64,000 nt of DNA from Bythopirellula sp. (lineage in GTDB: Bacteria; Planctomycetota; Planctomycetia; Pirellulales; Lacipirellulaceae). Shown here in pieces: positions 1-64,000 of this stretch (positions are counted from its first letter, which is position 1; each line of letters opens with the position of its first letter). Where the stretch lies: NCBI GenBank assembly GCA_034439695.1, contig JAWXAV010000047.1:248-64247 (forward strand). Reading direction: 5' to 3'. Below the pieces are notes generated by a model. The model was not told where the DNA came from and made no database searches. It saw only the letters and a program-made list of their open reading frames with translations. The position numbers and the translations under genes were made by a program.

Positions 1-2083
1 GCGCCTGACCATAGCGCGTAAGCATCTGCTTGCGCAATCGCGCGTGATTCGCGTGTTTGAGCTCGGGATCCTCGCCAACGAGGAGCTGCGCTTCGCGGCG
101 GGCTTCTTCGAGAAGCTCGCGATCACGTTGTAAATCCGCCACGCGAAACGGCGGCACACCATGTTGCTGCGTGCCGAACAAATCGCCCGGACCACGCATT
201 TGAAAATCAAGTTCCGCCAGCGCAAACCCATCCGTCGAATTGGCAAACGCCGTCAAACGTTCGCGGCCTTGCTCGCTCAGTTCCTCACTCACTAACACGC
301 CACAAAAGCCGGCGTGAGAACCACGACCAACACGACCGCGAAGTTGATGCAATTGTGCGAGACCAAACCGCTCCGCTCCTACCACCGTGATGACCGACGC
401 ATTCGGCACGTCGACCCCCACTTCGATGACCGACGTGCTCACGAGCACCTGCGTCTCGCCGCCGCGAAAGCGGTCCATTGCTTCCTGTTTCTCGGCTGGG
501 GACATCCGCCCGTGCAGCAGCGCCATGCGAAACGCTTCGAGTTCACCATTGGTGAGTTGCTCGAACGCCGCCGCCACGCTGGGGGCGGAAACGGTCGTCG
601 ATTCATCCACGAGCGGGGCCACGACGTACGCCTGCCGACCTTCGCGTAAGCGGTCGCGGACAAACTGCCACCAATTCGCTTGTTTGTCCGGCTCGACCAA
701 ATACGTGTTGATCGGTTGGCGTCCCGCCGGCATTTCCCCGAGCGTCGAAATTTCCAAATCTCCGAATAATGTCATCGTGAGCGTGCGCGGAATCGGCGTG
801 GCCGTCATCACCAAGTAATGCGGCGACTCGTCATCCTGCCGCAAGGCCGCCCGTTGCCTCACACCGAATTTATGCTGTTCGTCGATCACCACCAGACCCA
901 AATTCTTGAACTGCACCGCGTCCTGAATCACCGCGTGCGTGCCGAGCACCACGTCGATTTCCCCCGCCGCAATTTCCGCAAGCAACCGTTCACGCTCAGC
1001 CTTTGTGGTCCCGCCGGCCAGCACGCCGAACCGCACGCGGCTCGCTTCCAGCATCCCCGCCAGCGTGTCGGCATGTTGTCTGGCCAAGATTTCCGTGGGG
1101 GCCATCAACACGGCCTGCTTACTATGCGCCACCGCCACCAACATCGCGTAAAGTGCGACCAGCGTTTTCCCACTCCCCACGTCCCCCTGCAACAAACGAT
1201 TCATCGGCCGGTCGAGTGCCATGTCGGCGGAAACTTCCGTGATGGCTTTTTGTTGACTCGCGGTGAGTTCGAACGGCAACAGCCGCCGTATTCGCGCATC
1301 GATCTTCATCGTCGCGGGGAGTGCCGGAGCTTGGAGTGCCCGCTGCTGAGCCCGCCGGGTGGAGAGCGCCAGTTGCAACACAAACAGTTCTTGAAACACA
1401 AATCGCCGCCGCGCGCGGTCGAGTTCCAGTTGGTCGACTGGCTGATGAATCCAGCGAATCGCCTCGGTCAGCGGAGCGAGCTGGTAGCGCCGCAAAAGCT
1501 CGCTCGGAAAAACTTCTTCAGGCACGTCGGTAAATTCCTCGACCGCGTTCCAAACCATTCGTCGCATGTAATATTGCGACAGACCCTCCGTAAGCGCATA
1601 CACGGGCAACAACTTCCGACCGGCCAGAGGATTTTCTTCCTCACCGAGCCAAGTCACCTGGGGATGCGACATTTCCCACATCATCCCCCGCATCTTCGGC
1701 TTGGCGGTGAGCAACAGTTGTTGCCCCTCTTGGAATTTGCCCCGCATGAAGGCTTGATTAAACCAAGTCGCCCGCAAGTGGCCCGTCGCGTCGCGGACCA
1801 GAATCGACACCCGAGTTTTGCCAAAACCCTGACTCGCCACGGCGATTTCTTGCACCGTGCAGCGCACGCTTTGCAGTTGATCTTCTTCGAGATCGGAGAT
1901 CGTCCGCTCGTCAGACAAGTCCTGATAGTCGCGCGGGAAATTGAAAAGCAGATCGCTCGCCGTGCGCATGCCCATGCGGTGCAAAAGCTCGGCTCGCTCG
2001 GCGTTGATCCCCCGCAAGCGCTCCACGGGAGTCAGCAGTCGCTGCTTGACTTCGTCGGGTTTGGCGTCGGCCGCGTGGTCCAT
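1..2083 (-). CDS. recG: ATP-dependent DNA helicase RecG (runs off the window edge near its C-terminus; absent from the ORF track)
   Basis: Manual minus-strand translation from ATG at 2083 (MDHAADAKPDEVKQRLLTPVERLRGI...). Contains RPMNRLLQGDVGSGKT (motif I), LVVIDEQHKFGVRQR (motif II) and MTATPIPRTL (motif III). Confidence 0.95.
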   Translation of the reverse strand, partial: MDHAADAKPDEVKQRLLTPVERLRGINAERAELLHRMGMRTASDLLFNFPRDYQDLSDERTISDLEEDQLQSVRCTVQEIAVASQGFGKTRVSILVRDATGHLRATWFNQAFMRGKFQEGQQLLLTAKPKMRGMMWEMSHPQVTWLGEEENPLAGRKLLPVYALTEGLSQYYMRRMVWNAVEEFTDVPEEVFPSELLRRYQLAPLTEAIRWIHQPVDQLELDRARRRFVFQELFVLQLALSTRRAQQRALQAPALPATMKIDARIRRLLPFELTASQQKAITEVSADMALDRPMNRLLQGDVGSGKTLVALYAMLVAVAHSKQAVLMAPTEILARQHADTLAGMLEASRVRFGVLAGGTTKAERERLLAEIAAGEIDVVLGTHAVIQDAVQFKNLGLVVIDEQHKFGVRQRAALRQDDESPHYLVMTATPIPRTLTMTLFGDLEISTLGEMPAGRQPINTYLVEPDKQANWWQFVRDRLREGRQAYVVAPLVDESTTVSAPSVAAAFEQLTNGELEAFRMALLHGRMSPAEKQEAMDRFRGGETQVLVSTSVIEVGVDVPNASVITVVGAERFGLAQLHQLRGRVGRGSHAGFCGVLVSEELSEQGRERLTAFANSTDGFALAELDFQMRGPGDLFGTQQHGVPPFRVADLQRDRELLEEARREAQLLVGEDPELKHANHARLRKQMLTRYGQA

Positions 2084-2203
2084 ATCCGCATTGTAGCGAA
2101 CCCGCTTCCGGCAGGGAGCTGGCACCGCAGCAAAAAAGTGCGACCCTCGGTCCGCTATCGAACCGAGGGTCGCCCTGAGCTATAAAGTCAAAAACCTGTC
2201 AGA

Positions 2204-3457
2204 TTAGTAGGAGAGAATCGCGTCGATGGCCCACGTATCCTCGTCCAAGCCGATGCCGGGAGCCCAGTCCTGGCGGTATTCCGGACGGAACACCAAGTTG
2301 TCCAGGAGCTTCACGTTGACGCCCGTGGTGGCTTCGTAGAACGAAACGCCGTCCGCTTTCCACCATTCCACGCGACCACCAAGTCCCAGCCAATCATTCA
2401 TCCAGTAAAGCAAGTATTGATTGAGACCAATCGTGTCGAACGTGCTCACGCCAGGGTTGTTGGTCCGCAAAGCGTCGCTTTGAGCGATATACTGCAACTT
2501 GTCGGTGAGGTCGGCAATCAACACGCAGCTATGCGAGTAGCTGTCGTCGCCGCCACCGTCTCGCCAACCAAAATTACCGTAGGTGTTCAGGTAAGTGAAC
2601 GTCAACCCTTCGGTAATCGTGTAGGCAAAACCACCGAGGAAGTTGCTGCCGCTATTGAGCGAATCGAAACCACTGTCCCAACCGGCCGTCCAACCACCAT
2701 ACAAAGTGGTGTTTTCCATGCCACTGTAGGTGGTCAGGAAACCGGTATGGGTAAACGGTTCGCTGTTGAACATCGTATAGCTGTGCGAGTGGAAGAAATT
2801 GCCCGTCGCGGGGATGACTTCGTAACCAATCGGGGTAAAGAAGTGACCAACCTTGGTGGAGAAATCACCAGCGGCAACTTCCAAGTAAGCCTGCGGAATC
2901 GCCCAACCGTAGATACCATGATCGAGCGACGCATCATAGAAACCAAAGTTACGAACGCCGGCACCGGGGTTGCCGAAGGCTTGAGTCTTCTGAGCATCGG
3001 TACCGTAGATCACGTCCACGCGGCCACCGATATCAAGACCATTCGAGCCGTCTACGGTGCGTCCCAAGTACAACCATTGTTGCGCGAGGTTGGCTTCATT
3101 GGGGATGTCGTCGAACGAAAGCAAGTCGTTGCGTGCTTGCGACAACGGAATGTTGTTGTCGTAATAAGCAACATTCGACCAACCGCCGATTTCCCATGGC
3201 GATTCGCAGCCTACAAGCCCGGCGAGGGTAAAGTTCTCGAGACAACCACCGCCGATGCCACTTAACAAGCCGGCACCGCCAACGGCGCTGCCGCAATCGC
3301 AAGGATCGCCGCAACCGCAACCAGGATCACAGGAATCATCGCAAGCGACGGTCCGTAGACTATAGTCGTTTGTCCAAGTCATCTCATTGTTCTCTGCGAA
3401 TGCTTGGGAACCATTCAGCAGCGCGGCGAAGCCGACGACCCATTTAGTGATTTTCAC
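2204..3457 (-). CDS. Outer-membrane beta-barrel porin (planctomycete BBP2/DUF1597-like)
   Basis: GTG start at 3457 with AGGAG RBS, signal peptide, Cys-rich linker, GHFFTPIGYEV and YTMFNSEPFTHTG motifs, C-terminal aromatic residue (ILSY). Confidence 0.75.
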   Translation of the reverse strand: MKITKWVVGFAALLNGSQAFAENNEMTWTNDYSLRTVACDDSCDPGCGCGDPCDCGSAVGGAGLLSGIGGGCLENFTLAGLVGCESPWEIGGWSNVAYYDNNIPLSQARNDLLSFDDIPNEANLAQQWLYLGRTVDGSNGLDIGGRVDVIYGTDAQKTQAFGNPGAGVRNFGFYDASLDHGIYGWAIPQAYLEVAAGDFSTKVGHFFTPIGYEVIPATGNFFHSHSYTMFNSEPFTHTGFLTTYSGMENTTLYGGWTAGWDSGFDSLNSGSNFLGGFAYTITEGLTFTYLNTYGNFGWRDGGGDDSYSHSCVLIADLTDKLQYIAQSDALRTNNPGVSTFDTIGLNQYLLYWMNDWLGLGGRVEWWKADGVSFYEATTGVNVKLLDNLVFRPEYRQDWAPGIGLDEDTWAIDAILSY

Positions 3458-3839
3458 AACCAAACTCCTTTTGATTGACCAGATATCGGGCCTGCCCCCC
3501 TGGGTAAGGCCCGCACTATGCGCTTTCAAAAAGCAAGTTTCCCTCACCTCTTCGCGAGGGATGGATTCTGCCAGCAAGACAACGGCTGCGACAAACCAGC
3601 GGGATTGGCTTGGGCTCATCCGCCTAAAATGAGAACGAAGCGGTCTGCTTATAGGGTACTATCGACCCGACCGCGCAGTTGATACAACCGGCTTAAGATG
3701 CCAACAGAAAGTTAGCCGCCGTTGGTATAGAAATTTGTGAGACTTTGACGATTGCGCTCCCTCTATCGCCACAGAGACTGCTATCACTCCAGGCTCTTGC
3801 CCGTAAAAACGAAAAAATCGGTTACGGCATCGAGGAAAC

Positions 3840-4298
3840 TCACAGATATTTCTGATAAGCCGCGACCGCCAATTCATCCACTCGGTCGTTTTCGGCGTGC
3901 CCACTATGCCCCGCCACGCGGGTGTAAGCCACCTGATGGCGGGCCAATTGCTCGTCGAGTTGCCGCCAGAGATCCTCGTTTTTCACGGGGACTAACTTGG
4001 TCCCCTCCTTGCGCCGCCAGCCGTTGGCCTTCCACTTCGGCAGCCATTCGCTCATGCCCTTCCCCACATAAACGCTGTCGGTGAACAGCTCAACCGAGGC
4101 GGATTGCTTGAGCGCCGACAAGCCTTCGACAACCGCGGTCAGTTCCATGCGATTGTTGGTCGTCTCGCGTTCACCACCGGATCGCTCCATCTGCTTACCC
4201 GTGGCCGGATGGCGCAGTATAAAGGCCCAACCTCCCGGCCCAGGATTGCCGCTACAACCACCGTCGGTAAACAGATGCACTTGGGAAGATTTAGCCAT
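3840..4298 (-). CDS. rnhA: Ribonuclease HI
   Basis: FTDGGCSGNPGPGGW, TTNNRMEL, TDSVYV, VKNEDLW, GHSGHAENDRVDELA. Confidence 0.97.
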   Translation of the reverse strand: MAKSSQVHLFTDGGCSGNPGPGGWAFILRHPATGKQMERSGGERETTNNRMELTAVVEGLSALKQSASVELFTDSVYVGKGMSEWLPKWKANGWRRKEGTKLVPVKNEDLWRQLDEQLARHQVAYTRVAGHSGHAENDRVDELAVAAYQKYL

Positions 4299-4325
4299 GC
4301 GACTTTCAACGAGCAGGTTGTGAGA

Positions 4326-6107
4326 TCATTTTGTGGCCGGCGCGGCGAGACCATCGAGCCGAGGTTTGGCGAGCTGCTTCAAATCCTCGGCCAACTCAGA
4401 CGCGGAGCGCGGCACATCGGTTATCTCCCAGGGCAACACAACGGTAAACTCGCTCCCTTTGCCCAGTTCGCTCTCGACGGTGATCTCGCCCCCCAACAGT
4501 CGACACAACTCGCGGACGATCGACAACCCCAAACCGGTACCCGAATACTCTCGCGTCATCGCCGTACCACCGGACAGCACATTCGACCCTTGGCGAAACT
4601 TTTCAAAGATCACCCCCTGCTCATCCTCACTAATTCCCACGCCGGTATCAGCGATGCTGAGTCTGAGATCACCTCGACGGTCTCGTTGCACCTTGACCGT
4701 AATCCGTCCCCCATCAGGAGTGAACTTGATCGCGTTAGAAAGCAGATTGTTGAGAATCTGCTCCACCTTGCTGCGATCTTGACGAATCAGCGGGAGCGCC
4801 GGTTCGATTTCGCATTCGAGGTCAATATTCTTCTTTTCGCTCAATGGCCGAGCCATGTCGCACTGGGCCGACACAACCGAGCTAATGCTGAAATCGCTGA
4901 GTCGCACGTCCATTTTGCCGCTCTCGATTTTGGCCAAATCGAGAATGTCGTTGATCATTTCCAAGAGCTGCCGGCCCGAGCGCTGGATGTTGCTCGCGTA
5001 GCGGCGTTCCTTGTCTTCCAGTTTTTGCAGCGTTGCCAACAAGTCGCTGAAGCCGATGATGCTGTTGAGCGGCGTGCGCAGTTCGTGGCTCACCGTGGCC
5101 AAAAAGTCGCTCTTGATCTGGTTCATTTCAAACAGCCGCATGTTGGCCTGGGCCATTTCATCGACTTTTTGGTCGAGCTCGGTGTTGACTTCCTTAAGCT
5201 CATCCTGCTGGCGCAAAAGTTGCCGCAACATCCGGTTGAACGCCGCACCGAGTTCCTCAAATTCATCCCCTGTATGAATGACGGCTCGCTGCTCAATGTC
5301 GCCGCTGCGGATGGCGTTACTCACGTCACGCAAATGCCGCAGCGGCTTCACGATGATGTAGCGCACGATGGCGTAGAGCGCGACCATCGATAAGAAAACT
5401 GTGACCACCGCCGCCACAATCATCCAGGCAATGTTTCGTTGCTGGGCTGAACGAATCTCTTCGGCATCAGTTTCAACTCGGATTACCGCCAACAAATCGC
5501 CTACTTGCAGATCAGGCCAATAAACTGAAACGCCGGGGTTACTGTGGCACAAGATGCAACCCTGCTTGGCAAAGACGGGTTCGTAGTACTGCCAAGTCCA
5601 TTTCGACTCGCCCTGCTGTTGCTCTTTTTCTTCCTCTGTGAGATTGACCGCCGAAGCGAACTCGGTTTTGGGAACAACGCGCTGCTCCCATTGGGTTTCA
5701 ATCGCATTGATTTCGTCGTCGCTTCGCAGTGTCTTTCCTAGTTTCGTCCAGCGACCCATCAAATCCCATTCAAATTGCTCTTCGGGTCTTCCAACACGAT
5801 TTTCGTTTTCTGGTAAGAGCACCTGCCATTTGTAATCGCTACTGCGCAACATGTCGGCGATCTTGCGATCGACGGGTCGCAATTCAACATCGGGGTCAGA
5901 TTCCTTGAAATGAGCTTCCACCAAAGTCGTATTCGCCAAGGCCGCCCCTGTGAAGCGAGCCTGCTCTTCCACGATCTTGTTCGTCTGTAGGGCATACCAC
6001 CAGAAGCTCCCCGCGATCAGCGGCAACAGGCAGGCCCCAAACAGCAGCCGGCACTTGCGCTCCAAGCTGGTTTCGCCAATCGCTTTGGTCAGACCGCGAT
6101 AACTCAT
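4326..6107 (-). CDS. Membrane sensor histidine kinase: periplasmic CxxCH (DUF3365/Tll0287-like) domain, HAMP, HisKA, HATPase
   Basis: Two TM segments flank YYEPVFAKQGCILCH. HAMP (DEFEELGAAFNRM), H-box (VSHELRTPLNSI), N/G boxes (NLLSNAIKFT, DTGVGI, GTGLGL). Confidence 0.9.
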   Translation of the reverse strand: MSYRGLTKAIGETSLERKCRLLFGACLLPLIAGSFWWYALQTNKIVEEQARFTGAALANTTLVEAHFKESDPDVELRPVDRKIADMLRSSDYKWQVLLPENENRVGRPEEQFEWDLMGRWTKLGKTLRSDDEINAIETQWEQRVVPKTEFASAVNLTEEEKEQQQGESKWTWQYYEPVFAKQGCILCHSNPGVSVYWPDLQVGDLLAVIRVETDAEEIRSAQQRNIAWMIVAAVVTVFLSMVALYAIVRYIIVKPLRHLRDVSNAIRSGDIEQRAVIHTGDEFEELGAAFNRMLRQLLRQQDELKEVNTELDQKVDEMAQANMRLFEMNQIKSDFLATVSHELRTPLNSIIGFSDLLATLQKLEDKERRYASNIQRSGRQLLEMINDILDLAKIESGKMDVRLSDFSISSVVSAQCDMARPLSEKKNIDLECEIEPALPLIRQDRSKVEQILNNLLSNAIKFTPDGGRITVKVQRDRRGDLRLSIADTGVGISEDEQGVIFEKFRQGSNVLSGGTAMTREYSGTGLGLSIVRELCRLLGGEITVESELGKGSEFTVVLPWEITDVPRSASELAEDLKQLAKPRLDGLAAPATK

Positions 6108-6114
6108 TGTGGGA

Positions 6115-6235
6115 AGAAGCTAGAGGTGAGATGCTAGAAGCTAGGGAGTCAAATTCAACGCTTTATTCTAGGTTAATTGTCGAGCTGGGTCCAAGTGCAA
6201 CAACGAGCTCTTCTCCTAACCTCTAGCTTCTAGCC
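6115..6235. repeat. Intergenic inverted element built from short tandem units (GAAGCTA/CTAGAAG)
   Basis: Left arm agaagctagaggtgagatgctagaagctaggg; right arm ctcctaacctctagcttctagcc is its approximate reverse complement. Confidence 0.7.
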
Positions 6236-6246
6236 ACTCGCCACTG

Positions 6247-8547
6247 CTACAGCATATCCCACGGATCTACGTCCACCGCCAGAAACACCTTCTCGGGAAG
6301 TTTTAACTTGGCGGTGACGCGCTGCACTACCTCATGCAGTGGCGGCATGGTCTCCGCTTGCAATTGAATTTGAAACCGATAGTGATCCCGCAGCTTAGCA
6401 ATCGCTGCCACTGCGGGGCCCATCACGCGGACCCCCGTCAGCGCGGCAGCCGCTGCACGTAACTCGCCTGCCACTTGCTCGGCCACTGCGCGAGCCGTTT
6501 CCTCCGCCGGGCCGCGCACCACCAAGCGAATCATCGAACCATAGGGGGGGTAATGAAGCTGCTTACGAACTCCAAGTTCTTCTGTCGCAAACATTTCATA
6601 ATCGTGCCGCACGGCAGCGCGAATCGCCAAATGATCGGGGCTTAGTGTTTGCACCAACACCCGCCCCCCTTTTTCGCCGCGCCCGGTGCGCCCCGCCACT
6701 TGGGCCACCAATTGAAACGTTCGTTCCCCCGCGCGAAAGTCCGGCAAGTGCAACGCCGTGTCGGCGTTAATCACCCCCACCAGCGTCACGTTGGGAAAAT
6801 CCAAGCCTTTGGCGATCATCTGCGTGCCTAACAGGATATTCACCTTACCATGCCGAAAGGCGTCGAGCACCCTTTCATGGCTGCCACGAGTCTTCATGCT
6901 GTCGGTATCCATCCGCTCGCAAACGTAATCGGGAAATCTCGCGTTGACTTCGGCTTCCAACTTCTGCGTGCCGAGCCCACCAAAACGAATCGCCGTCGAC
7001 TTGCAGTCGGGACAACTCGACGGAGGTGCCAACTGGTAATCGCAGTAATGACAACGTGTGATACTCTCCTGTCGATGAAACGTGAGTGGCAATTCGCAGT
7101 GTGGGCACTTCGCCACAAACCCACACGCGGGGCACTGAATGTGCGTGGAAAAGCCTCGGCGGTTGAGCAACAGAATCACTTGCCCTTCATCACGCAGCGC
7201 CGCCACCATCGCTTGATGCAGCGGCCGGCTGATTGCCCCACGGCTCATGCGCGTATGGCCCGGATCTCGCAGATCAACTGTGATCACATTCGGTAACGGG
7301 CGATTCGACACGCGGCATGGCAAATCGAGCCGCGCAAACTCTCCTATCTCCGTTCGCTGCCAAGCTTCGAGCGACGGCGTGGCACTCCCCAACACGAGCG
7401 GAATTCGTTCAGCAATCGCCCGCTGCCAAGCCACGTCGCGGGCATGATAACGGGGCGTACTGTCCTGTTTGAACGACGATTCATGCTCTTCGTCGATCAC
7501 AATCAAACCCAAATGCGGCGTCGGCGCGAACACCGCACTCCGCGCACCCACCACCACCTGCACTTCACCTCGCGAAATTCGTTGCCATTCGCGGTGCCGC
7601 TCCACGTTTGTCTGATGGCTGTGCAGCACCGCCACGGCATCAAACCGCGCGCGAAACCGCCGCACGGTTTGCGGTGTTAAACTGATCTCCGGTACAAGCA
7701 CAATTGCCTGGCGGCCAAAGCCCACCACGGTCTCGATAGCTTGCAAGTACACTTCGGTCTTGCCACTGCCGGTGACGCCGTGCAACACCATTCCGTGGGG
7801 TTCAGGCTTATCCAATGCTATCTGAATCGCTTCGAGTGCCCGCTGCTGATCGATATTAAGAGTGAGCGGCGCTTCGCGTTCAAACACTTCCAATTCGGCA
7901 TCGCCGGAGTCCAATCGCTTTTCGCGACCCTCGATCAGTCCCTTCTTCAAGAGTTGCTTGATCGGCGCGGCGGTGCAATTGGTAGCCGTGGCAAGCTGAG
8001 CAATCGTGAGCGGCCGCGACGATTTTGCCAAATGCGTCAGGGCTTGTGCTTGCTTCGTGGCGAGTTTCAACGTCGCGAGCTTCTCGCGGACATCTTCCGG
8101 TACCGAGAGCAACACGACTTTCCGCGTGCCTGCCAGTTGCCGCACTCCTGCGGGAACGACCGCTTCGAGCACCTCGCCCCAATTGCACAGATAATAGTCG
8201 GCCATCCACCGCGTGAGCCGCAGCATCGCCGGCGAGAGCAGCGAGGTCGAGTCCACCACCTCGGCGACCGATTTTAATCGTCCAGGATCGACCCCTTTGG
8301 TTCCCAGCGCCACGCAATAGCCGACCACCTTGCGATTCGACCGACCAAACGGCACCCGCACGCGCCGGCCGACTTGGAGACAGCGATCATGTTCGTCGGC
8401 ATCACACAGAACGTTAGGTACCAAATAGTCGTATTCGCCCTTGGCCCCCTCGCCCAGCACCACCGACGCCACCAACCGTTGCTGCTGCGCATCGAGTTCC
8501 CAGGCGGCGGGTTCGTCGTCAAACAAACTCGATTGGCGGGTCGGCAT
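6247..8547 (-). CDS. priA: Primosomal protein N' (replication-restart helicase)
   Basis: GVTGSGKT, DEEH, GSATPS, four CxxC pairs (CPACG..CPHC..CHYC..CPDC), GTQMIAKGLDFP. Likely start ATG 8547 (MPTRQSSLF); the upstream part of the ORF-track ORF is repeat sequence. Confidence 0.95.
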   Translation of the reverse strand: MPTRQSSLFDDEPAAWELDAQQQRLVASVVLGEGAKGEYDYLVPNVLCDADEHDRCLQVGRRVRVPFGRSNRKVVGYCVALGTKGVDPGRLKSVAEVVDSTSLLSPAMLRLTRWMADYYLCNWGEVLEAVVPAGVRQLAGTRKVVLLSVPEDVREKLATLKLATKQAQALTHLAKSSRPLTIAQLATATNCTAAPIKQLLKKGLIEGREKRLDSGDAELEVFEREAPLTLNIDQQRALEAIQIALDKPEPHGMVLHGVTGSGKTEVYLQAIETVVGFGRQAIVLVPEISLTPQTVRRFRARFDAVAVLHSHQTNVERHREWQRISRGEVQVVVGARSAVFAPTPHLGLIVIDEEHESSFKQDSTPRYHARDVAWQRAIAERIPLVLGSATPSLEAWQRTEIGEFARLDLPCRVSNRPLPNVITVDLRDPGHTRMSRGAISRPLHQAMVAALRDEGQVILLLNRRGFSTHIQCPACGFVAKCPHCELPLTFHRQESITRCHYCDYQLAPPSSCPDCKSTAIRFGGLGTQKLEAEVNARFPDYVCERMDTDSMKTRGSHERVLDAFRHGKVNILLGTQMIAKGLDFPNVTLVGVINADTALHLPDFRAGERTFQLVAQVAGRTGRGEKGGRVLVQTLSPDHLAIRAAVRHDYEMFATEELGVRKQLHYPPYGSMIRLVVRGPAEETARAVAEQVAGELRAAAAALTGVRVMGPAVAAIAKLRDHYRFQIQLQAETMPPLHEVVQRVTAKLKLPEKVFLAVDVDPWDML

Positions 8548-8550
8548 GTA

Positions 8551-8689
8551 GGGGGCTGGGAGCTGGGGACTGGGGGACTTGAGAAAAATCACTTCACTCG
8601 CAACCCTAGCGCGAGGTGTGAAATTGCACGGCGTCAATGTAACATACTGGCATCTTACCCCAGCCCCCAGCCCCCAGTCCCTCATCCCC
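8551..8689. repeat. Intergenic inverted element built from GGGGCTG/GGGACTG tandem units
   Basis: Left arm gggggctgggagctggggactggggg; right arm ccccagcccccagcccccagtccctcatcccc. Confidence 0.75.
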
Positions 8690-8696
8690 AACTTCC

Positions 8697-9302
8697 ATGC
8701 GTCTCGGCCTATTCGGCGGCAGCTTCGACCCCGTCCATCGTGGACATCTGACCCTCGCGGCCAGTTGCCTTGCACAAGCGCAGCTTGATCGTGTCTGGTT
8801 CGTCCCAGCGGCCCACCAACCCTTCAAGCCTACAGGCCCGCACGCCTCGAATGTCGACCGAGTGGCGATGCTCAAATTGGCAACTGCCGATAATCAAGCC
8901 TTTGAGATTTCGCAAATTGAAATCGATCGCGGCGGCGTAAGCTACACCATCGACACGCTGCTTACGATCAAGTCGCTCTTGCCCGAGTCCCAGTTATTCT
9001 TGCTGATGGGGGCCGACTCGCTTATAGATTTCCCTCATTGGCGACGGCCCACGGAAATCTGCGAAGTAGCCATGCCGCTCGTCGTGAACCGTGCCGGCGA
9101 ACCTGCTCCCAATTTTGATCCACTGTCAGAAATCGTTTCGTCCGAACGACTCGCCAAGATTCAGGCGAGCCAAGTGGAAATGCCGCCGATGGCAATCAGC
9201 AGTTCCGACATCCGGCACCTTATCGCCAGTGGTGGAGAGTGGGAACAAATGGTCCCTGAAAGAGTGGCAGACTACATCCGCGAGCACAGGCTGTATCTTT
9301 GA
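8697..9302 (+). CDS. nadD: Nicotinate-nucleotide adenylyltransferase
   Basis: LFGGSFDPVHRGH (HxGH), SYTIDTL, LMGADSL, ISSSDIR. Confidence 0.95.
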   Translation: MRLGLFGGSFDPVHRGHLTLAASCLAQAQLDRVWFVPAAHQPFKPTGPHASNVDRVAMLKLATADNQAFEISQIEIDRGGVSYTIDTLLTIKSLLPESQLFLLMGADSLIDFPHWRRPTEICEVAMPLVVNRAGEPAPNFDPLSEIVSSERLAKIQASQVEMPPMAISSSDIRHLIASGGEWEQMVPERVADYIREHRLYL

Positions 9303-9306
9303 GCAA

Positions 9307-9423
9307 GTCATTCTGAACGGAGCTCCGCGACTTGAAGAATCGAGGTTCACCTGTCACACGTACAAGAATACGTGTAAAAGTTCAGGCCAGATCCCTCTGT
9401 CGGCAAGCCTCTCTCGGGATGAC
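9307..9423. repeat. REP-like doublet (GTCATTCTGAAC...GGGATGAC)
   Basis: Degenerate inverted termini GTCATTC/GGATGAC with internal GAAGAATC...AGATCCCTC arms, directly after the nadD stop. Confidence 0.55.
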
Positions 9424-9452
9424 AAATCTTTGCTCCCTCCTGTAAAAATCCT

Positions 9453-9719
9453 TCACGCCGCCTTTTGCAGTGATTCTTGCAAACTTACTGCTAGCAGTGG
9501 GTGCAATTCGGCAACATTGAGTGACTGTTCAGCCCGCAGGGCGTCCAGCACGTCGCTGAGTTGCTCGCGATGGGTTTGGGTCATGTCCAGCAGCAGACAT
9601 TTCTTACCATGGATCAGACAATGCCCGCCGCCAGCCCCGTCGAGCACTTCTTCCCGAATTTCGTAACCCGCCGACCTGACGGCCTCAACCGCAAGTGATA
9701 GCAACTTGGCGGCATTCAT
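9453..9719 (-). CDS. Small hypothetical protein (about 88 aa)
   Basis: Likely start ATG 9719 (MNAAKLLSLAVEAVRSAGYEIREEVLDGAGGGHCLIHGKKCLLLD). Protein-like composition; no family recognised. Confidence 0.65.
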   Translation of the reverse strand: MNAAKLLSLAVEAVRSAGYEIREEVLDGAGGGHCLIHGKKCLLLDMTQTHREQLSDVLDALRAEQSLNVAELHPLLAVSLQESLQKAA

Positions 9720-9925
9720 AGCTTTTTTCTCCTTTCCACTTTCCCATTTCCCCTTCCCCCTTTTCCGCCGCGGGATTGTATCGTCTTCGGTTTGAGTCGC
9801 CCAGGTGAATTCGTCGATACCTCTTACAGAGCTAAGTATAGAAATCAAAAGCAGTTAAAGCATTCCAGTCAGTCAAAGGGGGCGAGAACAGCCCGCCCCG
9901 GCAAACTACGCGATCTTTACCACCC

Positions 9926-9952
9926 AAGCCCAGGGATGGCACTCCCCGGGTC
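9926..9952. repeat. REP-like palindrome family AAGCCCGGGGATGGCACTCCCCGGG, copy 1
   Basis: Near-identical copies at 16777 and 18106. Confidence 0.8.
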
Positions 9953-9975
9953 GAACCTCTCCCGGATGATCGATC

Positions 9976-10785
9976 ATGCAAGGCGGCAACCCGACTCCCT
10001 CACAGGAAATCGAGCTTCTCAAACGACAGTTGGTCCAAGCCCAACGCATGGCCGCCCTGGGGGAACTCGTCGGTACCACCACGCACGAATTCAATAACGT
10101 GCTGATGACGATCATCAATTACGCCAAGTTGGGCCTGCGCCACAAAGACGAACCGACTCGCGATAAAGCGCTCGACAAAATTCTCGCTGCCGCGCAGCGT
10201 GCCGAAAAAATCACCAACAGCGTGCTCGGCTTGGCCCGCAATCGCAAGGAAGAATTCGCCCCCACGCACCTCCATCAGCTCATCAGCGAGTCGTTGGTGC
10301 TTTTGGAGCGCGAGATGCAAAAATATCGCGTCGCGGTGCGCTGCGAATTTGCCGAGATTCCCCCCGTGCGGGCCATCGGCAATCAGATTCAGCAAGTGCT
10401 GCTGAACATGATGACCAACGCCCGCCAAGCGATGCCCAATGGCGGCGAGTTGCTGCTGCGCCTCGCACATGATCCAGCGAGTAATGCCGTGGAGCTCACG
10501 ATCCGCGATTCAGGCACGGGCATCCCGCAGGAAAGTTTGCCCAAGATTTTTGACCGCTACTACTCCACCAAGAGCGGCCCGGACGAAACCGGCAAGGGGG
10601 GCACGGGAGTGGGCCTCGCCACTTGCAAGGACATCATCGATGCCCACCAAGGCCGCATCCGCGTCGAAAGCAGTCTCGGCCGCGGCACGGCGTTTATTAT
10701 TCGCCTGCCGGTTTATCAACAGATCGTGGCACCTGCGATTCCGATCCCAAGACTTGGTGTGCCAACCGCCATACCATCGCGCTAA
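9976..10785 (+). CDS. Cytoplasmic histidine kinase (HisKA + HATPase), no evident sensor domain
   Basis: AQRMAALGELVGTTTHEFNN H-box, NQIQQVLLNMMTNARQAM, DSGTGI, GTGVGL. Confidence 0.9.
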   Translation: MQGGNPTPSQEIELLKRQLVQAQRMAALGELVGTTTHEFNNVLMTIINYAKLGLRHKDEPTRDKALDKILAAAQRAEKITNSVLGLARNRKEEFAPTHLHQLISESLVLLEREMQKYRVAVRCEFAEIPPVRAIGNQIQQVLLNMMTNARQAMPNGGELLLRLAHDPASNAVELTIRDSGTGIPQESLPKIFDRYYSTKSGPDETGKGGTGVGLATCKDIIDAHQGRIRVESSLGRGTAFIIRLPVYQQIVAPAIPIPRLGVPTAIPSR

Positions 10786-10800
10786 AGAATAGACAACACC

Positions 10801-10845
10801 GTCATTCCCGCGCAGGCGGGAATGACTGGCTAGCGCGGGAATGAC
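10801..10845. repeat. GTCATTCCCGCGCAGGCGGGAAT palindrome (dRS3-like), copy 1, truncated doublet
   Basis: ATTCCC-N8-GGGAAT hairpin; other copies at 32454, 45097, 59815. Confidence 0.85.
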
Positions 10846-10860
10846 GAAAAAAGAAGATTG

Positions 10861-10893
10861 ACTCTCTGTGCTCTCTGTGTACTCCGTGGTTAA
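10861..10893. repeat. Half copy of the (C/T)TCTGTG tandem element
   Basis: ctctctgtgctctctgtgtactccgtggttaaa resembles the right arm of the full element at 37360-37448. Confidence 0.7.
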
Positions 10894-10897
10894 AATC

Positions 10898-11566
10898 TTA
10901 CTGCGGGGGATTCGCAATACGATCCTGGATATCGAGCAAAATCTGCGTTTCGATTTCACAGTCGCGCCCCATGGGAATCCAGAACTTCGAGAGCTTTGTG
11001 CGGCTCACCCCTTCGTCCAGTCGGCTCGGGATGGAATTGTCGAAACGAAACGTGGCCGCCCCTGTGTTGGCATTCTCCGGCCGCGATAAATCCTCGAATT
11101 CCTTGTAAACAACCACATCCACCAGCCAACCCCCTTGCTGGGGCACGACACGTACCTCGCCCCGCCGGCGCACGCTTTGGAACGTACTCTCGGCCAAGTT
11201 ATAGCGGCCCACCGAATCAAAGCGATTCGGCTCGAGCACGGTCGCGCCGACTTGAGGAAAAGTCTCGATCCGCCCTTCGGTGACGACGTTGCCCACCACT
11301 TGCACGCGGTTCTCTTGATCAACGTCAAAATAATCGTCCACCACGTCGACGATCAATTCCCAAGCATAATCCTCGTTCGTTACGGGGATCACAATCGTCT
11401 TCGCCGCACTGGGGTCGTTCGCAGCCAATTGTCCCGGCGCAAGAAAAGCCGGTCCCTCAGGATTAGGTGTTCCCATTGTCGTCGGCGACACGGCTACCGG
11501 CTCGGTCTGCAGCGAGTGGCAACCGCCCAACATCATTGCGACAAAAATTGGTAAACGACCGTACAT
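10898..11566 (-). CDS. Hypothetical lipoprotein
   Basis: Likely start ATG 11566; MYGRLPIFVAMMLGGC lipobox-like signal; globular domain with GRIETFP motif. Confidence 0.7.
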   Translation of the reverse strand: MYGRLPIFVAMMLGGCHSLQTEPVAVSPTTMGTPNPEGPAFLAPGQLAANDPSAAKTIVIPVTNEDYAWELIVDVVDDYFDVDQENRVQVVGNVVTEGRIETFPQVGATVLEPNRFDSVGRYNLAESTFQSVRRRGEVRVVPQQGGWLVDVVVYKEFEDLSRPENANTGAATFRFDNSIPSRLDEGVSRTKLSKFWIPMGRDCEIETQILLDIQDRIANPPQ

Positions 11567-11780
11567 CAAGACCTCGCGCCTAGCGCCATTCAACGAGCGC
11601 CTATTTCGGGCCGCGAATCTTCGTGAAACCATGCCAGCACCGCAAGGGCGAAACATACCCGCTAGCACCTTGCCACCCGAAATGACGAGATGGTCGCCAA
11701 GCGACCATTTTATTTGCGCCAACACGGCTTGAACTTGACCACCTAGCAAAAACGTCTGAAAAACCAGTACTTTTATCCAT

Positions 11781-11796
11781 CGGCACGTCCTTTGCA
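11781..11796 (+). promoter_or_regulatory. sigma54 (RpoN) -24/-12 promoter
   Basis: CGGCACGTCCTTTGCA matches YTGGCACG-N4-TTGCW with exact GG-N10-GC spacing; lies 45 bp upstream of an RBS-bearing ORF. Confidence 0.75.
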
Positions 11797-11840
11797 AATG
11801 TCGCACTCGGTCAACTATTACCCAATTCAAGGAGACAAAC

Positions 11841-11960
11841 ATGAACACTCGCGTCGCCAATCGTGCTGGCAAAATCAAATACGGCATTTTTGCTTGGTTA
11901 CTTGGACTGCCTATCCCCATAGTTATTCTATTGCTGTTCTTCCGCGGCTGCGACTTTTGA
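11841..11960 (+). CDS. 39-aa single-pass membrane peptide (below the ORF-track cutoff)
   Basis: AGGAGA RBS, then ATG: MNTRVANRAGKIKYGIFAWLLGLPIPIVILLLFFRGCDF*. Basic N-terminus plus one hydrophobic helix; stop abuts the next gene. Confidence 0.75.
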   Translation: MNTRVANRAGKIKYGIFAWLLGLPIPIVILLLFFRGCDF

Positions 11961-12659
11961 GTGTGGCAAGCCATGGCCATCATCGCTTCCAGCGACTATT
12001 CGTTTGATTGGTATCGACTCCTGCTCGGCGAGCATCCACCGATCTACATTCTCGAAATCGTGCTGCGCGTTGTCCTTATCTATTTTTTCACGTTGCTGCT
12101 CTTGCGCTGGTCCGGCAAACGCACCATTGGTGAGATTACTTTTTTTGATTTCGCCATCATTATCGCCCTCGGCACGGCCGTCGGCGACGGGATGATCTAT
12201 GACGATACCCCGCTCATTCACTCATTTATTGTGATTTTCGGAGTTTTGGCCCTCCAGAGGTTTATGGCTAAGCTCACGGAAAAGAATGAACTTTTGGAAA
12301 ACCTTATCGAGGGCAAGTCGACTTTGATCGTCGAAAATGGTGTGATCCGCCTTGATAAGCTTCATGAAGAATCTCTCTCTCAAGAAGAACTCTTCGAAAG
12401 CCTCCGCTACGAGGGCATTCACCAACTCGGGCAAGTTGCCCTGGCCTATCTCGAACCGACTGGAAAAATGAGTGTCATCAAAAACACCCAGGAACGACCC
12501 GGGTTGTCGGTTCTGCCCGAGGGTCGCCGACTTCTTGATTCCACGGACCATGAAGTGTTGTGCTGTAAAAACTGTGGCTGTTTGGCGGAACAACAAGAGA
12601 AGCTCTGCCAGACCTGCGGCAATCACGAGTGGCAGAAGGCTACTCTCACTGATTCTTAG
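11961..12659 (+). CDS. DUF421/YetF-family membrane protein with C-terminal Cys-rich (zinc-ribbon-like) tail
   Basis: LLLRWSGKRTIGEITFFDFAIIIALG, LIEGKSTLIVENG, AYLEPTGKMSV; tail CCKNCG...CQTCG. Start may be ATG 11973. Confidence 0.85.
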   Translation: MWQAMAIIASSDYSFDWYRLLLGEHPPIYILEIVLRVVLIYFFTLLLLRWSGKRTIGEITFFDFAIIIALGTAVGDGMIYDDTPLIHSFIVIFGVLALQRFMAKLTEKNELLENLIEGKSTLIVENGVIRLDKLHEESLSQEELFESLRYEGIHQLGQVALAYLEPTGKMSVIKNTQERPGLSVLPEGRRLLDSTDHEVLCCKNCGCLAEQQEKLCQTCGNHEWQKATLTDS

Positions 12660-12666
12660 AATATTC

Positions 12667-12736
12667 AGCCAACGAATCCGCGGCTGAGCTCACGAGCATA
12701 TGCGTGAACTTGTGATGAGCTAACGACTGGTTAGGC
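12667..12736. other. Possible degenerate integron attC-like site
   Basis: AGCCAAC ... CTGAGCTC ... GAGCTAA CGACTG GTTAGGC: R'-type GTTRRRY and an L-box-like pair with an extra G, but left spacer is 10 nt rather than 5. Confidence 0.3.
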
Positions 12737-12847
12737 GATCATCGCAGGATCGTTTATGTCCGCCCATGTGCAGTATTTACTTTGCCGGTTTGCCAGTTTA
12801 GATTGACAAGTGAAAGATAGTCACGGACCTTTAACCCAATCGACAAT

Positions 12848-13753
12848 ATGGAAAAGTGGTACTTTCCCATTGCCCTACTTGCAGCAGGTGGCTTGTTATG
12901 GCTCGGTAGCCATTTCGATTTCGTTATGCGAATTTTATTCGCAATTTGGGGACTCGTGATTGGGGTGATTGGTGTTGGCATAGCATTCGCCCCGATTCGA
13001 TTCCTCACTGATCTCCCAGAATTAGGTTGGTCTCTCTCTAGTATCATTACCGCGCTCGCGTCGATCATACTCCTAGTTCCACTTGGCTTATACTTTGTCT
13101 ACGGATCATACCGATTGATTCGCTGCTCAATTTGCTACTATGAGTCCGACGATTCAGAAAGTCAGGAGTCACTAAATAAGATTGACCTTACAAGAGTAAC
13201 AAATTGGCTCCAATTCTTTGGGTTAGATGGATTGATTCCAAAGCCAGCTCCACTGACACCAGAAACGGCGGAACCAATTCTTGATATTGTGGCGGAAGCA
13301 TTACAACAAGACGACGGGCTGCCGTATCACCCGCTGTCGTCACTTCAAGGGTATGACGTACTCCAGGTTGACTCTGCGTTAAAGCTGAGGATTGCCAATG
13401 ATTTTCTCCTGCTTTCTTTGCATGGCAGGGAGGCAGAGTTAGATGACATAGCAAAGCAATGGGAAACAATACCATTTCATGTTGTCACAAGCTTTGTTCG
13501 GGATGACGAACGCAACAAACTTAAGTCTGTTCCCAAAGGCTCGCGTGAGTATATGGGGCTCCAAATAAAAATGTCCCCGCACGGTATGATCAACGACACC
13601 GAGTTTTCGTCGCTCGAAGTGTTGTCGTCTTTTGTGAAGTTTTGCCGACACGTTGGTGCAGCGGACTCCTTATATTGGCAAAAGGTTTATACGCGAATAG
13701 GGTTGCCTTACGAAAAGAGATGTCCTCAAGGCAACGATCCAGTTTTTAATTGA
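12848..13753 (+). CDS. Hypothetical protein, N-terminal TM helices plus soluble domain (AT-richer islet)
   Basis: 301-aa open frame with three hydrophobic segments in the first 90 aa; no family recognised. Confidence 0.7.
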   Translation: MEKWYFPIALLAAGGLLWLGSHFDFVMRILFAIWGLVIGVIGVGIAFAPIRFLTDLPELGWSLSSIITALASIILLVPLGLYFVYGSYRLIRCSICYYESDDSESQESLNKIDLTRVTNWLQFFGLDGLIPKPAPLTPETAEPILDIVAEALQQDDGLPYHPLSSLQGYDVLQVDSALKLRIANDFLLLSLHGREAELDDIAKQWETIPFHVVTSFVRDDERNKLKSVPKGSREYMGLQIKMSPHGMINDTEFSSLEVLSSFVKFCRHVGAADSLYWQKVYTRIGLPYEKRCPQGNDPVFN

Positions 13754-13795
13754 TTGAAACTGCGAAGTGGATGACGCTCCAGGTTAACCAAGATT

Positions 13796-14542
13796 TTATT
13801 CGGTTAGACTAGCCATGTTTTGATCGGGAGCACCTTGCGATTGAGTGTCGAAAGCCAAGCAGAAAAGAAAGGCCTCCCAAAATAACAATGAATAAATCTT
13901 TAGACCCTTTTTATTAAGGTCATATCGCCAATAGGCAAAGACCGACGGGCAATCTGAAATACTAGGTAGGTTCTGCATCAATACATTGAACACTTGAGGC
14001 ACCTTGTCTTGCTCTCGGCAGAATTGAAATATGACGCAGGATCTAGAATTGAGGAATTGGTCATCATGATAGCACGAAAGAGCCTGTGCTATTGCGACAA
14101 CAACGCGGTTCACTCGCTGACCGTCAATTTGCCACTGGATCATATCAGTTGGCAAATGAATGCCGCCAGGAGTAATGGGGCCGGCGTTTTTTAGTAGTGC
14201 CTTTATGATGGATCGAGTATGAGGCTTGGCGGCACGTCGTCGGATATCTTGAAATATAACGTCAGCAAACGCGGGATTGCCGGTCGTAACTTGTATTGCT
14301 AGTGCATGATAGAAGTACTCTTCATCGTTCTTCAAACCTCCATTGCACCCGTTATGAGCCGCTGCCGTCCACAGATTCAACTTCTCCGTTTCCCGAGTTT
14401 GTTTGGGAAAGAATTGCTTCGGCGGCACATGTTGGCGATCCCGTTTTTCATTTTTCTCCATCGGCTTATCAACGAAACCCTCACCGCACAGGCAGCAGCG
14501 CGAGGCTTTCTTCCAGTCCAGGGCTTTGAGGGGCTTTACCAT
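13796..14542 (-). CDS. Hypothetical protein with HNH-endonuclease-like N-terminus
   Basis: CCLCG ... QHVPPKQFF ... AHNGCN ... DEEYF follows the CxxC..H(V/I)PP..(C/H)xxCN layout of HNH-type domains. Confidence 0.55.
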   Translation of the reverse strand: MVKPLKALDWKKASRCCLCGEGFVDKPMEKNEKRDRQHVPPKQFFPKQTRETEKLNLWTAAAHNGCNGGLKNDEEYFYHALAIQVTTGNPAFADVIFQDIRRRAAKPHTRSIIKALLKNAGPITPGGIHLPTDMIQWQIDGQRVNRVVVAIAQALSCYHDDQFLNSRSCVIFQFCREQDKVPQVFNVLMQNLPSISDCPSVFAYWRYDLNKKGLKIYSLLFWEAFLFCLAFDTQSQGAPDQNMASLTE

Positions 14543-14585
14543 AAATGCATCCTTGCATGAGAGTAGTGGTTAATTCTGATCCATA

Positions 14586-14936
14586 TTAGTCAAGATCAAT
14601 GCCAAACCACTTTGCGATTAAGAAAACAGGTTGCATAACGAAAACACTACCAATCAGGCCTACAAGTCCTCCGAAGAACGCCGCGAAAACAAGACTCTCA
14701 ATGACCTTGATCGTTTTCTGTTCGTTCACTTTCACTGACGCATCCAATACGACAGGCAGAACAAACGGCCATCCGACACCAGGCATCACAACGAACAAGG
14801 ACCACAGGGAAGAGCCACCCATTTCAAATCCTAGGGTCAACCAGTAAATCGCCCCAAGTACTAACGAAATTGAAAATGCAATGACAAGTAGCGAGGTCTG
14901 CAAAGGACGACAGAGAGTGGAATTCGGGTCGTCCAT
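14586..14936 (-). CDS. Small hypothetical membrane protein (about 3 TM)
   Basis: 116-aa hydrophobic ORF in the AT-richer islet. Confidence 0.55.
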   Translation of the reverse strand: MDDPNSTLCRPLQTSLLVIAFSISLVLGAIYWLTLGFEMGGSSLWSLFVVMPGVGWPFVLPVVLDASVKVNEQKTIKVIESLVFAAFFGGLVGLIGSVFVMQPVFLIAKWFGIDLD

Positions 14937-15326
14937 AATGGTCGAGCGATGAAGGGATGTGAATATTCCGGCAGCATAATCGCCGCGGCATTGAAATGCT
15001 ATAGGTGAGACTTCGGCACAGCCCGTTTAACACAGACGCTCACGGGCCGTCGTGAGATCGCGTAGGATCGATTCTGACGCGTTCGCACGAACAAGCCCGC
15101 ATGAATTTCGTGGTGTCGACAGGCCGAGTGCGGCAAAAGTGCAGCACGGACACGCATTGTAAACCGTGTGTAAACTTGTTGATTTTTATTGATTTGTGAC
15201 GATTCATTTCGATTTTGAATCGTGTCACAATGCCACTATCTGCAAGAACCATCGTGGAATCCGACGGCTCTTGTAAATTAGAGCGAAATACCTAAAAGAA
15301 GATGCAAAAAAATAGTGACGCATTTG

Positions 15327-15512
15327 TTGGCCGAAGGCCTCGATCATCGTAGCCGGGGTCATCGCCCCAGTACACGTTGGCCATCTAGTTCTTGGCCGTA
15401 GGCCATGTTGAACAAAGCAACGGATGAATAAGGCCTTCGGTCAAACATTCGATGGCTATCTACATTCCTAGGGTGTTACCCTAGGCTGCGATGAAAATCG
15501 CCGTCGGCGAAG
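15327..15512. repeat. Composite REP-like mosaic (TTGGCCGAAGGCC / GTAGCC-palindrome units)
   Basis: ttggccgaaggcc, gtagccggggtcatcgcccc, ttggccgtaggcc, then inverted ggccttcggtcaa and cctagggtgttaccctaggctgcgatg. Confidence 0.75.
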
Positions 15513-15707
15513 AATCTTTGTAAAAAAGAACGACGGAGACAACCGCGAATATCGTGTCATTGATCGGAACTTCTAAAAGAAACCCGACGTCCCCTCGGGC
15601 TAGAGAAGATGCGAAAATCTAGCCTTCATTGGGTTACAACAAACCACGATAACCTGACGCACCTGATTCTTCGTGCGGTTGCCTCCATCGTAAAACACCA
15701 TCAATTG

Positions 15708-16577
15708 TTATCTGCCTGTCCCGGTTCCCGCGCCGCTGGCATTGTTGCCGGTGTTATTGTTGTTGGCTGGGTTAGGGTTCAACCCTGTATTGAATCCAGG
15801 GGACTGACCGGTATTAAAACCAGGCAAGGCTTCTCGGTCGCCACCCGAAGTGGTATCACGACCACGCAAAAAAGTATCAGCTCCAAAATCAAAGGGCTGC
15901 CCCGTCATTTCGTTGTAAGATTGGCGTTGTTGATCGTTAAGAATACCTTGAAAGCGTTGATTTGTGGTGTTCCGGAAGTCATTAAATCGATTCCGTGCAG
16001 CGTCGGCATTCGTGGCATAACTTTCGCGTAAGTTTTCAACCTCGCTATCCCAATCGCGACGTAAGTCTTGCAGTTGTCGCCTTTGTACATCGTTGAGATT
16101 AAACTGTCGTTGAAGGCGCGGATTATCAAAAGCTCCATAGCCCTGATATTGCATTTGGAGTTGGTTGAACCGCCGTTGCTGTTCGGGCGTACGAAACACA
16201 CTGCTCGTGCTCCGTGCGAATTCGCTATCAAATCGATCACGGTACTCGTTCAGCCGTCTACTACGCGCTCCTTCGTCGAGTGCTTGACCCGATGCGGCTC
16301 CGTTGGCTCGCAATTGTTTCCAAGTGGCACCATAGGCCTGATTCAGTCGCTCGACTTGGTCATCATCGAGTTCCAATTCATCGTTTAAACCCTCAGCCGA
16401 AAACCAGGGCGATTCATCGTCGGGATAATAACCGCCGGGGTCATCGGTCAGCTGGCTTCCTTGCTCCGAAGGGACTTCCGCGTCGACCGGAGGAACACCT
16501 TCCGGATTTTGTGTGTAAGCCTGCGTGGCAAGCAAACCCAAAAGGCCTGTTGCGCAGCATTGAAGAAAAGTTTTCAT
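15708..16577 (-). CDS. Secreted helical protein with Spy/CpxP-like LxLxxxQ repeats and Asn/Gly-rich tail
   Basis: GAGGGA RBS, ATG 16577, signal peptide; LELDDDQVERL, FNLNDVQRRQL, ILNDQQRQSYNEMTGQPF. Confidence 0.75.
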   Translation of the reverse strand: MKTFLQCCATGLLGLLATQAYTQNPEGVPPVDAEVPSEQGSQLTDDPGGYYPDDESPWFSAEGLNDELELDDDQVERLNQAYGATWKQLRANGAASGQALDEGARSRRLNEYRDRFDSEFARSTSSVFRTPEQQRRFNQLQMQYQGYGAFDNPRLQRQFNLNDVQRRQLQDLRRDWDSEVENLRESYATNADAARNRFNDFRNTTNQRFQGILNDQQRQSYNEMTGQPFDFGADTFLRGRDTTSGGDREALPGFNTGQSPGFNTGLNPNPANNNNTGNNASGAGTGTGR

Positions 16578-16776
16578 GACAAGTCCCTCATTGAAATTGG
16601 TGTTTGCGATCGGCACTGGTTTTCGAGAAACGTGCCTTGGATAAAAAAGTGGGCACATTTCGTACCAGGACTTGCTTATCAGGAAATCGAAAGTTTAAGC
16701 AGAGATGCGGTTGCGCAAGGTGGTCCGATATCGACCGCATCGGTCAAAGAAACGCCCATGCACGCAGACCTAGCAT

Positions 16777-16800
16777 AAGCCCGGGGATGCACTCCACGGG
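16777..16800. repeat. AAGCCCGGGGATGGCACTCCCCGGG family, copy 2 (degenerate)
   Basis: aagcccggggatgcactccacggg. Confidence 0.75.
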
Positions 16801-16817
16801 TTTATAGTGTTGCCACC

Positions 16818-16857
16818 AAAAAAGTCAGGCCGGTGATTCTGGCGAATCACCGGCCTG
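16818..16857 (-). terminator. Intrinsic terminator for 16905..17615
   Basis: 14-bp stem caggccggtgattc/gaatcaccggcctg followed by a T-run on the minus strand. Confidence 0.8.
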
Positions 16858-16904
16858 GCGGTTGCAAAGCCGCGGCCAAAGTGGTTTGGGCGATAACGGG
16901 ACAA

Positions 16905-17615
16905 TCAATACTCGGCTTTGTAGTTTTTGTAATCCGAGTCGATTCCCAGTCGCATCTTGAGCTCTTCAAAGAGCCCGATATAGTCGTCGTTGGTCGAATG
17001 AACGTGCTCCGCCTCGGTGACGAAATGCATTTCCTCGCGGCAGTTCAGCCCCGCGTCAATCAACACACTTTCAAATGGCGTGAGTTTCTTGCCGTAGACG
17101 ATGAGCAGCTTATGCTCGTCGAATTGCACTTCTTGGGGGGTGCTCGGATTCAGTACCGCGATCCCCGTGCAACCGTCATTCACCAGCAGGTCTTCGTATT
17201 CCCACAGAATGCTCTGCAAGATCGGCATGTCGATATGTTCGCGGTACAGATCCTGCTGACCCGACGACGGATAGTGGTGGCTACTTTCAAGCACCACATC
17301 GACCACCGGCCCCAACGGATCCAACAGCTCCATGAATGTCTCGAACAATCGTTCCCGCGAGGCTGCGGCCATCACCACGGGCACATCTTGTTTCGAGGCG
17401 TCGTCGCGGTAGGTGTCGTGGCGGAAGCCAGCGGACGGCACCACTTCCAATCCATAAGAAGGCCGCACCGCGTCGGTCAGCAAGAAGCTGCCATAGCGGC
17501 TCACCTTCATGTGGGCTTCGAGCTCGTCCTCACGGAGTGCCTCAAAGCTGCTGGTGCCTTGTGCGACAAGTTCCTCGTGGAACACGTTACGGAAAAATTT
17601 CTTTAGGAAGCCCAT
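16905..17615 (-). CDS. Hypothetical protein
   Basis: Likely start ATG 17615 (MGFLKKFF). Acidic globular ORF with LLVNDGCTGIAV, EVQFDEHKLL and EAEHVHS motifs; family not assigned. Confidence 0.8.
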   Translation of the reverse strand: MGFLKKFFRNVFHEELVAQGTSSFEALREDELEAHMKVSRYGSFLLTDAVRPSYGLEVVPSAGFRHDTYRDDASKQDVPVVMAAASRERLFETFMELLDPLGPVVDVVLESSHHYPSSGQQDLYREHIDMPILQSILWEYEDLLVNDGCTGIAVLNPSTPQEVQFDEHKLLIVYGKKLTPFESVLIDAGLNCREEMHFVTEAEHVHSTNDDYIGLFEELKMRLGIDSDYKNYKAEY

Positions 17616-18105
17616 CGGCGAACTCTTTGCTGGGTCAAGCATTCGTAGGTGTTAGTTATGGGAGCTGCCAGGAGCACAATCCCGCAAACATTCACATTCG
17701 CGGGTGAGGGATGTCTCTCAAAACGGCGTCACGCGGGGGCGTGACAATCGCCGTTTGGTTATTCAAATCTAGGTCACTCCAAGACCGCTTTACCGCAACT
17801 CAACTCCAAAATCCGCAGTGGAAAGCCGGTCCCATACAACCGCCATAATCCGTTGGTCAGTCTGTCGCTCACACGCTTTCCTGCCTGAAATGCAGTCCTC
17901 GTGTGAGATAGCCAAAGGTAGCTCAACACAATTCGCGCAAGCGCCAGCAAGCAAGAAATTCTGCCTGCGTTTGCCGAGATTTAGCTGCCCTGCCAAGCAC
18001 TTGGCGACACTTTCGCGCCAACCCAACCGGCACGTTTCCTGCAACAAACGCACGACCCAACCACGTTGCCAGAAAGCGACAAACAAAAAGTCGAAGAGTG
18101 ACCCC

Positions 18106-18132
18106 AAGCCCGGGGATGGCACTCCCCGGGTC
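18106..18132. repeat. AAGCCCGGGGATGGCACTCCCCGGG family, copy 3
   Basis: aagcccggggatggcactccccgggtc. Confidence 0.8.
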
Positions 18133-18158
18133 AAGAAATCCGGTAGCATACGACACTA

Positions 18159-19526
18159 CTATCCACCAGCCGCCGGTTCATCATGCAGAGTGCGCACCAA
18201 AGCCGAGACGGCCATCGCCGTGCCGTATTGCTGGTGGTAATCGTAGAGAATGTAGTCCCACCAACTGCCGTCTTTTTCTTGCAGCGGCAGCAGAATATTT
18301 GCCAAGTGGTCCTGATAGAAGGGTCGCTTGTCGGCGGGCAACTCGTCAATGCACATCGCCGCGTAGTAGTGGCCGTAGTAATAGAAGTACCCCGCCACGC
18401 CGAAGTCGGCAAAGTGCGGCGACTGGGCTGGATAATTCCGCTTGCGGCTCATGCTGAGCCAGCCATTGCGGACCACGAGCCGATCAAGCCAGGTTTCCAA
18501 GACTTCGTCAGTCACCAACTTGTCGCCGTACAGCCGCAAAGCCAGATTGCACACCTGCGAACGACCCAAACTCCCCGCCGGCCGGTTGATGTCCATCCGC
18601 GGTGCGTATTTCAGATATTCACCATAGGCGTAGGCAAAGTCAGGATAGCGTTGACGCAAGATCGAATCGACCGCCGGCTTGGTCAGTTTCTCGGGAATCT
18701 CGAAGCCCAGTCGTTCCGCCTCTTTGAGCGCGATGAGCACCGTCGCCGTGGTGAAGCTGATCGAGCTCCCCGTGGGTCGTTCTTGCTTCGCGCGACGCGG
18801 CTGAACCGCATTGCCATATTTGTCGGTAAAGGGATCGTCATAATAACCCCAGCCACCATTAATGAACGAATCTTGTTCCAAACGGTGAATATGATAGTCG
18901 ATGAACTTCTTGAGCTTGGCCTGCAAGGTCGTGTCGCCCTCGGCACGATCATGCAGCGCGACGGCCGCCTGAATTCCATAAGCGTGGCCCCACACGTTGT
19001 ACAGCGCGTGGCCAAAGTAATCGTCGTACATATCGGGGGCGCTTCGTCGCAGATCGCTCCCTTGTTCCAGCAGCCACGCCTGGGCCCGCTCAATCGAGGC
19101 TTCGATTTTTTCTTGCTCAGCACCAGAAAAGAGCGGGCTCGCTTCCACGAGCGCCATCACCGCCAGGGCCGTCGTCCCCAGGCGGTAAGCATGGTGGGCA
19201 CCCGGCACCGGGGCCCAAATCGTGTAGTACTTGCTGCTCCCCGAACGGCCCCACGCCCCCGACTTAAGTTGCGTTTCCAAGAGAAAATCAACGCCCCGCT
19301 TGATCGACTGCGTAATCTCAGCCGCAGTCGGCGGCGTGATCGGCTCAGGTTCGGGGCCTTCGATGGAGAGCGGATAAACCGGCTTCTCGTCAACCCGCTT
19401 TCCAACACTTGGCTCAGAACTGTCCTTCGCCAAACATTCTGGTCCAACAACCAAAGTCCAGAACCCCAGCGCAAACAGTGTGCTCAGGAGTAGGATCTGG
19501 CGATAAGTGACCATGGCAAAATCCAT
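18159..19526 (-). CDS. Exported prenyltransferase/squalene-cyclase-repeat (alpha/alpha toroid) protein
   Basis: Signal peptide; QW-like repeats FLLETQLKSGAWG, NGGWGY, LLPLQEKDGSW; YYFYYGHYY helix. Confidence 0.75.
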   Translation of the reverse strand: MDFAMVTYRQILLLSTLFALGFWTLVVGPECLAKDSSEPSVGKRVDEKPVYPLSIEGPEPEPITPPTAAEITQSIKRGVDFLLETQLKSGAWGRSGSSKYYTIWAPVPGAHHAYRLGTTALAVMALVEASPLFSGAEQEKIEASIERAQAWLLEQGSDLRRSAPDMYDDYFGHALYNVWGHAYGIQAAVALHDRAEGDTTLQAKLKKFIDYHIHRLEQDSFINGGWGYYDDPFTDKYGNAVQPRRAKQERPTGSSISFTTATVLIALKEAERLGFEIPEKLTKPAVDSILRQRYPDFAYAYGEYLKYAPRMDINRPAGSLGRSQVCNLALRLYGDKLVTDEVLETWLDRLVVRNGWLSMSRKRNYPAQSPHFADFGVAGYFYYYGHYYAAMCIDELPADKRPFYQDHLANILLPLQEKDGSWWDYILYDYHQQYGTAMAVSALVRTLHDEPAAGG

Positions 19527-19539
19527 TTTTGACGAACGA

Positions 19540-21306
19540 CTATTCCTCGTCGTCCTTTTTAGGCTCTTCTTTCACTATCTTATCCCCCGCCTTCAAGCCG
19601 GACAGGATTTCGACTTGTTTCTCCTTGGTCTTGCCCAGTTTCACCTCTCGACGGACCGGCTCCTCATCATCGCCGGTGAGAAGCATGACGTACTTGATCT
19701 TCTCATTATCCTCGTCGGTTTGAATCAAATCGGCTGGCACCAACAGAGCGTCCTTCTTGTCGTAGGTAGTCACCTTCACGCTGCCACTCATGCCCGCCAC
19801 TAACCAATCAGGCAGTTCGGTTTTGTCGAGATCAAGACGCATGTCGAATTTCTTGCCGCCCCCTGGCACACCGGCGAGTTTGGTCACTTTGCCGGCCAAC
19901 TCCCCATCTTCATCCGCCGTGGGCGTGATCGTCGCGGCCAACCCCTTCTTAAAGTTGGGGAATTCTTTCTCGCCAATGCTGGTCGCCACATAGAGCGGCC
20001 GCTGCTTGACTACTGTCATCAAGACTGTGTTAGGGGGGATCGCGCTGAACGGCACCAGCTTTGATGTCATCGAACCGATCTCGGCCCATTGACCGTTCAC
20101 GCAACGACCGTAATAGACCGTGCCATCGGCCGGCGACTTAATTTCCATCAACGCGCGATCGCTCAGCAATTTGGCATTGCTCTGCACGCTGCGAGTCCGC
20201 GTGGCACGCTTTTTCTCGAGGTCGTACTTGCCCCGGGTGGTCCCCAACTCCATGGCGGTTTTCGCCTGTTCAAGAGCCAACTTCGCGTCCTCGAGCGCCG
20301 TGGTATAGAACAAATCATTGCGCGGCAGCGAAACATCGAGCGTGTAGTCGCGATTGGCCGTTTGCAATTCCAGCATGAGCTTCGCAGTCGCGACCTCGAA
20401 ATTTTGGCGACGGAGCACGATCTCCTCCGTTTCCTCGGTGATCTCATCCGCCTCGTACATTTTTTTGAGTTGGGTCAACTCTTCCTCTTGCGAGGCGAGG
20501 TCTTCCTTGGACGAGTCATAGCGATACTTGGCGATCCGCTCGGCGAACGGGCGATCCGTGTCCATGTAGTATTTGTGATCTTCAGCCAATTGGTCGTAAG
20601 TTCGTTTGGCAGATTCATAAGCCAATTTCAGCAGCTTTTCTTTCCGAGGAGATTCTTCCACTTCTTGCATCAACGCCAACTCGCTCAAACGCTGATCAAT
20701 CGTTTCCTCGGCAAGCTGTTCTTCGATTTTCTCGTCGTCAAAACGAACCAGCACATCCCCCTTCTTCACCTCAGCGCCATGTTCAACGGCCTCGACAACG
20801 GTATAGCGCGCCCACGTGTCGGGACGCAGGGCCACCTCTTCCATGTCCTCGGCAACAAAGATGCCTTCCAGGGTTTGCTCGATTTTCAGCGGCTTGCTCT
20901 TAACCGTGAACGGCTTGGGCTTTTCTTCCTTCTTGGGTTCGTCGGCTTTGGTTGTTTCCTTCTCGTTCGCAGGCTTGTCCGCGTCTTTGGATTCCTCTTT
21001 GGTATCTGCTTCTTTCTTTTCTTCAACCTTGTCTTCCGCTGGCTTTTTGTCCTCCGCTTTTTCCTCGTCCGGATCGGCCGACTTTTTTTCCGTCTTATCG
21101 TCGGACTTTTCGGCTTCCTTATCGTCCGCTTCGTCGGCAGGATCGGGTTCTTGGTCCTGCTTCTTCTGTCCTTCTTGCTCGGCAACGACCGCCACCAACG
21201 ACGAGGGCTGGCTCTTTTCCGCTGCAAATACTGAGGGACATTGCGTGCTCAACAAGAAAAGCACCACGCTGGCAAGCACCAACGGACGAAGAAACAACAC
21301 AAACAT
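19540..21306 (-). CDS. HlyD/membrane-fusion-like periplasmic adaptor with long D/E/K-rich linker and coiled coil
   Basis: Signal peptide; lipoyl-like halves (VEHGAEVKKGDVLVRFD; IKSPADGTV); C-terminal EVKLG...ILSGLKAGDKIV. Start ATG 21306. Confidence 0.75.
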   Translation of the reverse strand: MFVLFLRPLVLASVVLFLLSTQCPSVFAAEKSQPSSLVAVVAEQEGQKKQDQEPDPADEADDKEAEKSDDKTEKKSADPDEEKAEDKKPAEDKVEEKKEADTKEESKDADKPANEKETTKADEPKKEEKPKPFTVKSKPLKIEQTLEGIFVAEDMEEVALRPDTWARYTVVEAVEHGAEVKKGDVLVRFDDEKIEEQLAEETIDQRLSELALMQEVEESPRKEKLLKLAYESAKRTYDQLAEDHKYYMDTDRPFAERIAKYRYDSSKEDLASQEEELTQLKKMYEADEITEETEEIVLRRQNFEVATAKLMLELQTANRDYTLDVSLPRNDLFYTTALEDAKLALEQAKTAMELGTTRGKYDLEKKRATRTRSVQSNAKLLSDRALMEIKSPADGTVYYGRCVNGQWAEIGSMTSKLVPFSAIPPNTVLMTVVKQRPLYVATSIGEKEFPNFKKGLAATITPTADEDGELAGKVTKLAGVPGGGKKFDMRLDLDKTELPDWLVAGMSGSVKVTTYDKKDALLVPADLIQTDEDNEKIKYVMLLTGDDEEPVRREVKLGKTKEKQVEILSGLKAGDKIVKEEPKKDDEE

Positions 21307-21647
21307 GGAGGGCTCCTTGCGGCAGGTCACTGATATACGTCTCGCGAGTCGCTCGAGCAGGTGGGAAGGAATCGCGCCATCTACCAAATCCGGACGAAAT
21401 TTCACAATGGACGAATTCACACGTTTCGGCAAGCTGGGGAAATTTTGCGGTCGCTAGATTCTAGCTCCCAGAGCCGCTAAAACCTACCTGCGCAGGGCAA
21501 AATCGTGGCGAATGGCCTGCCCATAGCCGTAACCGCAGCGGACAGCCCTGCCACGGATATCATATCCTTAGGGAAGCGGCTCATCCCGCCAGGAAGATGC
21601 CGCCACAACCCCGGTAACCGTTAAAATCCCACCGAATAAAGGCTCTA

Positions 21648-22202
21648 ATGAAAATCTACACCTGCACCGGCGACGACGGCTCCACGGGCCTTTATGGAGG
21701 TGGCCGAGTCTCCAAGTGTGATCCGCGGGTCGAAGCCTTTGGGGCGGTCGACGAATTGAACGCCCAGTTGGGAGTCGTCCGGGCGGGCGGCTTGCCCGAA
21801 CAGTTTGATTCAATTCTCTACGCACTCCAAAATCGCATGTTCGATCTGGGGGCCGAATTGGCCACTCCCGACGCCGCCGTGCGCGGCACCGATTATTTGC
21901 AGGCCACGGACGTTGCCCAAGTGGAAACATGGATCGACGAGCAGGAGGCCCTCCTTCCTCCCTTGCAGACCTTCATCCTCCCCGGCGGCAGCCCCTCCGC
22001 AGCCCAGATACACCTAGCGCGCTGTGTTTGCCGTCGTGCCGAAAGGCAGGTGGTCGCCTTGGCCCAAGTTTCTCCCGTGCGCGAATTAGTCATTCGTTAT
22101 CTCAACCGCGTGGGAGACTTTTTGTTCGTACTGGCCCGATCGGTCAATCAAGAACTTAGCCATGCCGACGTTGCTTGGCAAAAAAGAACCCACGGCAACT
22201 AA
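21648..22202 (+). CDS. pduO: Cob(I)alamin adenosyltransferase, PduO type
   Basis: KIYTxTGDDGST, GAVDELNA, FILPGG, RCVCRRAER, YLNRVGDFLF. Confidence 0.9.
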   Translation: MKIYTCTGDDGSTGLYGGGRVSKCDPRVEAFGAVDELNAQLGVVRAGGLPEQFDSILYALQNRMFDLGAELATPDAAVRGTDYLQATDVAQVETWIDEQEALLPPLQTFILPGGSPSAAQIHLARCVCRRAERQVVALAQVSPVRELVIRYLNRVGDFLFVLARSVNQELSHADVAWQKRTHGN

Positions 22203-22428
22203 ATAGTATTCAATTTTGTAATTATCTAAGTCTCCTACTTTACGATGATCGATCTGGCTCTTATCCTACGAACTTTGCCAGAGTCGTGGGGGACCGTCTC
22301 GCAATAGCGACACTCCAACGCCGGCAAGCGATTGAGCAGTATTACGCGTGTTTAGCGGCACACAAGTGGATTGCTTGTTTTTCAAGAGTACGGGGTCTTC
22401 AAAAATACTGGTTTTTGTGGAGAACAAA

Positions 22429-23829
22429 ATGCACCGGGTAGTTCAAAGCACACTTCGTGGACTAACTGTTCTAGTGGCCCTGGCTGCGAGTCAATCGCTA
22501 CAAGCCCAAGAGCCAACCCTGGCCGAAGTGAACGCCAAAGCCGATGCGGCGGCGCTTGCTGGCAACAATTCTTGGATGCTGACATCCAGCGCGCTGGTCT
22601 TGTTTATGACCGCGCCGGGCCTAGCCATGTTTTACGGTGGTTTGGTTCGCAAGAAGAACGTGTTAAGCGTGATGATGCAGTGCATGTTTCTCATGGGCAT
22701 CATGACGGTGATTTGGGCCCTCTATGGTTACAGCCTGTCCTTTGGTGGCACGGGAGCTTACATCGGCAATGGCGACTATCTCTTCATGAACGGTGTGCAG
22801 CGTACCTGGAACGAATCCACAAGTTCCATCGAAGAACCGATGGCTGGCGCGATTCCACGATTAACTCACATGCTTTTTCAAGGGATGTTCTTCATCATCA
22901 CTCCCGCGCTCATCTGTGGCGCCTTTGCGGAACGCATGAAATTTAGCTCGATGGTCATCTTCAGCATTCTATGGGGGACGCTTGTTTACTGTCCCATTTG
23001 TCACTGGGTTTGGGGCGACGGAGGCATCCTACGATTTGGTTCTGATAACGCCATCAAAGGGGGTGCGCTTGATTTCGCGGGCGGCACGGTTGTGCATATC
23101 AGTTCGGGCATCTCCGCCTTAATGTGCGCCCTGATCCTTGGCAAGCGAAGAGGTTTCGGCAGCGAAGACATGCGTCCCCACAATTTGACTTACACCGTGC
23201 TCGGCGCGGCCATGCTCTGGGTTGGGTGGTTTGGCTTCAATGCTGGCAGTGAACTTGCCTCGGATCATCTGACGTCCAGCGCTTTCGCTACCACGCATTT
23301 TTCCGCCGCGGCTGGCCTGCTGGGGTGGTGTCTTTATGAATGGTTCCACAATGGTAAGCCCAGCGTCCTGGGGGCTGCCTCGGGAGCTGTTGCGGGGTTG
23401 GTTTGCATTACCCCAGGTGCAGGACATGTGAACGTCATGCCCGCACTGGGCATGGGCTTCGTGGCTGGCATTGTCTGCGCCCTGGCCTGCAGCAAACTCA
23501 AGGGAAGATTCGGTTACGACGATCCGCTGGATGCCTTTGGCGTCCACGGCGTGGGAGGCACCTTGGGTGCGATTCTCACCGGCGTTTTTGCCACCCGCGC
23601 CTGCTGGGATATTGACTCCGGCAATCCCCTCGGTCTGATCGAAGGAGGTAAAACGGTATTCGTGGGCCAACTCGTCGCCGTTGCCGTGACGATTGTCTTT
23701 AGTATCGTCGCCACGTTGATTATCCTGAAGGTGATCGATGTCGTGATGGGGCTGAGAATCAGCCCCGAGGGTGAAACGCGCGGTCTCGATCTTTCCGACC
23801 ACGGCGAAGAAGGCTACATTTTTGTGTAA
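22429..23829 (+). CDS. amtB: Ammonium transporter
   Basis: GGAGA RBS, ATG 22429; MTAPGLAMFYGG, FQGMFFIIT, DFAGGTVVH, WVGWFGFNAGS, DDPLDAFGVHG. Confidence 0.95.
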   Translation: MHRVVQSTLRGLTVLVALAASQSLQAQEPTLAEVNAKADAAALAGNNSWMLTSSALVLFMTAPGLAMFYGGLVRKKNVLSVMMQCMFLMGIMTVIWALYGYSLSFGGTGAYIGNGDYLFMNGVQRTWNESTSSIEEPMAGAIPRLTHMLFQGMFFIITPALICGAFAERMKFSSMVIFSILWGTLVYCPICHWVWGDGGILRFGSDNAIKGGALDFAGGTVVHISSGISALMCALILGKRRGFGSEDMRPHNLTYTVLGAAMLWVGWFGFNAGSELASDHLTSSAFATTHFSAAAGLLGWCLYEWFHNGKPSVLGAASGAVAGLVCITPGAGHVNVMPALGMGFVAGIVCALACSKLKGRFGYDDPLDAFGVHGVGGTLGAILTGVFATRACWDIDSGNPLGLIEGGKTVFVGQLVAVAVTIVFSIVATLIILKVIDVVMGLRISPEGETRGLDLSDHGEEGYIFV

Positions 23830-24252
<423 letters not shown>

Positions 24253-24274
24253 TCCCATTGTGACAATTTTTTCC

Positions 24275-24306
24275 CAGCCGCGGCCGCAATGCCGCGGCTG
24301 TTTGTT
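24275..24306 (+). terminator. Intrinsic-terminator-like hairpin between P-II and glnD
   Basis: 10-bp GC stem cagccgcggc/gccgcggctg followed by tttgttt. Confidence 0.65.
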
Positions 24307-24357
24307 TGGTGTATTTAAGTTGAAGGCGTTCCTGCCAGCGTTGTTGGGACTTGAGTC

Positions 24358-26988
24358 ATGACGAAAAGTTCCCGCCTCAACGACACCTTGCAACAACTCC
24401 GCGAGGAATTGCAAACCCGCCGTGCTGAAATTCAAGCCAGCCACGAACGGGGGCTGCCCGGTGCCCAAGTCTCCGCCAAACTGGCCTCGCTGCTCGATAC
24501 CGTTCTCATGCGGCTGTTCGACGCCACCTTGGCCGAAACGTCCCCGGCCAAAGCCGACAAGCTCCGCGCCAATCTGGTCATCGTTTGCTTGGGAAGTTAC
24601 GGCCGTCGCCAATGTTCGCCTGACTCCGACGTCGATCTGATGTTCCTCTACAACAACATGCGCAGCGAAGAGGTCGCCGAAATCCTGCGACCGCTCACGC
24701 AAGGAGTTTTCGATATCGGCCTGCAGTTGGGCTCCAGCATCCGCAACCCCAGCGACGCCGTGCTATTGGCCCGCGGCGACGCCGTAATTTGCACGTCCTT
24801 GATTGATTCCCGACTACTGCTGGGCAACCAAACTCTGTTCGACGATTTTCGCAACAGCTTCGAGAAAATGGTTCGGCGCAATAGCAAAGCGCTCTGCCGT
24901 ACTTTCTTGGAAGCACGCACTCAGGAACGTGATCAGTACGGCGAAAGCGTTTATCTCCTCGAACCCCATGTGAAGCGATCGCGCGGCGGCTTGCGAGATA
25001 TCAACCTCTTGCGTTGGCTGGGATTTGCCGAGTTTGGCGCGGCCGATCCCGATCGCTTGCACCTGCTGGGAGCCATCTCGAAGTTCGATCACCATCGCCT
25101 GCAATCGGCCACCGAGTACCTGCTCCGCTTGCGCAATGAAATGCACTTTCACTCCGGTTCATCGACCGACATGCTCGACCGGGCCGAACAACTGCGCATC
25201 GCCGACTGGCTTGGCCTCCAGCAACGCAGCGGCTTGTTGCCGGTCGAGCAATTCATGCGGGATTACTTCCGCCATACGAACCACGTCTGGCAGTTGGTCC
25301 GCCGTCGGGAAGCGAGCTTGATCGCCACGAGCGCGGTGTCGCGCGTGTTGGAACCGATTTTTAGCCGCAGTGTCGGCGCGGATTTCCGTGTCACCCTGAA
25401 CAACGTCGGCGTGACGACCGCCGGCTTGGCCAAGATCAAACAAGATATGACCGCGGTCTTGCGGTTGGTGGAACTGGCAGCGGAGGAAAACAAACCGCTC
25501 GACCAACAAACGTATTCCGCGTTGCTCTTGGCTGCCCCCGATTTCCCCGACGAAGCCTCCGACGAAGTGCGCCGGCAGTTCTACGACCGGCTCGCCACGC
25601 CGCATACCGTGGGCCGCCTGTTGAGTTTGCTCCATGAATTGGGCTATTTGGAAAAGCTTGTCCCCGCGATGCGTCATGCCCGCTGTCTGCTCCAATTCAA
25701 TCAATATCACAAGTACACCGTCGACGAGCATACCTTGCTGGCGGTGAGCGAAGCCGCGGGGTTTGCCAAGCGTGACGATGCGCTGGGATATGCTTATCGT
25801 GAAATCGCCGACAAACGGATTCTTCATTTCGCGCTCTTGCTCCACGACTTGGGCAAGGGTTTTGAAGAAGATCACAGCGATGTCGGCAAACGCATCGCCG
25901 AAGAAACCACCAAACTCTTTCAGCTCGACGATCGCTCGTCCGATGATATTGCGTTCCTGGTTCACAAACATCTGACCATGTCGCACCTCACGTTTCGCCG
26001 CGATACGTCGGACATTCGTTTGCTGGAGGCATTCGCGCGCCAAGTGGGCACCGTCGATCGCTTGCGAATGCTTTTTGCGATGACCTGCGCGGACTTGGCC
26101 GCGGTGGGGCCTGACGTGCTCACCGATTGGAAACGCGACGTGCTGGCCGGCGTGTACTCTCGCACGGCTGGTTTCCAGCAAGACGATGATTCGACCGACT
26201 TTCGCGCCAAGCTGACCGCCAAAACTGCCGCCGTGCTCAAACAACTCACCCCCGCACAGCAAGCCGATGATTGGTACGTGCGGCAACTGGGGGCACTCCC
26301 GTCGAGTCACCTCATTAGTCTGGAAGCCACGGAAATTGTGGAAATCCTCGCGCGGCTCAAAGCCCTCCGCGAAAACGAACCGACCGCTTGGTGTGCCTTC
26401 CAAAAGTCTTCCAAAACTATCGTCTGTTCAGCGGGTATCAACCACGGCGTCGGCCGCGGCGTGTTTTCGAGCATGGCCGGCGCACTCAGTAGCGAGGGAT
26501 TGGAAATTCTCTCCGCTGACATCGACGTGTTGGCCGACGAACTGCTGCTCGTGCGCTACACGGTGAACGATCCTCAAACTTCCAAACCACCCACCAAGGA
26601 ACGACTCAAGGAGCTTTCGCAAAAAATGGTCGCCGCGATCGACTCTTCGAAGCCGCCCCAGTTTCGCCGCGTTTGGGGACAGGACCAGATCGAAGCTTCC
26701 CGCAAACTCACGCCGCAATTCACCGAGGTCCGCATCGACAACGATCTTTCCGAGGACTATACCATTGTCGAAGTCTTCACCTTCGACCGCCCGGGCTTGC
26801 TCTACGCGCTCGCGCGCAAACTTCACGACCTGGGTCTGGTGATCAGCCACGCCAAGATCGGCACCTACATCGATCAAGTGGTCGATGTCTTTTATGTGAC
26901 CGCCCGCGAAAACGGACAAAAAATCCACGACGAAGGTTATCAAAACCATATCAAGCACGAAATGTACCACGCCGCCGAAGCGAAATGA
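24358..26988 (+). CDS. glnD: [Protein-PII] uridylyltransferase / uridylyl-removing enzyme
   Basis: GSYGR..SPDSDVDL NTase motif, LEPHVKRSRGGLRD, YHKYTVDEH, LLHDLGKG (HD), C-terminal ACT (DRPGLL, KIGTYIDQVVDVFYV). Confidence 0.93.
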   Translation: MTKSSRLNDTLQQLREELQTRRAEIQASHERGLPGAQVSAKLASLLDTVLMRLFDATLAETSPAKADKLRANLVIVCLGSYGRRQCSPDSDVDLMFLYNNMRSEEVAEILRPLTQGVFDIGLQLGSSIRNPSDAVLLARGDAVICTSLIDSRLLLGNQTLFDDFRNSFEKMVRRNSKALCRTFLEARTQERDQYGESVYLLEPHVKRSRGGLRDINLLRWLGFAEFGAADPDRLHLLGAISKFDHHRLQSATEYLLRLRNEMHFHSGSSTDMLDRAEQLRIADWLGLQQRSGLLPVEQFMRDYFRHTNHVWQLVRRREASLIATSAVSRVLEPIFSRSVGADFRVTLNNVGVTTAGLAKIKQDMTAVLRLVELAAEENKPLDQQTYSALLLAAPDFPDEASDEVRRQFYDRLATPHTVGRLLSLLHELGYLEKLVPAMRHARCLLQFNQYHKYTVDEHTLLAVSEAAGFAKRDDALGYAYREIADKRILHFALLLHDLGKGFEEDHSDVGKRIAEETTKLFQLDDRSSDDIAFLVHKHLTMSHLTFRRDTSDIRLLEAFARQVGTVDRLRMLFAMTCADLAAVGPDVLTDWKRDVLAGVYSRTAGFQQDDDSTDFRAKLTAKTAAVLKQLTPAQQADDWYVRQLGALPSSHLISLEATEIVEILARLKALRENEPTAWCAFQKSSKTIVCSAGINHGVGRGVFSSMAGALSSEGLEILSADIDVLADELLLVRYTVNDPQTSKPPTKERLKELSQKMVAAIDSSKPPQFRRVWGQDQIEASRKLTPQFTEVRIDNDLSEDYTIVEVFTFDRPGLLYALARKLHDLGLVISHAKIGTYIDQVVDVFYVTARENGQKIHDEGYQNHIKHEMYHAAEAK

Positions 26989-27087
26989 TTCTTATTTGTC
27001 GCGAATCAAACGGCTTTTTGCAGTTCGTAGCTCACTCGGCCCGCGATGTTGTGCTAACCGTCCACAAGCTATCAAAAGGAAACCTTC

Positions 27088-27660
27088 ATGAAAGGCGCTA
27101 AAACAAAAAGGGTATTGTTGCCAGCGCAACGCGAAGAGCTGCTCGGCACGTTGCAGGCCCGCTTTGAGAAAAATGGGAATCGGCACAAAGGTTTCGACTG
27201 GACTAAAGTCCAAGTCAAGCTGGTAGCGAATCCTGACAAACTCTGGTCACTCTACGAAATGGAAAAAACGGGTGGTGAACCGGATGTTGTTGGTCATGAT
27301 AAAAAGGCGGGAGAATACATTTTCTTTGATTGTTCCGCGGAAAGTCCTCCAGGTCGCCGCAGCGTGTGTTACGACCGTGAAGGGCTGGAATCGAGGAAGG
27401 AACATCAACCAGAAAATACCGCGATTGATATGGCAACGGCCATGGGCATTGAGCTTTTGACGGAATTAGAATATCGAGAACTGCAGGAACTGGGAGAGTT
27501 CGACATAAAAACTTCGAGCTGGGTCGAAACACCTGCTGCGATTAGAAAGCTCGGTGGTGCGCTCTTTTGTGATCGCCGCTACGGCACGGTCTTCGTGTAT
27601 CACAACGGTGCCCAATCGTACTATGCCGCCAGAGCGTTCCGTGGCTCGCTCAGGGTCTAA
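27088..27660 (+). CDS. DUF4256-family protein
   Basis: RFEKN..RHKG..W, LYEMEKTGGEPDVV, DCSAESP.GRRSVCYD, KTSSW, FVYHNGAQSYYAARAFRG. Confidence 0.8.
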   Translation: MKGAKTKRVLLPAQREELLGTLQARFEKNGNRHKGFDWTKVQVKLVANPDKLWSLYEMEKTGGEPDVVGHDKKAGEYIFFDCSAESPPGRRSVCYDREGLESRKEHQPENTAIDMATAMGIELLTELEYRELQELGEFDIKTSSWVETPAAIRKLGGALFCDRRYGTVFVYHNGAQSYYAARAFRGSLRV

Positions 27661-27826
27661 ATTTTGCACGGATAGTCGGAGGACGACTTTTGTACTTTTT
27701 ACTGCCCGCTAAACACGCAAAATATCGCGAAAATGGGAAGATGTACACTGTTCGGTAGGAATGGGAACGTATTTCAGTAGAACAAGACAAGAGATGCTGC
27801 TCATGATTATCATCAATTCTCCTGCT

Positions 27827-27919
27827 TTCGCGCCGTTTCGCGTGATTCGCGGGCGATAAAACTGCAAAACTTGAGATGAGGACGCTGCGAAAAACCCGAG
27901 GCTAGCGCCTTGCGGCTAA
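27827..27919. repeat. Two stacked repeat remnants (TTCGCG tandem half-element; TTAGCC-hairpin REP on minus strand)
   Basis: ttcgcgccgtttcgcgtgattcgcgggc and aaacccgaggctagcgccttgcggctaa. Confidence 0.6.
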
Positions 27920-28009
27920 TTCAATCAGTCGCCGGATACATTCTGAGTGGATAGCGTCCGGTTCTCGCATGTGATTTTGAAACCAGCCTAACTCAATATA
28001 TGGCTGATG

Positions 28010-28586
28010 CCCCCTCACGCATTCAGGAAGCGGCGCAGATATTTCTGCCGGAACTGCGTATCCGCCGCGGCGGATTCCGGCCTACGTTCTCAAATTGTCG
28101 CAATCGGCGGCCGACCTTTACCTTGAAATCTCGATTGTTATCTGCCACTCTTCAAGGTGATAGTTAGAGATGCTCCGCCGTTTACGCCATTTATCGCATC
28201 TTTATTCGACGAAACAAAATCCTGGTAACAATCTAGTATGCCCATTCGTTCTCATGACATTATTTAGCGAACTCTGCTAGGTCAGGATGAATCAGAATGG
28301 GCACAAACTGTTGTCGATTGCTCAGCCGCCTTTCCTCCCATGCTTCGACGTCGGAAACTCGGGCGTATCGAATGCGGCCGCGTTGCTCATAGGGTAGTTC
28401 GCCGGAGAGCATCGCGGCCAAGACCGTTTCGCGACGCATTCGTTGTTGCTTGCGGATGGCATCAACAGTCAACCAGCGAATCGGCTGAAGTGGATTGTTT
28501 AGCCGAGCCATGGTATTTCCTCTCCTCAAATAAGGCCACGAAACTTCACACAGTTTGTAGAGCGTAGTTCCCCCTCACGCATTCAG
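28010..28586. mobile_element. Putative minimal integrated islet bounded by a 17-bp direct repeat (att-like)
   Basis: CCCCCTCACGCATTCAG is identical at 28010-28026 and 28570-28586; the second copy contains the last codons and stop of the DUF3500 gene. Confidence 0.6.
28260..28511 (-). CDS. Excisionase-like / HTH_17-type small DNA-binding protein
   Basis: GAGGAGA RBS, ATG 28511; WLTVDAIRKQQRMRRETVLAAMLSGELPYEQRGRIRYARVSDVEAW follows the Xis/MerR-like LT...G.LP...G....DV..W pattern. Confidence 0.65.
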   Translation of the reverse strand: MARLNNPLQPIRWLTVDAIRKQQRMRRETVLAAMLSGELPYEQRGRIRYARVSDVEAWEERRLSNRQQFVPILIHPDLAEFAK

Positions 28587-29636
28587 CTTCACGCTCGCGC
28601 TATCCGACACGTTGACCCACACGTGTACATGGGGCGAACCGCGGAAGTGCCAGACGAATGACGGCCCTTCGAGCCGCCAGTTGTCCCACGTCTTGTCCTT
28701 GCCGATATCGCCCTGCTCGTAGAATGCCAAGTGGCAGGCATCAAGGCCCCCTTGCGCGTTGAGGGCGGCGATTGCTTCGTCGCGGTCGTTTTGCCGATAG
28801 GGCTCGACCAATTTTTTGAGCACTTCTTGCACTCGGGTCCGCTGATCGCTCGTGAGCTCGGTGAGGGGAATGCCCTGAAACTGGCCGCTCTCGCCTTGGA
28901 AACCAACTTTTTCTTCGCGTGGCATACCCCGCCTGACGAGAGCCAGTTGTTGCTGCTTGCCATCGAGGGCTTGGTACAGCTTGTTCGCCTCGACGGCTTG
29001 GGGCCAGAAGACATTCCCCGGATGGTGCGCTTCTTCATCAAAACCCTCGCCGGAGTGGCCGTAGAAAATCGGCCCGCCGAACGCGACGTGGTCCGTCGTG
29101 TTGCCGTCGCAGCGCACGGTCATGTGCCGGCCGGTCATCACGAATTCAAAATGCTCGCTTCCCGGCTCGCCAAAGATCGCGACGCTGTTCTGCTCGCCAA
29201 AGCCGCCGGAATCATCCGACAGTTGCTGGTCGATTTTTGCATGCCATTCGGGACTGTAAAGATTCTCAAACACCGCGCGAATGAGAGCGCGTTGGTCGCC
29301 GGTATAAAAATCGTCGTTCACATAGTAATCGGTGATGTCCCAATTGTTGGCAACCCGCGTGCGCAGCAGCCCGCGCTTGGCATCTTGGTGATCCCAGGCA
29401 AAGCAAATTTTCTCGCGCTGGCCGGGGGTGAGCGCTTCGTAGAGCAGCTTCACCAGCGATTCCGCCGACTGGATGGCAGGTAAGGCGGCTGTTTGCTCCG
29501 CCGCACGCAGCGAAAACGGTGTGCTCGCGACGGCCAAGCCCGAAGCCAAGAGCGACACGCCGGTCTGCTCCAAAAAATTCCGCCGATTGATGCTCGTCAA
29601 CGAAAAATCTTCGCAACAACGTCCCCAAGGATCCAT
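28575..29636 (-). CDS. Tat-exported DUF3500-family protein
   Basis: NRRNFL twin-arginine signal; LTPGQREK, GRHMTVRCD, WRLEGPSFVWHFRGSPHVH. Start may be TTG 29600. Confidence 0.75.
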   Translation of the reverse strand: MDPWGRCCEDFSLTSINRRNFLEQTGVSLLASGLAVASTPFSLRAAEQTAALPAIQSAESLVKLLYEALTPGQREKICFAWDHQDAKRGLLRTRVANNWDITDYYVNDDFYTGDQRALIRAVFENLYSPEWHAKIDQQLSDDSGGFGEQNSVAIFGEPGSEHFEFVMTGRHMTVRCDGNTTDHVAFGGPIFYGHSGEGFDEEAHHPGNVFWPQAVEANKLYQALDGKQQQLALVRRGMPREEKVGFQGESGQFQGIPLTELTSDQRTRVQEVLKKLVEPYRQNDRDEAIAALNAQGGLDACHLAFYEQGDIGKDKTWDNWRLEGPSFVWHFRGSPHVHVWVNVSDSASVKLNA

Positions 29637-29918
29637 CGCTCACCTCCCACTGCATTTGGAAATGTTAAATCCGACCACCGCAATGGAAATTAGACCAAAA
29701 CCACCGCTTCTTCGCAAATTCTTGATAAAAGCTCGCCTGAATCGCAGCGTGCAAGTTGCGTGCTTGTTTTCTCTCGTAAAAGGCCGAATTGCCTCTCCTC
29801 ATCAGACCTATTCACTACAAGCCGAACTCCAACCGAGATTTTGGCGACAGCCGCCCGCGATCAAGAAGATATTCTAAACTTGACCATAGGCTCATTACCC
29901 CGGCCGTATCCAATCTTC

Positions 29919-30914
29919 ATGGCGTCCACGCATACACCATCCTCGGCAGACAAACTCCCTGAATGTTCAGGCGAGTTCACCTGCATACCGCTATCGGTAT
30001 TCCGCGTTCAGCGGACCGTGGAAGTCAGCCTCTATTGTCAACTCGAGAGCGCAGCCACTCCGGTCCTTTATCGCAGTGCCGCGATCCCCATCACCGACGC
30101 CGACGTCGAAGGCCTCAAGAACCGTGGCCATCGCGCGCTGTATGTCGCCTCGACCGATTTCGCGGCCTTCGGCAATTCGTTGTCAGCATCATTGCACGAC
30201 GCACTCGTTGACGAATCCATCGCCGCCGAAGAGCGCTTCTCGTTCTTGCAATCGGTGATGGCGGTGGAAGTCAACGCGGCCTTTAACATGATTAAGTGTG
30301 ACCGCTTCGTAAGCCTCGCGCAAAGCTTATCCAAACAAATTGCCAAGCTGCTCGAGCGGAACACCGTTGTCCCCCGCAAACTGTTCGCGATGGTGCAGCA
30401 CGATTTCTACACCTTCACGCATGTGACCAACGTCGCGGGCTTTGCCACGTTGCTCGCTGAGAAACTCGGTTACACCGACCCAACGATCAAGGAACAGATC
30501 ACTGTCGGCGCGCTGCTGCACGACATCGGCAAACGATTCATCCCCGCGGCCTTGCTCGGCAAAAAAGGAGCGCTCACCGAGTCGGAATGGGCTCTTATTA
30601 AAACTCACCCCCAGCGCGGCTACGAAGATTTATGTGATCGCCAGGACTTGAACGAAGCGCAATTGCTGATGGTTTACTCGCATCATGAACGCATGGATGG
30701 CCAAGGCTATCCCGTGGGCATGGTCGGCGAGGAGATTCATCCTTGGGCCAGGCTGTTGGCAGTGGTTGACGTGTTCGACGCGATCACCAGCGCTCGCCCC
30801 TATCGCACCCCAAAAAAACTGAGCGAAGGCTTGGATTATCTCGAACGCCAGGCAGGCACCCATTTTGAAAGCGAGTTGGTCCGATGTTGGATCTCGGCAA
30901 TGAAAGAGTATTAA
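29919..30914 (+). CDS. HD-GYP c-di-GMP phosphodiesterase with N-terminal accessory region
   Basis: YTFTHVTNV, LLHDIGK, IKTHPQRG, HHERMDGQGYP, AVVDVFDAITSARPY. Start ATG 29919. Confidence 0.9.
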   Translation: MASTHTPSSADKLPECSGEFTCIPLSVFRVQRTVEVSLYCQLESAATPVLYRSAAIPITDADVEGLKNRGHRALYVASTDFAAFGNSLSASLHDALVDESIAAEERFSFLQSVMAVEVNAAFNMIKCDRFVSLAQSLSKQIAKLLERNTVVPRKLFAMVQHDFYTFTHVTNVAGFATLLAEKLGYTDPTIKEQITVGALLHDIGKRFIPAALLGKKGALTESEWALIKTHPQRGYEDLCDRQDLNEAQLLMVYSHHERMDGQGYPVGMVGEEIHPWARLLAVVDVFDAITSARPYRTPKKLSEGLDYLERQAGTHFESELVRCWISAMKEY

Positions 30915-31288
30915 CCGAACACGACTGGCATGCGCTCGAGTCGCGGACGCAATTGCCCGCGAGTGTGCGCGATTGCTGGCTCAGGTACGGCCAAGACGGT
31001 GTGATGGCTAGCTGCCAGCGCCGCTATGCCAGACAGCCGCTTCACAAGTATGCCATTCTGCTTGCCGACGGCGTGCAACATGCGTGCTATGCCAAAGACA
31101 TTTCCCGCCTGGGCATCGGCTTCTTTGCGCCCCTCAACTTGCTGCCCAAAGCCATCGTGCAGCTCTGGTTGCCTCATGGCCAGATCATGCAACTCCGCAT
31201 CACGCGCTGTCGCCGCCTGGACGCGAATTGCTATGAGATTGGCACGGTCTTTTACTGCGAATCCGAGAAACGCCCAAAGTCGAGATAA
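30884..31288 (+). CDS. PilZ-domain protein
   Basis: RRYAR (RxxxR) and DISRLG (DxSxxG) c-di-GMP-binding motifs; C-terminal YEIGTVF. Confidence 0.8.
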   Translation: MLDLGNERVLTEHDWHALESRTQLPASVRDCWLRYGQDGVMASCQRRYARQPLHKYAILLADGVQHACYAKDISRLGIGFFAPLNLLPKAIVQLWLPHGQIMQLRITRCRRLDANCYEIGTVFYCESEKRPKSR

Positions 31289-31414
31289 CTCGGCCAGTTT
31301 CCGGGAACGAGAGCTGCCGTAAACTTCGTGCCCTCACGCGCCCTCGTCAGCGGGACATTCTCGCCCTACACTTGATCTGAGGCGCAACTTGTCCATTTTT
31401 CTCCCAGGCCCGTC

Positions 31415-32407
31415 ATGTCCGCAGCTCATCCCGAACCCACGGCCGACGATAATTACCCTCAAATCGACGCCAAAAATACCGACCGCCAACTGTCGCATTA
31501 CTACTCGAACAGCTTCACGCGCTACACGAACTTCGAGCAGCTCGCCAAAGGGGGCTCCGCGATCCTGCAAACGTGCCGGGACGGCAATCTGGGCCGCACA
31601 GTGGTAATGAAAACATTGCACCCCCATCTCGCTCAAAGCGAATACATGAAGGCTCGCTTTTTGCGCGAGGCCCGAGTCACTGCCCAGCTACAACATCCCG
31701 CGACGGTTCCCGTGTACGAAATCGGCCACGACCTCGAAGGTCGGCTCTACTTCACGATGAAGAAAGTTGAGGGGGAGACTCTCCGCGAAATTCTCGACAA
31801 GCAAACCGTCGGGGATCCACAATCCCTCGCCACCTATAATCTCGACCGCATGTTGGGAATCATCATCCAAGTGTGCAATGCACTCTCCTACGCTCATGTG
31901 CATGGCGTGGTCCATCGCGACGTGAAGCCCGAGAATATTCTGATCGGCTCCTACGGCGAAGTGATTCTCCTGGACTGGGGCGTCGCCAAAGTGTGGGCCA
32001 ACGACGACCCCGAACTCCAGGAAGTCGAGCACGAGATTCTCACCGACGCGAGCCAACGGCCCGGCACACCACTTTATATGTCCCCCGAACAAATTCGCGG
32101 TGGCGGTGATAGCATCGACGCCCGCACCGACGTCTACGGCATTGGCGCGGTGCTGTACGAAATCTTGACCCTCAAGGAACCGCATCGCGGCGAGAACATC
32201 GGCGAAACCTTCGACATGATTCTCAAGCAAGCCACGATCCCCCCCGACCAGCGGACCCCCAAGCGGCAAGTTCCGAAGCGTCTCTCGGCCATCGCCATGC
32301 AAGCCTTGGAAAAAGACCCCGTTCGGCGTTTCCAGACGATGCAAGAGTTGATCGACGCGCTACGCGATTTCCGCAGCCGGGCGCTGCAATCGCTCACAGA
32401 TCACTGA
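31415..32407 (+). CDS. Hanks-type Ser/Thr protein kinase (cytoplasmic)
   Basis: LAKGGSA, VVMK, FLREARVTAQLQHP, HRDVKPEN, DWG, GTPLYMSPEQ, DVYGIG. Confidence 0.93.
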   Translation: MSAAHPEPTADDNYPQIDAKNTDRQLSHYYSNSFTRYTNFEQLAKGGSAILQTCRDGNLGRTVVMKTLHPHLAQSEYMKARFLREARVTAQLQHPATVPVYEIGHDLEGRLYFTMKKVEGETLREILDKQTVGDPQSLATYNLDRMLGIIIQVCNALSYAHVHGVVHRDVKPENILIGSYGEVILLDWGVAKVWANDDPELQEVEHEILTDASQRPGTPLYMSPEQIRGGGDSIDARTDVYGIGAVLYEILTLKEPHRGENIGETFDMILKQATIPPDQRTPKRQVPKRLSAIAMQALEKDPVRRFQTMQELIDALRDFRSRALQSLTDH

Positions 32408-32453
32408 GTGAAGTAAAAATTACATCGGTTTGTCATCACGACCAAAGCGACAC

Positions 32454-32525
32454 GTCATTCCCGCGCAGGCGGGAATCTAGTTTTTCGCCGCCGCCGCCTG
32501 GATTCCCGCCTACGCGGGAAAGACG
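32454..32525. repeat. dRS3-like palindrome doublet, copy 2
   Basis: gtcattcccgcgcaggcgggaatctag ... ctggattcccgcctacgcgggaaagac. Confidence 0.85.
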
Positions 32526-32715
32526 GAAATGGCTGTTAAACCTTGCCGGGCAGGGAATGTTTTTCACGAATTCTGATTATCACGCCCGTAGTTGATATTC
32601 TGATTTCATTGGCTTGGTTAATTCGATTCTTCACACAGTTGCCAGCTCACGGATTTCGAGCCATCAACCTCGGGCATGCTTTGCGCAGCCTCGCAAAAAA
32701 CCAGAAGGATTCTCC

Positions 32716-33822
32716 ATGAAAGCCAAGGGATTGGTTTGGTGTGCGGCAGTGCAACTGTCGCTAGTCTTGGCTCCCGCCGGTTTTGCTGACAATGACGATG
32801 AGCTACCCAGCGTCGTCAACACGGCGCTCGCGACTGATTCGTACGACGAAAATGTACAACCCGTCGTGTTCGAGCGTATGACCGCTGCCTCACGAGACCC
32901 GTTTTGTTATGGCAGTGTGGAAATGATGTTCTTGGACATCAATGCCGATACCGGAGGCCGTATTACTGCCTCGTTCAATGACAATACTACGCCTGGCACG
33001 GAAATTTCATTCGACACGGGTACAGGCGTACAAGATGCATTCGGGGTAGGCGCACGGACGGTCCTTGGCCGTCAATTTAGCAATAAGTGGGGAATGGCAG
33101 CTCGCTATTTCCACCTCGAAGACACCGAGACTGGAGTCCCTCGTCTGACGCCGGGCACAACGCCCCTTCCCAACTTCGGCACCTACACCGAAACAGATAC
33201 GCTGAAGATGTACTCGATCGACCTCGAAGCGGTACGGAGTTTCAACCCTGGGAAGACTAAGATTGATACCACTTTTGGCGCCCGCCACGCCTCGCTCGAC
33301 GTCGACTCGTTGTTCCATGCCTTTGGCGTGATCACGACTGGCAACTTTGTGAATCTTAACTTGTCGAATGGCTGTGCCTTTGACGGCACAGGCATTACCA
33401 GTGCCATGACATTCCGTCGCCAGATTGGCGATTCCTGTGCTTCGTTATTCATCGGTGGTCGCGGATCGAAGATGTGGAACCATACCGACTCCTTCGGTCG
33501 TTCCGCTGGTACTATCGTCTCTAACCCCTCAACTCCGCTATCCGGTGCCGCGACAGTGACACGCAACAACGCCGCAAGCGACCTCGTGATCTGGGAAGGT
33601 TCAGCCGGCGTACATTTCGAGTTCGAGCTGCGTAACTTGCCCGCCACGGCGTTCTTCCGCGTGGCTGCTGAATACCAAGACTGGGACATCAATGGGCCGC
33701 CGACGGGTGGTGCTGGCTTTGGTGGTACGATCGGCGATTTGACGACCAACAGCTTTTCGTCAGCTGGCCTCGGCGATACCGAACTCACCGGCGGAACTGT
33801 GGCCATGGGCTTCACTTGGTGA
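32716..33822 (+). CDS. Outer-membrane beta-barrel protein (planctomycete Lpg1974/BBP7-like)
   Basis: ATG 32716 with AAGGA RBS, signal peptide, amphipathic strands, C-terminal MGFTW. Confidence 0.7.
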   Translation: MKAKGLVWCAAVQLSLVLAPAGFADNDDELPSVVNTALATDSYDENVQPVVFERMTAASRDPFCYGSVEMMFLDINADTGGRITASFNDNTTPGTEISFDTGTGVQDAFGVGARTVLGRQFSNKWGMAARYFHLEDTETGVPRLTPGTTPLPNFGTYTETDTLKMYSIDLEAVRSFNPGKTKIDTTFGARHASLDVDSLFHAFGVITTGNFVNLNLSNGCAFDGTGITSAMTFRRQIGDSCASLFIGGRGSKMWNHTDSFGRSAGTIVSNPSTPLSGAATVTRNNAASDLVIWEGSAGVHFEFELRNLPATAFFRVAAEYQDWDINGPPTGGAGFGGTIGDLTTNSFSSAGLGDTELTGGTVAMGFTW

Positions 33823-33850
33823 GCGAGAGCGGTTCGCATTGCAAAATCTC

Positions 33851-33890
33851 CCGGCGGTCGAGACATTTCTCGACCGCCGGTTGTGTTTTG
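33851..33890 (+). terminator. Intrinsic terminator
   Basis: 13-bp stem ccggcggtcgaga/tctcgaccgccgg followed by ttgtgtttt. Confidence 0.75.
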
Positions 33891-33952
33891 CCTACAATTC
33901 ACGACGTTAGCCGGCATCGCCCCGCTGCCGTTCCATTTTCGGAAGCGCCATC

Positions 33953-34459
33953 ATGTCCCGATTTATTTTGACCATCGTGGTACTTTCTTTTGCCGCCGAC
34001 TGCGCGCGCGGACAGGTCATCCAACAACAAACCGTCCAACTCCCCACGTTCCACTACTTCGGCGTCTCCACGACTGTCGTGGTTCCCACGCGCGGCACCA
34101 TTCCCTTGGGCGGAGTCACCTATGGCGGCATAACCCGCACCCCCTACGACAAAGTCGGTAGCTCTTTCGAGCGATTCTCGGCAACGAATCAATTGTCGCT
34201 CGGCGCAACGGTTATCGACAATAACGAAATCGACCGCGCACTCTTGGCCGAAGCCGCCCGTCGTCGCGGGGCAAACGTCGACATCCTCGGTCGCCCCATC
34301 GAAACCGTGAATGGCGACGTTTACCTCCGCCGCGCCCGCGACGCCGAACTCACCAGCCAAGTGGAAGTCGCGAAAATCTTCTACCACCGCGCGGCCAAAC
34401 TCGGCAGCAAAGTCGCCGAAGCGCGCTTGGCACAACTCGACCGGGTCAAACAGAAGTGA
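33953..34459 (+). CDS. Secreted hypothetical protein with a secretin-C-terminus-like segment
   Basis: Signal peptide, then QQQTVQLPTFHYFGVSTTVVVPTRGTIPLGG. Confidence 0.7.
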   Translation: MSRFILTIVVLSFAADCARGQVIQQQTVQLPTFHYFGVSTTVVVPTRGTIPLGGVTYGGITRTPYDKVGSSFERFSATNQLSLGATVIDNNEIDRALLAEAARRRGANVDILGRPIETVNGDVYLRRARDAELTSQVEVAKIFYHRAAKLGSKVAEARLAQLDRVKQK

Positions 34460-34485
34460 CCCCAAAGCCGGACCGCAATATCTGA

Positions 34486-34515
34486 GTTGGAAATACCAAC
34501 TTCTTAAAGTATAAT
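34486..34515 (+). promoter_or_regulatory. sigma70-type promoter with overlapping palindrome, upstream of the ParDE-like TA pair
   Basis: TTGGAA(34487)-17 nt-TATAAT(34510); inverted repeat GTTGG-AAATA-CCAAC over the -35. Confidence 0.6.
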
Positions 34516-34566
34516 TCGAGACAAGCGTTACTCAGCGATGGCCTACTAACTCTCGCGAACTACTCC

Positions 34567-34809
34567 ATGTCATTTGAACTGACTCCCGATCAACGCCAAG
34601 CTGTCCTCGCCAATGCAGGGCTACCCTTGCATATTCACGATTCGGAAAGCAAAAAAGTCTTTCTCTTGATCGAACAAGGGTCCGAGCCGCTTCTCGACGA
34701 TGAATATATCGGCGAGGGCTTGCGAGTTGCCCGAGAACAAATCGCGCGCGGAGAACTGGCCTCACGCGGCATTGAAGAAGTCATCGCGGAAGCGCGGCGA
34801 CGGTCATAA
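34567..34809 (+). CDS. Putative antitoxin (ParD-like C-terminus)
   Basis: 80 aa, directly upstream of a ParE toxin; GLRVAREQIARGEL...EEVIAEARRR. Confidence 0.7.
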   Translation: MSFELTPDQRQAVLANAGLPLHIHDSESKKVFLLIEQGSEPLLDDEYIGEGLRVAREQIARGELASRGIEEVIAEARRRS

Positions 34810-34822
34810 TCCTGAGTGGAAT

Positions 34823-35119
34823 ATGCTGCCACTTATCCGCTCAGCTCACTCGGAAGAGGATTTAATCGCCATCTGGCGATACGTGGCTATCGAAGCAAGC
34901 AACCCAACTGCGGCTGATCGGCTATTGCGACTTCTTGATCGCCGTATCGAAATGCTCGCCAGCAATCCTTATCTTGGCGAACAACAGCCTCAATTCGGCG
35001 AACGCACCCGACGACTCATCGTGGGAAATTATTTGGTGTACTACGACGTGTTGGAAGATGCAGTGCATGTTTTGCGAATTTACCATGCAGCACGACGAAT
35101 CGACAAACTTTATCCCTGA
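34823..35119 (+). CDS. parE: ParE/RelE-family toxin
   Basis: ATG 34823; SAHSEEDLIAIWRY, NPYLG, RRLIVGNYLVYY, VLRIYHAAR. Confidence 0.85.
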   Translation: MLPLIRSAHSEEDLIAIWRYVAIEASNPTAADRLLRLLDRRIEMLASNPYLGEQQPQFGERTRRLIVGNYLVYYDVLEDAVHVLRIYHAARRIDKLYP

Positions 35120-35131
35120 GGACGCGCCTTC

Positions 35132-35965
35132 TCACTTCTGACACCGCCCACAAAAAAACGTCGAGCGCTGGCACTGCACGATTCGCTCGATCTTGCCTTT
35201 GCCACAGCGCATGCACATCTCGCCCGCGCGGGCATAGACGCGGTGTTCATTCTGATAGCCACCCTGCTTGTTGAGCGCATTACGATAGGTGCCATCGCTC
35301 AAGGTGGAACCTTCGTAGCGAATCGCGGTGTTGAGGACCAACCGAGTGGCATCGGCGAGTGAGTTCCAATGCTTCTTGGTGAGCGCGCTGCACCGCCGTT
35401 GCGGATGAATCCCCGCCAGGTGCAAAATTTCTGCCTCGTAGAGATTGCCAATCCCCGCCACCGCTCGTTGATCCAACATTGCCACTTTCACTTCGCGGCG
35501 CGAAGAGGCAAGCCGTGCGCGATAAAGTTCCGCAGTGATGACCAGCGCATCGGGACCTAGTTTTTCGGGGCCAAACTGCGATGCAAATTCTTTCGCCGAA
35601 AACAGGCGAACACTCCCCAGCCCACGACGGTCCCAATAGAAGATTTCTTTCAGTTTGCCACCCGCCAGTTCCAGCCGCCACCGTAGATGCTCTCTCGTCG
35701 GGGCATCATCCACAAGCACCAACCCCGTCATCCGCGGTTCAATGACAATCGCTTCACCACTGTCAAGCCAGATGACCACCCGCTTCCCCGCGCGGCCAAT
35801 TTCGGCAATTGTGGTCCCCACCACGCGGCGGCGAAAGCTGGCCAGCGCTGGCTTAATTTCAATCGGCAACCGCTGGCAACGCAACTTCTCCACGCCCAGA
35901 ATCCGGCTCCCCACGGCCGCCAAGATTCCCCGCCGCATCGTTTCCACTTCCGGTAGTTCAGGCAT
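35132..35965 (-). CDS. mutM: Formamidopyrimidine-DNA glycosylase
   Basis: MPELPEVE start (35965), RAGK, GIGNLY, C-terminal zinc finger CMRC...RSTFFCGRCQ. Confidence 0.95.
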   Translation of the reverse strand: MPELPEVETMRRGILAAVGSRILGVEKLRCQRLPIEIKPALASFRRRVVGTTIAEIGRAGKRVVIWLDSGEAIVIEPRMTGLVLVDDAPTREHLRWRLELAGGKLKEIFYWDRRGLGSVRLFSAKEFASQFGPEKLGPDALVITAELYRARLASSRREVKVAMLDQRAVAGIGNLYEAEILHLAGIHPQRRCSALTKKHWNSLADATRLVLNTAIRYEGSTLSDGTYRNALNKQGGYQNEHRVYARAGEMCMRCGKGKIERIVQCQRSTFFCGRCQK

Positions 35966-35970
35966 AAGGA

Positions 35971-36088
35971 GAATGTAAAATGTGAAATGTGTGATTGTAG
36001 ATGTTAGAAGAAGAAATAGCCGCGACACAACGTATTACATGGTGAACCTCTTACATCATCAATTTAACATTTTACATTTGACATTTCT
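35971..36088. repeat. Intergenic inverted element built from AAATGT(A/G) tandem units
   Basis: Left arm gaatgtaaaatgtgaaatgtg; right arm catcaatttaacattttacatttgacattt. Confidence 0.7.
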
Positions 36089-36130
36089 TTCTTGGCTATC
36101 GAGAATCAACTGTTCACCCAGGAATCTTTC

Positions 36131-37351
36131 ATGACAACAGACGCTCTCACCGAGACTTTACAAGTCCCCGATGCCGCCGGTCGTTATGGCGCATTTGGGG
36201 GGCGATACGTGCCGGAAACCTTGGTCTACGCCCTCGATCAGTTGGTCAAGGAATACGACGCCGCGCGGCGAGATCCGGCCTTTCAAGCCGAACTCGACGA
36301 CCTGCTGCAAAACTATGTCGGCCGGCCTTCGCCTTTGTACTTTGCCAAACGGCTCACCGAGCAATGTGGCGGGGCCGAGATTTGGCTCAAACGCGAAGAC
36401 CTCAACCACACCGGTGCTCACAAGATCAACAACACGCTCGGCCAAGCCCTACTCACCTTGCGGATGGGTAAGCAGCGCGTGATCGCCGAAACCGGCGCGG
36501 GCCAACACGGCGTGGCCACTGCCACGGCCTGTGCCCACTTCGGCCTCGATTGCGTGGTCTACATGGGCGAGGAAGACATTCGCCGTCAGGCACCCAATGT
36601 GTTCAGCATGAAACTGCTCGGCGCTGAAGTGCGGCCCGTGAGCAGCGGCTCACGCACCTTGCGCGACGCGATCAACGAAGCGATGCGCGACTGGATGTCG
36701 AGCGTCGAAACCACCCACTACATTCTCGGCTCGGTCGTCGGTCCCCATCCCTTCCCGCAAATCGTCCGCGACTTCCAATCAGTCATCGGCCGCGAGACCA
36801 TCGAACAATCTCGCTTGCGGCTTAGCGACCTTCCCGATGTGGTCGTCGCCTGCGTCGGTGGTGGCAGCAACGCCGCCGGCATGTTTTATCCGTTCGTCAA
36901 CTTGAAAGAAGTCGAACTAGTCGGCGTCGAAGCCGGCGGTCGCGGCAACAAGCCCGGCGACCACGCTTCGCCGCTCACCTACGGCAGTCCCGGCGTCTTG
37001 CACGGCAGTTTCAGCTATGTGATGCAAGACGAAGACGGCCAAACCTGCGATGTGCATTCCATGTCGGCCGGCCTCGATTATCCCGGCGTTGGCCCCGAGC
37101 ACAGCTATTGGAAAGATTCGGGTCGCGTCACCTACACCAGTTGCACCGACGAAGCCGCGATGGCAGCGTTCGATGCCTTGGCGAGCCTGGAAGGAATTCT
37201 CCCCGCGCTCGAATCGTCGCACGCTATCGCCGAAGCGATGCGACTCGCCGCGAAACGCAAGAAGACCGAGCGAATCGTGGTCTGCCTCTCCGGCCGCGGC
37301 GACAAAGATGCGTCGGAATTGGCCCGCTTGAAGGGCGTGAAATTCGGTTAA
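36131..37351 (+). CDS. trpB: Tryptophan synthase beta chain
   Basis: [66 protein letters not shown]. Confidence 0.97.
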
Positions 37352-37359
37352 GATTTTTT

Positions 37360-37448
37360 GCCACAGAGATCACAGAGGACACAGAGAATTGAATAACACA
37401 TATCCAAATTTTATTTTTCTCCGTGCTCTCTGTGTCCTCTGTGGTTAA
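37360..37448. repeat. CACAGAG tandem-unit inverted element (full copy)
   Basis: gccacagagatcacagaggacacagag ... ctccgtgctctctgtgtcctctgtggt, between trpB and trpA. Confidence 0.8.
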
Positions 37449-37480
37449 TTATTGATTTGTATTGGAATATGCGATACTAA

Positions 37481-38284
37481 ATGTCATCCATCGACAAACT
37501 CTTCACCGAACTTCGCTCCGCCAATCGCAAGGCACTCATGCCGTTTGTGACTGCGGGCGATCCCGACCTAGAATTCACCGCTTCGGTGATTCAAGAACTC
37601 GTCGCGCGCGGGGCGTCGATGTGCGAAATCGGCATTCCCTACAGCGACCCGATTGCCGACGGCCCAGTGATCCAAGCCTCCTACACCCGCGCTTTGAACA
37701 AGAAAGTAAAACTCGCTGGCATCCTCGACATGCTGGGTAAGGTGACACCCAAAGTTTCCGCGCCGCTCGTGACCATGGTCAGCTACGCGATCATCTATCG
37801 CCATGGCGCGGAAAAGTATGCCGACGAACTTGCGGAACGTGGCATCGCCGGCATGATTGTCCCCGACCTGCCGGTGGACGAGTCCCCTGCCCTAGCGAAA
37901 ATCTGCGCGAGCCGCGATCTCAGTCTCGTGCAACTCGTCACGCCCTTAACCCCGCCAGACCGCGCCCTCCGTATCGCGGAGACCTCCAGCGGCTTCATTT
38001 ATTACGTCTCGGTGGCCGGCATCACCGGCGAACGCACGGAATTGCCACTCGACCTTTTAGAGCGCGTGAGTTGGCTCCGCTCACAGACGCCGCTTCCGGT
38101 CTGCATTGGTTTCGGCATCAGCCAACCTGAGCATGTGCGGCTATTGGCACCCGCGGCTGACGGCCTGATTGTCGGTTCCGCGATCGTCCGCCGCGTGGCC
38201 GAGGCCGAGACCAAAGGCCGTGCTGCTACCATCAAAGAGGTCGGCGACTATCTGGTCACCTTATTATCAGCGCTCGATGGCTGA
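37481..38284 (+). CDS. trpA: Tryptophan synthase alpha chain
   Basis: PFVTAGDP, EIGIPYSDPIADGPVIQ, YVSVAGITG, GFGIS, IVGSA. Confidence 0.97.
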   Translation: MSSIDKLFTELRSANRKALMPFVTAGDPDLEFTASVIQELVARGASMCEIGIPYSDPIADGPVIQASYTRALNKKVKLAGILDMLGKVTPKVSAPLVTMVSYAIIYRHGAEKYADELAERGIAGMIVPDLPVDESPALAKICASRDLSLVQLVTPLTPPDRALRIAETSSGFIYYVSVAGITGERTELPLDLLERVSWLRSQTPLPVCIGFGISQPEHVRLLAPAADGLIVGSAIVRRVAEAETKGRAATIKEVGDYLVTLLSALDG

Positions 38285-38457
38285 AAACAGTCATTCTTCA
38301 TTTACTCGACACAGAAGCCCAAAAAATTTGACCTTGCCGAAAATGGCAAGGTAAAATTAAAAGGGTTGTGGTTCATCGGTCGGCTTCCTGCATTTTGCCA
38401 TGCGAGCCGACAGGCGTGCGACGCAACCGATCCCCTCAGCTTGCCTGGAGGTTGCCT

Positions 38458-39000
38458 ATGACTGCTGGTTCCCCCCGCCCTGGCCGCAGCGAAGCTCTGC
38501 ACCGGTTCTTCGCCGGCATCACCGAGTACACCTTCACCACGCGACTCGGCGTGGCCGACCCGCCGCTGGTGGATTACCTCTCCGCCCTCTTAACCCATTT
38601 CGTGCGCACCGACGCGATCTTCGGTCTCCGCACTCCCACCGGAGAACGCTTACTCGCCGTCACCGACATGCTCCAAGAAGCCCAGCACCGCCAAGGCCCG
38701 GCGCGGCGACGTGTCCACCGTCACATCGGCGATTTCACTTTATTCTGGCTCGGCGTGTATCCCGAGACCGCCGAGAGTCGTCGCAAGCAAACCAAAGACA
38801 GCCTGATCAACTACCACGACCAGGGCAAACGCAACTATCTGCTCGCCAGCCGCCTCCCCGCCGACGAAACGTCCGCCCCCGACGACGTGCTCGAACGCTT
38901 GAGCGATTGCTTCGAGTTATGCGTCTACGGCCTGGGCGAAGTCCGCCGCCAATGGGAAGACCGCGAAGGCGAAAGCGACACGCCGATTTTGTTGGGGTGA
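38458..39000 (+). CDS. Hypothetical helical protein
   Basis: GGAGG RBS, ATG 38458; HRHIGDFTLFWLGVYPE, GKRNY, FELCVYGL. Confidence 0.8.
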   Translation: MTAGSPRPGRSEALHRFFAGITEYTFTTRLGVADPPLVDYLSALLTHFVRTDAIFGLRTPTGERLLAVTDMLQEAQHRQGPARRRVHRHIGDFTLFWLGVYPETAESRRKQTKDSLINYHDQGKRNYLLASRLPADETSAPDDVLERLSDCFELCVYGLGEVRRQWEDREGESDTPILLG

Positions 39001-39009
39001 AAATCGCCA

Positions 39010-39035
39010 TTAGCCGGACTGCAACGCAGTCCGGG
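39010..39035. repeat. TTAG-led REP-like hairpin
   Basis: ttag ccggactgc aac gcagtccgg. Confidence 0.6.
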
Positions 39036-39073
39036 AGTTCTCATGGAGTTCCAAATCGCCTGACAAACAACTC

Positions 39074-39102
39074 TTGTTCGCAATTTGCGAACATGCTATA
39101 AT
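39074..39102 (+). promoter_or_regulatory. sigma70 promoter with perfect 9-bp inverted-repeat operator (higBA)
   Basis: TTGTTC-17 nt-TATAAT; TGTTCGCAA-T-TTGCGAACA at 39075-39093; ATG lies 7 nt after the -10. Confidence 0.75.
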
Positions 39103-39109
39103 TGTTTGT

Positions 39110-39418
39110 ATGAATGTGATTAGCAGGCGAGAGATCCGCGAGGCACAAGCGCGCCATGCGATTTGTCACAACTGGCTTGAGAGATGGTTAGATACTGCAT
39201 TGAAGGCGACCTGGTCGAGTTTGTGGGATGTTCGTAAGGCCTACCCCTCAGTCGATCAAGTTGGAGGGTGTTTAGTTTTCAATGCTACGGGCGCGCGACG
39301 CCTCATTGTTGGTGTTTATTATTCAAGGCCTGGCGTTGATGGTACCGGCACTCTCTATATCAAACACTTTCTGACTCACGCTGAATATGACCGCGGCAAT
39401 TGGAAAAAGGACTGCTAA
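39110..39418 (+). CDS. higB: HigB-family toxin
   Basis: MNVISRR, W.S..DVRKAYPSVDQVG, VFN, YIKHFLTHAEYDRG.W. Confidence 0.85.
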   Translation: MNVISRREIREAQARHAICHNWLERWLDTALKATWSSLWDVRKAYPSVDQVGGCLVFNATGARRLIVGVYYSRPGVDGTGTLYIKHFLTHAEYDRGNWKKDC

Positions 39419-39419
39419 G

Positions 39420-39818
39420 ATGGGAACAACTGCCTATGCCAACCTGCTCATGGAAGCTCAGCCGCAGATTATCCACGATGAGAGAACCCATAAACGGGCT
39501 CTTGGCTGGATCGATCAGTTAATGAAGATGCGCAAACTATCCACGGCGGAACAAACACTTCTGGAACTTTTGTCGAAGCTAGTCAACGACTACGAAGAAC
39601 AGATCTTTCCCACGCCAAATCTGCCGCCTCGCGAAATACTGCAACATCTCCTAGAGAATAGCGGCATGAGTCAAGCAGAATTCGCTCGCACGATTGGCCT
39701 CCCCCGCTCCACAGTCAGCGAAGTTCTCACAGGCAAGCGGGGTCTCAGTGTGGAAAACGCTTTTCGCTTGGCGGACTTTTTTCACGTTCAGCCAACGCTG
39801 TTTTTAGAACGTCGGTAA
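39420..39818 (+). CDS. higA: HigA-family antitoxin (XRE HTH)
   Basis: PQIIHDE, LSKLVNDYEEQ, SGMSQAEFARTIG..RSTVSEVLTGKR, LADFF. Start ATG 39420. Confidence 0.85.
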   Translation: MGTTAYANLLMEAQPQIIHDERTHKRALGWIDQLMKMRKLSTAEQTLLELLSKLVNDYEEQIFPTPNLPPREILQHLLENSGMSQAEFARTIGLPRSTVSEVLTGKRGLSVENAFRLADFFHVQPTLFLERR

Positions 39819-39880
39819 ACGATCTGAATTCCTCCGCGAACATCCGCCAAATCAGTGTTCATCCGCGTTCCATTCCGCCT

Positions 39881-39934
39881 TCACGTCACCAACCCCTTCG
39901 TGACCATCATAAACACATCTTCGAACGTTGGTTT
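39881..39934 (-). pseudogene. Displaced duplicate of the last ~17 codons of the ABC ATPase gene
   Basis: Encodes KPTFEDVFMMVTKGLVT* versus EPTLEDVFMMVTKGLVT* at 40779-40832; 21 bp identical at the stop end. Confidence 0.85.
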
Positions 39935-39978
39935 TATACCGGCGGAGCTCACTCTGCAAAACGCAGATCCATCTGGGG

Positions 39979-40719
39979 CTATTTCTGCAACGGCTCTTTC
40001 TTCAGCGATTCGCGAAATCTCTCGAATTGCTCCTTCGTACTTAGATTCTCGCCGGCGAAAGGAGTGGTGCGAAAATAGCTAACGGTCCACCACCATCGGT
40101 AATAAGGCATGACGCGAACTTCGGCGGCTTGTGCATCACCAATATACAGTGCGAATGCCTTGCCATTGTGTGCCGCCAGGATGGGCGTTGTCTCATCAGC
40201 GATGCGCCTCGGAAGGTGGCCTGGGTAGAAATTGCTTGGTTTCATTAAGTACGCGATCTTGTTTTCGGCCGCCTCGCGAGCTGTCCAACCATCTATGCGA
40301 TCGGCAACTTCGATTAAGTAAAAGACACTTAGCAGACTAACACAAAGCCCCATACCCCACGCGTTGATTCGCAGGTAACGGCCTGTCACTCGGGCAGTCG
40401 CTAGCCGAGCAAGAAGCATCGCCGAGACAACCATGGCGAACATTGCAGATGTCCAGTTTGCGAACGGTACATATTTTTCACCGACGCACAGCCACAAGAA
40501 AAGTGTCCAGATTATGCGGCCGCTGAGCCACAGTGCAAGAAATGTCACTGTCGGCAAGATGAGATACCATAAGAGTCGCGCTTGCTGACGCTCGCCTTGG
40601 CGAGACCAACCGCCGAAAATCAGATAGACCGATAGGGCCAAATACAGGCCTATCAGCCCATACAGAGGAATCGCCGTATTTTCGCTGATTGCGAGCAACA
40701 GTGATGGCATCTTCGTCAC
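39979..40719 (-). CDS. Hypothetical membrane protein (about 4 N-terminal TM), cargo between the duplicated gene ends
   Basis: 246-aa ORF, visibly AT-richer than the flanking ABC genes; no family recognised. Confidence 0.65.
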   Translation of the reverse strand: MTKMPSLLLAISENTAIPLYGLIGLYLALSVYLIFGGWSRQGERQQARLLWYLILPTVTFLALWLSGRIIWTLFLWLCVGEKYVPFANWTSAMFAMVVSAMLLARLATARVTGRYLRINAWGMGLCVSLLSVFYLIEVADRIDGWTAREAAENKIAYLMKPSNFYPGHLPRRIADETTPILAAHNGKAFALYIGDAQAAEVRVMPYYRWWWTVSYFRTTPFAGENLSTKEQFERFRESLKKEPLQK

Positions 40720-40778
40720 GATCCGCCATTAAAAAGTAAACCTGTTTCAAGCACAGGGCTCGAATGTCAGTCACAGCC

Positions 40779-41705
40779 TCACGTCACCAACCCCTTCGTC
40801 ACCATCATAAACACGTCCTCCAGCGTCGGCTCTTTTTCGGCGAAGGAAATCAGCCCGCAATCGGCGGCGGCCAACTGACGCATCAAGCGCTGCACGTCGG
40901 CGTCGGAGCCTTTCATTTCCACCGTGCAACTCCGTGTGTTCACTTCAATGTGCTTCACGTTGGGATCACTCTTGACAAGTCCGACTCCCGCGTCGGGATT
41001 CCCCGTGAAGCGGATTTCGATATGCCGATTGGTCGTGATCTTGCGATAGACTTTATCAATCGGACCGTGCAGCAACAGTTGCCCCCGCTCGATAATGCCG
41101 ATGCTCGTGCAGCAATCGGCCAGCTCCGTGAGAATATGACTGGAAATGAGAATCGTCTTGCCCATCTTGCGCAGTTCTTTGAGCAAAACCTTCACTTCCA
41201 ACCGCGCGCGGGGGTCGAGCCCACTGGCCGGTTCGTCGAGAATGAGTACCGGCGGATCGTGAACCAACGTTTTCGCGAGGCACAATCGCTGCTTCATGCC
41301 GCGGGACAAACCATTCACGTAATCATCTCGCTTGTGCGTGAGGTCCAACAATTCCAGTACGTCAGTGAGCACCTGCTTCCGCCGTGCGGCGGGCACCTGG
41401 TACGCCACGGCAAAAAAATCCAAGAACTCCCACACTTTCATGCCGTCGTACACGCCGAAATTGTCGGGCATGTAGCCGATACTCCGCCGGACGGCAATCG
41501 GATCGCGCGTGACGCTGTGTCCATTCACGAGCGCCTCGCCGTGCGTCGCCTTGAGCAGCGTGGCCAGAAAGCGAATCGTCGTGCTCTTGCCGGCCCCGTT
41601 GGGCCCGATAAAGCCAAACATCTCTCCCGCGGGAATCTTGAGATTCAAATTCTGCACGGCCACAAAGTCGCCATAGTGCTTGCCAAAGTTGGTAATTTCG
41701 ATCAT
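40779..41705 (-). CDS. ABC transporter ATP-binding protein (ABC-2/DrrA type)
   Basis: GPNGAGKST, LSRGMKQR, LILDEPASGLD, ILISSH. Confidence 0.93.
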   Translation of the reverse strand: MIEITNFGKHYGDFVAVQNLNLKIPAGEMFGFIGPNGAGKSTTIRFLATLLKATHGEALVNGHSVTRDPIAVRRSIGYMPDNFGVYDGMKVWEFLDFFAVAYQVPAARRKQVLTDVLELLDLTHKRDDYVNGLSRGMKQRLCLAKTLVHDPPVLILDEPASGLDPRARLEVKVLLKELRKMGKTILISSHILTELADCCTSIGIIERGQLLLHGPIDKVYRKITTNRHIEIRFTGNPDAGVGLVKSDPNVKHIEVNTRSCTVEMKGSDADVQRLMRQLAAADCGLISFAEKEPTLEDVFMMVTKGLVT

Positions 41706-44245
41706 GGCGACTCATCGGTTTCTGTTGAGGTCACAACGTCCGCCGGACTGTTCACATCCGGCTGCCGCGTGGCCAGCGGTCCATATTCTAAGTGCGCGAT
41801 GACCACCGTCACCCCCTTGCGCTGCGAAGCCTCGGGCAGAATCTCCATCCCCGGCACTGCTTCATCGATGACGCCCACCAACCGCGTTTCCTCGCGCTCT
41901 TTGGAAAGCGGGTCATGCTTGTTCTCGAACAGAAACGCCAGTTGCAGTAGCGGATCAACGCTCATCGTCGGCACCACCCGCACTTCCGCGGCCGCTTCCC
42001 GTTCCAAGGCGAATGGCAACTTTTTCGGCTCTAAAGCGAGCGGCTTCATCCCCAACACCACTGTCCGCCCCCCTTTAAGCTCGCCCAGCCAACATCCTTC
42101 GTAGCGCGTCTTTCCCGCGGCATCGAAAGTGCGCCGCACGACGGCCACATCCCGCAACGCTAGCTGCGACCGATTCTCCACCTGCTCAAGCCCTCGCGAC
42201 GAAGTTCCCAACCGCAGCGGCCCGTCGAGTTGCAAAATCTGCTCGGCATGAATCAATCGCGTGGCCGAGGAGGCCACCGTCAGTCCATCCAAGCGCGGAG
42301 CGCTGCTTTCGTCGAACACCACCGAAGAAAGCAAGTCCGTCGGATCGGAGTCATTCGCGGGGAACGGCAACACCAGCGCCGCCTGCTCGTCGGGGAATTC
42401 AATTTCATAGGTCGTCGAAAGCGAGGAATACATGGCCGTGAATCTTGTGAGCACGCCCCTGTCGTTGGCACCCTGCAATTCCAAAATCGCCACCTCGGTC
42501 TGCGCGCGGACGAAGCCGATGTCGAGCTGCGCCTGCTTCACAATCGCCCAGGTGCCAAGAACCGCCAGGAACGGCACGGCAATCCAAGCCCATTCGACGC
42601 GGTTGATCGTGTAAAACACGAGCCAATTCACCGGCACGAGCACGAGCAAATAAAACGCCAACGTCCCCAGCACAAACCCCGCTCCCGGCACCTGCACGCC
42701 CGCCGCCACCAGCAATAACTCCCGCGCCACTTGTGCGACCGGCGAAAACTCATCCCAGCCGGCAATCCCCCCGGGTCGATCCACGCTCAGTTCCGTCGGA
42801 TCTTCCGTGACCGGGAATGGCCCCGCTGGTTGGTTCAGCGCGATGGTCGTTTGCCGTGTATTGGCCTGCGCCTGGGCATCGCGCGCGAACAGCCGCAGCG
42901 GCGTGGTGAAGTGCGCATCAAGCCGCCGCTGGTTAAAATCAACCCAATCGACCTGCGTTGCCCCAAACAGACCTGCCGAGAAAATTCGCCGTGGCCGCTG
43001 CAACAGCCCACCGTTCAAGAAGCCATCGAAGCCGGGCCAATTGATGAAATCGCGTTCCGAAAGTTGCAGCGCCGAAACCGTGATCGCGCCGCGTCCCACG
43101 TTCCTGCTGCAAAACAAGGCCTCCGCGCCAGCCACGTCCACACTCCCCGCACGCAACTTGAGTGCGATTCCCGAAAGTGGCTGGCTCGGCTTGAGCGGCG
43201 CAATCGCCGTGCCACTTTCGCGGCGACCCCAATACGCCGACAGCGGCAGGAGATCCTCGGCGGTGAACTCGCGCGGCCCACCATCCTCGGCGGGCAAAAA
43301 CGGTTCGAGAAAACTTCCCTTGAGCGACGCCAGCGAATCAGGCCCATTCACAATCAGCCGCCCACCCCAATGGAGCCAATCCAACAGCGCCTGTTGCTGG
43401 GCCACCGAAAATCGCATTGGATCAACTTCATCCCAAATGATGTACGCCACGCTCGTCCAGGTGAACGGATTCTCGGGCAACGGAACCTCGGCCCCCACCT
43501 TCGCGAGCGTCACTTGATAATGCACCCGCGAGCTTTCCGCGAATTCTTTCTCCCACGGTGCCCGCACCGTGTTGGTTACTTTGAGAAACGCATATCTCTC
43601 CGGCTCCTTGGCGAGCACCACGATGTTGTACTGATAGGCGGGGATGCGCTCGAGCTTCGGCTGATAGAGAAAAACGTCCGCTCCCGAATCGCGATCCACC
43701 AACTGCGCCCGCAGCCGCGTCGCCTCGGTTCGTTGCGGCAAAAAAAGCTCCCCCTCGATCTCGCGCTCTTTCCCTTTGACAAGCGTCACGTCGCGACTCA
43801 CGCGCAATCCAAACCGGGAATGTTCGAGCGCCACCGCCTGGCGATTGTCGTCCACCAACTCGGCCGCGAAGCGGCCGATGAAATCGTTGAAGTTGGCCTG
43901 CATCGGCTGGTAGGTCGCGGTCCAATGCCCCGGCTTCAAAGCAAGCGTCGGGCCTTCGTCCGCAACGGCATCAACCGACTCTTCCCCAAAGCGCGGTCGG
44001 AGCGGCCCAATCTCCAGCGGCGGCTTCCGCTGTTCTGCTTCCTTTTGTTGTTCAGTCTTCTCGGCAGCGGACTGCTTGTCGGTTGATGCGTCAGCCGCTT
44101 CGGATGGCTCTTGAGTTTGAGCGAAGATACCCTGGGAACTTGCTAGCAAAACGCTAGTGAAAATGATCGTAACAATCCACAAGCTCGGCCAAAGAGGGAC
44201 GTGCTGGCAAGTTGCCGGTCGAGAGTGCTGTCGTTTGATCTGCAT
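41702..44245 (-). CDS. Large exported membrane-anchored protein with class-I GATase-like domain, coupled to the ABC ATPase
   Basis: Signal peptide; YIIWDEVDP...QQQALLDWLHWGGRLIV; GRGAITV; two TM helices near aa 520-570; ATGA overlap with the ATPase gene. Confidence 0.7.
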   Translation of the reverse strand: MQIKRQHSRPATCQHVPLWPSLWIVTIIFTSVLLASSQGIFAQTQEPSEAADASTDKQSAAEKTEQQKEAEQRKPPLEIGPLRPRFGEESVDAVADEGPTLALKPGHWTATYQPMQANFNDFIGRFAAELVDDNRQAVALEHSRFGLRVSRDVTLVKGKEREIEGELFLPQRTEATRLRAQLVDRDSGADVFLYQPKLERIPAYQYNIVVLAKEPERYAFLKVTNTVRAPWEKEFAESSRVHYQVTLAKVGAEVPLPENPFTWTSVAYIIWDEVDPMRFSVAQQQALLDWLHWGGRLIVNGPDSLASLKGSFLEPFLPAEDGGPREFTAEDLLPLSAYWGRRESGTAIAPLKPSQPLSGIALKLRAGSVDVAGAEALFCSRNVGRGAITVSALQLSERDFINWPGFDGFLNGGLLQRPRRIFSAGLFGATQVDWVDFNQRRLDAHFTTPLRLFARDAQAQANTRQTTIALNQPAGPFPVTEDPTELSVDRPGGIAGWDEFSPVAQVARELLLVAAGVQVPGAGFVLGTLAFYLLVLVPVNWLVFYTINRVEWAWIAVPFLAVLGTWAIVKQAQLDIGFVRAQTEVAILELQGANDRGVLTRFTAMYSSLSTTYEIEFPDEQAALVLPFPANDSDPTDLLSSVVFDESSAPRLDGLTVASSATRLIHAEQILQLDGPLRLGTSSRGLEQVENRSQLALRDVAVVRRTFDAAGKTRYEGCWLGELKGGRTVVLGMKPLALEPKKLPFALEREAAAEVRVVPTMSVDPLLQLAFLFENKHDPLSKEREETRLVGVIDEAVPGMEILPEASQRKGVTVVIAHLEYGPLATRQPDVNSPADVVTSTETDESP

Positions 44246-44385
44246 AACACTGCCATTTTAGCCAAACTCCCCGGTTCTCGCAGCCCACTCACTGGTGACT
44301 TGTGCGTACTTTGGCATGGTGCTGACTCCAGGCGTTTGCTATTTCTCCGCTTCCTGGGAAGTCTCTTTCACGGTCATTGCCCTCA

Positions 44386-45072
44386 ATGTCGCTCATGGTT
44401 TCCGCATTTTCGCGCATCCTTGGCTCGATCACTTGTCTGGCGCTGCTGATTGCCGCGACTGGCTGTGCGAGCCTGCCGTTCCAAGACAAAGAACGCACCT
44501 CGATCATCACCCCCGCCATGCGCATCGCGGCCATCCGCGAAGCCGGCGCTCGGGCGCGGGATACCGATGCCACCGAACAGGCCCGCTCAGTCGACGAACT
44601 CGTCGCGCAAATCCGCACCGAACGCGATCCCCTCGTCCGCCGCGCGATCCAAGAATCGATGGCGGAATATCAAACTCCGCTAGCGCGCAACGTACTGATC
44701 GCGGGCCTCAAGGACGACGATCTCGACGTGAAGCTCACCTGCTGCCGCAAGCTCGGCATGCGGGGCGAACCCGAAACCGTCGCGGCCTTGCGAGGTGTGC
44801 TCGAATCGGCCGAAGAACTAGATCTGCGGTTGGCGGCCACCGATGCCCTCGGCCAGATCAACACCCCCGAAAGCATCGAAGCCCTGTCGCTTGCCGTCAA
44901 GGACCGCGACCCGGCCCTCCAATTTGCCGGCGTCGAAGCGCTCAAAGTACTCAGCGGCCAAGACCTCGGCAACGACGTGAAAGCCTGGCAGCAATTTACC
45001 GAGCAAGGCCCAGCCGTCGCGGAGCCCAAGACATCAGTCGCCGACAAAGTCCGCCAGTACTCGCCGTTTTAA
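44386..45072 (+). CDS. HEAT-repeat lipoprotein
   Basis: Lipobox LIAATGC; repeats D..VRRA, GLKDDDLDVK, LRLAATDALG, AVKDRDPALQFAG. Confidence 0.8.
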   Translation: MSLMVSAFSRILGSITCLALLIAATGCASLPFQDKERTSIITPAMRIAAIREAGARARDTDATEQARSVDELVAQIRTERDPLVRRAIQESMAEYQTPLARNVLIAGLKDDDLDVKLTCCRKLGMRGEPETVAALRGVLESAEELDLRLAATDALGQINTPESIEALSLAVKDRDPALQFAGVEALKVLSGQDLGNDVKAWQQFTEQGPAVAEPKTSVADKVRQYSPF

Positions 45073-45096
45073 TGGCACACATTTCTGCCCATCCCA

Positions 45097-45165
45097 GTCA
45101 TTCCCGCGCAGGCGGGAACCCAGACGTGTGACACTGCACTTGATTCCCGCCTGCGCGGGAATGAC
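45097..45165. repeat. dRS3-like palindrome doublet, copy 3
   Basis: gtcattcccgcgcaggcgggaa ... gattcccgcctgcgcgggaatgac. Confidence 0.88.
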
Positions 45166-45476
45166 ACTACATACCAGCAGCTAGCACCCCTCTTCATCTC
45201 TCGTTGTTTCACGCAAAATACCCACCTTCTCGCTGGGACATCTTCGCGGACATTAACACTTTTTTTGGTGTCAATTCTGACGGCCCCTGACCCGATACCA
45301 ACTCCTACGGACAGCTTCGCGCTGCCCAATATTTGAGTGCTGTGTGCCGAGTGAGTGTGTGTGGGACTTCTGGCGGAAGGCGTCACGCCAAGCACTGACG
45401 AAGATCGCACCGCGGGGATTTTGAACATCGCTTCGTTCGAGGCGACGGGTTTCGTAGATTCAGGGGGAGTGACTCG

Positions 45477-47255
45477 ATGCAACGTGGGTTGCCAGAATAC
45501 GCGCGGATTCGCAAGAATCCGTGGTTGATTCTCTTTAGTGCGGTCGTGGCTGCCAATCTGCAGTTCGCGCTCGCCCAGGATTTCTCCATCGAGAGCGATC
45601 CCTTTGACACGTCGTCGACGCTCGATTCGCATGTGCCGCGTCAAAATCTGCTGTGGCAATCGACCGTCAAAGGCTATTTGAGCGACACCGCGCGGCCCCA
45701 ACAAACCCGTGGCAAGTCGGTCACACCCACACCGACCAAGGCAGAGCCAACAAAAACTGAGCCCGTTCTGGCCGAACCCCTCAAGGTTGCCGACCGGCCT
45801 CAATCTTCCTTGGCCAGTCCCAGTGCCAACAAATCGCCTTCGCCGTTCAGCAAGTGGATTTCTCCACGCTCCTCGACGAATCGCCCTCCCGCGATTCCCT
45901 CCACCGAGATTACACCCACGCCCCAAAGTCCGTCCACTGTGACGGACGAGCCTGAAGCTATTCAGGAAGAAGTCACCGATCAAGAGCCTGGTCGGCTGGA
46001 GGTTCTCAATCCTCCCGTTGTGCCTGAAGTGGCCCGCCGCACGGTTCCTTCACGCCAACCCCTGCGCACACCTAGCCGACGCATCGGCGAAGTGCTCGAC
46101 CAGCAACGCATGCCCACCGATAGCGAGATCGCCGAGGAAGAACTCAACGCCACCCCGCTCAACAACTATCCGGAACCAAAATCCGCGCCCGATGAAAGCA
46201 CGCTCCAGACGATCCCCGTCGAATTGCCGCCGCTCTCACGCAATCAAAAGGCTTTGCGGGAACACGTCCGCCGCGTTTTGCGCTATTACTACGACCGACC
46301 GCTCAACACCCGCGATCGTAGCCCCTGGGAAGTGATGCACTGTGCGCTCTCCTACGAAGTTCACAGCCGCATCCTGCAAGGCGGGCCGCAAGGGAAACCC
46401 GTTTCAGCCGTCGGTTGGCTCTGCTTCAATCAATCGTGCCGACGCATGAACCTGATGTACGTCGATGACGAAGGGGAAATGAACGTCCGCGTCGGACCCG
46501 CTTTGCAAGGCCATCGCGGCCAATTGCTGGCGATCCTCGCCCAAGCCAAGGTCAGCAGCGAATATCCGATGCTCATCGATGGTCACGAGTTCAAGATCAA
46601 GGATCTCATCAAATCCGAGATGGAAACCTGTTACCCGCGGACCGAGCTCACTTTCAAGCTGATTGGCCTGATGCACTATCTCGACACCGAAACCCAATGG
46701 GTCAACGATCAGGGAATGCAATGGAACATGCGTAAGCTGGTCTCGGAAGAGCTGAAGCAGCCCATTCGCGGGGCCGCCTGCGGTGGCACGCATCGGCTCT
46801 CCGGACTCACGCTGGCTTACAAGACTCGCCAAGCGCGGGGCGAATCGGTCGACCGTGAATACGCCCAAGCCCAGCGCTTTGTCGCTCAACACCAACTTTA
46901 CACCTTCCGCACACAGAACCCCGACGGCAGCTTCAGCACCAACTGGTTCCAAGGCCGCGAAGACGAACCCGACATCGACCGCAAGCTCAAGACCACCGGC
47001 CACATGCTGGAATGGCTGCTCTACTCGTCGACCGACCGCGAGCTTAAGAGCCCCCGGACCACCAAGGCTGTCTATTTCTTGACGAATCTGATGTACCAAA
47101 ATCGCTATCGTGATTGGGAAGCGGGGCCTTTGGGACATGCCATTCATGCCTTGGTCGTGTACGACCGGCTGATGTTTTCCAAGTATGACGCCCCCGGCGA
47201 CATGCCGATGGCGATTCGCGACACCACCCTCACCGGTGCGCGGGGTAACCGTTGA
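45477..47255 (+). CDS. Exported hypothetical protein: Pro/Ser/Thr-rich linker plus His-rich C-terminal domain
   Basis: Signal peptide; SPWEVMH, GHRGQLLA, ACGGTHRL, TGHMLEWL, GPLGHAIHAL. Confidence 0.75.
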   Translation: MQRGLPEYARIRKNPWLILFSAVVAANLQFALAQDFSIESDPFDTSSTLDSHVPRQNLLWQSTVKGYLSDTARPQQTRGKSVTPTPTKAEPTKTEPVLAEPLKVADRPQSSLASPSANKSPSPFSKWISPRSSTNRPPAIPSTEITPTPQSPSTVTDEPEAIQEEVTDQEPGRLEVLNPPVVPEVARRTVPSRQPLRTPSRRIGEVLDQQRMPTDSEIAEEELNATPLNNYPEPKSAPDESTLQTIPVELPPLSRNQKALREHVRRVLRYYYDRPLNTRDRSPWEVMHCALSYEVHSRILQGGPQGKPVSAVGWLCFNQSCRRMNLMYVDDEGEMNVRVGPALQGHRGQLLAILAQAKVSSEYPMLIDGHEFKIKDLIKSEMETCYPRTELTFKLIGLMHYLDTETQWVNDQGMQWNMRKLVSEELKQPIRGAACGGTHRLSGLTLAYKTRQARGESVDREYAQAQRFVAQHQLYTFRTQNPDGSFSTNWFQGREDEPDIDRKLKTTGHMLEWLLYSSTDRELKSPRTTKAVYFLTNLMYQNRYRDWEAGPLGHAIHALVVYDRLMFSKYDAPGDMPMAIRDTTLTGARGNR

Positions 47256-47387
47256 GCTTTTCGATTCTTCCATTGAAGAACCGCCCTTTCTGCACTACAT
47301 TGCAGACTCTCGCGGGCGTTGGCTGGCTCTTTCTTGTTGAACTTATGGGGACACGGCGTTTCTCTCGAAACATCGTGCGATGAGTGG

Positions 47388-48320
47388 ATGGCACCGTTGT
47401 CGAAATTCACCGAGCATCTCCAGGCGTTTTGCGAAATCGCCATTCGCCTCGCCCAACACGAAGATGCCGACGCCCTGCTGTTTCTCCTCGAAAGTGCCCT
47501 CGATTGGAAAAAACTCCGCGAAATCACCGGCAAACAACACGTCTTGCTGGCCAGCGACCATCAGGAGCACCTCGTCGGAGCCGAGGATTTTGACTTCGAC
47601 ACCGTGCTGCTTAACATCCCCGATAGCCCCGTCTACGAGCGCCTGACCCAAGCGCTCTTGGAAAGCGTTGCCGACGACTTGCTCACGCCTGGTGCTTGCG
47701 TGGTGGCGCTCTACAGCGGCTTTGAAGTCGACACGATTGACTCGGTGAGCGTCATCAATCTCGACGAGCACTTGGGCCGTCTCACCGTGCATGACCTCCG
47801 CCAACTCGAAACCCGCGTGCCGCTCGACACGCTCAAGACCACCGTCGACTTGGCGGTCGACATCGGCCGCGAAGGCCGGGAAGGTAAGCCGGTCGGCACG
47901 CTGTTCGTTGTCGGCGACCACCGCAAAGTGCTCAAGCACTGCCACCCGCTTGGTTTTGACCCCGTGCGCGGTTACAGCGTTGAAGAACGCCGGTTGGAAG
48001 ATTCCAAGGTCCGCGAATCGGTGAAAGAAATCGCCCAGCTCGACGGAGCGTTCATCGTGTCTTCCGATGGCACGATTGTTGCCGCCTGTCAGTACATCTC
48101 TGCCCCCGCCGCCGAGATCACGCTCAGCAAAGGTCTGGGGGCCCGCCATTGGGCCGCCGCCGCGATCAGCCGCGCGACCGCCGCCGTCGCCATCACGGTG
48201 AGCGAATCCAACGGCACGGTCCGCCTCTTCCAAAACGGCGAAGTCATGCTCCGCATCGAACCCTTCCGCCGCGCGATGAAATGGAAAGATTTCGAGTACG
48301 ACCCGCCCGGCGAGCGGTGA
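47388..48320 (+). CDS. Diadenylate cyclase (DisA_N/DAC domain) with N-terminal extra domain, DacZ-like
   Basis: EGREGKPVGTLFVVGD, ELAQLDGA-type motif (EIAQLDGAFIV), GLGARHWAA, AITVSESNGTVR. No TM or HhH domain. Start uncertain. Confidence 0.8.
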   Translation: MAPLSKFTEHLQAFCEIAIRLAQHEDADALLFLLESALDWKKLREITGKQHVLLASDHQEHLVGAEDFDFDTVLLNIPDSPVYERLTQALLESVADDLLTPGACVVALYSGFEVDTIDSVSVINLDEHLGRLTVHDLRQLETRVPLDTLKTTVDLAVDIGREGREGKPVGTLFVVGDHRKVLKHCHPLGFDPVRGYSVEERRLEDSKVRESVKEIAQLDGAFIVSSDGTIVAACQYISAPAAEITLSKGLGARHWAAAAISRATAAVAITVSESNGTVRLFQNGEVMLRIEPFRRAMKWKDFEYDPPGER

Positions 48321-48446
48321 TTCGAATCGATTCTCTCCCGCTACAAGTGGCCAGCTTTTACAGCTTGGAATCTGCTTGCGTCTTTGCGGAAACCCGCGAA
48401 TTTCCACAACTTCCCTGGCAAACTCTTGCAATCCTAGCCACAATTA

Positions 48447-48458
48447 TTAGAGCGCTAA
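48447..48458. promoter_or_regulatory. Putative MarR/SlyA-type operator TTAG-N4-CTAA
   Basis: TTAGAGCGCTAA, 35 bp upstream of the marR start; same layout as the SlyA box TTAGCAAGCTAA. Confidence 0.5.
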
Positions 48459-48492
48459 CCGTTATCTCCTTTTCTATGAGAGGACAAGTGAC

Positions 48493-48948
48493 GTGCTGAA
48501 ATATGATTTTGAAGAAAGCCTCGGCTATTGGCTCACTTTGGCCCATCACGCCTACATCAGCGAGCTTAAGGATCGACTGGCTCCGCATGGGATCACGTTT
48601 CGTCAAGCCGAGATCCTGGGTTGGCTCGCGCTCGAAGGTCCCTTGCCTCAAGCTGATTTGGCCAGCCGCATGTTGATTGAACCTCCCAGCCTCGTGGGGA
48701 CTCTTGATCGCATGGAAGCGAGCGGACTCTTGGAGCGCAGAATCTGCCCCGAAGATCGCCGCAAGAATCTGGTGCATACGCTCCCCGCCGCGGAAGAGAT
48801 GTGGGAGAAAATTGCCACCTGCGCTCGCCATGTCCGCGCCCAAGCCATCGAAGGTCTCACCGACGACGAAGCCACGACCCTCAAGAAGCTGCTGGAAAAA
48901 GTTCGCGACAATTTTGTCGTACTGGCACCCGTGGAGAGCGTTTCATGA
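48493..48948 (+). CDS. MarR-family transcriptional regulator
   Basis: LDRMEASGLLERRICPEDRRKNLV wing motif. Confidence 0.9.
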   Translation: MLKYDFEESLGYWLTLAHHAYISELKDRLAPHGITFRQAEILGWLALEGPLPQADLASRMLIEPPSLVGTLDRMEASGLLERRICPEDRRKNLVHTLPAAEEMWEKIATCARHVRAQAIEGLTDDEATTLKKLLEKVRDNFVVLAPVESVS

Positions 48949-50225
48949 TGCGCCGCTTGAACTTCATCATCGTTCTCGCGTGGACCAGTGCCGCGCTGGA
49001 AGTTCTTGCGCAAGGCCCTCCCGACGGGCCACCGCCCCCCTCGCCGATTGTTGCCGCCACGGTGGTCGAGCAATCCGTCTCCGCCACGCAAACCTTCGTC
49101 GGCACGGTCATGCCGCTGCGCGTCGCCACGATTGGTAGTGCCGTCGCTGGCCGCGTGATTGAACGCCCCGTCGAAGAGGGAGATCGCGTCGAGAAGGATC
49201 AGAAAATCGCCCAACTCCTCACGAGCACGATTGCCCTCGAAGTCGCCGGCGCGGAAGGGGAACTTCAACTCCGTCAAGAACAATTGGCCGAACTCGAAAA
49301 CGGCAGCCGCCCCGAGGAAATCGCCCAAGCCGAGGCCCGTATGGCCGCCGCCGCGGCACGTCAAGAATTCCTCGACTCGCGTTATGCCCGCTTGCAAAAT
49401 TTGCTTAGCTCCCGCGGCGCTGTCACCGAGGAAGAAGTCGAGGAAGCGAAATCCCAAGCCATCGAAGCCCAGCAAATTTATCTGGAAATGAAGGCCGCCC
49501 ACGACCTCACCCTGGCGGGCCCGCGGCAAGAAACCATCGCCCAAGCCCGTGCGCAAGTCGCGATCCAGGAAGCCCTGGTCGAAAAACTCCGCGACCAACT
49601 GCAAAAGCACACCGTCTACTCGCGCTTTCCCGGCTATGTCACCCGGAAGCTCACCGAAGTGGGAGCCTGGGTCAATCCCGGTGACTCAATCGCCGAAGTC
49701 GCGGCTATCGACGAAGTCGACGTGCTCGTGCAAGTCGTCGAACGCTACATCTCCTATGTGCATACCGGTTCGGTGGTGCGTGTTGAAATCCCCGCGATCC
49801 CCGACCGACTGTTCACCGGCAAGGTCATCACGGCGATTCCCCAGGGCGATATTCGCGCCCGGACGTTCCCGGTGAAGATTCGCGTGTCAAACGAAATCAG
49901 TTCCGCCGACGGACCCCTGTTGAAGCCTGGCATGTACGCCCGCGCGGTGCTCCCGGTTGGCGAGCAAGTTATCGCCACGCTCGTTCCCAAGGACGCCATC
50001 GTGCTGGGTGGGCCACAACCGATGGTGGTGATCGTCAACGGTGCCGCCGAAACCGGACAAACCGGCACGCCGGCACCAGTCCCCGTGCAACTCGGCGTGG
50101 CCGAAGGGGAATGGATTCAAGTCACCGGCGGCGTGAAAGCCGGCCAACTGGTCATCGTGCAAGGCAACGAGCGCATCCGACCCGGACAAACCGTAACCGT
50201 CTCAAGCATCGTGGCGGCACCGTGA
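48945..50225 (+). CDS. RND efflux periplasmic adaptor subunit
   Basis: ATGA overlap with marR; IGSAVAGRV, VEEGDRVEKDQ, RTFPVKI, LKPGMYAR, VIVQGNERIRPG. Confidence 0.9.
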   Translation: MMRRLNFIIVLAWTSAALEVLAQGPPDGPPPPSPIVAATVVEQSVSATQTFVGTVMPLRVATIGSAVAGRVIERPVEEGDRVEKDQKIAQLLTSTIALEVAGAEGELQLRQEQLAELENGSRPEEIAQAEARMAAAAARQEFLDSRYARLQNLLSSRGAVTEEEVEEAKSQAIEAQQIYLEMKAAHDLTLAGPRQETIAQARAQVAIQEALVEKLRDQLQKHTVYSRFPGYVTRKLTEVGAWVNPGDSIAEVAAIDEVDVLVQVVERYISYVHTGSVVRVEIPAIPDRLFTGKVITAIPQGDIRARTFPVKIRVSNEISSADGPLLKPGMYARAVLPVGEQVIATLVPKDAIVLGGPQPMVVIVNGAAETGQTGTPAPVPVQLGVAEGEWIQVTGGVKAGQLVIVQGNERIRPGQTVTVSSIVAAP

Positions 50226-50240
50226 AAACAAATTCGTTAT

Positions 50241-50309
50241 TTAGCCCCGCCGCTTGCGGCGGGTCTGTGTGAACGTGAAGTGCATCGCGGAGCAAGCTCC
50301 GCGGCTAAA
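50241..50309. repeat. Inverted pair of TTAGCC-led REP hairpins
   Basis: ttagccccgccgcttgcggcggg ... cgcggagcaagctccgcggctaa. Confidence 0.75.
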
Positions 50310-50326
50310 TATTCAAGAGTTCTCCC

Positions 50327-53300
50327 ATGCAGTTAGTCGAAGTCTTCGTCCGCAATCCCATCAAAGTCACCGTCGGCGCACTGCTGACGGTGCTCTTCGG
50401 TTCGATTGCGCTCATGCGGATGCCGCTGCAACTCACCCCCGAGGTCGAAACACCGACCATCACCATCACCACCGTTTGGCCCGGCGCGAGTCCCCAGGAA
50501 ATCGAGCAAGAGATCATCGTCGAGCAGGAAGAACAACTGCAAGGGGTCGAGGGTTCGCGCAAGCTTTCGTCCGAAAGTTCCGACTCCGCAGGTGTGATCA
50601 CCATTGAGTTCAACGTCGGCACGAACATGGATCAGGCGTTGCTTAGGGTGAACAGCCGTTTGAACCAGGTGCCCCAGTATCCGGAAAATGTCGACCAACC
50701 AGTGATCACCACCGCCAATTCGGCGAACCAGCCGATTGCCTGGTTCATTTTGGGCACACTGGCCCCGTCACGCGAGAAGATCGAAGCCTTTGCCAACGAA
50801 CATCCGAACATCAAGGATGAGCTCCTCAAGTGCGCGCAAACCGACAATCCCGGTTTGAAATCGCTGCGTCTACGCAAGTTGGCTGCGGAACACCCCGAAG
50901 TGGCCTTCCTCTTGCCCCCTCCCGACCTAGACGTCACCAAGCTTCGCCGCTTTGCCGAGGATGAGATCGAAGCCCGCTTCGAGCGCGTCGCCGGCATCTC
51001 TCAAGCGAACGTGCTTGGCGGTTTGGAAGATGAATTGCAGGTAATCGTCGATCCCGAAAAGCTCGCCGCTCGCCAACTCACGGTCGCCCAAGTTCGCGAC
51101 GTGCTGCGTGGCCAAAACAAAGACACCTCCGCCGGCGATTTTTATGAAGGCAAACGCCGCTGGGTGGTCCGCGCCCTGGGTGAATTCCGCACCCCCGAAC
51201 AAGTCGAAAACCAACTCCTCGCCGTCCGCGACGGTGCCCCCGTGTTCGTCCGCGACGTGGCCACCGTGAGCGTCGGCTACAAAAAGCCCGACGGAGTGGT
51301 CCGCCGCTACGGCGATTCCAACATCGCGATCAATACGATCCGCGAATCCGACGCCAACGTGCTCGACATCATGGCCGAGCTGCGCGTGGCCACCGCGCAA
51401 CTCAATCGTGAAATCCTGAATCCCAAGGGTTTGATGCTCAGCCAGGTCTACGATGAGACCGAATACATCAACTCCTCCATCGGCTTGGTGATCGAAAACA
51501 TCTTCGTCGGCGGTGCCCTGACGATGATTATTCTGATGCTCTTTCTGCATCTCGGTTGGGTCACCCTCATCATGTCGGTGCCCATTCTGCTCACCGCGCT
51601 GGCGGCCGTCTACATTTCACCTTGGTTCTTCGCGGTCACCGTCGGTCTCATCATCGGCGTCGGCTTCCTCTCCGCCCGCGGAGCCTTGGTCGTCGGCCTT
51701 TCAATCCCCATGAGCATCGTCGGCACCTTTTTGGTAATGGACCTCTTGGGCCGTTCGCTCAACGTGATCAGCCTCGCCGGCCTCGCGTTCGCCATCGGCA
51801 TGTTGATCGACAATGCCGTGGTTGTGCTCGAAAACATCTACCGCCGTTACTCACTCGGTGAGTCCCCCGTGCAGTCGGCGGTCCGCGGCACGCAAGAAGT
51901 CTGGGGCGCGATCATCGCCTCGTCGCTCACCAACATCGCGGTATTCCTCCCCGTGCTGTTCATCGAAGATCAGGCCGGCCAACTGTTCCGCGACATCGCG
52001 CTCGCCATCAGCGCGGCCTTGGCCTTGTCGGTCGTGATCGCCGCCACCGTCATCCCCGCCGCTTCGGCGCGATTGTTCCGCAGCAATCAAAAGCTCACCG
52101 GCTTCGACGACGTTCCCCATCCCACTCCGGCGGCTCCCACCAAACGCTCCGTATTCGTGCGGTCGGTGATGGGCCTCGGTGGATTGTTCAACGACAGCGT
52201 CGTCGGTCTCAATCGCTTCGTGCTGCGAAGCACGTTCAGGCAGTGGGCCACCATCATCGTGATGGTCGCCGCGAGCGCGCTCGTCAGTTGGGCCCTCTGG
52301 CCCAAGTCCGAATATCTCCCCAGCGGCAATCGCAACCTCGTCTTCGGCATCATCATCCCCCCGCCCGGGTACAATCTCGATCAATTGATGTCGCTCGGTC
52401 AGATCGTCGAAGATGAACTGCGGCCCTATTGGGATGTCGACGAAAGCACTGATCTCACAAAACTCCCATTCCCCGCGATTGAAGATTTCTTCTTCGTTGT
52501 GCGGGGGCGATCCGTGTTCCTGGGTCTGCGAGCGAAAGATCCGTTGCGCGCCGGTGAGTTCGTGCCGCTCTTGTTTGGCCTGGGAAGCAAGCTCCCGGGG
52601 GCGATTGCCGTCGCTCAGCAATCAAGTCTCTTCGAGCAAGGCCTCGCCGCGGGCCGCACCATCGACGTGGAAATCACCGGCCCCGAGATTGAAAAACTCG
52701 TGCAACTCGGTGGGCAAATCTTTGGTCAGGTCATGACCACCATGCCCGGCGTGCAAGCCCGTCCCTTGCCAAGTCTCGACCTCTCCAGCCCCGAACTCCA
52801 TGTTGTCCCCAAACTGCTCCAAGCCGCCGAAATGCAGATGAGCTCCGCGGAACTCGGCTTCACGGTCGACGCGCTCGTTGATGGGGCTTATGTCAGCGAC
52901 TACTTTCTCGAAGGCAAGAAAATCGACCTCACCGTCATGGGCGAGGAACAATACGCCGACCAAACCCAACTCGTCGGCGCGGTTCCCATCGCCACCTCAC
53001 TCGGGCAACTTGTCCCCCTCAACGCGCTCGCCGACGTCACTATGGCCAGTGGCCCCGAACAAATCAACCACCGCGAACGCACGCGCGCGATCACCATCGC
53101 CGTCACCCCGCCCCCAGCGATGGCGCTCGAAGAAGCCATGAGCTTTATCGAATCCACCATGGTCCAGCCCCTCCGTGATGGCGGGCAACTCGACGGCGGC
53201 TACCGCATCGCGCTCGCCGGCACCGCCGATAAGCTCCGTGAAACTTGGCTCTCGCTCCGCTCGAACGTGTTGATCGCGCTCTTAATCACATACCTCTTAA

Positions 53301-53884
53301 TGGCCGCGCTGTTTGAATCGTGGCTTTATCCGTTCGTGATTATTTTGAGCGTGCCCTTGGGCGCGGTCGGCGGCATTCTGGGCCTGACGCTCCTCAATTT
53401 CTTCGTGCTCCAGCCGCTCGACGTGCTCACCATGCTCGGCTTTATCATTTTGATTGGCACGGTCGTGAACAATCCGATTCTCATCGTCCACCAAGCGCTC
53501 AACCACATGCGCGAAGACCGCATGAACCCCACCGACGCGGTCCTCGAAAGCGTTCGTACCCGCATCCGCCCAATCTTCATGACCACCATCACCACCGTCC
53601 TCGGCCTGTTACCGCTGGTAGTGTTCCCCGGTGCGGGCAGCGAACTCTATCGCGGCCTGGGGAGTGTGCTGCTGGGCGGCCTGCTTTCCTCGACTTTCTT
53701 CACGCTGATTTTCGTGCCGGTGCTGTTTATCCTGAGCCTCAACGTCAAGCACGCGATCTTCGGCCAAGGATCCGACCTTCACGGCGACGAAGACCTCGAT
53801 CAGCCCTCGCAAACTCACATTCAAGCTCCTACCTCGCTCAATGGCGGCGCACAAAAAACGCGCGGTCATGCCATCCCGACATAA
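50327..53884 (+). CDS. RND efflux permease (AcrB/AcrD/AcrF family)
   Basis: FVRNPI, WPGASPQEIE, GMLIDNAVVVLENI, AALFES, RIRPIFMTT, LGLLPL. Confidence 0.93.
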   Translation: MQLVEVFVRNPIKVTVGALLTVLFGSIALMRMPLQLTPEVETPTITITTVWPGASPQEIEQEIIVEQEEQLQGVEGSRKLSSESSDSAGVITIEFNVGTNMDQALLRVNSRLNQVPQYPENVDQPVITTANSANQPIAWFILGTLAPSREKIEAFANEHPNIKDELLKCAQTDNPGLKSLRLRKLAAEHPEVAFLLPPPDLDVTKLRRFAEDEIEARFERVAGISQANVLGGLEDELQVIVDPEKLAARQLTVAQVRDVLRGQNKDTSAGDFYEGKRRWVVRALGEFRTPEQVENQLLAVRDGAPVFVRDVATVSVGYKKPDGVVRRYGDSNIAINTIRESDANVLDIMAELRVATAQLNREILNPKGLMLSQVYDETEYINSSIGLVIENIFVGGALTMIILMLFLHLGWVTLIMSVPILLTALAAVYISPWFFAVTVGLIIGVGFLSARGALVVGLSIPMSIVGTFLVMDLLGRSLNVISLAGLAFAIGMLIDNAVVVLENIYRRYSLGESPVQSAVRGTQEVWGAIIASSLTNIAVFLPVLFIEDQAGQLFRDIALAISAALALSVVIAATVIPAASARLFRSNQKLTGFDDVPHPTPAAPTKRSVFVRSVMGLGGLFNDSVVGLNRFVLRSTFRQWATIIVMVAASALVSWALWPKSEYLPSGNRNLVFGIIIPPPGYNLDQLMSLGQIVEDELRPYWDVDESTDLTKLPFPAIEDFFFVVRGRSVFLGLRAKDPLRAGEFVPLLFGLGSKLPGAIAVAQQSSLFEQGLAAGRTIDVEITGPEIEKLVQLGGQIFGQVMTTMPGVQARPLPSLDLSSPELHVVPKLLQAAEMQMSSAELGFTVDALVDGAYVSDYFLEGKKIDLTVMGEEQYADQTQLVGAVPIATSLGQLVPLNALADVTMASGPEQINHRERTRAITIAVTPPPAMALEEAMSFIESTMVQPLRDGGQLDGGYRIALAGTADKLRETWLSLRSNVLIALLITYLLMAALFESWLYPFVIILSVPLGAVGGILGLTLLNFFVLQPLDVLTMLGFIILIGTVVNNPILIVHQALNHMREDRMNPTDAVLESVRTRIRPIFMTTITTVLGLLPLVVFPGAGSELYRGLGSVLLGGLLSSTFFTLIFVPVLFILSLNVKHAIFGQGSDLHGDEDLDQPSQTHIQAPTSLNGGAQKTRGHAIPT

Positions 53885-53944
53885 CCACGCGCCGTCACCA
53901 GGACTCGGACTGCTCGCTTCAGCGACCAGTAATTATTTCTCAGC

Positions 53945-54712
53945 CTACCTCATCGACAACGTATCACTCGGCACCACCTGTGACATCACCACCGGCGTGT
54001 AACGTAGGCCTTTGAGCAACCGCTCGACCGCGCTGTATTCCGCTTTCACCGAGGGCAGGCTCTTGGCCACGTGAGCTTCAAAATCAGCGCGCACTTGGCG
54101 GCGGAAATCGTTGCACAACTTGTTCAATTGCTGACGATCCGCGGCAGTCGCCGCCGCGCCGTCCCGCAGCATATCGGCCATCAACTGGTTCAAGGCCACG
54201 CGGTACTCAGCATAACGCGGCCCCGCCACCAACGCCGGCCAGTAAACCGTGCCCGTGCTGAAATCAACTTCATTCTCCGAGAGCGGATACTCAAGCGCTG
54301 CCCGCAAATCTTGCCGCGACTGGCTCAACTGCTTGAGCTGGTGCAACTCTTCCCGGCGCACGATGCGGTTGACCCGCTCTTGATGGTTGTAGTCGGTGAT
54401 CATGTTTTTCCACTCGAAGTGAGTTTTTCCCAAATTGATAAAGTTGTCCAGCCGCATCGAGTACGCCTGTTCCCGCAGAATCTCGGCTTGGGCATCGAGC
54501 AAGTTGAAATCGCCCTGAGCACGGGTCAAAGCGGCCTGCCCGCGCAGCACGCCTTCCTGATAGGTCGACGAATGGCGATGGGGTGCCTCGGGAGGCGAAA
54601 ACGCAAACGATGCTTGTGGATCACGGTCGATCCAGGCGCTGGTTTCGGCTTGGCTTGTGGTTGTGAACAAAATCGCGACGACGGCGGCGAGCATGGGGAG
54701 TGTGCTACGCAT
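53945..54712 (-). CDS. Secreted hypothetical helical protein
   Basis: AGGAGA RBS, ATG 54712, signal peptide; HSSTYQEGVLRG, GTVYWPAL. Confidence 0.75.
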   Translation of the reverse strand: MRSTLPMLAAVVAILFTTTSQAETSAWIDRDPQASFAFSPPEAPHRHSSTYQEGVLRGQAALTRAQGDFNLLDAQAEILREQAYSMRLDNFINLGKTHFEWKNMITDYNHQERVNRIVRREELHQLKQLSQSRQDLRAALEYPLSENEVDFSTGTVYWPALVAGPRYAEYRVALNQLMADMLRDGAAATAADRQQLNKLCNDFRRQVRADFEAHVAKSLPSVKAEYSAVERLLKGLRYTPVVMSQVVPSDTLSMR

Positions 54713-54864
54713 GACTGGGTCTCCTATGTGTGGGTGAGGAAGTTGTTGAATTGGCGACTCACCCTTACAAGCGAAAACCGCCGCCCAAACGGACAGAAAA
54801 TTCTCAAAAAATTTCCTCGCCCTCAAAAAAATGGCCGAAAACCGCCAAAAAACGTCACGCCCAT

Positions 54865-54912
54865 TTAGCCCCGGGTGATTTTGAAAGTCCTGCTTTCAAA
54901 TACACCCGGGGG
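54865..54912. repeat. TTAGCC-led long hairpin
   Basis: ttag ccccgggtg attttgaaag tcctg ctttcaaa tacacccgggg. Confidence 0.6.
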
Positions 54913-55013
54913 TGCCCGGGGCCGCCCTGGTTCCACCTTTGCCCCCCACCCCACACCCCCTACCATAAATTGCAACACATTTCCCAATTCATCGCTAATA
55001 ATATTAATAGGCC

Positions 55014-56060
55014 ATGTCCCACTTCATCCGAACCAATCTTTCCGTACCCATCACCCTCATGCTGCTGTTCATCGGAATCTCGACAAGCACCGCCAGTCGC
55101 GCCGCGGAAACCGACGCAACACCGCTGGTGATCGCCCATCGCGGCGCGAGCGGCTACCTCCCCGAACACACCCTGCCAGCGGTCGCGCTGGCCCACGGCC
55201 TCGGTGCCGACTTCATCGAGCAAGATATTCTCCTCTCGAAAGATAACGAGCCGATCGTCATCCACGATCGCTTCCTCGACTACGTCACCAACGTCGCGCA
55301 AGTTTTCCCCAACCGCAAGCGCTCCGACGGTCATTACTACGTCGCCGATTTCACGCTCGTCGAGCTCCGCAACTTACGTGTCCACGAACGCACCAACCCT
55401 GCCACCTCCCGGCTGCAATTCCCCGCGCGATTCCCCCTCGACAAGGGCAACTTTACCCTCGCCACGCTAGCCGAACATATCGAACTCATTCAAGGCCTCA
55501 ACCACACCACTGGCCGCAACGTCGGCCTGCTCGTTGAAATCAAAGACCCGGCCTGGCAACGTGAACAAGGCCAAGACCCCAGCCGGGTCGTGCTGGAGAC
55601 GCTAAAGAAGTACGACTACAAGACGCGCGACGATAACGCCATCCTCCAATGCTTCGATGTTAACGAAGTCCGCCGACTCCGCACGGAACTGCACACCGAT
55701 CTGCGGCTCATTCAACTCATGAACGAGCAAACACTGAAGTTACCCGCCGACGCCGGTCGCGCACAACTCATCGCCGCGCTTGAAAAAATCGCCACCCACG
55801 CCGACGGCATCGGCCCGTCGCTCGAAATGCTCCTTACCAAAAGCCGCATCCCCGATGACCCCCAAATCACCGACCTCATCGATCTCGCCCACGACGCGGG
55901 CCTCGAAGTCTATTGCTACACCTTCCGCAGCGAGACCGTCCCTCCACAATTCGCCACCTTCGCCGAACTCGTGGAAGCCTTCACCGCCGCCGGCCTCGAC
56001 GGCTTCATCACCGACTACGCCGACAAAGTCCGCGAACATCTCCCCGCCCCAGTGCGCTAA
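55014..56060 (+). CDS. glpQ: Glycerophosphodiester phosphodiesterase
   Basis: VIAHRGASGYLPEHT, IEQD, VIHD, VEIK, YTFR, GFITDY. Confidence 0.9.
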   Translation: MSHFIRTNLSVPITLMLLFIGISTSTASRAAETDATPLVIAHRGASGYLPEHTLPAVALAHGLGADFIEQDILLSKDNEPIVIHDRFLDYVTNVAQVFPNRKRSDGHYYVADFTLVELRNLRVHERTNPATSRLQFPARFPLDKGNFTLATLAEHIELIQGLNHTTGRNVGLLVEIKDPAWQREQGQDPSRVVLETLKKYDYKTRDDNAILQCFDVNEVRRLRTELHTDLRLIQLMNEQTLKLPADAGRAQLIAALEKIATHADGIGPSLEMLLTKSRIPDDPQITDLIDLAHDAGLEVYCYTFRSETVPPQFATFAELVEAFTAAGLDGFITDYADKVREHLPAPVR

Positions 56061-56737
56061 ATCTCCTGCCCCGATCCGCATTCAGCCCATCATTCCCGCA
56101 CCACTTGGCCACCCTTGCCAAGTTCATAGTCGAGCTTCTTGTTTTGGCCCGTAAACGCCTTCGATTGGCTTCTGCGCAATGCCATTCATGACTTTCGGCT
56201 CGGGAATTTTGCTCCGGAAACACGAAACTCGATTTTAGGTGACAAAATTAAACCCTTTTGACCGTATGGACTTTCGCCCCGCACGAGAAAACTCGAACGA
56301 TCCGAATTTTGCAGGTAACTAAACCCAGTGGGTTATGTTCCTGAGCGATTCCCATGTGGTCCGTCCGCCTCTTGAGTTTTGTCACTTTCAGAACTCGCCT
56401 CGTCCTGCGATTGCCGTCGTTCGAGTGCGAACGAGGGACCAAAACTCCAACCCCTTGTGGAACGGTGGTTGAGACCCCAAAGTGACAAAACTCGTTGGTG
56501 CCAAAAATTCAAATTGTCAAAGAACGCGCCGCAGTATTTCATGGCGTGAGTGCACGCGTGACAGCTCCCATTATCGCGATTGATGAGGCCACCGCCACAA
56601 CGATTTTTGGCCGCGCACGGGAATTGAACCACTGAGACTCGGCGGGCACGGAGTGGCTTGATAATTTGACATTTCCGCGAAGGCGGGAATTGGCCACGAA
56701 AAGGCCCAGCGCGGCCTCTGGCCACAACCAAAATTCA

Positions 56738-56813
56738 TTGAACAGGAATAAACAGAGGGAGCAGAGGCAATTTCTGGATAGTAGCTTTGCTTCCTCTGTT
56801 AACTCCTGTTCAA
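56738..56813. repeat. AACAG(G/A) tandem-unit inverted element
   Basis: ttgaacaggaataaacagagggagcagagg ... cttcctctgttaactcctgttcaa. Confidence 0.75.
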
Positions 56814-57204
56814 AAAGTTGCGCACCTTGCGAAAACTTGAACCGTTTGTAGCAGGAAAGGACACAAAAGTATCGGGGTAGGTCAGTGCCCTGCCTGACAC
56901 CCTGAAGAGTTCAAAAGTCAGTCTCTGCACGGTGGAGCCTGACCCCGGACTAGGCGATTCTGGGGCATATGCGCGCTGGATCTGCTGGCTCATGGAGTTT
57001 TTTTTGTTTTCCGCAGTAATTTGTTACCCGCGGACATGGCCGGCAGCTATAGTCAACACTGCCATCTCTACCCAGGCTTGGTCGCCCCTTCTCTTCAAGT
57101 TTGCGACGGCAAGCGAATGCGATCGCTGGTCGATTTGGTCCGGCACAACCGTATCGGTCATAACTTCGCGATCGCCTTGGCGAGTTTTACATAGGATTGT
57201 CCTC

Positions 57205-59787
57205 ATGACTCTTTACCGATCTTTCGGCGCTTGTTTTGTTGCACTCGCGTGCGCTCCGCTTGTTTACGCGGCCAACGACGTCTGGGATGGCAACGGCGCG
57301 AATCCGCCGAACGGGATCTGGAGCACGGCGGCCAACTGGGGGGACAACACGGTTCCCGGCCTCAACGACGGCGCCACGTTCAACTTGCCCGCGACCTACA
57401 CGGTCACATTCAATGCCGATCCGACCGCGATCCAGGATTTGACGCTGTCGGCCGGCAACGTGACGTTTTCTTCCGCTGCTGTTGTCGCCGATCTGCAAGC
57501 CTATTCCGCCGCCGGCGGGGGCGGACAGGACATACTGTTGAACGGCGCCGCACTCACAATCGGCACGCCCGCAACCGGTTCGATGCGGCTAAGCGCCGGC
57601 GACGACCTGACAGTGCAAAACGGATCGACCTTGTACGTCACTAACGGTGGCGTCGTCAGTTGTGTCGATTTAGTAACCGTTGGCGCGGCCGCGGGAGGCG
57701 GCAGTGGCACAATCAATCTCAACGACGCCGGGTTCGTAAATGGCACGGGCACGATCACCATCAACGCCACAGGCGCGGTGAACATCATCGGGAGCAGCAA
57801 CTTCAATGCCGGCAACGTCACGATCAACGGCGGCCTGCTCACCAGCGGCGCCAATGGCGTACTCAATCTGTCGACTGGCAAAACAATGACCATCCAGAAC
57901 GGCGGCCACGCCACCCTCGGAGGCAACTACGACGTTGATAACAATACCACCGTGACGGGTTTGGGCTCCAGGTTGGATATTGACGGATCCGTTTACATGA
58001 GCGCTTCGATCAATGTTCTTGCCGGAGCGGACGTGTATTCAGAAAACAATGCGACCATAGGTGCTTCTATATCGGGTAGCGGAGCTACCGTGACGCTCAC
58101 GATTGACGGCAGCGGTTCTTCGGTTACCACACGAAGCACGCTGACCGTCGGCCACAGTTCCTCCGGTTCCGCCACGGTCAACGTAACCAATGGCGGCACA
58201 CTGAGCCAATTGGAGGCCGAAACTATTCTGAATCCCACCGGCACGATTAAAATCACCGGCGGAACGGCCAACTTGGGCGGGCTCGTCGAAAATGGCGGGA
58301 CGATCAACTTCAATTCGGGCTCGCTGAGTTACGCTGGTTTGCTCACCGTCGGGCCGGGTGGTCTGCTGGGAGAGAATATTACGCTTTTTGCCAATCGCCA
58401 GTTGACCGTCTCGGCTACCACCATCGAGCCGACTCGCCAATTGACCGTCAACGGCGGCACGCTCACGACGGACCTGGAGGTGCGCGGCACGCTGAACTTC
58501 ACCGCCGGCACGCTCGGCGGCTCTGTCCGTGTGGATGGCAGCGGGATCGTCAACACGTTCAGTTCGATCAATGTGCCGATCTCCGGCAACAGCTCGAGCG
58601 GCACGATCAACGTCCAATTCAATGGGATCTCCCTTGGGAGTGCCGCCAGCTTCCGCGGGTTCAACCATCAAGGCACGCTCAACGTTGGCGGCAACGCCGT
58701 TACGCTCAACAGCGCCGGCTATGCCCGACTGGGCGCGCTGACCACGCTGAGCGGCGGCACGATTAACGCCCCCAACGGCGTGTACGTTTCGGGCGGAGGT
58801 AATCTAGTTGGCAATGGCGCCGTCAACGCCCGCGTCACCGGCGATAGCGGCTCGGTGATTGAGGCTGCCGGCGCTCTGGCGCTGGGCGATGCCGCTTCGC
58901 CGGCAGGATTCAACTATGCCGGCGAGTTGCGCACCAAGCAGTTTGCCGTCACCCTCAACAGCAGCGCGCAAGCAACGCTCGGCAATCTCACGGCGCTTGG
59001 GAGCGGCGCCGCTGCTGGGGCGCTGACCGCTACCAATGGCGTGGTCGTAGATTTCGGCGACGCCATTTCCGGCTTCGGCAGCATCAATTCCACCAATACG
59101 CTCGCCAAGCGGACAATCATCAACGGAGTCGCCCAAGGCAATTCGATGGCCCAGCCGCTGACGTTCACCGGCTATGTGAAGGGTGTCGGCACGTTCAATA
59201 ACGTGATCTTCACCGGCACGTTCGACCCCGGTCTATCGCCGACGATTTTGACCGTCGGCAACCTGGGATTCTCCGCCACGAACACGCTGATCATGGAACT
59301 TGGCGGCACGGCGCCTGGCGGCGGTTACGACCAGATTCAAGCCAGCGGCACGCTGGGCTTGGGCGGAACGCTTGCGGTGACGCTCATCAATGGCTTCAAC
59401 CCCGTGGTGGGAAACGCGTTCAATCTCTTCGATTGGGCCGGCTTGAGCGGAACTTTCTCCGCGATTCAATTGCCAACGCTCGCACCCGCTCTCGCTTGGA
59501 ACACGTCGCAACTCTTCGCGACCGGCGTGATTAGCGTTGCTGCTGGCATCACCGGCGACTTCGATTTCGATGGCGACGTGGATGGACGTGACTTTTTATT
59601 ATGGCAGAGAGGTGGTTCGCCCGCACCCTTCAGCGCCGGTGATCTCGCAGACTGGCAAGAGAATTATAGTACGCCGCCGCTGGTTGCCACGAGCGTAGCC
59701 GTGCCGGAGCCGACTGCTATGGCGCTACTTCTTGTCGGCGTGATCGCGGTTCACATTCCCCTAAGGAATGGCGCGAGAATAAGTTAG
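57205..59787 (+). CDS. PEP-CTERM surface protein with autotransporter-passenger-like beta-helix repeats and dockerin-like tail
   Basis: Signal peptide; WDG..W.TAANW; G/T/N-rich repeats; GDFDFDGDVDGRDFLLWQR; VPEPT + TM + R. Start ATG 57205. Confidence 0.85.
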   Translation: MTLYRSFGACFVALACAPLVYAANDVWDGNGANPPNGIWSTAANWGDNTVPGLNDGATFNLPATYTVTFNADPTAIQDLTLSAGNVTFSSAAVVADLQAYSAAGGGGQDILLNGAALTIGTPATGSMRLSAGDDLTVQNGSTLYVTNGGVVSCVDLVTVGAAAGGGSGTINLNDAGFVNGTGTITINATGAVNIIGSSNFNAGNVTINGGLLTSGANGVLNLSTGKTMTIQNGGHATLGGNYDVDNNTTVTGLGSRLDIDGSVYMSASINVLAGADVYSENNATIGASISGSGATVTLTIDGSGSSVTTRSTLTVGHSSSGSATVNVTNGGTLSQLEAETILNPTGTIKITGGTANLGGLVENGGTINFNSGSLSYAGLLTVGPGGLLGENITLFANRQLTVSATTIEPTRQLTVNGGTLTTDLEVRGTLNFTAGTLGGSVRVDGSGIVNTFSSINVPISGNSSSGTINVQFNGISLGSAASFRGFNHQGTLNVGGNAVTLNSAGYARLGALTTLSGGTINAPNGVYVSGGGNLVGNGAVNARVTGDSGSVIEAAGALALGDAASPAGFNYAGELRTKQFAVTLNSSAQATLGNLTALGSGAAAGALTATNGVVVDFGDAISGFGSINSTNTLAKRTIINGVAQGNSMAQPLTFTGYVKGVGTFNNVIFTGTFDPGLSPTILTVGNLGFSATNTLIMELGGTAPGGGYDQIQASGTLGLGGTLAVTLINGFNPVVGNAFNLFDWAGLSGTFSAIQLPTLAPALAWNTSQLFATGVISVAAGITGDFDFDGDVDGRDFLLWQRGGSPAPFSAGDLADWQENYSTPPLVATSVAVPEPTAMALLLVGVIAVHIPLRNGARIS

Positions 59788-59814
59788 ATGTATGTGGCGC
59801 AAGATTCGATTATC

Positions 59815-59906
59815 GTCATTCCCGCGCAGGGCTTGTCCTCGCGGGAGGGGGGCGAGAATCTAGGTTTCGCCGACTCCGTCAGGATTTCTGTCTGCGCGGG
59901 AATGAC
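59815..59906. repeat. dRS3-like doublet, copy 4, with interrupted left hairpin
   Basis: gtcattcccgcgcagg[gcttgtcctcgcgggaggggg]gcgagaatctag ... ctgcgcgggaatgac. Confidence 0.7.
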
Positions 59907-59932
59907 GGCCTGTCCGCACCAAGATGGTGCGG

Positions 59933-60673
59933 CTATTTCGCTTCGAGCTCCGTCAGATCAAGCTTCCGAAACTCCACTTCCGAGCCCTCCGCCTGAATCG
60001 CGATCTGTCCCTTCTCGGCCGTGCAATCGGTGCCCTCATTCACTAACTTGCCATTGACCCAGACCTTGATCGTATCGCCGGCGCACTCGATGATCATCGT
60101 GTTCCACTCGCCCGCGGGTTTCTCGGCATCGTCGGAGAGGTTGGCAATGTGGCGTGCCTTGTCTCCATCGGTTCCCCAGTTCTCGCGGGGGCCGCGGCGT
60201 TTTTCCATGTCGGGGACCGTGATGTCTTCGCGAATGCACCAGAAGTCGCCGGCGTCGCCGTGTGACATTTGCACTTCCAAGGATTGGGGGAACATGCTGT
60301 AGAGTGCGCGGGGGGTCGAGGCGTGGACGAGCACGCCACAATTGCCGGGTTTGCCCGCGAAGCGATACTCGACCTCCAGCCGATAGTTCTGATACTCGGC
60401 GTCGGTAATCAAATGCCCTCCGGGGGTGCCGAGGCTCAGCAGCATTCCATCGCGGACGATGAACGGATTCTTCGCGGCTGGATTCTTATCCATCTCGGGA
60501 ACATCGACGTGCCAGCCTTCCAGGTCTTTGCCGTTAAAAAGACTTTGAGATGTGGCGTCCTTGGTGGCCGCAGATTCTTGCGAGAAAGTGTTGTTACTGC
60601 TGATTAATATTGTACTTAGAGATATGGCCGTTAATAGAAATTGAAGCATAGAAAAGTGCGGAAGATGAGTCAT
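59933..60673 (-). CDS. DUF1080 (3-keto-disaccharide hydrolase-like) secreted protein
   Basis: Signal peptide; LFNGKDLEGW, NCGVLVH, LEVQ, GEWN, IKVWVNG, GQIAIQAEG. Confidence 0.88.
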   Translation of the reverse strand: MTHLPHFSMLQFLLTAISLSTILISSNNTFSQESAATKDATSQSLFNGKDLEGWHVDVPEMDKNPAAKNPFIVRDGMLLSLGTPGGHLITDAEYQNYRLEVEYRFAGKPGNCGVLVHASTPRALYSMFPQSLEVQMSHGDAGDFWCIREDITVPDMEKRRGPRENWGTDGDKARHIANLSDDAEKPAGEWNTMIIECAGDTIKVWVNGKLVNEGTDCTAEKGQIAIQAEGSEVEFRKLDLTELEAK

Positions 60674-60853
60674 GGTAAAACCTTTGATACGATGATGTTC
60701 GTTGTCTATTGAACTGGTGCCCGACCCCGTACTAGTCCCAAGACGAGCGTGATATTGCAACCCTCATATTCTATCAACTCCGTGGAGGCTGTCTTGGCTA
60801 CCGGAAATGTGCGAGAATCAATTGCCTGACCAGCGACCAGGAGCTAAACATCC

Positions 60854-61585
60854 GTGGAAAACGATCCGCCTATCCATCCGCATCACCATCGTCATCGCAA
60901 GATGCGGATCATTGGCGGTGTGATTTTGATATGGCTGGTCGCCTCTTATTTGCTGATCCCGTTTGCATGGGAGTACTATGCGTCGCTGCATCCTTCATTC
61001 GACGACAATCCCCGCGTGACCGAAACCGGCGATAAGCATCCTGGCGATCCACTGAATATCGCGCTCATTGGCACGGAGGCCGAGGTGAAGGAGATAATGA
61101 AGGCGGCCAAGTGGTATCCCGCCGCGGCGTTGGGTTGGGAGAGCGATTTAAGGATCGGTGCCGACACGATTCTATCGCGGCCTGATAAAGAAGCTCCGGT
61201 GAGCAACCTGTATCTCTTCGGTCGCAAGGAAGATTTGGCCTACGAGCAGCCCGTCGGCGACAATCCCCGGCATCGGCACCATGTGCGTTTATGGAAAACT
61301 CCGGCCGCGAGCGGCGACGGCCGACCCAAGTATATTGGCGCGGCCGTGTATGATGAAAAGGTCGGCTTGAGCCGCACGACGGGTCAGATCACGCATGTGA
61401 CGGCACCCGACGTTGACGCGGAACGCGACTATTTATTCAAATGCCTGGAGGCGACCAATTTGCTCGCCGAGCAATACGATGTGAATGACTTCCACAAAAA
61501 GTGCTCGGGCTTCAACGGCGGCGGCGATCCGTGGGAAACCGACGGCAAGCTTTATGTGGGAGTGATTGTGAACAACGCAAATTGA
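60854..61585 (+). CDS. LssY C-terminal domain protein
   Basis: GDPLNIALIG, PVSNLYLFGRKEDLAYEQ, RHHVRLW, TGQITH, DVDAERD, TDGKL. Confidence 0.8.
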   Translation: MENDPPIHPHHHRHRKMRIIGGVILIWLVASYLLIPFAWEYYASLHPSFDDNPRVTETGDKHPGDPLNIALIGTEAEVKEIMKAAKWYPAAALGWESDLRIGADTILSRPDKEAPVSNLYLFGRKEDLAYEQPVGDNPRHRHHVRLWKTPAASGDGRPKYIGAAVYDEKVGLSRTTGQITHVTAPDVDAERDYLFKCLEATNLLAEQYDVNDFHKKCSGFNGGGDPWETDGKLYVGVIVNNAN

Positions 61586-61598
61586 AAGTAGGTCACGA

Positions 61599-61943
61599 AT
61601 GAATTTTTTACTCGCTTGGTTGATTTTGGCACTTGGAGTGTTCGCAGCCGCAAAGCTGCTTCCTGGCGTTCACGTCCCAAATTTTTGGGATGCGGTTGTC
61701 GTGGCGGCAGTTTTCGGAGTGCTCAATTTCTTCTTGGGTTGGCTGGTCTTTGTCGTCCTGGGCATCGCCACGCTGGGCATCGGCTTTTTGTTGTTTTTCA
61801 TCACGCGGCTTTTTGTGAATGCGATTCTCTTGAAACTTACCGATTCGCTGACAAATCGCATCGCGATCAACGGATTTGGCAACGCTCTTTTAGCCGCGCT
61901 GGTGATCAGCGGCGTCGGCATCTTGGCGGATATGCTTCTCTAA
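61599..61943 (+). CDS. Phage-holin-family (DUF360-like, 4-TM) membrane protein
   Basis: LPGVHV..FW.AVVVAAVFGVLN, FVNAILL, I.GF..ALLAALVIS. Confidence 0.8.
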   Translation: MNFLLAWLILALGVFAAAKLLPGVHVPNFWDAVVVAAVFGVLNFFLGWLVFVVLGIATLGIGFLLFFITRLFVNAILLKLTDSLTNRIAINGFGNALLAALVISGVGILADMLL

Positions 61944-61959
61944 TCCGCTGCGATTGAGT

Positions 61960-63894
61960 TTAGAAGTACCGGTTCACAAACGCACGCACTTCGCCGTCGA
62001 AGACTTTGTCGTCGGTGAGCGGCACGGTATAGCCGGTCGTGATAATCGTTTTGCCAACATGCACATTCAGGCCGAAGATGCCATTCACCAGCGAGAGTTC
62101 GGAATCGGGATTCCCCACGCGGAAATTTCCGCTGGCAACTGAATCGGCGTCGTTGAGTGTTTCGGTGTAGTGAGCTTCCGCTTGCCAACCGATGCGGCGG
62201 ATCGTGTTACCTGGAGCGTAGTTTTGGTAAAACCACGAGCCTGTGGCCACGCTCAACGTGGCGAGATGCTGATCGTTCCATACGCCGATTTCTTCGAGAC
62301 CCATGCCGCTGACGTTGGCGAAGACATCGCTCCCCGTGGTGTCGAAATCGAAGGTGAGGAACGATTGTACGTACCAGTTGCTGTTTTCGGGTGTGCAAAG
62401 TACGGCCAAGTAGGGCAGCACATGCGTTGAGTCGTTGGTCACGCGTACCAGTTGAGTGCCGTCGGCCATGCTGACCTCGAGATCATCAGCTGTGGGGGCG
62501 GAGACGCCCAGCCCCGCGGCCACCGCGGTTGTTTCCGTGGATGTCAGCAAGAATTTGACGGCACAAGCCAAATTGCCGAACTCGCTGCTGGACGAATCGG
62601 TGAGGCCGTCCGTGAGCACGGCGTTGTCGAGCGTCAGTGCCATCGGCACGCGCACCTCGACCGAGGCCTGTTGATCCCAGAAGGTTTTTTCCACGCCGGG
62701 TGCGAAGCGATTGACGTCGGTTCCCGTGGAGGTGAACGGAACATTATGAAAAAAATTGTAGTCGAAGAACACACGATCCTTAGGCAGTGGGCTGTTGTTG
62801 TCTTGAATCCTCACGCGCCCCACGATATCGCCGGCCGCGGGACTGGGTAGCAACAGCGTGATGGGATCGGGAGTAAACAGTTGATCGCCAAAGCTCGCTA
62901 AGTATTTGGAACTCAAGAGATAAGTTTCGCCGGGTGCGAGATTGGTGCTGATATCAGAATTGTCTACAGAGATTCCGCCACCCGGCGAAGGATTGGAAGG
63001 CCCCGAGGTGTTCGGTTGAGTGGTGAAGGTTGCCTCGGCGTCGTCAAAGGCAATCGTGTTGTTCTGCATGGGAATCGCCGTGAATATGCCGTGCCCTTGC
63101 TGAGCGATGATGGCCGCTTGTTGAGCGTTGAGGAAATTTTGAGGATCCGAAGTGGGATCATTGAGATAGGCGTTGGCGGCCGCTTGGTAATTGGCTTGGG
63201 CTTGAGTATCGCTAATCGTGCTCCCCTGGGCGGCGGTTACGACGAGACCAAAAGTAGTGTCGCCATTGGCATTGAGCTGATCGACCGTCTCAATGCTTGT
63301 GAAAGCGATTCCCTGAGCATCGCCAGGTAGAAACGCACCAGTCACGGCGAATTGAGCGAAGTCTCCAAGGTTTGCGATAGGAACAATTTGAACCGTGGAA
63401 CCGCCAGGTATTTCGCCGCTGGGAGCATAATCGACTTCTCCCAAGAACGACGAAAAGCTTTGCACGCTGCTAGGGGTTTGGACGGTAATTTCGGTCGATC
63501 CCTGGCCGAAGAAGTCGCCTATCATATTGGGAGCACGAGCCAATCGCACGGTGAAGGACTGCGGCGTGCGCTGTCCGGTGCCGCCGAGCGAGGCCGGGGT
63601 TGCGGCGGTTCGTCCGACGCGCGAGCCTGCCATTCCACGGCCGGATTGGAATTGAGTCGGTTGCGCGAAATTCAGGTCGGCATCGGTCTCGAATTCAAAA
63701 TCGTAGCTAAATTTCTCGACTTCGATCTGATCGTCGAGGTCGCTGACGAGAACGTGCTCGGTCGGTTGGGAGACCTCGGGTTTGTTTCTCCAAGGATTGG
63801 CAGGCTCGGAGCCGCAAGTGAAGTCGATGCTCAACCCGCAGCTAGCCAATGACAGCAGAGCGCCTTGCAGCGCGCGGAAACGCGATCCCATCAA
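61960..63894 (-). CDS. Exported planctomycete-type protein, probable C-terminal outer-membrane barrel
   Basis: APNMIGDFFG; DNNSPLPKDRVFFDYNFFHNV, GVEKTF; C-terminal VNRYF. Confidence 0.7.
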   Translation of the reverse strand: MMGSRFRALQGALLSLASCGLSIDFTCGSEPANPWRNKPEVSQPTEHVLVSDLDDQIEVEKFSYDFEFETDADLNFAQPTQFQSGRGMAGSRVGRTAATPASLGGTGQRTPQSFTVRLARAPNMIGDFFGQGSTEITVQTPSSVQSFSSFLGEVDYAPSGEIPGGSTVQIVPIANLGDFAQFAVTGAFLPGDAQGIAFTSIETVDQLNANGDTTFGLVVTAAQGSTISDTQAQANYQAAANAYLNDPTSDPQNFLNAQQAAIIAQQGHGIFTAIPMQNNTIAFDDAEATFTTQPNTSGPSNPSPGGGISVDNSDISTNLAPGETYLLSSKYLASFGDQLFTPDPITLLLPSPAAGDIVGRVRIQDNNSPLPKDRVFFDYNFFHNVPFTSTGTDVNRFAPGVEKTFWDQQASVEVRVPMALTLDNAVLTDGLTDSSSSEFGNLACAVKFLLTSTETTAVAAGLGVSAPTADDLEVSMADGTQLVRVTNDSTHVLPYLAVLCTPENSNWYVQSFLTFDFDTTGSDVFANVSGMGLEEIGVWNDQHLATLSVATGSWFYQNYAPGNTIRRIGWQAEAHYTETLNDADSVASGNFRVGNPDSELSLVNGIFGLNVHVGKTIITTGYTVPLTDDKVFDGEVRAFVNRYF

Positions 63895-64000
63895 GAATCC
63901 CCCCCGAGAGAGAATGAAAGTAACTTACATGGGGTATCGGTTAGGTAAGCTATGCCAGTCAAGCAATTGTTGCGGCTAACAGCAAGTTTGTTGGCTGCTA

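Follow-up and report, generated by a model that had tools for sequence, protein, structure and literature searches.

Is the DNA between two exact copies of a protein gene's 3' end a minimal mobile unit that lacks an integrase of its own, or what is left of something else? The window, a stretch of 64,000 nucleotides from Bythopirellula sp. that was analysed here, carries CCCCCTCACGCATTCAG at 28010-28026 and again at 28570-28586, in both cases exact and on the plus strand, and these are the only two copies in the whole assembly (4.77 Mb in 204 contigs), even when one mismatch is allowed. A DUF3500 gene (28575-29636, minus strand; Pfam E=1.4e-17) has its native 3' end in the right copy, which consists of 5 nt of downstream DNA, the TGA stop codon (28575-28577) and the last three codons (L-N-A). 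The identity between the copies is exactly 17 nt long, and their flanks are unrelated (21% over +/-40 nt). Between them lies one intact open reading frame with a ribosome-binding site, and no integrase gene. Up to this point the earlier note on this DNA described the site correctly, including its position at the end of the DUF3500 gene. It then read the two 17-mers as attL and attR of a collapsed element, and this reading is the one that the comparison with relatives bears on.

The inter-repeat DNA holds more than one gene. Besides the ORF, which encodes an 83-aa divergent HTH_17-like protein ("Xis-like"; 28260-28511, minus strand), we found an ATPase remnant, a conserved 39-nt inverted-repeat motif and a REP-like palindrome. 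The motif, ACCTTGAA-N23-TTCAAGGT (28120-28158, plus strand), stands directly 5' of the former start of an AAA_14/DUF4143 ATPase gene, of which 19 codons are left (28170-28229, plus strand). Measured against the intact 385-aa gene of two relatives, R3 and L102, the first ~8 and the last ~11 codons are fused in frame at a TTATC microhomology, with the loss of ~1.1 kb. In both relatives the module is intact, with convergent ATPase and HTH genes and the ACCTTGAA...TTCAAGGT motif 5' of the ATPase gene; in the window, the motif, the two fused ends of the ATPase gene and the HTH gene are still arranged and oriented in this way. The sister genome L098 carries an ATPase deletion with the same junction as the window and a stop codon inside.

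The 39-nt motif is identical in L098 and near-identical in G023, in L102 and in G081, a member of another genus, and R3 has kept the arms around a longer spacer. It is conserved across genera, unlike the DNA around it. The Shine-Dalgarno-like AAGGTGA that is the ribosome-binding site of the ATPase gene overlaps with the right arm. A search of Rfam over 26900-28700, the motif included, gave no match at E<=1. The motif may be the control element of the module, with the HTH protein as its possible regulator.

To place the module in time we compared the locus among relatives. The order GlnD(+) ... DUF3500(-) HD(+) is kept throughout the genus; the gene of a GlnD-type PII uridylyltransferase (24358-26988, plus strand), syntenic genus-wide, is the conserved left anchor, and the DUF3500 gene, with orthologues in 33 of 41 related genomes, is the right one. 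The interval between these convergent genes ranges from 40 bp in G012 to 7 kb, and its content is unrelated from species to species. In L098 the order is GlnD, 75 nt, motif, deleted ATPase, HTH gene and DUF3500. This genome is collinear with the window from 28095 to 30500 (89% over a 2.4-kb alignment, and 92% at the nucleotide level in the last 800 nt of DUF3500); its right 17-mer matches that of the window exactly, and there is no DUF4256 gene and no left 17-mer. R3, made up of contigs L100 and L101 (overlap 476/476), has GlnD, ~105 nt, motif, the intact ATPase gene (+), the HTH gene (-), 155 nt and DUF3500; this 155-nt spacer shows no homology to the 63 nt that separate the HTH gene start from the DUF3500 stop in the window (28512-28574). 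G023 retains a 199-bp module remnant that is homologous to 28098-28339 and has lost most of the HTH gene. Around this remnant runs a 118-bp, 80% repeat; as a second pair of att sites it was set aside, since tandem PEP-CTERM paralogues with deletions fit it equally. The DUF3500 tree is (G011,(R3,G023,(window,L098))). Because the window, L098, R3 and G023 all have the module at this one locus, it is older than the split of these lineages, and we regard it as very probably an old resident of the locus.

To the left of the module, L098 and R3 repeat no part of their DUF3500 ends exactly at a length of 8-9 nt or above. The best ungapped match to a degenerate left copy is 9/17, the level of shuffles (p=0.75-0.94), which ruled out AACC(G)CTCTTG as a decayed attL in these two genomes. 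L098 and R3 therefore carry the module abutting DUF3500 with no left copy, an arrangement that had been named beforehand as a refutation, and the attachment-site reading of the 17-mers is not supported. Empty-site relatives with a single 17-mer, also predicted, were not found; the 40-bp interval of G012 has neither the module nor the DUF4256-bearing filler described below. The inter-repeat DNA is, judged by these alignments, the eroded stump of a two-gene genomic-island module and not an insertion. What looked at first like a minimal integrase-less mobile unit appears in the comparative data as an ordinary decayed island remnant.

The homologues of the module point to its source. In G081, a 33-kb island lies between two copies of the 3'-terminal 23-mer of tmRNA, in the order tmRNA, tyrosine integrase, motif, ATPase gene, 311-aa gene and HTH gene, with 2.7 kb and two other genes between the integrase and the HTH gene. 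In L102 the neighbours of the HTH/ATPase pair are an integrase gene and, immediately 5' of the latter, a canonical HTH_17 gene distinct from that of the 83-aa protein. The remaining contexts of homologues include IS elements, type I restriction-modification, phage tail genes, ArdC, AAA_25 and DUF932; L119 and L120 have separate HTH_17 genes near the homologue and no integrase gene called, and many homologues have no integrase nearby. The HTH gene occurs sporadically, in 14 of 301 genomes of the order and at most once per genome. The window resembles the tmRNA-integrated island of G081 in its HTH gene, its ATPase gene and the 39-nt motif, which are homologous to the integrase-proximal part of that island; unlike the 33-kb island, it keeps ~0.5 kb, has no integrase and no RNA-gene target, and is flanked by two protein genes. 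The idea of a collapsed element thus holds in so far as homologues reside in integrase islands (G081, L102) and the partner ATPase is deleted, but not as a 560-bp islet bounded by attL and attR.

The 83-aa protein had been taken for an HTH_17/excisionase-like directionality factor. Its ORF has GAGGAGAGG 7-15 nt 5' of the ATG, and public gene callers also give it 83 aa. The match to Pfam HTH_17 (PF12728) spans the whole 51-position profile with the conserved residues in the right register, and PHROG excisionase families match the protein with E=0.008-0.025, but the Pfam score of 19 bits (E=0.0018) stays below the gathering score, which is 27. In the family of at least 288 homologues, which share 15 invariant residues, 32 of 55 members match HTH_17 at E<=0.01 (best 3.4e-5), none being shown to reach the gathering score. 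The names found in the family are "hypothetical protein" and one that is evidently wrong, and the two homologues with an organism name belong to Planctomycetales and Lacipirellulaceae MAGs. An AF2 model built from the 55-sequence alignment is all-helical, with no strands or beta wing (pLDDT 76, pTM 0.47). With this model, Foldseek matched nothing in the PDB at E<=0.001, so that the winged-helix fold was not recovered; searching PDB sequences by profile also gave nothing significant, and a profile comparison with the canonical HTH_17 of L102 showed the right register at negligible probability.

The protein is therefore like the HTH_17/excisionase (Xis, AlpA-type) proteins in size, in the register of the 51 positions and in its association with mobile elements. 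It is unlike HTH_17 in its score under the Pfam cut-off and in the beta wing missing from the predicted model, and unlike integrase-adjacent HTH_17 proteins in being paired with an AAA_14/DUF4143 ATPase. Since in the intact L102 island it is a different, canonical HTH_17 gene that stands beside the integrase, the role of directionality factor is doubtful for the 83-aa protein, and the evidence for an Xis or excisionase is weak. More likely, to go by these comparisons, it would be a transcription regulator of the island, now orphaned and read through from DUF3500. A terminator scan detected no terminator-like site between DUF3500 and the HTH gene, which makes such read-through plausible. Selective retention had also been proposed for the gene. 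Its dN/dS of 0.36-0.49 comes from only 13-43 differences and from an HTH-gene dS that is consistently below that of DUF3500, and as proof of retention we did not take it as decisive.

The left 17-mer lies outside the module common to the relatives. It is part of a 1.1-kb filler specific to the window lineage (26996-28086), which stands in place of the 75-105 nt found between GlnD and the module in L098 and R3. The boundaries follow from homology: that between the window and L098 ends at 26995 and restarts at 28095, that with R3 restarts at 28087 and that with G023 at ~28098. An imperfect direct repeat, TTGTCGC(G)AATC, is present at both filler junctions. The filler consists of a DUF4256 gene as cargo (27088-27660, plus strand; Pfam E=1.2e-89), a repeat shared with contig C94, a MITE-like repeat of ~100 nt (27890-27990; ~20 copies or more by blastn against the own genome), 55 nt of unique DNA and a G+C-rich REP-like palindrome (28046-28086; 40/41 identical to C27:11242-11282 of the same genome). 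The left 17-mer is within the unique DNA, with the MITE-like repeat on one side and the palindrome on the other. DUF4256 genes occur at other loci in the relatives G006, G007 and G011; the family is 77-88% identical across phyla, and the nearest contexts, P0122 and P0124, are unrelated loci. A donor genome in which DUF4256 adjoins DUF3500 was not found among the relatives searched, and the non-coding part of the filler has no homology to the DUF4256 flanks of relatives except for short repeats.

The age of the repeat can be set against that of the module. At four-fold sites of the two flanking genes, the window and L098 differ in 75 of 289 positions (26%), and the DUF3500 end of R3, TCCGCTTACGCATTCAG, differs from the window 17-mer at 3 positions. 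The left copy matches the DUF3500 version of the window and L098 at 17 of 17 positions, which at such a divergence indicates a young repeat beside an old module. We infer that the repeat is much younger than the module, and for this reason the 17-mers cannot be the attachment-site scar of the arrival of the module. Between the window and L098 the module itself has diverged less than the neutral sites in the genes on either side: its non-coding DNA differs in 10 of 166 positions (p=4e-8 against the flanking four-fold sites), the HTH gene in 2 of 37 four-fold sites (p=0.004) and the spacer in 6 of 58 positions (p=0.01). This hints at a recent horizontal move or conversion.

The module, on these data, was acquired between GlnD and DUF3500 by an ancestor that four or more species have in common, and the ATPase gene was deleted in frame afterwards. 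The left 17-mer, which lies in the lineage-specific DUF4256 filler and not in the module, would have arisen later, when homology-guided recombination with DNA of a related strain left a repeat as its by-product. This could have happened in two forms, either by import of the filler together with the tail of the donor's DUF3500 end or by insertion-duplication. The same process would have left 11 longer, diverged gene-end duplications around integrase-less cargo elsewhere in the genome. We consider an old island stump with a younger repeat as recombination scar the best explanation overall and give it an even chance; that the repeat is the scar of a later homology-guided recombination has, taken for itself, a chance slightly short of even.

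Several observations speak against this explanation. The inter-repeat DNA is close to coextensive with the module if the REP-like palindrome is discounted, with a slack of 19 nt on the left and, measured against R3, 0-2 nt on the right. The polarity of events rests on parsimony and on a weak homology of the left flanks of L098 and R3 (p about 0.02), and if variable fillers swap between strains, the state of the window could be the ancestral one. In addition, 17 nt is short for RecA-dependent recombination.

Repeats with gene-end geometry are enriched in the genome. In the geometry scored, a stop codon falls within the proximal copy, and the distal one is found downstream of it; displaced stop codons served as control. 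Altogether 15 such repeats were counted against a mean of 4.6 with displaced stops. Long ones (>=30 nt) number 11 against 2.95 +/- 1.84, and short ones (15-22 nt) 4 against 0.84 +/- 0.98, a number that 0 of 56 controls reached; the 17-mer pair is at the short extreme of this geometry. The long class duplicates 32-108 nt of the gene end, with copies 77-96% identical, and flanks 0.6-1.8 kb of cargo that has no integrase. The cargo comprises MazEF, PIN with an AF2212-like gene, HepT, DUF4258, a PIN-like protein, three PEP-CTERM genes and an ankyrin protein; toxin-antitoxin or toxin-like modules are found in 5 of at least 11 long duplications. One pair lies in the window itself, at 39881/40779; its site is empty in G011, G008, G013 and G024, and the insertion is common to G023. 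Exact blocks occur at varying places within the long repeats and define no fixed core; this pattern speaks for homology with a related donor and not for a recombinase with a fixed core.

The strongest rival is coincidence, the left 17-mer being a chance match within a repeat-rich filler and mechanistically unconnected with the DUF3500 end. The identity of exactly 17 nt with random flanks fits this, as do the absence of the left copy from the relatives and the fact that the pair was picked from a screen of very many windows. Dinucleotide shuffles gave such a repeat in 0 of 100 cases (0.01 matches), which speaks against coincidence, but isolated direct repeats of a 17-mer within 1 kb number 6 in the genome, where a uniform composition predicts 0.15, and isolated direct repeats of >=17 nt within the same distance number 38. 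Both classes are at 10-40 times the uniform expectation, which suggests that a chance origin of the pair is less remote than the shuffles imply. About 0.84 short repeats of gene-end geometry per genome are due to chance, but the excess of true stops over the controls noted above remains, and the topology of the pair equals that of the verified insertion at 39881/40779. We hold coincidence to be a serious possibility, though one with well under an even chance.

A broader reading is that the lineage has a general way, integrase-independent or in trans, of placing small accessory cassettes right behind host genes with duplication of the last 15-110 nt of the gene, the 560-bp unit being a recently re-inserted member of which the 17-mers would be the true junctions. 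Toxin-antitoxin pairs, PEP-CTERM genes and the HTH stump would be among the cargo, and the unit differs less from the sister species than the DNA on either side of it does. We think this unlikely.

Somewhat less likely still is a recent integration or re-integration of a 560-bp integrase-less unit at the DUF3500 3' end, with the 17-mers as its junctions, whether as a CIME-like cassette moved by an integrase in trans or as a circularised fragment that entered through a single crossover. The repeat is exact, unique in the genome and placed at a gene end, a geometry that is enriched genome-wide, and relatives of the unit live in integrase islands. The edges agree in part as well. The right edge of the repeat is within 2 nt of the edge of the inserted DNA as measured against R3, whose homology on the DUF3500 side starts at 28568, 2 nt from the right copy, and the tract of low divergence to L098 (28095-28569) nearly fills the inter-repeat space; on the left the module starts 60-73 nt further in than the repeat, a distance that shrinks to 19 nt if the REP-like palindrome was inserted later. 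Against this, neither sister lineage has a left copy although both have complete flanks, and this reading requires that the window lineage first lost the module and later reacquired it at the identical site. No other contig of the genome carries the 17-mer, and this includes those with integrase homologues (C132, C141 and C64). No cognate element was found in 596 Gb of reference genomes, where 25 exact matches to the 17-mer lie in unrelated taxa at about the number expected by chance. Eleven contigs of the population to which the window belongs, assembled from various samples, show 99.96-100% identity over the part that each of them spans and include no empty site or other context, in a set that was picked by carriage of identical proteins and from assemblies, which drop rare variants. 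Finally, the longer duplications without a fixed core favour homology over a site-specific recombinase.

That left copy, module and right copy are together ancestral, and that L098, R3 and G023 each lost the left site by segment replacement, is very improbable: the GlnD-to-module segment does differ per lineage with its right boundary within 13 nt in all four (28087-28100), as expected for swapping between two conserved anchors, and the left-flank homology of L098 and R3 is weak, but an attL of the module's age should have diverged along with the four-fold sites instead of matching throughout, the positions at which R3 differs included, and DUF4256 is at other loci in the outgroups.

The locus can also be compared with known situations. 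CIMEs are integrase-less remnants of integrative elements that retain attL and attR, as in the ICESt1/ICESt3 family at the 3' end of fda in Streptococcus thermophilus. They are catalogued in ICEberg 2.0 (PMC6323972). The window is like a CIME in having a short, integrase-less, island-derived stretch at the 3' end of a protein gene, with a direct repeat that spans the gene end. In CIMEs, however, the repeats are att sites shared with a cognate element, and relatives have empty and occupied sites; here relatives hold the same stump without the repeat, and an element bearing the 17-mer is in neither the genome nor the reference genomes searched.

Homology-guided recombination, the preferred source of the repeat, also has precedents and differences. 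We know of no demonstration of homology-facilitated insertion in Planctomycetes. Foreign DNA is taken up by insertion-duplication and by homology-facilitated illegitimate recombination (PMC3240628), and merodiploids are described in pneumococcus (PMC3784515). As in homology-facilitated insertion, accessory DNA in the window lies beside a homologous anchor with no integrase, and such an event could leave a second anchor end. Unlike there, the anchor would be very short at 17 nt, and the outcome typically described is a deletion rather than a duplication.

Together, the comparisons make the convergent interval between the glnD-type gene and DUF3500 a hypervariable hotspot within one genus. They also bring out an essentially unannotated, 288-member HTH_17-like family that is tied to Pirellulales islands, to an AAA_14/DUF4143 ATPase and to an inverted-repeat motif. 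A more interesting lead than the 560-bp stretch itself is offered by the gene-end duplications around toxin-antitoxin and other cargo. In the literature on toxin-antitoxin modules with gene-end duplications we found only a 152-bp intergenic repeat in Microcystis (PMC7935541), which is a different thing. Duplications of gene 3' ends may be a route by which toxin-antitoxin modules spread within the lineage.

Between the GlnD-type gene and the convergent DUF3500 gene lies a hotspot (window 26989-28574; orthologous intervals L025-L031 in relatives). In G012 this interval measures 40 bp; in 6 other species of the genus it is 1.3-7 kb long and holds unrelated genes, including beta-lactamase-like, PEP-CTERM, GH16-like, HNH-like and LemA-like genes. 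Two of these intervals contain copies of gene ends. In G013 (L027), the 3' coding end of GlnD is copied 2.4 kb downstream (82 nt, 85% identity; oriented interval positions 46-127 and 2540-2621), the two copies flanking a 713-aa PEP-CTERM gene. In G023 (L029), the 3' end of a PEP-CTERM gene is duplicated (118 nt, 80%; positions 1896-2013 and 2213-2330 of the oriented interval), and the duplicates bracket a 199-bp remnant of the HTH/ATPase module.

In the window's own genome, we found 11 loci at which a gene's 3' end recurs 0.6-1.8 kb further downstream as a copy of 32-108 nt with 77-96% identity, an enrichment over the 2.95 +/- 1.84 of controls with displaced stops. Ten are on other contigs (C27:9890/11482, C45:4761/5437, C57:6828/8637, C61:20807/21658, C74:63019/64285, C85:2141/3025, C99:31296/32107, C126:2416/3087, C172:17021/18735 and C180:23717/25002). 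The cargo between the copies is integrase-less and includes MazEF, PIN with an AF2212-like protein, HepT, DUF4258 with a zinc-finger-like partner, a PIN-like protein, and also three PEP-CTERM proteins, one ankyrin protein and one membrane protein. The remaining locus is in the window, where the end of an ABC-ATPase gene (39881-39934) recurs at 40779-40832 and the two copies flank a 246-aa membrane-protein gene. This duplication marks a real insertion. The site is empty in G011, G008, G013 and G024, with the 143-aa neighbour directly adjacent, and the insertion is common to G023, in which the second copy measures 103 nt.

Within the hotspot, the lineage-specific 1.1-kb filler carrying DUF4256 has an imperfect direct repeat (TTGTCGCGAATC / TTGTCGC-AATC) at both junctions (window 26998-27009 and 28094-28105). 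In it, a 400-nt stretch of non-coding DNA packs three kinds of dispersed repeat (27684-27874, 27890-27990 and 28046-28086): one common to contig C94, a MITE-like unit of ~100 nt with about 20 or more copies, and a REP-like palindrome, GCCGGAA...TTCCGGCCTACG; palindromes sharing these ends can likewise be seen in the interval of G023. The DUF4256 protein (window 27088-27660) is 77-88% identical to proteins of Thermoanaerobaculia, Verrucomicrobiae, Blastocatellia, Anaerolineales, Paenibacillus and an archaeon. Its homologues number at least 8000 proteins, all of the listed matches being at E<=1e-60. Such conservation across phyla is unusually strong for a protein of unknown function.

A larger element with an AAA_14/DUF4143 ATPase gene is present in G081, a genome of another genus. 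This 33-kb island (L124/L125, G081:C1:4546944 and 4580001; L050) is bounded on each side by an exact 23-nt copy of the 3' end of tmRNA. Besides an integrase, the ATPase and the HTH gene of the module, it carries a 311-aa protein also found in other islands (L054, L102), a ClpN-domain protein and a DUF932 protein. Immediately upstream of the ATPase genes we noticed a 39-nt motif, ACCTTGAA-N23-TTCAAGGT, conserved across genera (window 28120-28158; L050 5731-5769; L102, reverse-complemented, about 6757-6800); the sister lineage R3 retains both arms with a longer spacer. An Rfam search covering the motif gave no family match. Its right arm overlaps a Shine-Dalgarno-like AAGGTGA, and the motif might act as an operator or form a hairpin blocking the ribosome-binding site.

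Comparison with the sister species, L098, showed that the module and spacer (window 28095-28569) are 5-10% diverged, versus 26% of four-fold sites differing in both flanking genes (p=4e-8 for the non-coding part of the module). The low divergence does not stem from coding constraint, because the remnant ORF of L098 contains a stop codon. The pattern suggests that the unit was exchanged or converted recently.

Follow-up and report, generated by a model that had tools for sequence, protein, structure and literature searches.

A duplicated ABC ATPase gene tail in a Bythopirellula genome, best read as a footprint of recombinase-free gene acquisition

The ABC ATPase gene, its trapped tail and the gene between them

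The window, a 64,000-nt stretch of contig JAWXAV010000047.1 from a Bythopirellula metagenome-assembled genome (GCA_034439695.1), carries on its minus strand an intact 308-aa ABC transporter ATPase gene (40779..41705), assigned by Pfam matches to ABC_tran (E=3.4e-31) and DrrA1-3_C (E=3e-9). An orthologue is present in 40 of 41 relatives, and the gene length of 927 nt is identical at all 20 genus loci compared. Its upstream partner, a conserved 847-aa gene without a Pfam match (41702..44245, minus strand), overlaps the ABC start codon and holds this position in 18 of the 20 relatives compared. On the plus strand, convergent with the ABC gene, lies a toxin-antitoxin (TA) pair (39074..39818) of two overlapping ORFs, HigB (39074-39418; HigB_toxin PF09907, E=3e-17) and HigA (39387-39818; HTH_3 PF01381, E=6e-12), which together place a HigB/RelE-fold toxin beside an HTH-Xre antitoxin, as in type II TA modules. 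The GC content of the pair is 0.48-0.52. Farther out on the plus strand is p210, a conserved 210-aa gene (38368..39000) that converges on the ABC gene in insert-free relatives.

The 3' end of the ABC gene is present twice. A repeat search of the window returned a direct repeat of 67 nt (39881-39947 against 40779-40845) with 82% identity and a spacing of 898 nt, and self-BLAST of the whole 4.77-Mb genome gave the pair an E value of 1e-9. The functional copy, F (40779..40845, minus strand), comprises the last 21 codons of the gene and its TGA stop; its final part (40779-40832) closes the ABC ORF with ...EPTLEDVFMMVTKGLVT, and its C-terminal peptide, EKEPTLEDVFMMVTKGLVT, agrees with the genus consensus. 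The remnant copy, R (39881..39947, minus strand), ends in ...SAGIKPTFEDVFMMVTKGLVT and a TGA of its own and has no gene body; 39881-39934 encodes KPTFEDVFMMVTKGLVT before the stop, no ORF lies upstream of it, and 62 nt separate its stop codon from the end of HigA. The homology between F and R stops exactly at the final base of the stop codon. Only one mismatch falls within the 36 nt that adjoin the stop (97% identity), of which the nearest 21 nt form an exact block, and direct reading of the last 18 codons gives 8 differences in 54 nt, 6 of them at third codon positions. R shows decay (E->K, L->F), and comparison with the remnant of a diverged, species-level relative, L047 (NCBI GCA_021733565.1; KPTLKDVF...), indicates non-synonymous decay since insertion. 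Protein-level HSPs of 51-64 aa seemed to carry the remnant on into the 3' end of the gene beside it; this was rejected, as the last 17-23 residues give the score. The structure is an ABC gene-tail repeat with an intact gene and a dead remnant.

Between the two copies stands a single ORF of at least 100 aa (39979..40719, minus strand), here called the cargo. It is predicted from the ORF list and from hydropathy to be a membrane protein of 246 aa, or of 243 aa with the ATG at 40710 as start codon, with four hydrophobic segments that correspond to four predicted transmembrane helices and a conserved C-terminal domain of ~100 aa. The protein has no match in Pfam or PADLOC. Fifteen metagenomic homologues share 42-83% identity with it, and an alignment of 12 homologue sequences has 26 invariant columns; an AlphaFold2 model built with 12 homologues is of moderate quality (pLDDT 66) and had no PDB match below E=0.1 in Foldseek. 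An order-wide search found distant homologues only, at no more than 31% identity. The cargo has a GC content of 0.52, against 0.58-0.64 in the flanks, and is foreign by composition. No recombinase or integrase was found, by ORFs and Pfam, between the copies or across 38368-44245.

The inserted unit begins on the left with a 59-nt spacer after the ABC stop codon (40720..40778, minus strand), in which a consensus scan marks a terminator-like hairpin (40741-40757, minus strand). On the right, 31 nt (39948..39978, minus strand) lead from the cargo stop codon to the remnant; F/R homology is lost here, and this stretch, which the window locus and L047 have in common, is the presumed illegitimate junction. 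No source for it emerged among the hot-spot intergenic regions of relatives, where local alignment scored no higher than with shuffled sequences (z<2). The first-pass annotation had described this arrangement correctly in outline: two diverged ABC 3' ends flanking an insert, differences mostly at third codon positions, and one membrane-protein ORF, alone between the copies, as the content of the insert without a recombinase.

An assembly artefact or strain-mixture chimera is conceivable in a genome of 204 contigs at about 95% completeness, and its probability is close to negligible. Both copies recur at precisely this 898-nt spacing in eight contigs of independent JGI, Logan and ENA assemblies, with 0 mismatches over 1301 nt in seven of them and 34 in the eighth, and the diverged relative has the same structure, so we regard this explanation as refuted at the level of independent assemblies. 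The samples with exactly this locus are JGI 3300020192, 3300020201 and 3300020203, SRR6448205, SRR6448206, SRR6448211 and SRR6448214, and ENA ERZ505514.

A hot spot between the ABC gene and p210

In six genus members (L032, L036, L038, L040, L034 and L029) the ABC stop codon lies just 24-200 nt from the p210 stop codon and the ABC tail is single; these insert-free loci are all from relatives beyond strain level. In five genus members HigBA follows directly behind the ABC stop codon with gaps of 17-75 nt, and the window order of R, HigBA and p210 is colinear with the ABC end, HigBA and p210 of these five. HigBA is the older occupant of the site. Other genus members have MNT/HepT, PIN, a DUF2442 pair or unknown ORFs in the interval, and G007 has a 2.7-kb stack of four TA-like modules. 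Further ABC-tail remnants lie behind MNT/HepT-like cargo in G007 and in G023; the latter remnant has 36 aa, and all 4 of its differences, within the last 27 codons, are synonymous. Remnant length at the site varies between species from 17 to 36 codons. The ABC/p210 interval is thus a genus hot spot for varied small modules, with the ABC gene as host and anchor and p210 as far flank, and the variable cargo that had been anticipated at the ABC site is seen across the genus. Most of the cassettes nearby are addiction or defence modules, of a kind not easily lost.

The cargo itself also occurs elsewhere. Metagenomic homologues at 50-63% identity sit behind citrate synthase, DUF3303 and other genes, and no remnant of the upstream gene's tail was seen beside them in L046, L048, L049 or L051 (in L050 no gene is called upstream). 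Duplication of the target therefore does not accompany the cargo in every case.

L047 has the layout of the window locus, with a spacing of 897 nt, and its cassette and remnant precede a downstream module unlike that of the window. The insert is thus neither strictly recent nor private. Between the two genomes the ABC genes are 82.7% identical and the 847-aa genes 66%, whereas the cargo and the non-coding spacer reach 87-90%, the spacer alone 89.7%. Direct reading also shows R to be a mosaic: its stop-proximal part resembles F of its own genome and its distal part R of the other genome.

These features would be expected from a RecA-driven, Campbell-type integration, in which a circle made up of the cargo and a mimic of the gene tail up to its stop codon (H), formed by recombination between F and R in a donor, enters by a single crossover in the gene tail and regenerates F-cargo-R in front of any downstream module. 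Such a circle would account for the same cargo, the same cargo-R junction and the 897/898-nt unit before different modules, for a cassette more alike than the genes beside it, and for the mosaic R as the result of crossover or conversion inside H; selection on an element-borne tail, as in tRNA-targeting islands, would also produce a homology that ends at the stop codon. We nevertheless judge it unlikely. It leaves the origin of the first F-cargo-R unexplained, 50-110 nt at 80-90% identity are a poor RecA substrate, a non-replicating 0.9-kb circle has no evident route between cells, and the 12 rluD codons in the remnant of the M32 peptidase locus, described below, point to an illegitimate junction and not to a clean H segment.

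The first-pass annotation had predicted that the 39881 copy would be closer to orthologues. The reverse was found: against the nearest relatives, which are merely 75-88% identical, F has 3-4 and R 6-15 mismatches in 54 nt. The functional copy is also nearer to relatives at the uvrC locus. At the M32 locus, however, the remnant is nearer to G011, the nearest sampled relative (10 against 14 mismatches in 75 nt), and both copies are about equally distant from G023 and G024. The polarity tests thus disagree between M32 on one side and uvrC and ABC on the other, and at the ABC locus the decay of R and the divergence of the relatives limit what the test can say about polarity. At this divergence, sliding identity against the relatives showed no clear donor tract in the ABC, M32 or uvrC genes and says little either way.

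Sister loci and gene tails across the genome

Two further loci show related arrangements. Between the M32 peptidase gene and rluD, G011 is empty (42 nt to rluD) and G024 has a cassette and no remnant; G000 has a cassette 84% identical to that of G024, then a chimeric remnant, then a different island. In the chimera, rluD codons 1-12 are fused through CCGA with the final 27 codons of an M32 allele, which makes it a microhomology junction of two allelic versions of the hot spot. At uvrC, cassettes are stacked in the order cassette 1, R, cassette 2, and in G007 cassette 2 lies directly behind uvrC.

A stop-anchored scan of the genome returned 18 matches scoring 9-13 of 14, against 1 in five permutations, and yielded about 12 clear gene-tail remnants, mostly around TA pairs, in units of 0.6-2.2 kb with repeats of 32 to 108 nt. 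The proposal of a recurrent route at protein-gene ends is supported by these cases. In 10 of 14 pairs the end of the homology falls between -4 and +3 nt from the stop codon, and an eleventh, C93, has kept matching stop codons at the homologous position; R has kept an in-frame stop in 13 of the 14. Within three pairs the stop codon differs, even where 82 nt are 100% identical. The cargo begins right at the stop codon even where the tails are near-identical (C45a, C61b, C172), and right junctions lie merely 2-40 nt beyond the cargo stop codon. Pooled differences between F and R fall 20/15/78 on the three codon positions, with pS 0.365, pN 0.052 and pN/pS 0.14, an estimate that carries some ascertainment bias, as detection requires an identity of at least ~78%. 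The non-synonymous share of differences is 0.31, against ~0.58 expected had R merely decayed following duplication in situ (binomial P=6e-6). The suggestion that both tails have been under protein-level selection holds up in these pooled data.

The same numbers weigh on the possibility of an in-situ insertion with long target duplication (ILTD), by which a staggered break or replication-based repair would have copied ~67 nt of the resident gene tail and captured foreign DNA, leaving two initially identical copies to diverge. Repeats of more than 30 bp, the lack of a mobility gene, the low GC of the cargo and the single repeat copy in insert-free relatives fit the published criteria (PMC2853133), some pairs are 99-100% identical (C45a, C61a), and R has decayed. 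However, the synonymous bias speaks against decay of a dead copy, otherwise identical copies differ in their stop codons, random staggered cuts would place the end of homology at the stop codon far less often than is seen, and the M32 junction links two different genes, an outcome beyond the reach of simple target duplication. We regard this route as distinctly unlikely. Synonymous-biased divergence, differing stop codons and the chimeric M32 junction argue for two alleles over one duplicated target, an argument to which the ABC locus taken singly contributes only its 8 differences in 54 nt.

Integrative elements target the 3' ends of tRNA and protein genes and supply a replacement end, so that the element is flanked by attL and attR; CIMEs are their integrase-less derivatives. 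The present units resemble such elements in that the repeat is a gene 3' end, the gene stays intact and homology stops at the gene end; they differ in having no integrase, no common core, variable repeat length and unit sizes of 0.6-2.2 kb. The units could accordingly be read as CIME-like, mobilized by a trans-acting integrase, or as the stump of an island whose integrase was deleted, with the repeats as attL/attR and the tail supplied by the element. Elements at gene 3' ends are well known (see PMC5812530, PMC4057263), and the exact 21-nt block adjoining the ABC stop codon would suit an attachment site. A second islet at 28010 in the same window, with exact 17-nt repeats and an 89-aa ORF that the first-pass annotation called Xis-like, also speaks for this possibility. 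We nonetheless consider it quite improbable. No integrase was found in or beside any of the ~12 units, as far as 38368-44245 and the listed ORFs of the 10 other units examined show, and reading of the repeat sequences showed no shared core or motif among 12 different genes, each of which would need its own specificity; in addition, repeat lengths vary across the genome, and remnants at the ABC site differ in length between species. The 28010 islet had been grouped with the ABC-tail insert as the same kind of event, a grouping that its footprint does not bear out, for its repeats run past the stop codon, and the two should not be pooled without further work.

The cassettes have no motif in common: blastn-short gave no cross-matches among 11 cassettes. 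No cargo has a second copy in the genome. The units also do not look like integron cassettes, which end in an attC-type imperfect palindrome and belong to an IntI/attI platform: no end motif is common to them and the boundary is the host gene's own tail. We found no paper on TA cassettes with gene-tail duplications as a class. Two candidate analogues were set aside: the Microcystis TA genes "fenced by direct repeats" have intergenic repeats of 152 bp and not gene tails (PMC7935541), and the B. thailandensis megacircle is transposase-dependent (PMC6350997).

Proposed mechanism and relation to known systems

The explanation we favour, and hold to be probable if narrowly, is that homology-facilitated illegitimate recombination (HFIR) added a relative's cassette to the resident one at the ABC/p210 hot spot. 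DNA from a relative with another version of the interval would have met the resident chromosome and recombined by two crossovers: a homologous one, with a conserved flanking gene as its anchor, and an illegitimate one, where a short microhomology happened to lie among the final ~25 codons of one ABC allele. The incoming membrane-protein gene, with its own spacer and terminator, would then have been placed before HigBA without replacing it, and the tail of the second ABC allele would have been caught between the modules as a dead remnant, which later exchange and gene conversion would have used as homology. Such use of the remnant would account for the cassette and junction that L047 shares with the window locus and for the different module behind its remnant. 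We infer that the ABC locus arose like its M32 sister locus; the mechanism is taken over from the sister loci because the left side of the ABC junction is untraceable.

HFIR is the best reading of the hot spot itself, the further remnants, the colinearity with relatives, the boundary at the stop codon, the synonymous bias, the M32 junction, the stacking at uvrC and the lack of dedicated machinery. Against it stand the lack of a clear donor tract in the three genes and the conflict among the polarity tests, and the same cargo-remnant junction in the window and in L047 needs a second event, or transfer of cassette and remnant as a unit. Furthermore, HFIR does not by itself explain two regularities, the start of the cargo at the stop codon and the right junctions so close behind the cargo stop. 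The first-pass annotation had left the mechanism between a trans-acting integrase and homology-facilitated recombination; the M32 microhomology junction favours the latter, and the former is not favoured, with neither a motif nor an integrase found.

A broader proposal is possible but on balance doubtful, namely that trapped tails act as portable homology and turn the ends of housekeeping genes into integron-like accretion sites that are integrase-free and run by RecA. This would explain the stop-exact boundaries, the same cassette before different modules, and the stacks of TA and defence genes. If true, ordinary recombination and conversion would be able to add, swap or excise the next allele at each remnant, a general and so far unformalised route for TA and small defence genes.

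The ABC-tail insert is related to two known phenomena. The first is ILTD of restriction-modification units (Nobusato et al. 2000, Gene 259:99; Furuta, Abe and Kobayashi 2010, PMC2853133), which likewise involves small addiction-type or foreign units without a mobility gene, inserts below genome GC, and repeats of more than 30 bp with a single occurrence in insert-free genomes, some of the published repeats overlapping the 3' end of a neighbouring gene. In contrast, the cargo here is a membrane protein, with TA pairs elsewhere in the genome, and not restriction-modification genes, and the repeats, being gene tails with their end at the stop codon and mostly synonymous differences, look like two alleles and not one duplicated target. 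The mechanism of ILTD is left open in the published work as well.

The second is C-terminal displacement and the growth of orphan arrays in Rhs, CdiA and T6SS effector loci, attributed to HFIR (Jackson et al. 2009; Kirchberger et al. 2017, PMC5361080). There the incoming module uses a conserved gene as its one homologous anchor, the former 3' end is retained farther downstream together with its companion gene, and arrays grow without an integrase; here, too, the anchor gene's 3' end is kept behind the incoming module (39881-39947, with its own stop). The displaced pieces of Rhs, CdiA and T6SS loci are functional, variable toxin tips whose selective logic is the retention of immunity, whereas the hosts here are housekeeping genes, the two alleles hardly differ in their tails, and what is trapped is no more than 17-36 dead codons.

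HFIR has been shown experimentally in Acinetobacter, S. pneumoniae, P. stutzeri and E. coli (de Vries and Wackernagel 2002; Prudhomme et al. 2002; Meier and Wackernagel 2003; PMC3240628), and together with trapped, displaced 3' ends it has precedent (PMC5361080, PMC3240628). It combines one-sided homology with an illegitimate join at a microhomology of a few bases and needs no dedicated enzymes, a description that the CCGA junction at M32 fits. The published cases differ in being laboratory transformation or conjugation with selectable markers. To our knowledge, natural HFIR products at many housekeeping gene ends of a Planctomycete have not been catalogued.

How modules of one or two genes, such as TA pairs, move between chromosomes without a recombinase is a long-standing gap. 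The ABC locus by itself is an ordinary instance of the process; the genome gives about a dozen dated footprints of it, and three regularities open to testing: homology up to the stop codon, mostly synonymous divergence, and one 4-nt microhomology junction for which relatives show the empty and the single-cassette states. If our reading is right, conserved gene ends are anchors at which diverged lineages stack accessory genes instead of replacing them, which bears on how defence and addiction islands grow. In sum, alongside ILTD and C-terminal displacement, the scar behind the ABC gene is best read as a footprint of recombinase-free gene acquisition.

A duplicated gene end and its cargo

The final 67 nt (40779-40845) of an ABC ATPase gene (40779-41705, minus strand; 308 aa; Pfam ABC_tran, E=3.4e-31, and DrrA1-3_C) are repeated at 39881-39947, 898 nt away and with 82% identity. 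This second copy, the remnant, ends in KPTFEDVFMMVTKGLVT and a stop in the frame of the ABC gene, with the gene body absent. The functional and remnant copies are homologous up to and including the stop codon and no further; of the eight differences between their final 18 codons, six are at third positions. Between the copies lie a 59-nt spacer carrying a terminator-like hairpin, one ORF encoding a 246-aa cargo with four hydrophobic segments, and 31 nt that could be traced to no source. GC drops from about 0.60-0.64 to 0.48-0.53 across 39000-40850, a stretch spanning both the cargo ORF and the adjoining HigB/HigA toxin-antitoxin pair (HigBA).

The duplication is not an assembly artefact, a possibility raised in the first-pass annotation. 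The exact cargo protein is carried by 19 public contigs, and all eight contigs read, from separate JGI, Logan, and ENA assemblies, hold both copies exactly 898 nt apart, seven with no mismatches over 1301 nt and the remaining one as a 97.4% variant. A species-level relative (L047; NCBI GCA_021733565.1) likewise has the ABC gene followed by the cargo and then the remnant, at a spacing of 897 nt. Decay of the remnant consists of one E-to-K change common to the window and L047, an L-to-F change in the window only, and an E-to-K change at another residue in L047 only. A 97.4%-identical strain variant (L115, ENA ERZ505514 contig) has cassette and remnant as in the window; its upstream gene calls differ, with an ABC fragment of 161 aa and, before it, a 259-aa gene in antisense orientation; the contig may be rearranged or chimeric.

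The cargo is a member of a small conserved family, with 15 homologues in 5.8 billion proteins and 26 invariant columns across the 12 aligned. It is predicted to have four TM helices, with an alpha/beta domain at the C terminus, and no match was found among families, defence systems, or folds. More distant homologues adjoin other upstream genes, and no upstream-gene tail remnant was found beside them in checkable contigs. One of these homologues is in a Lacipirellula MAG, consistent with the first-pass annotation of the genome as that of a Planctomycete. On a metagenome contig with a 59%-identical homologue (L046), a 67-nt, 97%-identical repeat (4317-4383 and 5376-5442) is an internal segment of the membrane-protein gene copied just after the neighbouring SnoaL gene, a scar similar to that of the window but taken from a gene middle instead of a gene end.

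The interval between the ABC gene and p210, a conserved 210-aa gene, is a hot spot. The two genes are convergent in 20 genus members, and the intervening content is variable. Six species have a gap of 24-200 nt; five carry HigBA, two have single unknown ORFs, two have other genes (2.6-5 kb), one has a DUF2442 pair, and genome G007 has a 2.7-kb stack of four toxin-antitoxin-like modules. The remnant, HigBA, and p210 of the window are colinear with the ABC end, HigBA, and p210 of five relatives. ABC-tail remnants also lie behind MNT/HepT-like pairs in G007 (20 codons) and in the related genome G023 (36 codons, with 4/4 differences in the last 27 synonymous). In a further relative (L035, genome G002), the ABC stop is followed at once by a miniature tandem copy (15 nt) of the gene tail, ending in another stop codon (...GGGTTGGTGACGTGA GGATTGGTGACGTAG, or GLVT and stop twice); the same process may have left this as a minimal scar. 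Across the genus, the last 66 nt of the ABC orthologues (L021-L040; window 40779-40844) share 77-95% identity with the window, which for most species clearly exceeds their own whole-gene identity (74-88%); several reach 92-95% in the tail versus about 78% over the whole gene. Conservation is lowest in the approximately 100 nt preceding this tail (61-81%). Codon constraints or repeated exchange at the tail may underlie this pattern.

Gene-tail duplications across the genome

The weight of the finding lies in genome-wide regularities and a resolved junction, not in the single ABC locus. Self-BLAST combined with a stop-anchored peptide scan of the window's assembly (4.77 Mb, 204 contigs) identified about 12 gene-tail duplications. 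In the peptide scan, 18 hits had 9-13 matches in 14, and five permutations gave 1. Host genes include those for uvrC, GAPDH, an M32 carboxypeptidase, an aminotransferase, and an oligoendopeptidase, among others. The cargos measure 0.6-2.2 kb, have GC below that of their flanks, and run in the direction of the host gene in 9 of 11 units. Five contain a Pfam-recognised toxin (PIN twice, PemK/MazF, HepT with MNT, and DUF4258); the rest consist of unknown ORFs.

In 10 of 14 pairs, the homology boundary falls between -4 and +3 nt relative to the stop codon, and in an eleventh (C93) the stop codons still match where the copies align. The remnant preserves an in-frame stop codon in 13/14 pairs; the stop codons are unlike in three (TAA/TAG, TAG/TGA, and TGA/TAG), one of which is identical over 82 nt. 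Pooled divergence between functional and remnant copies was pS 0.365 and pN 0.052, with some ascertainment bias remaining, and differences at codon positions 1, 2, and 3 numbered 20, 15, and 78. In-situ long target duplication is a less likely origin: a dead copy decaying after such an event is expected to show a non-synonymous share of about 0.58, whereas the nine nucleotide-search pairs gave 0.31 (P=6e-6, again with some ascertainment bias). The synonymous bias argues that the remnants diverged mostly while serving as functional gene ends in another lineage and have decayed little since then.

Two sister loci, M32 and uvrC, were compared across relatives. Behind the M32 peptidase gene, relative G011 has 42 nt and then an rluD-like gene, and relative G024 has a two-gene cassette and then an intact rluD, with the remnant absent. 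The window's assembly has G024's cassette (84% identical over 717 nt), a chimeric ORF, and a different island. This 38-codon ORF (MPLTTLTAQVTERITGKPLSHGPLIEQLTAKYGEIYGL and stop; contig C85, 2141-2232, outside the window) fuses rluD codons 1-12 to the closing 27 codons of an M32 allele with its own TAG, the junction being the microhomology CCGA, and sits between the two-gene cassette and an island starting with an approximately 600-aa P-loop ATPase; the full rluD is on a separate contig, behind a PIN module. The chimera is an illegitimate join of two allelic versions of one hot spot. At uvrC, an insert of about 2.1 kb (contig C99, 31375-33520) separates the gene from conserved downstream DNA that in G023 lies within 70 nt of uvrC. 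It comprises an MNT/HepT cassette, a uvrC-tail remnant, approximately 550 nt, and a second cassette, which in G007 is directly behind uvrC (87% identity). The stacking is as at M32 (cassette 1, remnant, cassette 2).

Origin of the footprint

Homology-facilitated illegitimate recombination (HFIR) is the best fit to the tail-duplication footprint. One homologous anchor in the conserved flank would combine with one microhomology join, so that the incoming allele would be added, not exchanged, and the gene tail trapped at the join. HFIR also accounts for the foreign-allele signature, the variable remnant lengths, and the hot spots. It likewise explains why no recombinase is present, why no shared motif was found among the cassettes, and why the genome has no second copies of the cargos. 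A trans-acting integrase is less likely.

Some features are not fully covered by HFIR, namely, the exact coincidence of boundary and stop codon even where the two copies are nearly identical, the tight right-hand junctions, and the likeness of the window and L047 in cargo, junction, and unit length while the modules behind the remnant differ. In these two genomes, the stop-proximal part of each remnant resembles the functional copy of its own genome, and spacer plus cargo are 87-90% identical versus 82.7% for the ABC gene. This comparison suggests a later exchange or conversion for which the remnant supplied homology, or Campbell-type re-entry of an excised circle, the latter being the main rival to HFIR.

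The remnant had at first been predicted to be the resident, orthologue-like copy. The ABC locus speaks against this, with 3-4 mismatches per 54 nt to the nearest relatives for the functional copy and 6-15 for the remnant; uvrC also favours the functional copy, and M32 leans toward the remnant (10 versus 14 mismatches of 75 to G011, the nearest sampled relative), all in comparisons with relatives 75-88% identical, too distant to settle which copy was resident. With relatives at that identity, no donor tract is visible.

Other repeats and known systems

REP-like palindromes, intragenic repeats, and tandem paralogues in the repeat list were excluded. Many short direct repeats appear in the self-BLAST list because the REP-like family (GTCATTCCCGCGCAGGCGGGAA...TTCCCGCCTGCGCGGGAATGAC) is dispersed across the assembly (e.g., C67 12767-12834, C165 5367-5443, and C201 12019-12090; window 10804, 32457, and 45100). 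Elsewhere in the window (28010-28586), direct repeats of 17 nt without mismatch (CCCCCTCACGCATTCAG), starting at 28010 and 28570, enclose a single 89-aa ORF (28260-28529, minus strand; putatively Xis-like in the first-pass annotation). The 28570 repeat takes in the final 3 codons and the stop of a 353-aa gene (28575-29636, minus strand) plus 5 nt of downstream sequence. Because they are short, exact, and extend past the stop codon, these repeats resemble an att core more closely than they do the 67-nt gene-tail scar. On contig C190, a duplicated tRNA 3' half, tRNA-His-like by eye (781-831 and 1539-1589, 758 nt apart), encloses an 80-aa and 110-aa HTH pair of toxin-antitoxin-like size without an integrase; within the first 3.5 kb of this contig, no intact tRNA was called by ARAGORN.

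The window footprint can be compared with two known systems. It agrees with the published description of "insertion with long target duplication" for restriction-modification units (PMC2853133), except that the two repeats of the window look like two alleles. In its logic it corresponds to the C-terminal displacement of Rhs and T6SS loci, a process that has been attributed to HFIR (PMC5361080).
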